Source: the human T2T-CHM13v2.0 reference genome, Homo sapiens. Taken from it: a DNA stretch of 64,000 nucleotides. The stretch's first letter is position 1, and each line of letters opens with the position of its first letter. Shown here piece after piece: positions 1 through 64,000 of the stretch. The DNA lies in assembly GCF_009914755.1 (NCBI RefSeq), contig NC_060933.1. One strand, 5' to 3'. A program made the position numbers and the translations under genes. The notes under the pieces are model-generated. The model saw nothing but the letters and a program-made list of their open reading frames with translations. It ran no database searches and had not been told where the DNA came from.

Positions 1-797
1 ACATTATAAGGAATGCGACAATTCTAGTCACTTGAAAGTGAACTATATCTGTCGAGAATTCCTAGTTTTAATTGGGAAGAAATGCGCTTCTCTTCTTGAA
101 AAGCCACAGGTTATTGCTGTTATGTCTAATATCAGTCCTCTCTGGATTTCTCAAAAGATTTTCTGTATATCCTACCATTTTCCTTCTGTTGCTGCAGTTT
201 GGAAGTAGTTTGTTATCAGGATTATCAAAGCATCATTGCTATTTATGACAATGACTTTAAGAAATGCAAGAATATTTGGAACACTGTAGAAAAAATATTT
301 TAGCCTGGAAGGCAAATACTAATTTCAGGAACTATTGATCTGTTATAAAACAGGACCACTCAGACATTTAGCTCTAAGACTTTCACATATCCGTTGTTAG
401 AGGCGTATAGTGGGGGGCATGACTCAGCTTCTGCTTAAGTACAAGGTGTTGTCTGCAGCGAAGGAAGAATTTGATTGTAGTATCAACAGAACCAGACAGA
501 ACTCTTTGAATATAATTATATATCTTGGAAACTGACTCATCAAAGCTATTAGATTACATGGCATCATTTAAGCATCACTGGGCTCTGTACTTTTCATTAT
601 CTGTACTTTTCATTATGGAGTATAATAGGCTTTATTTGGTACAGAAATTGGGTCTAAGATGAAACAACTTGTGATTTTTGAATAAACTTTTGGGGATTAG
701 TTACTTTGATGTTGTCAAGATAGCACCATAGTAAGTCCTCTGTCTTTCCTCTTGATTTATTTATAATTTAGAATCAGTTTATGATTTTAAAAAATGT

Positions 798-925
798 GAC
801 AGACACAGTGGCATGCACCAGTAGTACCAGCCACATGGGAAACTGAGGCAGAAGGATCACTTGATCCCAGAAGATAGAGACCACCCTGGGCAACATAATG
901 AGAGCCCCATCTCAAAAAAAAAAAA
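798..925 (+). mobile_element. Alu monomer (FLAM-like)
   Basis: Diverged single Alu arm ending CCCCATCTC followed by poly(A). Confidence 0.8.
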
Positions 926-1216
926 TCAATTCCCAATACCATTCCAGAACACTTTTAATATAACCAGATGAAATTGTGATCACTACTTTACTGTAATGTT
1001 TAAAATGGTCCTCAGTCCATATTTAAGTACAATCTTAGTGTTTCTGTGCAACCTAATATATTAGAAACAAAAATTGTATTGCATTTGAATAGGAAATACT
1101 CTGAATTGAGGGTTATTTCTTTTAACAGTTGCAATTAGATTGGTTAGTGACAATTATCTGTAATTTTCAGGCAATGCCTAGGCAAGTGCCCAAGGCACAG
1201 TAGCCTCCTCCTTGCC

Positions 1217-1219
<3 letters not shown>

Positions 1220-1253
<34 letters not shown>
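1220..1253. repeat. (TG)n microsatellite
   Basis: Uninterrupted TG run, seen directly. Confidence 0.98.
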
Positions 1254-1255
<2 letters not shown>

Positions 1256-2715
1256 GGTGGTAACATTTCTGGGAATTTGTCTTAACATAAAATGATACCA
1301 CCTTTCACAAAACGACCTAGAGGAAGTTGGAAATCCCACTATCCTGGCTTCCTGCTGAGCAATATCTGCTTCTCTTTCTGACTCAGGTTGATGCATCTGT
1401 ATACTTAGCTTCACTTCTCCAGTAAATAAGGGAGAGCTTTATTATAAAAGACAACTTCTATTGATTTTCAAGGGGGTGGGTGGTTGTCAAGCTCACTCCT
1501 TTCTATGCACTGAGGGAAAATTATTGTAAGCGATCTGTAAAACAATAGATGAAAAAAGAGGAGATAAAAATTAAATAAAATTTAAATAAAAACTAGGATC
1601 CTAAGTGGAAAAATAGCTTTAAATTAGAAATTGATACCAAAAAATAATGATATGTAATCTAAGGTGAAAATATTTTGAAGACTATCACGATATCTCCCTT
1701 AAATGTTATTTAGTTCTGAAAAATATGTATTGAAGAACTGTTATATTTTACTTTATGTCATATTAAGTGTGGTAAAATTAAAGAGAAACAAGTAGATAAA
1801 AGTAAAGATTGTATTATTATTTTATCACTCAGGTTATTTCAAGACTGGAGACATTCTTTAAATAAACCTAAATTATGACTCCTTGCACTTAAGTTTTGCT
1901 AACATAAAAAGTATGTATGATTTCAGAGATTTCTGCATATTTTGGAATGAGCTCTTCAGTTGCTTGTAATTTCCAAGAAGATTACCCATTTTACCCCTTA
2001 ACTAAAACCCCTGTTCCTTTACTGCCTTGCTGCTTCACTTCATGGGGATATGTCACTGACCAGAGAAACGATCACATTGAATTTCTGAGCCACGCTGTTT
2101 TGTATGGTTAAAATAAGATGCTCAAAGTATGATTTCACAAATCACATGGTTATTGCCATGCAAGGAGAATTTGTTTTCTTAAGTTCACAATGCTCAAAAA
2201 GGAGAAGAATAATGTGAACAAATCTACAGGGAATACACTCAAAAGATGAGGCACATTAACCACAGAGGGAGTGAGTTCCAAATATTAAAGTCTAGTTCCT
2301 GAAGTAGAAATGGAAGCAGGCCTCTGTGGAAAGGCAAATCGAATGAAAGTTTGAGGTGCACCTTTTTTTCAAGCGAATTCTCTGGAGAGATGGTGTCTTG
2401 ACACCATGGAGATCCTCAAAGACATCTGGGGTCCCTTGACACCAGTGGGTGGTGCCAGTGATGCAGGCGAGGCTTCAAAGCTCAGCTGCTGACAGGGTGG
2501 GGCTCTGTTGCTGCATGAGTTCAGTCTTCCAAGAATTGACTGGCAGGGCAATCCTGTCACAGAATATGCTCTCCATTTTTGGAGAAGTGGCTGAGACTTA
2601 CTGAAGTTCTCAAAGTGTTCATCGAGCTCTTATGTTTATATGTATTTTGAAATCCAGTGGTTGAGGTCAGTAACTCACATATGATGGGTCTGATGAGCTT
2701 TGACATTGCATTCTT

Positions 2716-3019
2716 TTCCCCCCCACGAGACGGTGTCTTGCTCTGTCACCCAGGCTGGAGTGCAGTGGCCTGATCTCAGCTCACTGCAACCTCTGCCTCC
2801 TGGGTTCAAGTGATTCTGCTGCCTCAGCCTCCTGAGTAGCTGGGATTACAGGCGCACGCCACCACACCCGGCTAATTTTGTATTTTCAGTAGAGACGGGG
2901 TCTACCATGTTGGCCAGGATGGTCTCGAACTGGCTACTCTCAAACTCCTGACCTCATGATCCTCCGTCCTCGGGCACCCAAAGTGCTGGGATTACAGGCA
3001 GAAGCCACCGCTCCCGGCA
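2716..3019 (-). mobile_element. AluS element
   Basis: Antisense Alu dimer; flanking repeat GACA(TT/CC)GCATTCTT. Confidence 0.95.
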
Positions 3020-4294
3020 GACACCGCATTCTTGAGGGCTGGAGGGAGTACAGTCTAAGTTCTTGTTACAGCAAAACATAGCAAACTATGCAAGTCTTTG
3101 GAATAATTCCAAAACTACATAATAGACATGAGCTCCAAGCTTACTGATTTATGTGTGTGCCTTCTCTGAGGAATATCTTTTGGTTATCCTTGTGCAACAT
3201 GGCAAATATTTTTTAAAGTGAATGAGAGTTAATGAGAAAATTAAATTATAAAAATATTATGGCAATGAGGTGGATCATCGCAGTGTTCAAGCTACAGATA
3301 AAAATATGACATGCCCTCCAACTTTCATTCTCTTTTATTTTTCAGTAATATTCAAAATATTTATTGCAAAAGTTAGCATTTCAATGATGAAATTAAGATG
3401 CCTTTCAGTTCAAGTTTGGCAATTTTACATATTTCATGTGAAACTCTGATTTGAAATGTTGCTGAGGGTCTTTAGTATTGCATATGAATAATAAAAATCA
3501 AATTTGCCACATATTGGAATAAGATATACAGTATTTTATATGGCAAATGTTTCTCTTCCTTTTAAGAGAAGAAGAGAAATATTAAGGTGGTTATTACTCA
3601 AGTGAATCCTACTTAAAAGTAACTTTCTAATAGTTGAGAAGTCACTTATGCATACCTACGTGAGGAAGAAAGTTGAATTGACTGTCATTCATTCAGCCCA
3701 GTGGGACATCAAACTCTCCAAACCTTTCACAGTAGGAAAACAAAGCCAGGCCTCCTTAACTATGCTACATGGCAAGTCAAAACATGAACATAATATCTGA
3801 AAAAGCCTGAAAAACAACTCTGGCTAACTAGATCTCATTGCAGGCAGTGAGAGAGTGGTGGCAAATGTGAACATGTCTGTGTGGGGTGGTGGCAGGGGAA
3901 TTGGAATATACGAATCCAAGGAAAACTGACTCTTGGCAAATTACTTGTTTTGGTGCTCCTCTTCATTTTTTTTATTATGGTAGAAGACTTTGTATACAAA
4001 TTTCTCACTGTACAAAAAACAAGTTCTTCAGTTATTGCATTTCTGCAATATATTAAAATACACGAGAAAATCACATTAAAAAGAGGCATGATTATAGAAA
4101 CAAAATGTTATTGCAATACGATATCAACTTATAATTCATAATTATATTTGTAAATATCAAATTATAAGTAATTTATGAGAAATTAGAGCCAAAGCTTTTC
4201 ATACTTACTTTAGTGTTTTTCTAAAGGGAAAACGTGGTGAAAGAATTGTAGAGAAGACACAGCTTATCATTAATCCATTTGTCTTGATACTTAA

Positions 4295-4583
4295 CACAGT
4301 ATTGGTGGCGCATTGGTTCCAGGACTCCCTGGGGAACCAAAACCCATGGATGCTTGAGTTCCTTATGTAAATGATGAAGTATTTGCATGTAACCCACACA
4401 TACACTCTCTCTTTAAATAATCTCTGGATTACTTATAATTCCCAATGCAATGTAAACACTATATAAATCGTTGTTTTACATACTGTTTTAAAATTTGTGT
4501 TATTTTTAATTTTTGAAGATATTTTATCCATGACTGGATGAATCCATGGATGTAGAACCTAGGGATAGGAAGGGCTGACTGTA
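4295..4583 (+). mobile_element. MER2 (Tigger-type DNA transposon MITE)
   Basis: TTGGTTCCAGGACTCCC...ATGGATGCTTGAGTTCCTTAT...GAATCCATGGATGTAGAACC...GGGCTGACTGTA resembles the MER2 consensus. Confidence 0.8.
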
Positions 4584-6184
4584 ACTGAGCTCAGAGATTC
4601 TGGAAAAGCACTTAAGTAATCAATATTCCAGGAAGGGGGACTTAAAAAGATCCTTGACTCTACATGAGAAGTTTTAAATACAGTTTTTTTTTTTTCCTTT
4701 TTAGGGAGTTTGCAGGTCAGGTACAGGCTAGACTGACATCAAGATTCAGATTCCTTTTACTTTGATTTAAAAAACTTAGCTGATAGCAGTTTCACCATTT
4801 TAAAATGAACATGAAAGAAGAAATTGTAGAGATAATGCAATAATTAAAATTATGACTTGCTAACATCAATGAGTTTACACAAACATTTGATAATAAATGA
4901 CTGGGAAACAATGCCCAACCAATGATATACATATATATATATATATATGTATGTATAAGTAAGAAGTGAAGTCAAATATAATTACAGCATTTTGTTTGGT
5001 TTTGCTTTTGTTCTTTGCTTTGCTTTTGTTTAACAATGAGAATCTATCCAAGCTATTATTAACATTTGATTACTTAGATGTCAAGTTTTGCTTTTAGTTC
5101 ATAAGGAAACAGTCGATTTTATCGCTGGATACTACTGGTAGAAACTTTGAATTGATATTTCGGTGAAAACCAATTTTCATTGAATTGTCAAACCACAAAT
5201 GCTATATATAATAGCAATTTAGAACAAGAAAAACAACCTGATTTTGATTAAAATGAGGATAAATAATGAAAAGTCACCACAAAATAAATTTTACTCTGTT
5301 GCTGGCTTTTGAAGAAAATCATTTAGATATTAAATCTATAGATAGAACATTTCTCTGCCTCATGTAATATTTTATTCTTAGTTAAAAGGTTTGAGGTATA
5401 AAGTAATGCATTGTATTTCTTTGTAGATCCTCCCAGTTATAGATATCCTATGAAGCAAAGTAAATCGGGAAAGGAGATAGCAGATGGAGTGGCAGCTTAT
5501 GACATTCTATAAGTTGGTTAAAAATATTTTCCTCTTAGTATATAAATCTTGGAATTGATCTCTTAACCTTTTTGGTAGCACTAACAGGTGGTTTATTTTA
5601 TGATTTTTTTCCTTGGTTTCCCTTTGCTTCCTGTCTTTTTATCACAAAGTTACTCTTCATTTGAATGCTTCTATTGGAAGAAATTGTTAGGTTAACAGAA
5701 TGCAAGGAGACAAGTCATCCTGTCAGGTACAGAATTCAGTGCTGTCAAATTTCTTGTATTGGGGAAAATTTTAGGTAGGTGGAAGAAAAACCTTTCCCTT
5801 CACATAACAGATCAAAAGTGTCATGTCACCAGCATGAGAACCATTTGTCATGCTGAAAGAAACTTCTTTTCTTAAGTTTATGAATAATTACATCATGAGT
5901 GACAATCAAGATAAAAACTGTACTTTTATCTAAGTGCACATGTAATCGTGAGTAAAGTGCTTCCTGAAAGATGAGCAAGTATATTGCTTGAAAAATAATC
6001 TTACACTTATCTGTCTCACTTAGCAATCAAGCACACTGAAACGTGTTATTCTTCTAATAATTCAGGCAGGAAAAAATGTGATCAAAGTACGTGTAAAATT
6101 CATAGCTTCTGTCTATGTCTTCATCAGTGGTCAACCCAGAAACTTTCATTTAATGAGACAACTAAGATTAAGTTTGGAATAAAA

Positions 6185-6280
6185 GAACTGTATGAATTAA
6201 TTTTAGAATGCTATATTATTTGTCTTCTGACTTATGAACTGTATGAATTAATTTTAGAATGCTATATTATTTGTCTTCTG
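6185..6280. repeat. Tandem duplication, 51-bp period, 45 bp identical
   Basis: GAACTGTATGAATTAATTTTAGAATGCTATATTATTTGTCTTCTG occurs at 6185 and at 6236. Confidence 0.95.
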
Positions 6281-6418
6281 CCTTCATTTAATTCTTATGG
6301 AATTTGAATTTTTCATAAAAAGTGGTTCTGAGCAAGTGCTGCAGTGGATACAAGATAACTGGATCCTAGCACTGGCTCTTCCATTTACAAGTTGCATGAT
6401 AGACTGTGACAAGGCATC

Positions 6419-9066
<2,648 letters not shown>

Positions 9067-9294
9067 GCAACTATTCTTCTATGTCTGTTTATTCATCTGT
9101 AAAATTGAGGAGATTGGAATAAATGATCCCTCTATATCCCTTCTACCTTTGATGCTTTATGAATCCAGGTTAAAGTGTGTGGTACAATTTAAGAAGGCTC
9201 CTTTTAATATTTGTATATCCATTAAGGACTCTTAGCTCAGAACTTCAGTATTATTCAATGACTCTCTCTTTCTGTCTTCCTCCTTCTCTCTCTT

Positions 9295-9930
9295 TACCCG
9301 CATTCAGATCAACATATAGAACATTTCCATTACCTAGGAAGTTTCCTGTGTCCTTTCCAAAACAATCTCTTATCACCATTGATTAGTTTTGCCTCTTCTT
9401 GAACATATAAATGGAATCATACAGTATGTCACCTTGTGTCTTGCTCATTTCCCTTAGCAAAATGTTTTGATATTCCTCCAATTTTTGGTTGATATTTTTA
9501 GTTCATTCCTTTCCACTGTTATGTACTCTTCCATTATATGAATGGAATTCATACAATGGATTTGTTTATCCATTCTTTTATTGATGAATTTTTGGGTAAT
9601 TTCCAATTGTTGGCTATGAATCTCCTGTATTAGCTTTGCAGCTGTAATGAAACTTTTAGTCATTTCCCTCAAGATCACAATATGTTCTCTTATTATTACT
9701 TTGGCCACTTCCCAAAGAATGCAAGATCCTTACAAGTTTACTTCCATGTATTTGTGTATCTCTCACCCTTGTGCCATTGTTGTAATACACTTTTTTATTG
9801 CATTTTATATTTCTACAAGATATTATTATTATTGTAGTTTTAAAAAGCTTTCACTACTATTTACTCATGTTTGCCCTTTCTCTGCACTTCATTTATTCTT
9901 GCATTCCCCCCTGCTGCTTTTGTTTTCTGG
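9295..9930 (-). mobile_element. Old L1M (L1ME/MD-like) fragments
   Basis: Antisense L1 3' motifs such as ATATAAATGGAATCATACAGTATG and TTTGTTTATCCATTC. Confidence 0.65.
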
Positions 9931-11793
9931 TTTTTGATTGCCAATAAGAGCTACAGAAAATCATGAAATATTTCTTTTAATTGTTTCTACATTTAAAGTT
10001 TAATTGTTTTTGTGCTTATTGTTAGTAACTTTTTGAAACACCTTTCATTCCTTTAAGTAGAGAGGCTCTTCAGCCAAATTTTTATTCCTTAATATTTCTT
10101 TTTTCTTCCAGACATTTTGTTGTTGATGAGAGCAGAAAAGATTTCCCTTTTTGGAAAACATTATCGGGCAAAATATTTTATGGGCCAATGCCTCCATAAC
10201 CTGAAACAATTGAAAGAATTCTGGATTGAAATGATAGAAATTTTATTGGCTTCTGGATTTCTTGCTGTAGATTTTTTAAGAGAAAAAATGTATTAAATCT
10301 GTTTTTAAAGTTACTAAACAACTCTACTAAAAATTGTCATGCAAGTGAAAATTGTCCTCAGCTTCTTAGGCTACCATGTGACATTTACTTCACTACTAAG
10401 CTTCACCCAAATCACGCTTTTCCCATCCCTTTCTTGCCTGAGATGCTTAATGTTTTTTCTCCTTTTTTTCTGTCAAAACCAAAGTGTATTTGTTTTTCCA
10501 TGCTAAGAGTTGATAAAATATTGTCCCACTGAGGCATAAATTAGTAAGAAAATGCCAACTATTAGTTCTCCCAGTTGGTTTTATTTTTTTCATTACATTT
10601 TAGTAGGAAAAATAGGTTTTAAGTTAAAAGAAAGGAACCCAAAGATGGAGTTTCAAGACATCCAATAGGAAAGACAGATAGAAATACATTTCTCTATATA
10701 GATATGTGTACATATGTTTATACATATAAATATAGATATAGATATGTGTGTATGTACATATTTCTGTATCAGTCATGGTCCAGGTGTAATTTAAAACTAT
10801 TTATGGAAATACTACATAAAGCACATTTATTTATTAAAAAGAAGGATTTCCATAGTGGAGTATAAAGTTCTTTAAACAGTTAATAGGAAGACTAGTCAGG
10901 ACAGAATTAGAAAAATTTATGTGAATCACCTCCAAGATATGAGAGAATTACGTGCCAGGTGTACCATAAAACAAATTATATTAGTGTTGAATATTGCATA
11001 TAAGAGTATAACATAATTATGAATATAAAATATATATTATAAATAGAATGTCATTTACCAAGGTTTACCACATTAAATAATACTGTTTTTTAACCTTAAA
11101 ACATACATTGTAATAAAAGTTATGATGTTCAGAATTCTAAGTATAGCATGACAAAACCCTTCTCCTATTATTTTCTTTAAAATATATAAAAAACTTTTGC
11201 TGCTTTTTGGTGGATAATAACACACACACATGTACACACACACACGTGCATCCCCATTACCTTTTAATGGAACAAGGCAAGTCCTTTAATGGGGAAACAT
11301 GCATTCCTATTACCTTTTAACGGGACAGTCACCATTAAAAATGTCTGCAGTTACGTATTTCTAAAATCAGCTCTGTGGGTAAGAAATTTAATGTAGCTGC
11401 CGATTCTGTGCGGTTCTGGGGAAATAATAGTTTACAATCTTCTAATTTGCCTCTAATTTCACTTCCAACTCCAACCTGTGCTCCTGAAGCAAGACGTTTT
11501 TGGACCGTCAGCAGGCAGATGAAGGCCTGAGAGTGGTAGGAGAGCTATTGTGGGCTTTCCTACCTCAGGGCTAGAGGAGGGCTTGGAGACCGGCAAAGGA
11601 AAAGATGGACCATTTCAAGTCTCAGAGCAAAAATACTAAGAGACAAAGTTGGGATGGAAAATGAAAGTGACGTGGCAATCGATAGAGGAAATTTACACAA
11701 ATCTGAAAATTCTGAAAAAGAAAAAGAAGCAGAGACAATGACTATGCATCCAAAGAGAAGAAAACTCTGAGCAAATTAAAAATGTGAGCTGCA

Positions 11794-16910
<5,117 letters not shown>

Positions 16911-17090
16911 TTCTCTGGAATAATTTTAGATTTACATAGAGTTGCAAAGATGGTAAAGACAGTTCCAATACACTCTTCACTTAGTTTCTTCTGATGTTAA
17001 CCTCTTACGTTACCATGGCACATTTATTAAAAACGAGAAATTAACATTGTACAATACTATTACCTAAATGACAGGCTATATTTAACCAGT

Positions 17091-17382
17091 TTTTCATTTT
17101 TGAGAGGAAGTCTCACTCTAATGCCTAGGCTGGAGTGCAGTGGTGCGATCTTGGCTCACTGTAACCTCAACCTCCTGGTTTCAAGTGATTTTCATTCCTC
17201 AGCCACCCGAGCAGCTGGGATTACAGGTGCCCAACACCACATCCGGCTAATTTTTGTATTTTTAGTAGAGATGGGATTTCACCACGCTGGCCAGGCTGGT
17301 CTCAGACTCCTGACCTCAGGTGATCCACCTGCCTTGCCTCCCAAAGTGCTGGGATTACAGGAGTGAGCCACCGTGCCCGGCC
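17091..17382 (-). mobile_element. AluSx-like element
   Basis: Antisense Alu dimer with CTCAGGTGATCC; flanking repeat ATTT(A/C)ACCAGTTT. Confidence 0.95.
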
Positions 17383-17846
17383 CACATTTCACCAGTTTGT
17401 TTTTGTTTTTGTTTTTGTTTTTGTTTTTAACTAATTTCTTCTCTTTGTTCCCAGGTACCATCCAGGATCTCATATTGTGTTTAGTCTTCATGTCTCCTTA
17501 GTCTACTTCAATTAGGGACAATCTCTCTGTCTTTCCTGGCTTTGACACCTTGAAGACCACTGACCAGATATTTTTTTAGAATGTGCATCAAATGATTTGA
17601 GTTCATCTGATGTTTTCTCTTGATTAAAGTGGGGTTGTAAATTTTGAGGAAGAATTTCACATAGCTGAAGTGACCTTCCCATTGTGTCACGGTGGTGTGA
17701 GGTAGCCATATGACTTTTCATTGTTGATGTTAACCTTGATTACTTGGCTGTGTTGGTGACTTGATGGTTTCTTCCACTACAAAACTACAGTTTTTACTTT
17801 TCCATATTCCATTTCTTAAAAGTCAGTCATTAAGACCAACCTGCAA

Positions 17847-18155
17847 GACTGGGCACAGTGGCTCATGTCTGTAATTCCAGGACTTTGAGAGACCAAGGTG
17901 GGCAGATTGCTTGAGCCCAGAAGTTCAAAACCAGCCTGGGCAACATGGTGAAACCCCATCTTTACAAAAGTTACAAAAATTAGCCAGGTGTGGTGGAGTG
18001 CACCTGTAGTCTCAGCAATGTGGGAGGCTGAGGTGGGAGGATCACTTGAGTCTGGGATGTTGGGGTTGCAGTGAGCTGTGATTGTGCCAATGCACTTCGG
18101 CCTGGATGACAGAGGAAGACCTTATCTCAAAAACGAAAACCCAAACCACAAAAAC
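17847..18155 (+). mobile_element. AluJ-like element
   Basis: Diverged dimer with GCTTGAGCCCAG and GGAGGATCACTTGAG; TSD AAGAC(C/T)AAC(C/T)TGCAA. Confidence 0.92.
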
Positions 18156-19001
18156 AAGACTAACTTGCAAGCCACATGAGGGGAATTCAACTTCACCTTA
18201 ATTCAAAGACACCAGAGTAATTAACAAATATTTAAAGAATTTTTCAATGGTTATAGAATTCTGGATTGATAGGTTTTTAAAAATTCTTTTATGACTTCAA
18301 AAGTGTCACTTCGTTTCTTGCTTGCATGGTTTCTGATATGAAGTCAGCTCCCATTCTTAACCTTGTTTCTTGTTTGATAATGCCTTTTTTCCTCTAGCTT
18401 CCTCAAGATGTTTCTCTTTTGAGAAAAATGAGAGATTTTCAGTTTTTGTGTTGATTTCTCTTTGTCTCTGGTTTTCAGCAATTTGAACACATTCCATATC
18501 ATTTTAAGAGTTCTTCATCGGGGGTCACTGGACACATTTGTCACAATTAACAAAGGGGAACACATTCTCCAAATGTGTTCTGTTTCCCCAGGAAGCCAGC
18601 TGGAAATACAACAAAATGCCTCTCCCTCTCCTTTAGCAAAACACGTGTCAGAGCAATGCAAGATTTGATTGGGACTGCTTTGCTTCGTTAACTATTACAG
18701 TGAGCTGTTTTTCTTTCTAGTAACAACCCAGTAATAGTTATTAAATTATTTGGAGCTAAATAAGTGTAATGGTAATTTTCATTTAAATTTTGCTATATGG
18801 TAGCTTACAGCATCTTACCTGTACACAGTTCCAAACGCAGAAAACCTAAATGAAATTAACATATATGTATCGTTACAGGTTCTCAAAACCATCATAAATG
18901 GCTCTATTTTACATCTCTGAGTTCTTCTATGATGTTTCCTTTAACTATGTCACAAGACCTAAGACTATGGTTTGAAATATATACCTACTATAAAAAAGTA
19001 A

Positions 19002-19340
<339 letters not shown>

Positions 19341-19473
19341 GAAACCCTATTTTTAAATGCATATTTGCATTCCTAATAACCCGTGAATACATACATCTAT
19401 TGATCTATGTATTCATGCATCTCTATATGTAAATGTCTGTCCAAAATGCCACTATATATATATTTATATGTTA

Positions 19474-19855
19474 AACTTTTATTTTAAGTTTGGGTTACAT
19501 GGGCAGGTTTGTTATATAGGTAAACGCGTGTCATAGGGGTTTGTTGTACAGATTATGTCATCACTCAGGTATTAAGCCTAGTAACCAATAGTTATTTTTT
19601 GTACCCCTTTCCCTCCTCCCACCCTCCAATCTCAGGTAGGCCCCAGTGTGTGTCTTTCCCCTCTATGTATCCATGTGTTCTCATCATTTAACTCCCACTT
19701 GTAGGTGAGAAGATGCAGTATTTTGTTTTCAGTTCCTCTGTTAGTTTGCTAAGGATAATGGCCTCCAGCTTCATCATGTTCCTGAAAAGGACATGATCTC
19801 ATTCTTTTTTATAGTTGCATAGTATTCTACTATTCCACGGTGTATATATACCACA
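19474..19855 (-). mobile_element. L1PA (older, PA13-16-like) 3' end
   Basis: GGTTTGTTATATAGGTAAAC...GGTTTGTTGTACAGATTAT...GGACATGATCTCATTC; flanking repeat ATATGTTAAA. Confidence 0.88.
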
Positions 19856-20809
19856 ATATGTTAAATTTTAGTTTATTACAACTTATATGCAACATACAAT
19901 GGCAAGATGAATCAGATCAGAAGATAAACAATTGAGTGTGAAAAGACAGCAGATTTTTCCTGTTTTATTCTCTGCAGATGTAATTTTCAACGAGAATACA
20001 TTTTATTGCATTAGTAGTGCTTTTAGAAGAGACATCTATATGATGCCCAGGCTGGTCTTGAACTCCTGGTCTTAAGCGATGCTCCCTCCTAAGCTTCCCA
20101 AAGTGGTAAATTGTACTTCCTGAGGGCATAGAAAAGAGACATAGAAGCAAGTGAAATTGGTATTACCCTTTTTTCTGTTATTCTTTATTAGTAAAACAAA
20201 TTAGGTTTTTCTTTCCTTGGTTTTCATGTGTCCAAGCTCCTTTCTCTTTCATTTCACATGTGCACAAATATAATAGCATACTTTTGAACATCAAAAGTTG
20301 AATGATGAAAGATCATTCGTTAGCCCAAATCAACCTGCACATGACTTTTTTTTTATTCCTCTGAGAGTTAGCCTGTGGAAAGGTGGCAGGGTTTCACTGC
20401 ATTATGCCCTGCAGATGGAAAGGTCAATGACAACATGTGTAATTGCTTCAGTCCTGATTTTCTACCTACACTTACTGCTGTGGGGTTGTTTCACCTGACC
20501 AAGGCAGTTTCTGTGGCAGCAGGTCCTAGCTCTCTCGACCAGGTCCACTGACAAAGCCACTTTGCTGAGTGGCCAATTTACTGATGACTATTTTGTTAAA
20601 TTTGTTTCTGCTAACTATTTAAGGTTTACTAATTTTCTTGTGTCATAGTCTCAGCAAATGTGAAGGGATGGCTGGTCTATCTCTGACCTGGCTTTCTGCT
20701 TTGACAGATGGAAGCTAAAAGAAAAAAGGAAAAACTGATGGTGCAAAAGATAAACATATTTATATGAGTTTATTCTTGAATAAAATGATTTATTTTTAAA
20801 ATATATTCT

Positions 20810-21186
20810 TGATATGATTTGGCTGTGTCCCCACCCAAATCTCATCTTAACTTGTAGTTCCCATAATCCCCATGTGTTGTGGGAAGGACCCAGTGGGAGG
20901 TAATTGAATCATGGGGGCGGTTACTTCCATGCTGCTGTTCTCATAATAGTGAGTGAGTTCTCATGAGAACTGATGGTTTTATAAGGGGCTTTTCCCCCGT
21001 TTGCTCAGCACTTCTCCTTTCTGCCATCATGTGAAGGAGGACATGTTTGCTTCCCCTTCTGCCATGATTTTAAGTTTCCTGAGGCCTCCCCAGCCATGCT
21101 GAACTGTGAGTCAATTAAACCTCCCTTTTACAAATTACCCAGTCTCGGGTATGCCTTTATTAGCAGCGTGAGAACGGACTAATACA
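20810..21186 (+). mobile_element. THE1 (THE1D-like) MaLR solo LTR
   Basis: TGATATGATTTGGCTGTGTCCCCACCCAAATCTC...GAACGGACTAATACA; perfect 5-bp TSD ATTCT. Confidence 0.95.
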
Positions 21187-22324
21187 ATTCTTCCGATGAA
21201 TATATTCTTCTCATTGATAAATGCTTGATGTAAATGCTTAATTTTTCCTCTAGCTGCCTTCGAGATTTTTCTCATTGTCTGTGGTTTTCAGCAGTTCGGA
21301 TACCTTACATATCGTTTTTATGAATCTTCCACAGAGATCAGTGGACACATGTGGCACAAAGAACATGTGAATTAAGAACGCACTCCTGAATAACATATTT
21401 TACATATATGTTATTGAGTATATTCTTAAATATAAATAATTTCTTGTGAATATATTTGGATTAATAAAAATATATTAATAAATATTAACTCATGCATATT
21501 CTTCTTACTCAAAAATATGTTCTTATAAATATATTAATTACTCCCTCTCTCTTCCCCCTAGTCTCCAAAGGTAACATCAGGGGCCAGAACAGAGACACAG
21601 AAATGTTCCTTAAAATGTCAAAATGAAATATTATCTATTAAAACAGAAGAATTAAAATAAACAAGAGAAGTTAGGTATTGGTCATCTGATGGTTGTAACC
21701 TCCAGCTTTCCCAGGAAACTTGGTTGGACCCTTTTCTTGTGTTCAGCTGTCAGAAGCTAAATGTTCCCTTCCTCTCTCTCTTTGCAGTCTGTTCGTGACA
21801 TTTGGTATTCCTAATATGCCCACTTGGAGGAAATTGCCAGCTTAGGCCAACCAGGGTGAAATGCATGCGCTTATAAACTCATAAGCCCAATAATAATTTT
21901 CAGAAGGAGGCACTCATTCACTTCGGCTTATAAACTTACAAATCTGTAGATTCATTAGTCTATCACTTACATGGAAAGACAAAATTTATATTTAATTGTT
22001 GAGACTTGACTTGAAAATTTTCAAGAATATCAACATTTGTTTTTGTTGTGCACCTCTCTGTCAAAAGATAAATACGTAGTACAGAATCATTATTTATTTA
22101 TTAATAATATACTCTGCATGGTCTTACATTTCATAGTTCATGCATTGTTTATTCATTAATATAACCTGTTAACGTTAATATGCACCACATTACCAAGAGC
22201 CCTTGTCAACTCCTCAGAAGCCACTAACTCCCAAGGTAACTATGACAACAAATCTCTTAATGCTTAAAGTGTAACAAAAAGATTGTGTGATTTGGATGTT
22301 AATTCAAATATTTCCCATACAACC

Positions 22325-23090
22325 CCATACAGCCACTTTGGAAGGGAAGTGGTTTCTCACAAAACTAAGTATACTGTCACCGTAAGATCCAGTAATTGTG
22401 TCTTGGCATTTAACCAAAGGTATGGAAAACTGAGGTCAACACAAAAATCTGCACATTGATGTTTATAGGAGTTTTATTCATAATTGCCCAAAGGTGGAAG
22501 CAACTTCAGTAAGTGAATGGATAAACAAACTCTGGTACACTCATACAATAGAATGTTATTAAGTGATAAAAAGGTACACACTATTTAACTATGAGAAGAC
22601 ATGGAAAAAAAAAAAAAACCTTAAAAGCCCATCGCTAAGTGAAAGAAGCTGATCTGAAAAGACTACATACTGTGTAAGCCGAACTATATGACATTCTTTA
22701 AAAGGCAGAACGATGAAGACAATGAAAAGTACAGTTGTTGCCAGGGATTTGCAGGGAGAAGGAGGGATCAATAGGTGGAGCACAGGGGACTTTTAAGGCA
22801 GTGAAACCATTCTGTAAAATGTCATGGTGGATATATGACATTACACATTTTCCAAACCCATAGAATATACAACACAAACAGTGCACCTTAATGAAACTGT
22901 TAATTTTAGTTAATAATAATAATGTATCAATATTGGCTCATTAATTGTAACAAATACACCAGACGAATGCAAGATATCTTAATAATAGGCATGATGAGCT
23001 AAGGAGGGTTTAAGGAACTCTCTGTATTGTCTGCTCAATTTTCTTGTAAATGTAAAACTGCTTCCCAAAATAATGTCTTTTTATTAAAGG
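22325..23090 (+). mobile_element. L1MC-type 3' end
   Basis: GAATGGATAAACAAACTCTGGTAC...CTGAAAAGACTACATACTGT...TAATGTATCAATATTGGCTCATTAATTGTAACAAAT motifs. Confidence 0.8.
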
Positions 23091-23635
23091 AAAACATGCT
23101 GCTACCACTATGTGCTTAGTGTCCTATGCATTTCAAGTCTGGGTGGTATGTCTAGCAGAAATATATTAACATGTCCCAGGCTGATGGTACTGAATAAAGG
23201 ATTTAGATGGCCATAAAAAGTGGATTTTGTATAATGGATTTCTGAGTTGATAAGAAAGCAGTATGAGTATATCACCATAATACAAAACTTAGTGATTTGA
23301 AATAAGGCAAACATATCATCCATTTTGCCAGTGTAATGATAACACACACGTTGTATAAACAGATATTGGAACATCAGTTTGTCACTGGGTGTTCAGGATG
23401 TAGAATATACATCAACTTAAATTTTCACATTTAGTAAAGCTCTAGCTTCCTCTTATGCTAGCTCCATAAATAAGACAAATTTTTTCTCTCATCCTCTCTG
23501 ATGGCCAATGCCGGCCTAAACTCTTGCCTGTTAGGAATTAGTACACATCTCCTAGCTCAGAGACACCTACACGAGTGACTCTTGGCCAGTGGAACCTGGT
23601 TCACTGTGCCCTCCAGTGTGGGGCCAGGCATTGTT

Positions 23636-23700
23636 CGTGATCTGCCCGTCTCGGCCTCTCAAAGTGTTGGGATTACAGGCGTGAGCCACCGCGTCCGGCC
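23636..23700 (-). mobile_element. Alu 5'-end fragment
   Basis: CGTGATCTGCCCGTCTCGGCCTCTCAAAGTGTTGGGATTACAGGCGTGAGCCACCGCGTCCGGCC; the rest of the Alu is absent. Confidence 0.9.
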
Positions 23701-24909
23701 CCATCTGTTATTATTCAAGGTATTTTAGTGCATCACCGCACACACGATTTTGGGTCTTGCCATTATTTTGTTATCCCAGTACTTGAAAAAGAGAGACATT
23801 CTGACTGGCATTAACTCAACATTTTGTGTGATGGACTATTACATATGGCTCGGAACGCATTTTTGTTTGCTATATAGAAATGATCTTCTCTTCCGTGTGA
23901 TAAATAATACAGCTAAAAGTCTCAGAATTAATCAAACTTACCATCAATTAATTTCAAATTTTTGACTAGCTTCCTTAAGTATTTAAATTATTATGATTTG
24001 CAAAATAACCTTGAAAGTCATTCAGTCAAAATGGCTTTGAAATAAAATCATCATATGTTAAAGTAAGAAATTATATCCTACATAATAAGGACAATAGATA
24101 CATTAAAATAGTCTCATCAAGTATTTGTCTTTAGTTAGTAGTTATTTCTCCAAGAAAGTATTAACTTCAATTTTGAACAAAGTTTTCTTTCTTTTTCTGG
24201 CAGTATCAGCCTTTTGCCAAGCTGAACACAAGAGGATGAAAAGAAAATCTGGGCTCGAATGTGCAATTTCATATTTTCTGTTAAGGCAATTTACAACATA
24301 TCATAAAGCTGCATTAATAAACAGATGTTCCACAGTCTGCAGAATATAAAATAAATGTCTTGAATAAGCTACGAAGACCAAGGCACTTTTTGGAGCAGAT
24401 TTTTTTGTCTTAAAGTTTTATCTCATGCAAACACTGCATATAATATGAACTTATATAATCAATGCTTTTAGCAATATGTCATAGTAGAACTGAGGCCCAG
24501 TTGTTAGCTGAAATCTATATAAATATAGGTATGTAGAATAGTTAGGAAATATAAATATTAGCATATGCTCTTTATTGTTGATGATATCAATAATTCTTTC
24601 ATGAACTCAGAAAAGTTTTTTCTCTTTATATTCAAAATGAAGTTTTCTAATTACTCTCTTTTTCACAGGGTTCTCCCCCTCTGCAAATTATACCCATTAC
24701 AGCTATTTCTTTTAAGTAAATATCTCCTTCAAGTCAGTCTTAGTTTCTCCAACACCTAGACAATGCCTGGCACATGTAAAGGCATTCAGAATACAAGTAA
24801 ATGCATGCATAAAATGAATAAATATATTTAGAAGATATTTATAGACATGTCATAGGAATTTGGGGGCCAAGAAGAGGGATTCTAGCTTTTGGGTAGATAC
24901 AATTGCAGA

Positions 24910-25150
24910 TAATAACAATAACTTACAAGGTGCCTAAAATATCAAGTTACCGTTCTAAATGTGTTAGATCTATTGGTTCATATAGTGCTTGCAAAAGCCC
25001 TTGAAGTATACTTTTATTATACTTACCATTATATAAATAGAGAAACTAAGGCAGGGAGAGGTTATGTTGTTCCAGGTTCACGTGACAATTCAATGGCAGA
25101 GCTTGATTCAAATTTCATACTTTTAACTTACGTACAATTTTGCCTACCAT
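24910..25150 (-). mobile_element. MIR
   Basis: AGAGAAACTAAGGCAGGGAGAGGTTATG...ATGGCAGAGCTTGATTCAAAT core. Confidence 0.65.
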
Positions 25151-26284
25151 CAAGACATTCTTCTTGCTGAATGGAACAAGGCCCTCAAAGGGAATTTATG
25201 GAGTACTGTTACACATAAATAACTCTGAATATAAGTAATTCTTCTGTGGAATGATTTCATCTTATATTCTCAGAGAATGACACATTTTATGTCAAATAAA
25301 TACAGGAGAAAGAAAATGATTTTATAAATGTTACTAACACTAACCTAACAAATGGAAGAGATATGATAAACTTTACATTCTAATTTGAAATTTATGAAAA
25401 TCATACACAAAACACTATGAAGATAGAGTAGACTCTATCTCTTATTTTTGTGAGGCCAAAATATCTAATACATTTATTTTATGAAATAAATACTTAGGAA
25501 TTATTTTATTTGTTGTTGTAAGGAATTATGCCTGCTGAAATGGACAAAGCATTGTGATTAGTGTTGGGTGTTTTGGCTCAGACTAACCTAAAGGGAACAA
25601 AGAGGAACAACCAGATGGTGAAACGGAGGTTCCTCCATCCTCTGATAGCTTCACTACCATTGCATTTTAGTAAATCCTTAAATCATATACTATGATTATG
25701 ACAACTTAATTTTTTTTTGTAATTGATGATGGAGTTGATAAGTTCTTGTATACCGTTGCTTGTTAGATCAGGAGAGACTCAGGACAGACATCAGGAAGAA
25801 TTTTCTAGCTGGGGTGTTGTTAATCACTTGCCCACAGTAAAAAAAGCCTGCAGAACAGTCTTTTTTTGATGAGAGTTAAGGCAATAAGACAATTAATAGT
25901 CTAACCCAGTAACAGCTGAATTGGCCAGATATCCTTTAAGGCTTCTCAGAAGCCTCCTCAGCACATGAACTTGAGCTCTTACATAATTTTCTCATTCATA
26001 GTGACTGCATTGTGCTTGCAATCTCATGTCCTATTATTTAAGGTACTTAGTGCATCACTGCATACATGACCTTAGGTCTTGCCATTATTTTGTAATCCCT
26101 GTACTGGAAGAAGAGAGACATTCTGACTGGCATTAACTCAACATTTTGTGTGATGAACTATTACATGTGGTTCAGAATGCATTTTTGTCTGCTATACAGA
26201 AATGATCTGTTAATTCTATGTGATAAACAATACTGCTAAAAATCTCAGAATTAATCAAACTTACCATCAATTAATTTCAAATGT

Positions 26285-28020
<1,736 letters not shown>

Positions 28021-29033
28021 AGTGTCTTTCTGCCTACACCTAAGTTCAATTACCAGCTGCCCTTTATCATTGAACTTAATGCTTTCTTCTCATAGTAGAA
28101 TTAAGAGGAAAGTAAAATATTTTTTGTACCTATATCTTTATTATATTTAGACAAATCACAGAGTGAGAGAGTAGGGGTTTCAAGAAAAATAGGAGAGAGA
28201 CAAAGGAGAGAGAAAGAACTGCTTGTGGAAATACAGAATATCCCACATTTTCAATGTGGAAAGTGTATGAGGGTCTGAAAGAAAATACTCAGTTTTTTTT
28301 TGTCCTGTAAGAGGCAGCATTGACAAATGTGTACCAGAGTTTGGGTACATTTGAGCCAGTTCTTCAGAATCGTGGGGTGGGTAATAGAACAAAATTATTT
28401 ACACCTAATTCTAGGCAGATAAGTGTGCTTCAAGGAAAGGCAAGGGCCTGGCTAGATTCTAGATGTTTTTAAACTGGAGGCCAGAGACAGCTTTAGGGAG
28501 TCTATATACAGGCACAGATTTATTTCTTTTATATTCTTCTTGCTCTTTGAAAACGGTCTTTATGCAAATACACACTATATAACCAAAGTTTCTCTTTGTT
28601 CCAGGCAGCAGTAGGGCTTATGGGAGCCATTGTACAGTGACAGGAACATACCAGGACACTAAGAATAGCGTCATGTCATAAGGACTCAGAGCAGGTGGAC
28701 CCTGCTGTGATGCACAAAGGTGAGGGTGCAGCTGCCCAGGACACACTCATGCATGTTTGTGTGGACCATGGAAGATGGCAGGGGAAGAGCTGTCAGGTTG
28801 CTGGGGCAGAGGGTGCGCATGAGTACTCGCCTGTAAGTCATGTTGTAGAATCACCTCTCACAGCCGCTGTATCTTCCCACCAGCATCACCAGATAACTCC
28901 TTTATCGTCACTTCAGTAATGCTTGATTTTGTCTGACTTTTTTATGTTTACCAGTTCAGATAAAGAGAATTGCACTCTCATCATTGCTATAATGTACACT
29001 TTTTTGACTACTAATGAGTCTGAGAATCTTTAG

Positions 29034-29376
<343 letters not shown>

Positions 29377-31533
29377 TTAATCTGTTTGTACTTTCATTTA
29401 CTTTTTCTTTCTTTTTTAATAAGAGGTTTTTATTTTGGATATCAATCTTTATATCTTCAATGATGTTGTGAATATCTTTTTGTTCCCACTAGCTTTTCTT
29501 ACAAACTTTTATTCCTAGTGTCTTGTTGCACAGAAATTTTATTTTATTATGGTCAATTTTGTCAGCCTTTGTCTTTATAATTTGTATGGGGTTCTTTTCT
29601 TGTTTGTTTTTGATTTGTATAAAAGTGATGTTTTTACCCTAAAGTCAAAAGTTAAAATTTAATGTTTTCTTCCTATTTCAGAGGACCATGCAAGATATGA
29701 TAAAGATCTATGTCACTGAATTTTGTTTCTGTATTTGTATCTCAGCTTCCCAGAAATAAAAAAGAATTCTAACATTCATACTTTCAGTATTTTATGTGAG
29801 AGGTTTTGTTGTCAAAATCAAGTCTGAGAGCAATGTTTATTGGGGCCTTTCATTGGAGTCACCAAGCGATAAAGGGGACATTGTCTTCAACAATAACCCT
29901 ATAATAAACACGTTTTGGACAATAAATATATGACAATTTCTTAAAAGCAATTTCTTGGGCAATCAAGACAATATGGCTTGAGTATGGAGTTATATGATGG
30001 TCTGGATTAATCCAGTATTAAATCTCGGGTTATTACAGAAATCAGTGGAGCCTATTCTTCCAAATAATCCTTAAATATTACTTATCTCAACTGAGATTTT
30101 GGTGAAAATTTAGCTTTAGAGCTTTTATTGACCTGCCAATGACCTGAAGTTAAGATTATTCTTTTCCACTGAATGAAGACAAACCACCTTATAAAAATTA
30201 ACCCAGAAGGCTGTAGAGGTGATTTGTTTTCTTTATTTCTGATGACAGTTAAATAGCTTGACTAAAACTCTTGGTTCCCTAAATGGCTTTTCTGCTTTTG
30301 GATGGTGGTAGCCTGGGGAACGTAAGGAAAGCAGATATCTCCCAAAACTGGGAATAAAATACATGGTTTATTCCAATACATTCCAGGAAACCCCATTTCC
30401 AAGCTCTTTAAACTAAAACATTACTGTGAACATGTTGGCCTAAAATTTTTCAGAGCTAGAAATTTTCAGAGCAATAGCTGCCAGTTGCCACCATGATGTT
30501 AGGAAATTCTCATTAATTCTTACATGACGGTTGTCTACATAGAGATGAAACACTTGACTAAATTGTCAGCAGCACAATTGTATCCATACAGACAGATAGA
30601 ACAAATCCAATGCTGTGATGTAGTTTAAATGTGCACATGTTAACTGATTAGAGAGCTAGAAAATGGAGGGTATTTTTAGCAGCATATGATAAATATATTT
30701 CTGACTGTTGAATATTGTTTAACTGCTTTGTTCTAGTTACTGGGGATTATATAGTAGGAAGTAATACAGACAGATGTCACGTCCTGATGGGCCTTGTATT
30801 TCAGGGAAGAAATGGGATTTTGTTGGCGCCAAGACCTGATTGCTTTGCCAGTTACCCTCACCCCTGGCTCACGAGGAAAGTGTATTAAGGAGATTCTCGA
30901 GGAACCACATGAGTTTTAATATCATAAGCTTCTGCCCTGAATTGAAAGGTAATTTTTTGTTAAGGAAGGCTGAGCCACACTTATCCACAATGCCTCCTTT
31001 GGCATAGACCCCAGATAACCCAAAGTGTGTTCTCTCAAACAGATGGAGAAAACTAGAGGATAGAAAATATCAGGAGTGTTACTGAGGATGCTGCCAGCTG
31101 AACCACCATTTATGTTTTTCATAGAACAAAACTTCAAGGAGTTTAAGTAGTCAGAGTGTGGCCAGCCTTTCCTTGGAAGTATTTATGCAAGGAAGATGTT
31201 TTATATTCTGGAAGAGGGCATATGTGAAGGGCATTTCAGAATGATGTAAGGTGTATGCACAGGTCATGTGATGGAGTGGTCTGGGGTAGCAGGACATGTG
31301 ACAGGCCTCGAAGTTCGCCACTACAAGCATGGAGCCCATATCCACAACATCTTCAAGCGCAGAAGCTGGGCTGTGGGGTGGAGTAGTTCACGCCAAAAAT
31401 CACAACTTCGTTTGGAAAATGAGAGGGAAGAGAAACTTCCCTAAAGAGAATTAGAAAAAGTAAAACTCGTGAGGTAAAGCTGTATAGATTTGAAATAATA
31501 AATCCTTACAATTTTTACTTCCACTGGTCGATG

Positions 31534-31762
31534 GCAGAGTTTCTTAATCTTAGCAGTGTTAACCTTTTGAGTCAGATAATTTTTAATTCTTCTTGCAGAG
31601 GAGAAGGGAGGGTACAGGCTGTTCTGTGCAAGATGGCATGCTTAGCAGCATCCATAGCCTGTACTCTCTAAGTGCCAGTAGCAACCCCCAGTTTTGACAA
31701 CCCAAGATGTCTCCAGACATTTTCTTCCCTGGAGGCAAAAACAGCCCTGGTTGGGAAGCACT
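31534..31762 (-). mobile_element. MER20 (hAT-Charlie DNA transposon)
   Basis: TTAGCAGCATCC...GTGCCAGTAGCA...AAGATGTCTCCAGACATT...GGTTGGGAAGCACTG matches the reverse complement of MER20. Confidence 0.85.
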
Positions 31763-32782
31763 GGTTTATGAATAGAAATAAAACTGTAGTGTTCTCCAGC
31801 CAAACAAACAACAACAAAATTAAACAGCATATTTTCAATTTATTGCCTTCCTTGGCTAGTACATAGCTCACTATAATTAAAGCTTCCCATCAGAAATTCT
31901 TCCTCGGTTAAAAACAAAAAAAACTATCAAGAGAAGCAATTTAGTAAGCTGGGTTTTAGGAATATGCTGTTAATTTTGCCTAAAATGTGGCATGCAAGGG
32001 GAGAGTTATGTAATCATTTTAAGTAAGTAAGTGTTACATTAAAAAAAAAAAAACCCTTAAAATGGTTTGATTCAAAAATACTGAAATCTCTTATCATAGA
32101 AGCATAAATCTGAATAGTTTGGTTATTTAAATATAAGTTACTGTGAAATCATCAAGGAACATAGCTAATCGAACCTACCATTGTAGCCTACATCATCCTG
32201 TGCATTTCACAAAATCCTAATGAAAAACTACATGAAGCTCAAAGTATAGATAAACATATCAGTGTTGACAACCGTGAAACCACGCTATCCAAAGGCTACG
32301 AGCTCTGAGGAATTCCTGTTAGCTACAGCACATGTAGGATCAATGAAGGAAGAAAATGAAGGCTCCTGGGAGACAAAATTATGCCAGGACAAAGCTGAAG
32401 AAGAGCAACACCTGTCGGAAATGTCCTAAGATAAATTTCGAAAGCTGCCAGGCTTGGAGGTGGGGCAGGCACCGCCGGAAGAGACACCTTCCCTTTGGGG
32501 CTTTCTTTGCCTGTGACAAGAACAGCACCTGATGCCCTTAGAATAGTTCCTGGAACATCTGAATAAATATCTGCGAAATGGCTGAATCAGGGGCGGGGAC
32601 TGGCGTTCAGGTGGGGGCCCCCTCAATAGTATGACCACAACGGAGGCTCCACCTGGCAGGGAGCTGCTGACTCCTGATGCTACAGGAGCTCGTCTTTGTA
32701 TTAGGAGGTCCTGTTCTACTTCCAGTTGCAAATATTACATATATTTGTGTGTGTGAGTGCATATATATTAATATATATACAC

Positions 32783-33105
32783 CACCGCCCAACAAGTTCC
32801 CCTTGCCCCCTGCCTAGACAGAGCTGATTTATCAAGACAGGGGAATTGCAATAGAGAAAGAGTCATTCTTGCACAGCCAGCTGGGCGGGAGACTGGAGTT
32901 TTATTATTGCTCAAATCAGTCTCCCCGAGCGTTTGGGATCAGAGTTTTTAAGGGTAATATGGCAGAGGCTCAGGAAGCGGGGAGTGCTGATTGGTCAGGT
33001 TGGAGATAGAATCACAGGGGGATCAAAGTGAGGTTTTCTTGCTGCCTTCTGTTCCTGGGTGGGATCGCAGAACTGGTTGAACCACATTACTGGTTTGGGT
33101 GGTGT
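32783..33105 (-). mobile_element. LTR8-family ERV1 LTR, partial
   Basis: TGCCTAGACAGAGCTGATTTATCAAGACAGGGGAATTGCAATAGAGAAAGAG...CAAATCAGTCTCCCCGAGC. Confidence 0.8.
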
Positions 33106-33305
33106 TGATGGCAGCGGCCCATCTGGAGAGGCTGCTGCCAAGATGCCGGCTGCAGCAGGGGAGGCGCCGCAGGGCGGCGCACTTTGTGGAGCCGGCGGGA
33201 GCCCTGGCCGCTTCTGAGCTGCTGGGGAGGGAGCCCTGCAGTCCCAGGCGCAAGGGCAGCTGCCCAGCCATGGCTTCGGACCCGGGCATCCCTGTCCTCT
33301 CGGGA
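33106..33305. mobile_element. MER52-type ERV1 LTR terminal fragment (GC/CpG-rich)
   Basis: Begins TGATGGCAGCGGCCCATCTGGAGAGGCTGCTGCCAAGATGCCGGCTGCAGCAGGGGAGGCG, like a MER52 terminus, and abuts the LTR8 piece. Confidence 0.7.
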
Positions 33306-33658
33306 GGGGGTTGGGGGCGGTGGGGAGGGGGTTGGGGACGGTGGGGAGAGGGGGGTGCATGGGAAGCCTATATTAGACCGAATAAATATCATGATATATT
33401 TTGTGTATTTATTTTTTAACCCATACCAATCCAAGCTAGATTTTCTTACTGATTTAGTTACTTTGCTTGTTTATTAATCTCATTATGTAGAATATATTTT
33501 GGAAGTTGCCTTAATAGTTTTTAGAGGAAAACAGGTTAAAAATAAATAAATATGTAAAAGATGCCAGTTTTCCTTATATGTATATGTAATGGTGTAAAAA
33601 AAGCACTAAATAAAATGATCAGTATAGTGGCTAGGGAAATAATTAAAGTTAGGTTTTT

Positions 33659-34162
<504 letters not shown>

Positions 34163-34689
34163 TTATTGTTTCATTGGAAATGTAATTAATGATCATGACC
34201 CTCAGTACCACAGATTGGGAGCCACGAGGCTGGCCCTGGGCTGACTGTGGTTGGACTCACTCAGGAACCGGCTTGGCTGGTGTCTTTTAAATAACTGCTG
34301 CCAGCTACTGCCAGAAGTTGCAGGATGGGAGGAAGGGAAGCTGACTGGCCCAGCTGATCCATAAACAGCCCTTTAATAGCACTGCAGTTGCTTGTGATGC
34401 ATGCCTGGGATTCTAGGTTTGTGTCTTTCTTTTGTGAGGGGTTTCTATCTCACCCTCAACTCTGTTCTTTGCATCGTTTGGGCTACACATCCCAGTGTGT
34501 TCCCATCTCCTGCCCTCTAGTCTGCTGAAGGTTTTGCATCCTGTTCTCAGCATGGACACGTATCTTCTCTTTTGTCCATCACATGGTCATTTCAATAGGA
34601 TGTTGGTAGAATAGGAAGAAGATGCACATGTGTTTAACTAATCATTTTTAATTAGAAAGCCAGAGGTTGAATTAAAAAACAACTCATAT

Positions 34690-35426
34690 TGAAACTGCAT
34701 TTGAAATAATTATAACAGTGAGAAAATTATGGCAGTGGGGAAGATCTAATATAGCCAACTTCCCTCTTATATTTTACCTTCATGTTGCCTTAATTATTAC
34801 CAGGCTTAGGATGGGCTAGCTTTGGGAGACATGTAGTTTACAGTTTAAATGATAATAGTCCTTCTCCAAAACTCAATCACCTTTATAAAGCTAATGAGAG
34901 ACCACCAGGCTAGGAGGAGAAGAGCCTGAATTCGGCAAAGGGGTAGACATAAAAGACTGCCAGCCATTATTCCAGAGGTCACGAGATATGCAACTTTTCC
35001 AATTACTCCTGCAGATAACATCACTACTGTAGAACCCAAGATTGGCCTTTTGAGATAGCCTTTCAGATATTTTGCGTGTTTGGCACCAATTATGGTGCCT
35101 TCTGAACCCACCAACTGCTCATGTGGCCCCATGCAGAAGCAGAAGCCATTCAGCACAGAGCAGGATCTTTTCCCATGTTAAGATTGCACCCCCAAAACAA
35201 TCAGCAGAAAGCAGCCACTGCCTAGCCACCCTCATCACTTCCCCCAAATTACCTTTGAAAGAACCCTAACCTACAAGCTTTTGATGAGTTTGATTTAATA
35301 ACTCCACCTCCTGTGTGGTGTGGCTGGCTTCACATCAATTAAATTCTTCCTTTACTGCAATGCCCTGGTCTCTGTGAATTGATTTTTTTTGTGCAGCAGG
35401 CGGGAAGAACCCATCAGGAGGTTACA
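34690..35426 (+). mobile_element. LTR8A/B-like ERV1 solo LTR
   Basis: TGAAACTGCATTTG...ATTATAACAGTGAGAAAATTATGGCAGTG...GAACCCATCAGGAGGTTACA; 4-bp flanks ATAT/GTAT. Confidence 0.8.
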
Positions 35427-36002
35427 GTATGGTTGTTGAACTTTTCGATTTATGGAGTTTTAAAATATAATTACCAATATGTGTCTTCATAAAATACTTT
35501 TACACTATGACACTATACAATATTTTTATTAGATCTTATTTGTTATTCATGATTTTTCATCCTAATTTTTAAAACTATGATTTTTATTAGACTTTTATTT
35601 ACAATTTTTATTATGAAAATTTTCAAACATACATGGAAGTAGAGACAAAAGTAATAAAACCCAATGTATTCCTTACACTCTACTTCAATAATTATAAATA
35701 TATGGAGTAGTCTTAAAATTTCATATATATCCCTCCCACAAACACACACTCAAGCATAATTTTAGCACAAACCCCAGACATCATATTATATCATTTTAAA
35801 ATATATAGCTATGTATCTTTAAGGGAAAGGACTTTTAAAATACATGATAGTAGTACCATTAACACAACTAAATAAATTAACAGTAATTCCTTAATATCAT
35901 CTAATGTTTGGTGTTCAGGTTTTCATGATTGTCTCACAGATCTCTTTTTCAGTGAGAATCCAAACAAGTCCACGCACACTGCATTTGGTTGACAGAGGTT
36001 TT

Positions 36003-36479
36003 TGACAGAGCAGGAGCATCGCCATCATGGACAAGTACCACCATTCTAAAGTTCCCCTTGATCCACCTAAAAACCACCTAAATCCAAAGGGCATCAGCCT
36101 AATGGCTAAGGTCAGCATGACCATAAACCACAAATGACATGTCCAACCAGAAACATTCCAACCATAGGATAAACCCCTCCCTGACCAGAGACATGCCAGC
36201 CCCCAGATAACCTCCCCTCCAGCTGGAGAGATGTCAGCCCCAAGAAAACCTCCCCTCTGACCATAGACATTCCAACCCCGCCATGAGCTTCTCCCCCATA
36301 CAGAAACATTCCAAGCCTGTGATAAGCTCTCTCACCAATAAATACTCTTACTCTGGAAGAGAGAGTGTTCCTAACCGAAATCAGCCAGAAGCCCCTCTCA
36401 GGTTTATTCTCCAAAATAAACCTATCTTTGACTCTTAAGCCACTTTTCATGTTTCTTTCCTCTTTCTTTAACTTTAACA
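36003..36479 (+). mobile_element. ERV1 solo LTR (LTR15-like), inserted in an old L1MC fragment
   Basis: TGACAGAGCAGGAGCATCGCCATC...AATAAACC...TTTAACA; TSD GTTTT. Antisense L1MC-like sequence at ~35590-35990 and 36480-36740. Confidence 0.75.
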
Positions 36480-36841
36480 GTTTTAATTGATCACAATATC
36501 TTCTTCCCACCTGACTCCATGTATTTGCAGAAAAAACTAGGTCATTCGCCTGTAGAATTTCCCACATTTTGTGTTTGGCTTAGTGCAGCCTTATGGTATA
36601 ATTTAACACATATAAACTGATAGTTAGAACAAGAGGTTGATTTAAGTTCTTTTAGTTTTATATTCTTTTGGCAAGAATACTTCAAAGGTGGTGCAGTGTG
36701 CTTCCTATTGAATCATATTCAGAGGCATGTAATGTTGGATTTTCTTTCTCTTATCAGACTTCTTAATTTTAGTTGTTCCAGTACATAAAAATTAGTATGT
36801 TATCATGGTCTGTGATTACTAATCATTTAAGAGTTTATGGG

Positions 36842-36945
36842 GATGTAAGTTACTTGCTCCTGCTTTGCTGTCTGCCACGAGTAAAAGCCCCCTGAAGACT
36901 CCCCAGAAGCAGATGCTGCCATGCTTCCTGTACAGCCTGTGGAAC
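36842..36945 (+). mobile_element. MST-type (MSTA/MSTB) MaLR LTR fragment forming the 5' exon of the RBPJ retrocopy
   Basis: TCTGCCACGAGTAAAAGCCCCCTGAAGACTCCCCAGAAGCAGATGCTGCCATGCTTCCTGTACAGCCTGTGGAAC. The last ~25 nt are identical to the MSTA LTR at ~8655-8679. The fragment lies inside the retrocopy TSD. Confidence 0.85.
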
Positions 36946-37198
36946 GTCATTGAAATTATAAGACTATCATTCAAATGGAAGCATTACAGTTCTTTGGAAA
37001 CATTATTATTTCAAAATGAAGGAGAATGATACAGATACACTGGCTGAGGTGTTTTGAGGTGCATTGAAATGTTCCAAGCTGTTACTTACCTTAACATGTT
37101 CTTGCGGTACCATGGCATGGATTAAAAGGAAATTTGGTAAGTGGCCTCCATTTAAACGACTTACTAGGGAAGCTATGTGAAATTATTTAAAAGGGTAA

Positions 37199-37321
<123 letters not shown>

Positions 37322-37324
37322 TAA

Positions 37325-37732
<408 letters not shown>

Positions 37733-37769
37733 TGATGATGGATCAGAAGGAGAAGAATTCACAGTCTGA

Positions 37770-38554
<785 letters not shown>

Positions 38555-38789
38555 TAACTACCGTCTTTTTGCTAAGACTTAAACGGACTTGAGTGCAGCA
38601 AAAAGTTGACAAAAAAGGAGAAAAAAATGAACAGTCTTTGTGGTTTATTGGGAAAACTTTTCACACCAGGTGATACTATTCTAAAACCCCACTATCTATC
38701 TGCAAGTGCTGATTTGAAATGCAGAAGCCACAGTAAAACAAAAAAACATCAAAATGTAAAAACTTGGAAATTAATTTTTTCAGCTGTTT

Positions 38790-38830
38790 TGTTGGTTGGT
38801 TGGTTGGTTGGTTGGTTGGTTGGTTGGTTT
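38790..38830. repeat. (GTTG)n microsatellite in the RBPJ-derived 3'UTR
   Basis: Seen directly. Confidence 0.95.
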
Positions 38831-40761
38831 TTGTTTGGTTTTGTTTAAGTGGGCAAGAAGTAAATAATGTGGCTGGAATACAAGTTGAACAAACTAGAAG
38901 ACATAAATCTAACATAGTTTTTATGGACCAAGTAACTTGTATATTGTATAAGCTTTAGTAAAAGGTACATTTTCACATATTCACCATACCCTTTTTTATA
39001 TCATGGTATTATAGTACATCTTGTCACCAAAGAGGTTGTTCTCTTCCCCACTCACCTTTGAGCTTTTGCTTTAAAATACATTCAGGTTCCAAGCCTGGCC
39101 ATGCTTGCTTAATCTAATTATCATGTTCTTCCAAGTTTTTTTTTGGTCCGAGGCTAGAGCTTTTTTTTTTTTTTCCAGCTGAAGTCTTACGACTTTTCGT
39201 GAGTCAAAATTGTTTGGATTTCAGCAAGTCAAATCTTGTGAAGGCCTACATTTTTTTTTAAGATTATGTGAAGTCTGTGCAAAAGCTTTAAAAAGCTGCC
39301 TCTGCCTTGCCTGCAACACATGCAATGTATGTTAACTTAGTCTCTCTTCGCAGACACTGTTGGTAGTTATTTCTGCATTTTCCTTTTTTTTAAAAAAAGT
39401 ATTTCTAGTGGTTATCCAAGAGGTTCTAACATTCACATGCAATTTGGTGTGGCCATTTTGCCATAAATGAGTTAATAGCGCAGAACATGTTGATATTTGA
39501 AGTGTTCTCTCTCCTTTTCCCATAACGTAAATACATTATGTGTGTTCCAGGATTTGTTCAGGTTTTTCCCCGCTCCTGATCTTGTACATAACTTGTATTA
39601 CGTGTAAGTTAAACATTTCATTTTGAACTTGGAATGTTCCCAGTGATTTCATCCAGCAGAGTATTTTCTGCCTTGTTGGCAAGTGACAAAAAATATCATG
39701 AGAAGCATCTGCTACCAGTTGGGAGATGGTGCCCTTATGGTAGAATGAGGAAGATCTCAGCAAAAGCATGTTTTATTAACTTTACTTTTTGGGGGTGTTG
39801 GAGGGGGTAGCCTAGGCCAGAACATCATTGTAATCTTAAAACATAAGATGCTTTTATTAGATGATCAACTAAAATAGCTGGAAGACAGTACTTTAGAAAC
39901 AGATAGTTGTAAGATTATGAAATGCAAATGTAACTTGTGTTTTTATTTTTCTTTTCCCTGTCTTTTTTGTTTGTTTTCTCTTCTCCAGTACTGAGCATCT
40001 CCACAAATGTCTCCTAACTCAGAAAATGTTTCTTTTCCTTTCAGCTGAGATTTGGTTGCATTCAGGGTTGTACATTGGCCTTGCATGCGAAACTCGGCAG
40101 TTGTACCTTGCTTTCATTCCTGAACTTCGCTTAGCTTTTGTTCGGATTCTTCGAAATTGCAGCAGACTCTTTGGGCTACATTTAGTACAAGAACCACGTG
40201 CATAATATGATACGGCACAGTCTAGTAATACAATCATCCTTCTTAGAGTAAAAACTACCTCTAGATTGTGGTAAGCTTTTACTGTCCCATAAAACAGGAG
40301 CCACGGTAATTTATGAATGCAAAACTGTAACTTCCTACAGTGTTTCCATACAGAACATTGTCTTTCTGGTTTCCTGGGCTATTTTGAAAAAATTTTCATT
40401 AATAGACTTTTCAGAAATTATTATTAGTAGCATTTTTTTCCAGCTTTGCTGTTTTCATCACTCATTCTTTGCTCAGACTCCAGCATTCAGTACCGTGTTG
40501 GTCCAGATGTAGGTTTATATGCTCATTTTTAGCTTATTTCTTGTACCTTGCAGCACACTCTACGCACTCAGCCCTTAAGGGGTTTACTTTACAAACTGTG
40601 TGCCTGTAAGATGTATTAGCAATAAGATAGAAAATTGAGCAAGTTTATACCATAATTTTGTAGAAAAAAAGAATCTGCTCAATTCCATATTTCATCCATG
40701 AAAAACTTGCAATACGAGCAGTTTCAAGGAATAAGAAGAAAAAAAAAAGAGTTTATAGGTC

Positions 40762-41074
<313 letters not shown>

Positions 41075-43019
41075 TCATTTGTGGTTTATTTATTTCTGCA
41101 AAATGTCCATTCCCATCTTTAGCCCACTTTTAATTGGGTGATTTTTTTTAGTAAGAAAAACTTTATATATTAAACATTGATTTTTAAATTATTTACTATA
41201 TCCAATCAACAGCTTTCTTTAAGAACTCTCTAATGCAAAATAGAAGAGTGGTAGAACCTGAGTACAAAAAGGAAAAAAATCTAATTAATTAAATGTATCT
41301 TTGATTAACAGAAAAATAATATAAGCTACAATAATATTGTTATTTCAGAATTCCCCAGTTACAAAGTAACAGTAAGAAGATGGTGATCTACAAAACTTTA
41401 CTTGTGACATAATTCTAGTGTAGTTTATTTAAGAAATATAAAAGAAAATGATTGGATTACAAATAAGATTAATATAATGATACATCAGTATTATGAATAT
41501 CTTTCTTACATAAATATTTTCTGAAGACATGGATAATAAAAAAGGTAGCACAATAAAATTATACAGGGACAACTTATTAAAATAAATAAACATGCTCAGT
41601 TCATTGTAATGAAATAAAATTTGTTTTCTGAAAACAAATGGAAAGAAAATAATAACCATGTTAGCCCAGAGAAAGGAATACACTTGAATTATAGATGAAC
41701 AAGGGCATATACTGTATATGACTATCATGTAACCATGAAGAATAGGTCAAGATAAGGGAAAAGCAGCAGAAACATCAGTTCTCAGGCAGTGGTGCCTGAG
41801 ATTATTACAGTGTGCCCAATTAGTTTATGTCACTCTTAAAAAGTCATTTAAATAAATGTATTTGTGGAAGAAAAAATATCTGAACATCAGGTATGGTCTG
41901 ATCCACAATGATCCAACGATCTGTCATAACTCATTCTAGGAGTATTCTTATACAGTTTGCAAGAGAAATTACATGTGGAGCTACAGAGGAACATTTATCA
42001 AAATTCATAAAGCTATTTAACCTGAATGTTACGTAGTACATAGTGACCATCATACAATAGTAAAAATACAATATCTGATACTATTTTTACAAGCTATGAC
42101 GTAAACAATTTAGGCTCTTTTTAAAAAAATAAAAGAAATTTGATTACAACTTTATTTCAAGCATTTTCAGTTAGACATAGGTTTATATATTTTCACTCAA
42201 AATGGCAAAGGACCTTCTGTAGGTAAAATATATTCTGTGTTTAAATGCTTGCATTCTGAAGTATGATTTGCCATGTACGACTTCAGGTAGGACAATGAAG
42301 CTGCTGTAGCAAAATCCTGGCTGATGATGAAGACTTGGACACTTTTCATCTTTCATGCAGCCATTCAATATTTTGTGTATTTACATGAAGGAGAAAAAAG
42401 GGGAGGATACAAAGAGAGCCAGTATTCTTTTTGGATGAAACAGCCTAATTCCAGAGAATGAGCTTTCCATTTTGAACTCAAAGACTGTGGTCCCCAAATT
42501 GAATTCTTACCAGTCCAAGGAGCTGCCTTTGGCCTGTGAGGCAACACTTGATGATGAAGTGAGCTAGGAAAGTGTTAACTGAACTACAGAGATGGCTGCG
42601 TGCAAAACAAGTTTCCAAACATGCTCAGGCCCACGCAGAGGTGAGGTGCAGCCAGAACTATTAGTTAAAAACAAATGCCCTCACGGATGCAGACATAGAG
42701 CTTGTAGGAAGTCACCGTTCTGGGGGCCTGGTTGTAGTTTCCAATACCTGCCTTCACCACTCTCTGACTCTTCTATTTTTCTGATTTGTTTAATTTGAGT
42801 CCAAGGATTTCATTAGCAACTTTCTGAAAATACAGGAAGACAGTCTCCTGTCTTGGCTGAGATAAAGTGGCTACTAAAACCATTTTCCTGGCAAAACCAT
42901 AAGTGTTTTTCAGGTTTTACTGTTTCCATGTGCTCCAAATAAATTTTATTGCTCACCAAGGCAACCAGTAGCAAAGCTTCTGACTCTTCGCTCACTTTCT
43001 TCAGTACAATGTACCCATC

Positions 43020-43318
43020 TTTTTTTTTTTTTTTTTGAGATGGAGTCTCGCTGTCGCCCAGGCTGGAGTGCAGTGGCGCGATCTCGGCCCACTGCAAGCT
43101 CCGCCTCCCGGGGTTCACACCATTCTCCTGCCTCAGCCTCCCGAGTAGCTGGGACTACAGGCCCCCGCCACCACGCCCGGCTAATTTTTTTTTGTATTTT
43201 TAGTAGAGACAGGGTTTCACCGTGTTCGCCAGAATGGTCTCGATCTCCTGATCTCGTGATCCGCCCGCCTCGGCCTCCCAAAGTGCTGGGATGACAGACA
43301 TGAGCCACCGCGCCTGGC
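43020..43318 (-). mobile_element. AluY
   Basis: CTGCAAGCTCCGCC and CACCATTCTCC diagnostics; TSD TGTACC(C/A)ATCTTTT. Confidence 0.96.
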
Positions 43319-44949
43319 TGTACCAATCTTTTAAATTCTCCAAGCTTTGCTAATTTGTAACAAGAGGATTCTCTGTGGTCCATAGATAAATGCATCCACC
43401 TTCTTGCCGCCTATTGTACGCACCCCCTACATCCCATACTTGAAGAGTAACATTCAAGTTTCCTGGCAATGTTATCCCGCTCAAAAAATATGTATATATA
43501 TTCATCACTATAGTTTAGTTTTATTGGTTCCCAAAAGTTTCTTGAGCAAAACTCATAGGTCTTCCAGGAGGTGCTGCTTCAAGCATGACAAATTTCAGTT
43601 GCCATTCTTGATTTCTTTCTTGGGGTCTGATGGAGTTCAGTGTGGTGCTCAGGCTAGCTCCCCAGGCAGAGGGAGAAGGAAAGGAGAGCGCCTCCGTAGG
43701 TGGGGAGAGAAGGAAGGGAGCAGGACCCTGCCCTGGGATCTGGGTGCCCTGGAGAGATCGGGGGAAACTAGTTGATGATACTTTTGTTAAATGAACCAGT
43801 ACTTTCACATGCTTTTAAGTAAAAATGAAATTTAACTGGAAGGACCCAAATCAAACATGGTATCTCTTGAGTTATCTCTCACTATGGATGACAAAGGCTG
43901 TTGTCAAAGTCGATTTCACTCAATTAACTTGATGGACATTAAACAACCTGTATAAGCCCAGAAAATGAGGGTTCTGGGAGATCTGTTATTACAGAAATGC
44001 AGAGGTGTCCTAACTCGTGTCATGTGAAGGTGGCCATGATGCAGATAAGGACATGGCTATGAATGTGCAGGCTATAGTTTTCCCTGACCTGGGTCCGTGA
44101 CCGTGCCTTGAGGGTGGAAGAAACACCAGAGCGCCCTCAGATAAGATGGCTGGAGGGCATGACAAAAACCATGAAAGTAAGACCAGACCGTGCATGCAAG
44201 ATGAATGCTGGCATCTGGCTGAATAGAGGAATTTGAACAAACAAAATCATTTTTCTGCAAGCTCTTCACATAATTCTACTCCACCTGGAGCTTCATGACT
44301 GAAATGAGTGGTTATCTATATTCAGGTCTAGTCAGACGTGCTGATTAATTATAGTTGATCAGCATACATATATCATGCTTTCTTACATATTTAATCTATC
44401 CCATGTATACATAAGATTTTGTAGGATAAATTATTTATTAGCATTAAAGTGTAAAATTTGCTTGATAACTATAAAATGCCTTAAATACACTAGTATGAGT
44501 TTTAAAATTATACCAAAATGACCAATGTGAAGGGTAGTGTTACTATGCTGGGTATGTCCTGCCACTGCGTCCTTTAGGAGATTTCTATAGCATCACAATG
44601 AAGTCCACCTGTGTGTGAGAGAGAGGCTTGCGCTCACCTTCCTTACCAGCAATGCAAAAGTGCTCAGGGGACCCAGCTTGGTCTGAGTACAAAAACAAAC
44701 CTAAGAGGCTTCAAAGCCAGCTCTCCTGTAGTATGTGCTCACATCCCTGAAAGAAAAGCAAGAAAATCCCAAACTCCAGATTTTCTAATATAAGCTCTAG
44801 TGAAATACTTACCTTTCTTGAGTCAAAGCAGAAGCAACTGCTAACTAGAAATGTCAGCCTGCTGCCTCAGAGAATTTCTATGGCTGTTCTGGGGTGAAGA
44901 GGGTGGAGTCTTTGGCTTTCTTACCACAGGTGATCAGGTAAGAAGGAAC

Positions 44950-45184
44950 CACAGCATCCTCTATGAAGAAATGCTGTCCGAGGTGATATCTGGAATCCAA
45001 AGCTTTTCTAAAGGAGACCTGGGAGGGGACTCCACACCCATCAACCAATAGCAGCCCAGCCCAAAGGCTGCAAATTTGCTTCTTTCTGACACCCAGTGGA
45101 GAAACAATCACCAGCTCTTTTCCAGTGAGTCCAGCACTGTCTGCAATTGGATTTGCTTTAGTTGCAGGAATTGTAAGCCAGTTG

Positions 45185-45231
<47 letters not shown>

Positions 45232-46690
45232 GCTTGAGGCACCTGGTGTTAGTTTTTCTATCCAGTTGTATTAAAATTGGCATGAAATTTCTTATCTAGA
45301 ATTTCAAGCCTCCAGCTGTGAGCCTTATTCAGCTATCATTGATTTCATCTCCAAAAAAGATAAAACCAGGAAATAGAATGTGTGTGAGAGAGTCCAAATG
45401 ATTGTTTCTTTTACCCTTAACTAACTCCCTTTCCTTAGCCCCTCTCCTGCACCTACTGGTTTTCTGAGGTTTATTCCCGCAGTCTTTAGTAAAATAATTT
45501 TAAATGTGCGAATGGGGTGACCAGGTTAGAGACTCCCAGGGAAGAACCATGCTATGTATCCCACTAATAAGTTCTCCTTATGGAGCTAAAGTCTTTCACT
45601 GGAGCTGTTTCCAGTGTAACTTGATGTAGCATTTGGGATAGTCTCATCGTGGAGCACCACCACTATCCCAGTGGGCCGATACCTGTTTCTTCTAAGAGGA
45701 CAATCAGGTAAGTTTTCCCAAAGCGCCTTTGGGAAATCGTGCCGTTCAGAGAGCTGCGTTGTGCTCATGCATCTAGAAGGTCTTGCTGTTCATGCACTGA
45801 CTCTTCTAACTCCATGTCCTCCATTCCTGGGTGTTTGCCAGCAGGTTGGAATGATGGCTCACTGAAAACTGAAGATGACATGGAAGATGAAAAGGGAGAT
45901 GAGAAAGTCCTGCCCATTAATGAGAGGAAGATGGGCACAATGCGGTGACCTCACAGGTCTCCAGGCCTCAGCTCAGCTCTGATGAAGAGGCTCATGTCAT
46001 ACAGTCTCTTCAGATGATCACAGAGAAAAACGTGGTGACAGAGAGGCAGATGTTTTACTGTTTCCACTTCTGGAACTTGTTGCAGGGTATGAAGAGGGTC
46101 AGCACCAGAGAAGATATAGAATATCATGTCCGCAATAGATGAAGCCATCAAAGGATGGCTTCACTTCACCACCAGGCAGCACTGACCAACTTACGGCAAT
46201 AAATCCCGCAGACCAGAATTACACCCATCAAATGCCTCACTCACCATATGTCAGCCCAGAAGACTCTTGCAGTGGTGAGCCAGTCTCTTTATCCACCAAG
46301 CCTGACCCAGCAGGCAGGAGAGGCCCAGTACCAAGATGATCATCCACAATAACCTGCACACTGCATCGAGGACGGAGGCCAGCCCTAACAGCCCGCGGCC
46401 CTCAGGAGGGAGAGGCAGTAAAGGGCTCCTTCTCTCTTTGTCCTGATGAATGGGCATTGCACTAGAAAGATGAACATTAGGAGCAGATTATCAGAGCCTT
46501 GGTCCAGCCACCATCTCCTCTATGATGACCCAGATAGGCAAACCTTCTGAAGGCAAAGTTCCAACCAACATCCTGGGTGGCTGGCATTTTCTGAATTTCT
46601 ATAGCTCATCACAAAGTGCAGCAAGAATGGGAGTATTTGGTGCACTTTGATTTTGCAGTTGCCTCTGATGGCCAAGAGACTTAGGGCCAA
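44950..46690 (-). pseudogene. GPRC5B (pseudogene): Ancient processed GPRC5B (class C orphan GPCR) pseudogene; CDS remnant ~46680-45596 plus part of the 3'UTR
   Basis: Colinear minus-strand peptides match recalled human GPRC5B: KIKVHQILPFLLHFVMSYRNSENASHPGCWLEL (cf. KMRAHQVLTFLLLFVITSVASENASTSRGCGLDL); PIHQDKERRSP...RLLWMIILVLGLSCLLGQAWWIKRLAHH (cf. PFIKEKEKKSP...RFLWGVLFALCFSCLLSQAWRVRRLVRH); LTLFIPCNKFQKWKQ (cf. LALFTLCGKFKRWKL); MNSKTF*MHEHNAAL*TARFPKGALGK (cf. MENKAFSMDEHNAALRTAGFPNGSLGK); PLRRNRYRPTGIVVVLHDETIPNATSSYTG (cf. PFRSNVYQPTEMAVVLNGGTIPTAPPSHTG). These are followed by TGAAAGACTTTA. Many stops and frameshifts. Ends are approximate and no TSD was found. Confidence 0.9.
45186..45228. 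repeat. (TG)n microsatellite within the GPRC5B-derived 3'UTR
   Basis: Seen directly. Confidence 0.97.
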
Positions 46691-47769
46691 AGATTTCTCC
46701 CGACCCACGATCCAGGTCATATTTCTGCGGCACAGCTGTGACCCTCATCCCAACTACAGCCACTGGCACAATATCCAGTAATATTTGCAAATGATTATGC
46801 TAACATCAGGTTATAAAAGCTTGTTGTTTTTAATTTGAGTTATATTTTTAAAATACAAAATGTCTTGTTTTTTATGTTTGTGTTCATGTGGTACATTTTC
46901 CAGGATAAGATGGGCTGTGCGGTAATGGCAAATAAACCCTCCAAGTCTCAGTGGCTGGCCTCCTCTAAGTTTATTTCTTGCTCACAGGGTCTGCCGTGAG
47001 ACCAGAGATTCTACAGAGCAACTCCCCTTCCACCCCTGCCCAGGAAATAGAACATGTGCGTAACTGAGAGACAAATCATGTAGAAAAACAAGGTGATTTT
47101 CCTAGAGAAGGACTGAAGTGCTTTGCTAGTATTAGTCACTATGACAAAAAGTAGAGAAGAACTATTCTGTTTCTTTAATCATCTAAGAGACAGACCATTC
47201 ACTTGGAGTGAAATATTTAAACTATTTCTTCATCTCTTGAATTAAAAGACCTTAATAATATGAATTCATAACTCGAATATAGATAATAAACCCAGCACAG
47301 TTTGGCACAACAATTTTTATTTCCTCTTGAAATACCAAGGCTATTTTCTCATGTAAATTATATACGTATCTATATACATATTTTCAAGGACTGAAATTAA
47401 TTTTAACATCTTTAAAACACCAAATAGTATCATATTTCCTGTAAAATGGCTGGTTACCTCAAAGGCAACATTTTAACATCCTTAGCTGCTTTAAAAGATT
47501 ATCAGCAGTCTATAGTAAATATTACATGAGACATTTAAAGAATGGTGCTTCATTTCATCATTTAAAAATCTTAGTCAAGAAGAGACAAGAACAATTTCTT
47601 AGAATCAAAGCTCCTTCATTGGGAAATCATTCATCTTGGAAAAAGCAGAAATATTTTGGCTAATAAAAAACATTTTATTACTAAATTAACATTGAAGAAG
47701 TTGTAAAAATCTCATTTTGCTTTAATTTGTTAAAGTCAAAGCCTTATATGCACCTTTGATTTTTATAAA

Positions 47770-48075
47770 ATTTTAACTATTTGAAAATAAAGTATTAAGC
47801 ATCAAAAGTAAATAGAAAAAATTAAAAATAAAATGAAAACCAATGAAATGGAACACAGACCAATAATAAAATCTGTGCTGCCAAAAGCTGATGCTTTGAA
47901 AAGATTATTAAAAACTGCAAAACACCTAGCAAAAGGAAAACATCACCAATATCAAGAATATAAAATGGGACATTATTATAGACCCTAGGGATACTACAAG
48001 GATTATAATAATATGTATGCTGAACAACTTTAAGGCAAGAAATTTGACAATTTAAATGAAAAGCATGAATTTCAA
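47770..48075 (+). mobile_element. L1M ORF2 fragment
   Basis: CAAAAGCTGATGCTTTGAAAAGATTATTAAAA...ACCAATATCAAGAATATAAAATGGGACATTATTATAGACC. Confidence 0.65.
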
Positions 48076-48246
48076 TTTCTTATGGTATAGTTACTTGCAA
48101 CTCTGGAGAGCCCACATAATTCATCTAGTAGCCATCTTCTAGCTTTGTGGGTTCTCTGTAAAAAAGAAACTGGAAGAGTCACAGTAAACAAACGACATAT
48201 ACTTTCCACCCTTACATGAGTAGAGAATAATCTGCTAGAGCAAATG

Positions 48247-48573
<327 letters not shown>

Positions 48574-49381
48574 GAATCTCCAAATGCTCAAATAAACTCT
48601 ATATAATTTAAATGTGTTTTAATTTTTCTCTTACTGTTAGGAAATTGATATTTTAAGAGAAAACAACTAGTCAGTGATTGTTTCCAGGAGAACTCCATTT
48701 TGTGGAAGCTCCTCTGAGACGCACCTAAACCCTTTAGGGGAGCTCCTGGGAGAGCCTGAGCTTCTCCTGATTCAGGTCCCCTTTGTGTGTTCACTAAGAG
48801 TCTTCTCTTTGCCGAGTTTTGTAACAAGGTTGTTGAAAATGGAAGAGTATTTTCAGCCGTGAGCTTACTTTGCTACATTCAGCTTTCTTTAGAGTTTCAG
48901 GAAGTTCGTAATTGTCTTATAATGAACAAGAACTTTCCTATAAGAAGAACTACAAAGCATGCCATTCAGAAAATAGGTAATAGACATTAATCTCAGGAAT
49001 ACTAAATATTTTAGGAAGTCTCTAGGTTCAGAAAAACCCAGGAGCCCTGTGGACTGAATGCCAACCTCCCCTCCCTCCCCCCTGCCCCCCCGACCCCCAA
49101 CCCCTCTCACCTCCGCAGTGAGCTCCCTGCTTTCAGGCTCAACCTTCTAAAGTTCTCTTTCCTGGCTGGATGAGTCTCCCATGAAGCCTCTTCCATCTCT
49201 CCACTGCTCAGAGCTCTCCAGAACTCACACTGTGAGATCTCCAGAACTCACATTGTGATTTAAATCCAGGGTTTACTTACTAGTCTTTACTTACTAGTCA
49301 AAGCCCCACATGCTTGCCCTGAAATCCCTCTAGTTATTTAGTGTTGGAAACTCACCACTAGGACCATTATTTTGCTCTTAG

Positions 49382-49708
<327 letters not shown>

Positions 49709-51019
49709 AATGTCAGGATTTTTTGGCTTACCTTTACTGACCTGGTCTAATCCCCACAGATGAATATTTATTGATTTATTTATTTCTCTTTTTGGAGGAA
49801 GGAAGCCCTGTTGTCAGCATCCTAAAAGCTAGAAATGAGAAAAGCTGCGAATCTCAATTTTCAGTGTGTACTTTGTTTTCAATATTGTACCGTTTCCTCA
49901 ATTGGTCTCCGTGGTCTCCAGTCCAGAGACTCTCTGTTTTATCCTCTATGGAAAATGAACATTTTGTCCTTTATACAGAAATGGACATGTGGGGCCGTCT
50001 TCAACCACTCCTAAAACACTAAAACAGACATTCAATAAATCCTCCTGTTTCCAGCCCCACTTAATCCTCCAAGTTACATAACTGCAGATTGCAGCGCTCA
50101 CATAGGAAACCCTGTGAGCAGCCTCCTTTGAAGCTGGTCATCCCTCCAGCCTTATTCCCCCACACTCTCAACGGTATTGTAACTAAGGACCTCAGTTTTA
50201 AAAATATACTTCAGTCATCCACTCTCTTTATCTTCCTTCCTGCCGCTCTCACACCTTGATTAAAACCATTTTTTCCTTCCACCCATCCATGTCTTGACTC
50301 TGGCTTTTAGGTGGCAAGCTGCTGGACTTAGGACCAGATACAGTATCGTATGTCATGAGCCTTTGGGGAGCTCTTCAGTTTACAACTTGGTGGCTCAAAG
50401 ATTTCCTTTCTACTGCTTTAGACAGCTTTTTGGGGGGATGTGTTTTCCGAAATCAGCTGCTCTTTCCGTATAGAACCATACATTGAGATTACATGAGTGG
50501 CTGTGATGTCTAATGTAACAGAACATTTGATTCTCTTTGTCTATATTGTTTATAGAAAAACATCTCATTGATATGTTTCTTTCCCCTTCCATCTCTGTTA
50601 CTGTACTAACCATTACCAGATCTTTAACAATAAATTTAGGATTTTAAAATATATTTGTGGCAGGAATTACTGTCTGCCTCTAGAGGTAACATTTGAGTGA
50701 ACTGTCTTATTGTCATTGGCAACTTCCTTCAGATCATGCCACTGCATTACAGACTGGTCGACAAGAGTAAGACTGTCTTAAGAAAAAAATTAAAAAGATT
50801 AAAAAAAAAAAGAAACCTTTCTAAGGTAATAATTGGAGACACTGGCAAAGACATGTGACAGTGTTTTCACTTTCTTTTATTACAATGTCAAAGTATAGAA
50901 ATACCTAAATATTGAACCATGGAGAGATGATTGAATTGTACAATATTCCTATGTATGGCTGATTGATTCAGTTAGAACTTTACTCACATATTGAACTTCA
51001 AAATTTTCACTCCCCCGAC

Positions 51020-51245
51020 CAATGCTTTTTAGCCTTCTATTTTACTTTGCTTCTTAACACTCATCACTGTCTAATATACTATATTTTTCTTGTTTATGGT
51101 CTGCCTTTCCCAGAATAGAATCTTCATGAAGGCAGAGATTTTTGTTTTTATTTCGTTCATTCATCTAGCTCCAGTAATTAGAAAACTATACTGCACATGG
51201 TAACAACTCGCTAAATATATGTTGAATGAGTCATCAATGCTTTTC
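51020..51245 (+). mobile_element. L2 3' end
   Basis: TAGAATCTTCATGAAGGCAGAGATTTT...GCACATGGTAACAACTCGCTAAATATATGTTGAATGA. Confidence 0.7.
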
Positions 51246-51399
51246 TCTTAACTTAATGACATGGGAAAATGTCCATAAAGTATACAATAAAATATGCAGA
51301 CTCAGAACATAAAAAATATACACACATTCTCACACACACATACACACGACAAAATCTTGACTTCAGGGTGTTCTGCTGAACTTCAGTTGTTCTTGACTT

Positions 51400-53150
<1,751 letters not shown>

Positions 53151-53714
53151 GTACTTACAAAGCTGATTATGTATATTTAGTCTCTAAATACCTGTAAGGA
53201 ATAAGTATAGTGCTTTATTTCTAAGGAGAAATTTCTGTTTTCACCTAGAGAATAGCAAAGTTCCCTATCCTTTCTCTCTTTAAAAAAATCAGTCTACTGT
53301 TTGAATGTGCCCTATTTTCTATGTGCTGGCTGGGTGCAGGCATCTGTATTCCCATTCATTATATCACAAAGGTCAAAGGCTTTGTCTCTGATATCTGCAA
53401 TGCTATCAACACCCAACTCTAAATACAGAGAATGGAAAGGAGAATTGTTACGTATTTTCTAGTGTCTCTAGGTGTTTCTAATTACAAAAGTTGGGTGTTG
53501 TTGTTAAGTTATCTTAGCCAGCCACCTTGATGAATTGGGATGTCTCCATGACATAATATTAACCTGAAAAAATACAGTTTGTCGATAGCATTTACTCAGT
53601 GATTCCAGAAATGTGTACTGTGAGCCCACCATGCACATGTTTATGGAAGTCCATAAATCATTCTGTCCACTTGAAGAATCATGGTTCATATATTTGGGAA
53701 GAGGGCTATATTTC

Positions 53715-54225
53715 TAAAGCAGGTTACCACAACCCGCAGGCAGGACGCAGAAACTCTGAACCTCTGAACTGAGCAGAAAATAAGTGCTTCCAGGGAGGGA
53801 GGAATAAGAAAGGCTAACATGTATGTAACATGTGTCCCATGTTCACTTTGGGGTGGAGACATAGCATTTAAGTGTATTTCAGTTAGGCCTTGTACATCAA
53901 AAGGTGAAGTGGAGGATACGAAGGCACTTAGTACACAGCCTTTGTAGACCAGCCAGAGCCATGCTGTGGTGGGTGGTCTCTTATTGGGAAGGAATGCTGG
54001 TCAGTTTCTGTGTTAAAGCTGCAAGAGGGAGGACAAGTGTCAGGCAGTTGGCTGAAATCACTGGGCAAGACTTTTGAAAGGGCTGGTTTCTGCCTTCACC
54101 CTTAGGGAAGAAAGCCTAATGGTCGTTAGCCATTCTCTAGAGAAACCTTAAAAACCTCTGGTCCCTTTGACCAAGAGGAAGTCTGTTCAGTCAAGTGGGG
54201 GGCTTAGGATTCTCTTTATTTCTCA
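53715..54225 (-). mobile_element. ERV1 LTR of the MER4 group (MER66-like)
   Basis: Ends ...GTCCCTTTGACCAAGAGGAAGTCTGTTCAGTCAAGTGGGGGGCTTAGGATT...TTTCTCA, the reverse complement of a typical MER4-group LTR start. Confidence 0.6.
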
Positions 54226-54972
54226 ATATATAAGTCCTTCACTCATGGCCTAGCATGATCTAGCAAGGATTCAGTGTGATTCCACTAGTGACAATTTATT
54301 TAGTCCTAAGTCCATGTGTATGGACATGTAAATACATGGAAGGCTGCTCAGCAAAATATTGGTTCTGTTTATCTTTGATATCTTGGTGGTAGTTTCTTGG
54401 TGGTAGGTAGCATCTTCTTCATGTCTTTCCAAATTATTTTTATTTTGGGGGTTGTATATAAAGAGAATATTATAAGCAAACCAAAAAATGCAAATAGTAT
54501 ATATATAAAATGAAAAATAATTCAAAATATTTAATTGCTCATGATATCATAAAATGGTAGACTTTCTCAGCGAGTGCATATATTTCCTTAACATGAAGTT
54601 ATTAACATATGGTCAGCATTTTCATTTCAACTTAATGTAGTTTATAGTTCTCACTATCTAAATTGACATTTACTTTAAAATATAGAAAAAGACTTCTCAG
54701 ATGATAATAATGGTAAGGTTAATTATACATAATGGTCCCATTCTTTTTTTCTGTGAACCAATATGTGAAATCAACGACTATCTTCTCTATGAAAGTTTTA
54801 GGTGGCTTAGACAATGTTCATGCTTTATTAGAGTCTCATCTCGAATGGGCAAGAGCCTGCATTGCTTAGGTTAGTACTGGACATAGTGAAGTGATCCATG
54901 CCACATAGATGCATAAATCATTTCGAACAGCTGGGCAGTTTCAGGAGGCCAATTAATCAAGTGGAAACCAGG

Positions 54973-55332
54973 TGTAGAGGCCAATGAAAAGCTTCCCCTT
55001 CGCCCTCTGAAGGTTTGCTGAAAAATCAACTCAAAAAAGGTAAATTAACAGGAGAAATGGCATGCAAATTTATTAGTGTGCACAAAGAGAATCACAGAGT
55101 GATTGTCAATACCTTAGTGGGGTTCAGAAGCCTGTATACCATGCTGCAGAAGGGGAATCTCAGAGAAAGCCTGGCTGTTTATTTCACCTATATAGATTTT
55201 CTGCACAGATGCAAATCTACTCCATGAAAGTCAGCTTTTCTGCACTATTCCTGTCTGCTGGCCCTCTGAATAGCCACCTCAAGACACATCAAAGAACTAT
55301 GTTTTGGGGTGAAATATTTTTGATTTCCTTTA
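54973..55332 (-). mobile_element. MER34/MER39-like ERV1 LTR, internally deleted
   Basis: AAAAGCTTCCCCTTCGCCCTCTGAAGGTTTGCTGAAAAATCAAC...TTTTGGGGTGAAATATTTTTGATTTCCTT. Confidence 0.65.
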
Positions 55333-55439
55333 GCAAAGGAAAGGTTTGTATACCTTTACTCCTTTTGTATATCAGGCACCCAGCCACTCGCTATTGCTTA
55401 CCTGCACCCCATCCTCATTCCAGAGAGTTATTTCCTGCT

Positions 55440-55945
55440 TGTATATGTTTCCTTGAACTGCCATAACAAAGTACCATAGACTAGGTGGCCTAAACCACAG
55501 AAATTTATTTTCTCACGGTTCAGCAGGCTGGGAAGTCCAAAGTTATGTTGTTTTGGCCAGTTGGTTTCTGGTGAGGGATCTCTTCCTGGCTTGTAGATGG
55601 TCACCTTCTAGCTGTGTTCTCACATGGCCTTCTTTAACTGTATGTATAAGGAGAGAGAAAGAGAGAGAGAGGGAGAGAGAACTTCAACCATCTGACCCCT
55701 GCTTTGAGCCTCATACTTTGCATATGAGTCCCAAATCCATATGCACATTAATAAATGGATATGCCTTTAAAAAATCTGCCTATAATCAGTTTGTTTTATA
55801 GGCTTCATAAAAAGCCACCAATCCTATCAGATTAGGGGCCCAACCTAATCTGATGGGGTGTAACTTTAATTACCTAATGTCACTTTAATTACTTCCAAAT
55901 GTAGTCTAAATGAATTCAGGTCATAGCAATTCAGTCCATAGCTTG
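55440..55945 (-). mobile_element. MLT1A/B-like MaLR LTR, rearranged
   Basis: CTGCCATAACAAAGTACCATAGACTAGGTGGC...AGAAATTTATTTTCTCACGGTTC...CAATTCAGTCCATAGC. Confidence 0.8.
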
Positions 55946-55959
55946 GCTTAACCTGGTCC

Positions 55960-56138
55960 GCAGTCACAGGTGAAGCTGAGCTATGGACTGAATTGCGGCT
56001 CGTCCGAATTCATAGGTTAAATCCCTAACCTACAATTTGACTGTATCTCCAATGTAGCCAAATTGGCAGCTAGGGATTTAACCTATGAATTGGGATGGGC
56101 TGCAATTCAGTCCATAGCTCGGCTACACCTGTGACTGC
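55960..56138. repeat. Inverted repeat / hairpin with ~85-bp arms and 7-nt loop
   Basis: 55960-56045 is the near reverse complement of 56053-56138. Confidence 0.95.
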
Positions 56139-56582
56139 AGGCCCGCTCTGACCCAGGTAAACAGATAGACTTCTCTGTAATTCAGTAGGATAAAACACCT
56201 TCTCCAATAAAGTCTTAACTACAGCTTTGGGGAAGGGCTTCTCTTTCCAAGTTCGTTCTTCCTTGAGTATCTTCCCTCAGCTCTAGATTAACTTAGAGAG
56301 TTCACTTATATCCTATAGTTAATCTTTTATCATGGTATAATTCTTTATATTAAATTTCTGTTGAAATCACTCTATGGTTTTTATCTTCTGATTTGACCTA
56401 CACTGCTACAAGAACAGACAAGCTGAGAAGCATGAGCTTGAAATATAACTGCCCCTGGTGTTAATCATTACATTTTTGTGGAATGTATCTGTTATAGGAC
56501 TAGGTATTCACTTTAATTATACTTGTACTTTAGTTTTATTTAATTATACTTTATTATGATTCTGCCATGTAAAATGTATGCC

Positions 56583-57170
56583 TGTGAAGAAAATCAAAAC
56601 ATTTCACCCCCAAATATCCTTCTTTGACATCTTTTGAGATGGCTGTTCAGAGGGTCTGCAAATAGAAGTAGCCCTGAAAAGCTGTCTTTCCTCAGGAGGG
56701 AGGTTTGCATCCATAGAGAATCTGCCTTGATACAGCCAGGTTTCTCTGGGGCCCTTCCTCATCTGAGTCTAGTCTGACACCTTTAAACTTCTCAAAGAAA
56801 CATTTACCATCTATTTTCTGTGATGGCTGCTACCTGTGAGGTTTCAGCTACATAACAAGACCAGCTTTGCTGCTAGGCCTCCTCTTCTCTCCCTCCCATA
56901 ACATGTCCCACCACCATAACTTGATTCACCACCATAACCTGGTTTTGGCCATGCTCTGAGCTGCCATTCTTTCTGTAGCCTCGAGATGGCATACAAACTT
57001 CAACCATCTGACCCTCGCTCTGAGTTTATTAATACTTTGTATGTGATACCTAAGCCCATATGCATGTTAATAAATTTGTATGCCTTTTCTTCTGTTAATC
57101 TGCCTATTTTCAGTTTGTTTCATAGGCTTACATTATCAAAACTTCAGTGGGAAAATGTAAACTTCCCTGC
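56583..57170 (+). mobile_element. MER39/MER34-like ERV1 solo LTR
   Basis: TGAAGAAAATCAAAACATTTCACCCCCAAATAT...GAGATGGCTGTTCAGAGGG...TTAATAAATTTGTATGCCTTTTC. Confidence 0.75.
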
Positions 57171-58027
57171 AATGCCAGTGCAGCACAAAGCTTAGAGCAT
57201 ATGGTAACCCTGAGAGGAGGGCCGCTGCATCAGGGGGACCTCACAAGACAAGTCTGGAAGGTAGGGACAAGCAGGCAGAGGGAATCAGGGTGGCAGTGTG
57301 GGCAAGAGACCTGGACCACATAGCGTCTCTCTCAAGAGGGCTGCATGAAGGTGGTCACTAGGACAGGCTAGGACTGAGGGGTGGTGTATTTTGAACATGT
57401 CACTGGGGCAGAATGACACCAGATGTTCTCATACCCACACTGCTGGCACACCATGCAGCAGCTGGAAAGAGCAGAACAGCCTTCTTTCTGCTTACTGGTA
57501 TCCTTACTGGTAAGCAGAAATGCTTAAAGATGTCCATTAGTACAGAACATGTATTGAAGACTGCATTTGGAGATCAGAGGCAATAAATTGAAAACTAGCA
57601 TGATTCTCTTAGTCACTTTTTACATAATAGATTCTAATAATTTAAGACTTTTTTTGTATGTGATTTATTGTAGCCCATGTGTTACAAAGGATCTGAGAAT
57701 TAGACACTTTAATTGTAATATATTACTAACTTTAATATGGACTGTTGTTACCCCATTTATGGGAGTGAAATATGCTGCAAGAAACATTACAATGTGTCTA
57801 AAGTAACTTCTTAAACTTGCAAAAATCAGAGTGGATATGCCACATCATTGCACTCTAGTGTGAAAATCCAGACATACAAGAGCAGGTCAGACACCACCTG
57901 GGATAAGTTTTCACCTATCCTCCTTTTATGATCAGAAATTATTTTGCAAATTTTGCATTTCTACAAAATTATCTTAGGTTATTATCTAAATTCACCATTT
58001 AAGATTCACCATTAAAAAAAATTTCTG

Positions 58028-58460
<433 letters not shown>

Positions 58461-58952
58461 CTAAGGGAGGAGGATGTACTATTTGTTCTTTAAATTCTCA
58501 CGGTATTTCCACATTAGAGTCCCCAAATACAAGAGCTCTAATGAGAAAGTGACTGCTCAGAAATTTGAGCAGACGTTTTATCCTTATGCCTTCATTTCTT
58601 TCATTGCTTAATAAACTCTAATGGATAATAGTGAACACATTTCTATATAGTTTCCGATCAAACGATTCTGTGAAAATTTAGTCAAGGAATCAAGAGAAAG
58701 TACAGTCATTTCTCCAAAGGAGCATTTCAACAGACATTTCATCAAAAACAAAATTTAAAATGGCAACCTGTGTGAAACACTTTGGCAGAATAATAATAAT
58801 AAATAATTTGGATGCAAGCTGAATACATGAATTATTTTACTGGGGTGGAGGATATGGGCATTGCATGCTTATTACATTTTTGGTTTGTATTGCCCTACAT
58901 GTTATTTAATGTCCTAGTGTTTTGACAAAGACAGGCATAAAATGAGCACTAA

Positions 58953-59274
<322 letters not shown>

Positions 59275-59607
59275 TAGTTTCTGTTTTCTTAAGGAAATAG
59301 ACCAGTCCTTTGCAAACACATGTTTTATTTCCTAGTAAACTCATCTATTGCTACAACTGTGCAATTTAAGGGACAAATCATTCCTCCTTAATCTCCGTTG
59401 ATGGCAATTCCATCTGGTGCCCAAGCTAATGACTTTGGGATCACCACTCTTCTTCTCTCACACTCTACATCCAGTCTAGAAAGAAATCTTATTGGTTCTA
59501 TCACACTTACAAAACCTATCAAAAACCCTACCACTGATTAAGAACTCCATTGTCACCACCCTGATCAAAGCCATATTTTTCTCTTTCCTGGACCAATTTA
59601 ACGGCCT

Positions 59608-59905
59608 CTGGAGGAGGACTGGCCCCTAGATGGCCTCAGCGGACCCAGCTTTCTTCTCCCCTTCCCCATTTCCTGGCTTACAGTTTTAGAATAACTGTAG
59701 AATGTGCTAAGAATGCAGTATCTTGATATATAGAGGAACTTTCTAGAAAAGCCTGGGCTTTGTCCTCATTCCTTGTAGAACGGGATGTCCTATAATGCTT
59801 TTGCTCAGTGACCCACCCAGGGGATGCCCTGGAGCTAAAACCCAGAGCGGTGTGCTTTCAGAGTCCTTCAGCTGTAGTGCAAAGTGGAGCATGTGTAGAT
59901 GAGTA
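59608..59905 (+). mobile_element. ERVL-type LTR fragment (LTR47-like), next to an L2 remnant
   Basis: AGAATAACTGTAGAATGTGCTAAGAATGCAGTATCTTGA...AGCCTGGGCTTTGTCC; recalled similarity only. Confidence 0.45.
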
Positions 59906-61997
59906 TATATTCTCTTTATACCAGAAGTAAGTATAGTTTCATTCAGTGAAAGTCACTGTCCCTAATCTATACAATACTCAAAGTTTAAAAAAAATACTCT
60001 ATGTTAAAAACTGTGAGCATTGAAAGCTGACTTATCTATTCAGAGATCACATATAGTAAAGGGTATTACAGTATAAAATACCAAGAAAGCAGATCAGCTG
60101 ATGAAAATTACTGATTTTGAACGTCTTTTTAATCATTATATGACATCCTGATAAGTTTTCCTGAGGAATTAAATGCTTCTGGGATCTTAAAGTACATTTT
60201 CTACAAAGAAGTCATAGTGTTTTCTTAAAATAAGCTACCAATTAAAGCAAGAATGTGGAGTAGATGGCATTGGTAGATACAATCAACTAAAACATTGTTT
60301 TTATTTTCACTCCAGAGTACGGTGAGCTTATATTCACAATTAGTAAAAGGAAGCAGAGTTGATTTTCTACAACTTCTTCTGTTTCTTCTCTCAAAACCTT
60401 CAGAGAGAGGAAAAGGCAAAGGAATGCAGTATTCTCCCATTTAAGTCCACATTACAAATGCAGTTAAAGGGAATATAATATTGCTAAATAAGACCTCATC
60501 ATGATGTGTATTCTATGACAGTTTATTTTGACTCCTTTAACTGAGCGTTGTGTGAGTTTCTTTAGTTTATTTGTTAGCCACTCGGTTACGAAGATCAGGA
60601 TGTTTTTAGCTTTTTAGACACAATATTTGTCGAAGCTCTTCTTCTCATACTATACTTTTCTAAAATGAATTTGAAAGTAGTGAGATGTCTTATAAACTTT
60701 CCATAAAATTCTCATTTCCTTGAGCCTGTGTAAACAGCTGACTAAACACATGGCTATTCACTGTCAGGACTTGCTCCTCAGCATCTGCCACGGAAAAGAT
60801 TCGATTGCACACATACGAACCCAATGCCAGCACCCCAAGGGACAGGGCAATAGAAATGGGAGGGAAATGATCAAGTCAATGAATGATACACTCCATTAAT
60901 CTTAATGTTAGGACATTAATATTGCTTGGCAACTGCCTAAAATCAACAATAAGCGATCAACCAATTTGTTGCCTAAAAGTTATTGATTTAACCATCAATA
61001 ACTTAACAGCATAACCATAACAATAACTTTAATTTACTAACTTTAAATAACTAAAGTTCTTTAACAATAACGATAACAGCATATATGTACATCAGTTACG
61101 CATTAAAAGATGGATATTTTTTGTGTACATCTGAGTGGAGAATATTAGATAATGTAGAAAGACATGAGATGAAGTTGATAATACAACCCCTTAGAGCTTT
61201 AATAAATGAGCTCTCTCAGTCAAGCCACAGTAACGACCTTTTCTCTGTGATATGAGCCAGGACTCTGCAGGTGTACAGAGGAGATAAACTGCAATTATAA
61301 AGTACAATTAACAGGTAGTAGCGGTCTCATTTATTATACACACCTACGCATGTTTCCAAGCCTGATGATCACTAAGTATTCACAGCAAGTAATCACCCAC
61401 TGGACAAAACAGCATTACTTCACCTTCTGAAAAAGTAGTTTCTACTACTTTGAAAAGCTTGTTGGTGATGAGACGAAAACTGAAATAGGTTACAATTCTA
61501 ATACACACACAGTACAGGTAACACAAAGAGTCTTTCATTATTTAACATTCTTAAGCATCACCCAAAATGCCAAAAAGAAATACGGTAAGTTTCAAGGTTT
61601 TGCATAAAGTACTACACTGAGCTTTTAAAGTGAAGGGCTTAGTCACCCAAATACCGTCTTAGGCCTTATAGTATCTCTCCTGAGTTCCCAGTATATAATT
61701 TATTATACCAAACAGATCATTCTCCAGAGTTCTTTTGATATTTCTAGATCTCTCTCAACTTATAACCTAATCAGCTCCCTCAATCCCACATAGGCCTCAA
61801 GCTAATCTCAATCACTTTTCTTCCATTCATTTTTCATTCACTTATTTACAAATATGTATTTTGCATGAATTGTCTGCCAGCACTGTTTTAGGGGCAGAAA
61901 GAATATGATAGTACCTAAGAAAGGCCCTCATTCTTATATCTCTTTAAAGGAAGATAAAAACTTTTAACAAGGTAAATATTTAAAAATACTTTAAAGG

Positions 61998-62376
<379 letters not shown>

Positions 62377-62540
62377 TTATGGAAAACAAATGAACTGGTT
62401 GATCCAACTCCTGTCTGTGTCCACTGCTACCATTTTGGAGTGAGCTCTTGTTAGGTCGCCACTCACCCAGGCTCCAGTGATACCCTAATTGGTTTCCTTC
62501 TGTTAATGGCCTTCATTGCTTTTTCTGCAGCGCAGTCAAT

Positions 62541-62945
62541 CTGTCAGGTAGGGCTCTCTAGAAGCAGAGCCTGCAATAGCAATTATTGAGCAACTTTTCT
62601 TGAGAGAATAACCTTATGAGAGGGGAATAGTAAGTAGGGTGAGACAAAGATGAGATCTACCTAAGCCAGGATGATCTCAGCACAAGACTGGCTCAGCCTG
62701 ACACCCAGAGTTTTGGAGCATGGATTGCATTACAGAGTTGGCCTGACGTTGAGGCTAGAGGAATAGCCCTTTATACCATGTGTCAGTCAGTCACTGGCTA
62801 CAGGTTGTCCAGGCGAGGCAACTCCCTTAAGTCTGAAGAAGTGCTCAGGAGAGAACAGGGCACTTGTGAGCCCTTAGCTACCAACAATAGTATGCGGGGG
62901 TGCAATGCAGAGGCCTAGTAAAGTGGGACTGAATGGAGCAGCACC
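62541..62945 (-). mobile_element. Old ERVL LTR (LTR16/LTR33-like)
   Basis: TGTCAGGTAGGGCTCTCTAGAAGCAGAGCCTG start; weak recalled similarity. Confidence 0.45.
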
Positions 62946-63468
62946 CTTTAATTTAAAAGAAGAAGAAAATGGATATTGATTAGAAACACAGCAGCATCTG
63001 CCGCAGTTAGAAAAAGCATGACTATGTGGTGTTTCTGTAAGAACATGAGAGAATGTCAGTGAAGCACATCATAACAGTGATTGGAGCATGAGTTCTCAGT
63101 CAATGGCAGTTATTTTGATTGTGACAGAGATTGAGATGTTTATAACTTGAATAGCTGGCACTAGAATTCCTATTACAGAAGAATTCCTAATGTTGAAGTA
63201 CTAGTTTGATGAGCTGCTTGGGATAAAATTGAAACTTCAAAGTTATGCCCATTGGCAGGAGTTAAAGCAGCAAAGGGGGCACCAAAACTATCTTGTGTGA
63301 GAAAAGGAGACCAATTTAGTTTTTGCTCCGGAGAAGAGAAAAGACAGAAGAGAAGGGAGGGGAAGGAGGGAGATGCGGGAAGGAGGGAGATGCAGGAAGG
63401 AGAGCCAGGATCATGCTAGAGAAGCTCAGAGGGAATTAGCTGGCCAAGCAGTGGGGAATTAACTTTTA

Positions 63469-63800
<332 letters not shown>

Positions 63801-64000
63801 AAGAATATAAGGCTTATGTTTACAGTAATTTTTGTTACACCTCCATATCTTCCGTAAGGTTATTGAAAATAAACTAATGGGTTACATGTATATGTGTCTT
63901 TTTTTGGTGAAAATTGAGGGAGAAAATAAATCTTATTTATGAGATAGGATGTTTGAATCATAGAGAAAGAATAATCTATAAAGTGAAGAAGTTGGAATTC

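What the first reader, a model, noticed from the sequence alone, without database searches (positions are those of the whole stretch)
36829..37140. RBPJ retrocopy preserves an LTR-initiated, spliced chimeric RBPJ mRNA (MST-LTR exon joined to the MAWIKR exon)
Seen: the 5' TSD (AAGAGTTTATGGG, 36829-36841; partner at 40747-40759) places ~100 bp of MST-type MaLR LTR inside the retroposed unit. The LTR homology stops at ...CCTGTACAGCCTGTGGAAC (36945), within 1 nt of the point where the intact LTR in this window continues into its splice donor (GGAACT|GTGAGT, ~8675-8686). It then runs straight into the non-repeat 5'UTR leading to the MAWIKR start. The upstream promoter part and the post-donor tail of the LTR are both missing, as expected for a spliced first exon and not for a later insertion. 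Established: MaLR (MST/THE1/MLT) LTRs act as alternative promoters that splice from this donor, especially in oocytes and early embryos, and heritable retrocopies arise from germline or early-embryo RNA. Inference: the parent RBPJ locus has, or had, an MST LTR promoter driving a germline isoform of the core Notch transcription factor, and this pseudogene is its fossil. Whether this isoform is already annotated cannot be determined here.
Basis: partly seen in the sequence, partly recalled or inferred. Interest (0 to 1): 0.85.

Follow-up and report, generated by a model that had tools for sequence, protein, structure and literature searches.

The report
RBPJ pseudogene preserves an LTR-started transcript
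This dead, intron-less copy of the Notch-pathway gene RBPJ was made from a spliced messenger RNA whose first exon lay in an ancient retroviral repeat just upstream of the real gene, a neat but not unusual example of repeats acting as extra gene promoters.

Summary

- **The unit.** It spans 36842-40746. It is flanked by a 12-of-13 target-site duplication and ends in an A-run.
- **The two segments map separately to the RBPJ locus.** Both lie on chr4, same strand, 47.7 kb apart. 36843-36945 matches a sense solo MaLR LTR at chr4:26299394-26299784 and stops at its GT donor. 36947-37128 matches the MAWIKR exon, which is preceded by a pyrimidine tract and AG.
- **The rest of the gene follows.** All later exons follow in order.
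- **The chr4 LTR is the likely source.** Identity alone does not single it out. It does share 4 of the retrocopy's 10 non-majority bases, one of them unique among 54 copies. An 18-mer spanning that base occurs in no other close LTR genome-wide.
- **One insertion.** Four chr9 copies are segmental duplicates of a single event.

Still open:
- The junction base (36946 G) mismatches the parent's C.
- The start site inside the LTR is inferred, not shown.
- No present-day expression evidence appeared in any supplement I could search.

Verdict: a new member of a known kind, of moderate interest.

The parts
36829..36841 (+). 5' target-site duplication AAGAGTTTATGGG
   Evidence: D13, 12 of 13 with its partner. 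It is preceded by CATTT, so the inferred nick TCTT/AAAT on the bottom strand resembles an L1 endonuclease site (the site consensus is recalled).
36842..36842 (+). First base of the insert, a G that matches neither the parent LTR (C) nor any of 53 family copies
   Evidence: column 76: 0 carriers of G. It could be an untemplated or cap-derived G marking a true mRNA 5' end, or a plain substitution. This is inference.
36843..36945 (+). LTR-derived first exon (103 nt), a copy of positions ~210-312 of the solo MaLR LTR at chr4:26299394-26299784
   Evidence: 90% identity to chr4:26299603-26299705, + strand. (4 shared derived bases, one unique). (18-mer signature).
36946..36946 (+). Junction base G. 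The parent's last exon base is C (GGAACC|GTGAGC) and the next exon starts with T
   Evidence: all four chr9 copies carry G.
36947..37128 (+). MAWIKR exon (5'UTR plus ATG at 37112-37114), a copy of chr4:26347446-26347629
   Evidence: (92% identity).
37129..37164 (+). 36-nt mini-exon
   Evidence: the 35-nt core was found once outside the retrocopies, at chr4:26371351-26371385 on the + strand.
37165..38244 (+). Eight further internal RBPJ exons, joined without introns
   Evidence: matches in order at chr4:26391161, 26400454, 26405529, 26409321, 26409610, 26413692, 26414875 and 26415396.
38245..40734 (+). Last exon (end of the coding part and the 3'UTR). At 40479/40480 it lacks 1711 bp that the parent has
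   Evidence: the parent borders are not GT-AG, and TGCCA is present at both ends.
40735..40746 (+). Remnant of the poly(A) tail after the AATAA signal
40747..40759 (+). 3' target-site duplication AAGAGTTTATAGG
   Evidence: D13. One search shows it is identical in all four chr9 copies.
8399..9067 (+). Its donor GGAACT|GTGAGT lies at about 8675-8686
   Evidence: It is a different subfamily from the source LTR. The boundaries were read by eye.

Best explanation
RBPJP2 is an L1-type processed pseudogene of RBPJ. Its template was a spliced mRNA whose first exon lay inside a sense-oriented solo MaLR LTR at T2T chr4:26299394-26299784. That LTR sits 4.1 kb upstream of the large CpG island in the RBPJ locus.

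Transcription most likely began in the LTR near its position 210. It ran about 104 nt to the LTR's own splice donor (GGAACC|GTGAGC). The transcript then spliced across 47.7 kb, over the CpG island, to the acceptor of the MAWIKR exon, and continued through all downstream RBPJ exons.

Because the copy is inherited, that mRNA must have existed in germline or early-embryo cells. I place the event roughly 35-50 million years ago. The single insertion was later copied to four places on chr9 by segmental duplication.

- **Shown:** the retrocopy anatomy, the two-exon origin at splice-site borders, and the identity of the source LTR.
- **Inferred:** the start site within the LTR, the germline timing and the age.
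For: 1. **Retrocopy hallmarks.** There is a 12-of-13 target-site duplication, an A-run after the AATAA signal, and no introns.
2. **Separate origins for the two segments.** 36843-36945 and 36946-37129 map to chr4:26299603-26299705 and chr4:26347445-26347629. Both are on the + strand, in the right order, 47.7 kb apart.
3. **Splice-site borders.** In the parent the LTR segment is followed by GTGAGC. The second segment is preceded by ttgtttttgtttttaAG and followed by GTATGC.
4. **The LTR is intact and in sense.** It is a complete 391-bp solo LTR with a GTTTC duplication on both sides, in sense to RBPJ.
5. **Source identification.**
   - Of the retrocopy's 10 non-majority bases, the chr4 LTR shares 4. 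The best of 53 other copies share 3 (L015, L026, L037).
   - One shared base (T>G, column 108) is carried by no other copy.
   - The 18-mer over it has 7 exact genome-wide matches: the chr4 LTR, the 4 retrocopies, one non-LTR chance match, and one MaLR only 71% similar to the chr4 LTR.
   - Searching back with the chr4 LTR segment ranks the retrocopies second, 141 bits against 142.
6. **Divergence fits one event.** The LTR exon has diverged from the chr4 LTR (K2P 0.106) to about the same degree as the other untranslated parts: 0.076 for the MAWIKR exon and 0.078 for the long part of the last exon. It is higher than 7 of the 8 coding exons, as expected if both lineages are neutral there.
7. **MaLR donors are known.** MaLR LTRs are reported to carry splice donors at the 3' end of the LTR (Franke 2017, passage). 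A THE1B LTR that initiates and splices into CSF1R is a described case (Babaian & Mager 2016, figure legend).
Against: 1. **Junction mismatch.** The parent predicts GGAACC+TCATTG, but all four copies read GGAACG+TCATTG. This needs a C>G change or a reverse-transcription error.
2. **Start site not pinned.** The copy begins 42-49 nt after the LTR's TATA-like TTTAAAAG, not 25-30 nt. Retrocopies are also often 5'-truncated. An upstream start with the LTR merely exonised is therefore not excluded.
3. **Identity does not single out the chr4 LTR.** It scores 90% over 103 nt, against 89% for chr4:38360593 and 92% over 91 nt for chr1:200703746. Only 40 of 1030 and 40 of 2072 first-look candidates were scored.
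4. **No present-day expression evidence.** RBPJ is absent from:
   - the human oocyte LTR-initiated unit list of Brind'Amour 2018;
   - the 3 supplement files of a RAMPAGE atlas of repeat-derived start sites;
   - the 7 files of the DUX4/MaLR study;
   - the 5 files of a long-read human embryo transcriptome;
   - the 5 searched files of a pan-cancer LTR assembly, where one file was not searched.
5. **Poor translation expected.** The predicted 5'UTR carries 8 upstream ATGs, 3 of them in the LTR exon, so translation of such an mRNA would probably be inefficient.
Confidence: 0.8

Rival explanations
1. The template mRNA started upstream of the LTR, for example at a far-upstream RBPJ promoter. The LTR contributed only an exon, and the retrocopy is 5'-truncated inside it. 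On this reading the LTR supplied a donor, not a promoter.
For: - The 5' end lies 42-49 nt after the TATA-like element, not at the usual -30 distance.
- 5' truncation is common in L1-mediated copies (established knowledge).
- Older MST and MLT1 families are reported to have weak, dispersed initiation (PMC12963367, passage).
Against: - The LTR is complete and in sense, and the exon has the typical layout of an LTR first exon: about 100 nt ending at the LTR's own donor.
- There is no AG directly upstream of the copy's first aligned base.
- The insert's first base is a G carried by none of 53 family copies nor by the parent, which fits a cap-derived base at a true 5' end. This last point is weak.
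Confidence: 0.13
2. The chimera was made during reverse transcription. The L1 enzyme copied an RBPJ mRNA and then switched template to an unrelated MaLR LTR transcript.
For: Template switching that yields chimeric retrocopies is described (review PMC5470649, passages). Identity alone does not uniquely pick the chr4 LTR.
Against: - Both break points fall, within one base, on a GT donor and an AG acceptor.
- The two pieces lie in the same locus, on the same strand and in the right order.
- The LTR piece carries bases private to the RBPJ-locus LTR.
Confidence: 0.03
3. The LTR fragment is not part of the retroposed unit. It was either already at the chr9 target or arrived there later.
For: The duplication has one mismatch, and no empty site could be examined.
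Against: - The fragment lies inside the duplication, directly against it.
- It lacks both LTR ends.
- It ends at the donor position and matches the RBPJ-locus LTR specifically.
- All four duplicated copies have the same structure.
Confidence: 0.02

Closest known systems
LTR-initiated chimeric gene transcripts from MaLR LTRs (for example THE1B-CSF1R; MT/ORR1-driven oocyte transcripts in rodents)
   Same: A sense solo MaLR LTR a few kb upstream of a gene gives a short non-coding first exon. That exon ends at the LTR's own 3' splice donor and joins a genic acceptor.
   Different: The transcript is seen here only as a DNA fossil, with no RNA evidence. The LTR exon skips the CpG-island region and joins an alternative exon (MAWIKR) 47.7 kb away. 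The LTR subfamily was not determined.
Processed pseudogenes as records of past splice variants (Shemesh et al. 2006, PNAS; seen only in a reference list, content recalled)
   Same: An intron-less copy preserves an alternative exon combination of the parent gene.
   Different: What is preserved here is a repeat-derived alternative first exon. I found no description of that for RBPJ in the text searches.
L1 template-switch chimeric retrocopies (U6-type chimeras; template switching reviewed in PMC5470649)
   Same: A retrocopy whose 5' part comes from a different sequence than the gene body.
   Different: The join is at splice sites, and both parts come from one locus in order. This is therefore not a member.
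Mouse oocyte MT2B1-initiated unit overlapping Rbpj (Brind'Amour 2018, Supplementary Data 1, row chr5:53624500-53657400)
   Same: An LTR-initiated sense transcription unit through the RBPJ orthologue in the female germline.
   Different: It involves a different LTR family (ERVL MT2B1) and a different position in the gene, and is rodent-specific. It is independent of the primate LTR. I read only the table row, not the transcript structure.

Membership tests
L1-mediated processed pseudogene | All introns of the parent gene are absent | tested here: met
   13 parent segments from chr4:26299603 to 26419874 are contiguous in 36843-40734.
L1-mediated processed pseudogene | Poly(A) tract at the 3' end after the parent's polyadenylation signal | tested here: met
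   a run of 10-11 A follows GGAATAAGAAG. The parent reads GGAATAAATAAAAAGG at this point.
L1-mediated processed pseudogene | Target-site duplication abutting both ends | tested here: met
   (D13): 13 nt, 12 of 13 matching. The pair is the same in all four copies.
L1-mediated processed pseudogene | Empty site in a species or paralogue without the insert | not testable with these tools
   the unique 5' flank occurs only at the four filled chr9 sites. No other primate genome was available.
LTR-initiated chimeric transcript (MaLR alternative promoter) | Sense-oriented LTR upstream of the joined exon in the parent locus | tested here: met
   a solo LTR at chr4:26299394-26299784 on the + strand, with GTTTC duplications.
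LTR-initiated chimeric transcript (MaLR alternative promoter) | First exon ends at the LTR's splice donor and joins a canonical acceptor | tested here: met
   GGAACC|GTGAGC and ...tttttaAG|TCATTG. One junction base is mismatched.
LTR-initiated chimeric transcript (MaLR alternative promoter) | Transcription start site inside the LTR | tested here: inconclusive
   The copy starts at LTR position ~210, 42-49 nt after a TATA-like element, and has an odd 5' G. 5' truncation cannot be excluded.
LTR-initiated chimeric transcript (MaLR alternative promoter) | RNA evidence (CAGE, junction reads, cDNA) | not testable with these tools
   No RNA data were available. RBPJ is absent from the searched supplements of five studies.
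MST subfamily of MaLR | Best match to an MST consensus rather than THE1 or MLT1 | not testable with these tools
   No repeat library was available. High copy number is shown by 1030-2072 first-look candidates. The shared-to-private substitution ratio (4 against 5-6) would fit the MST origin of about 75 My cited.
Template-switch chimeric retrocopy | Join at arbitrary positions between RNAs from unrelated loci | tested here: not met
   the join is at donor and acceptor sites, and both parts come from the RBPJ locus.

The most novel reading that the evidence does not exclude
The LTR 4.1 kb upstream of the RBPJ CpG island may be a long-lived promoter that is still used in the germline or early embryo. 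It keeps the CpG-containing form of its donor (CGT), which only 3 of 53 relatives retain. LTR-driven maternal RBPJ transcription also arose independently in rodents from an MT2B1 LTR. Together these would point to recurrent selection for wiring the core Notch transcription factor to oocyte or embryo LTR promoters.
Probability: 0.15. Interest if true: 0.6.

Novelty: new member of a known kind. Interest (0 to 1): 0.35.

Why it matters
The finding gives datable, sequence-level evidence that RBPJ, the DNA-binding core of Notch signalling, was transcribed in the primate germline or early embryo from a retroviral LTR tens of millions of years ago.

It also names the exact LTR and the exact splice junction (T2T chr4:26299706 joined to 26347446) to look for in oocyte, embryo, testis and DUX4-induced RNA data.

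In addition, the RefSeq span of RBPJP2 (36938-39411) under-calls the real retroposed unit (36842-40746).

The principle is well known, for both LTR promoters and pseudogenes as transcript fossils. The value here is a clean worked example and a testable lead, not a new mechanism.

Tried and rejected
- **Empty-site paralogue.** A search with the 5' flank found only the four filled chr9 sites.
- **Identity ranking of LTR copies.** Ranking alone did not single out the source. I replaced it with a shared-derived-base count and an 18-mer signature search.
- **3'UTR gap.** The 1711 bp that the parent has and the copy lacks is not an intron: there is no GT-AG, and TGCCA sits at both borders.
- **Fast-diverged exon.** 37984-38142 has 20 differences in 159 nt but no G>A or C>T excess, so APOBEC-type editing is rejected.
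- **Literature.**
  - Text searches for RBPJ combined with MaLR, LTR, alternative first exon or chimeric transcript gave nothing relevant.
  - The pseudogene symbols appear only in two unrelated papers.
  - Two RBPJ mentions that I followed were irrelevant: a reference-list entry and Rbpjl.
  - Two papers named by PMC id were not available.
- **LTR start-site position.** I could not find it in the passages read.

Full report
**What is in the window**

The retroposed unit runs from 36842 to 40746. It is bounded by AAGAGTTTATGGG (36829-36841) and AAGAGTTTATAGG (40747-40759), which match at 12 of 13 positions (family D13). The 3' copy follows an A-run placed just after the parent's AATAA signal.

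From the ATG at 37112 the frame reads MAWIKRKFGKWPPFKRLTREAM*NYLKG*..., so the copy is dead. The hub's RefSeq span for RBPJP2 (36938-39411) covers only part of the unit.

**Mapping to the parent gene**

The window's own genome could be searched. A 288-base query (36842-37129) split into two hits on chr4, both on the + strand:
- bases 105-288 at chr4:26347445-26347629 (92% identity);
- bases 2-104 at chr4:26299603-26299705 (90% identity), 47.7 kb upstream.

The whole unit then matched the remaining RBPJ exons in order, up to chr4:26419874. The 36-nt mini-exon was found by pattern at chr4:26371351-26371385.

In the parent, the first segment sits inside a complete 391-bp solo LTR (L006:1292-1682, that is chr4:26299394-26299784). 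The LTR is flanked by GTTTC on both sides and reads ...GCGGAACC|GTGAGCC at the end of the match. The second segment is preceded by ...ttgtttttgtttttaAG. It ends ATTAAAAG|GTATGC and encodes MAWIKR.

So the two pieces are separate exons with canonical borders.

**Is this LTR really the source?**

Identity alone is not decisive. The chr4 RBPJ-locus copy scores 90% over 103 nt, against 89% for chr4:38360593 and 92% over 91 nt for chr1:200703746. In the reciprocal search the retrocopies rank second, 141 bits against 142. Only 40 of 1030 and 40 of 2072 first-look candidates were scored, so the sample is the best-matching copies, not the whole family.

I therefore aligned 53 such copies with the parent and the retrocopy and counted derived bases:
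- The retrocopy departs from the majority base at 10 of 104 columns.
- The chr4 LTR shares 4 of these 10 departures. The next best copies share 3 (L015, L026, L037).
- One shared change (T>G, column 108) is carried by no other copy.
- The window's own LTR and the retrocopy were left out of the majority count, as was the parent.

An 18-mer spanning that change has 7 exact matches in the genome:
- the chr4 LTR;
- the four retrocopies;
- one non-LTR chance match (chr1:38620529);
- one MaLR only 71% similar to the chr4 LTR (chr9:87556430).

Taken with position, strand and the splice-site borders, the RBPJ-locus LTR is the source.

**One event, later duplicated**

Four chr9 places hold the full unit at 97-100% identity: 78.40, 39.75, 40.93 and 44.05 Mb. 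They share:
- the same upstream flank and 5' duplication;
- the same 3' duplication, and an Alu that begins 2 nt after it;
- the same junction base.

They are therefore segmental duplicates of one insertion.

**Age**

Against the parent there are 263 differences in 3814 aligned sites. This gives K2P 0.073 overall and 0.058 outside CpG. The LTR exon is at 0.106, which fits neutrality on both lineages.

With a recalled primate neutral rate of about 1-1.5e-9 per site per year, this suggests roughly 35-50 My. That is an inference.

In the LTR exon, 4 changes are shared and 5-6 are private to each lineage. This puts the LTR's own insertion at about 1.7 times that age. It would be compatible with the ~75 My origin given for MST (van de Lagemaat 2006, Table 1), if the LTR is an MST, which I could not test.

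**Mechanism**

The shown steps are:
- an RBPJ mRNA with the LTR exon joined to the MAWIKR exon existed;
- it was reverse-transcribed and inserted at an L1-type target.

The inferred steps are:
- the LTR supplied the promoter;
- the cell was germline or early embryo, which heritability requires.

The copy starts at LTR position ~210, 42-49 nt after a TATA-like TTTAAAAG, so the exact start site is not pinned down. The first base of the insert is a G found in neither the parent nor any of the 53 copies. It may be cap-derived, which would mark a genuine 5' end, but this is weak evidence.

A 3.3-kb CpG island lies at chr4:26303901-26307201, 4.1 kb downstream of the LTR. From recall, this is probably the main RBPJ promoter. 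The LTR transcript must have read through it and skipped to the MAWIKR exon.

The predicted 5'UTR holds 8 upstream ATGs, 3 of them in the LTR exon, so protein output from this mRNA would probably be low.

**Points against, or unresolved**

- **Junction base.** 36946 is G, while the parent predicts C (GGAACC+TCATTG). All four copies agree. A substitution or copying error is the simplest reading, and outgroup sequences are needed to settle it.
- **Donor retention.** Among the 53 relatives the donor GT survives in 17, and the CGT form in only 3. The parent's intact donor is notable, but not strong evidence of selection.
- **No present-day expression evidence.** RBPJ is absent from:
  - the human oocyte LTR-initiated unit list (Brind'Amour 2018, Supplementary Data 3);
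  - the 3 supplement files of a RAMPAGE repeat-start-site atlas;
  - the 7 files of the DUX4/MaLR study;
  - the 4 files of PMC6908575;
  - the 5 files of a long-read embryo transcriptome;
  - the 5 searched files of a pan-cancer LTR assembly, where one file was not searched.

  These are gene-name searches of stored supplement text only, and bioRxiv supplements were closed.
- **Annotation status.** I could not determine whether GENCODE or RefSeq already annotates the exon.

**Rivals**

- **Upstream start with 5' truncation.** This keeps the splicing story but removes the promoter claim. I give it about 0.13.
- **Template switching.** It would need both break points to fall on splice sites of one locus by chance, and it is contradicted by the private LTR bases. 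About 0.03.
- **A pre-existing or later LTR fragment at chr9.** This is contradicted by its place inside the duplication, its missing ends and its specific match. About 0.02.

**Comparison and verdict**

The architecture matches described MaLR LTR-initiated chimeric transcripts. Splice donors at the 3' end of MaLR LTRs are reported by Franke 2017, and THE1B-CSF1R is described by Babaian & Mager 2016.

The idea that processed pseudogenes record past transcript forms is established (Shemesh 2006; seen only in a reference list, content recalled).

Text searches for RBPJ with LTR-related terms and for the pseudogene symbols found no description of this case.

It is a new, well-documented member of a known kind. 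Interest is moderate.

Noticed in passing
window 36842-40746 against the annotated 36938-39411: The RefSeq span of RBPJP2 misses the 96-nt LTR-derived 5' end and about 1.3 kb of 3'UTR. Its start lies 9 nt before the first base of the MAWIKR exon (36947), which may mean that the cDNA used to define it already reaches into the LTR exon.
   Followed up: no
window 40479/40480; parent chr4:26417909-26419619 (L062:60-1770): The retrocopy lacks 1711 bp of the parent's 3'UTR. The borders are not GT-AG and carry TGCCA on both sides. This looks like a microhomology deletion rather than an intron, and all four chr9 copies share it.
   Followed up: partly
window 37984-38142: One coding exon is 12.6% diverged from the parent (20 of 159 sites), against 3.4-7.9% for the other seven coding exons. 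There are several adjacent double changes and no APOBEC-like bias. Unexplained.
   Followed up: partly
G000 chr9:39751688-39755590, 40929989-40933872, 44048269-44052152: Three further full copies of the same retrocopy, with identical flanks and duplications, sit in the pericentromeric region of chr9. They form two pairs, at about 100% and about 97% identity to the window copy.
   Followed up: partly
window 40762 onward: An Alu begins 2 nt after the 3' target-site duplication in all four copies, so two retroposition events used almost the same spot.
   Followed up: no
Brind'Amour 2018 (PMC6102241), Supplementary Data 1, row chr5:53624500-53657400: Mouse oocytes have an MT2B1 (ERVL) LTR-initiated unit overlapping Rbpj in sense. 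This would be an independent, rodent-specific LTR start in the same gene.
   Followed up: partly
L006:1599-1610 (chr4:26299701-26299712) against 53 related LTR copies: The RBPJ-locus LTR keeps the CpG form of its splice donor (C|GT). Only 3 of 53 relatives keep CGT, 17 of 53 keep any GT, and 24 read CAT.
   Followed up: partly
chr4:26344301-26345001 (L077): A small CpG-rich block (700 bp, 36 CpG) lies 2.4 kb upstream of the MAWIKR exon. It may be a separate promoter for that exon.
   Followed up: no
window 8399-9067: A MaLR LTR is split by an Alu insertion at about 8722-9010. It belongs to a different subfamily from the RBPJ-locus LTR, with a 13-column gap in the alignment.
   Followed up: partly
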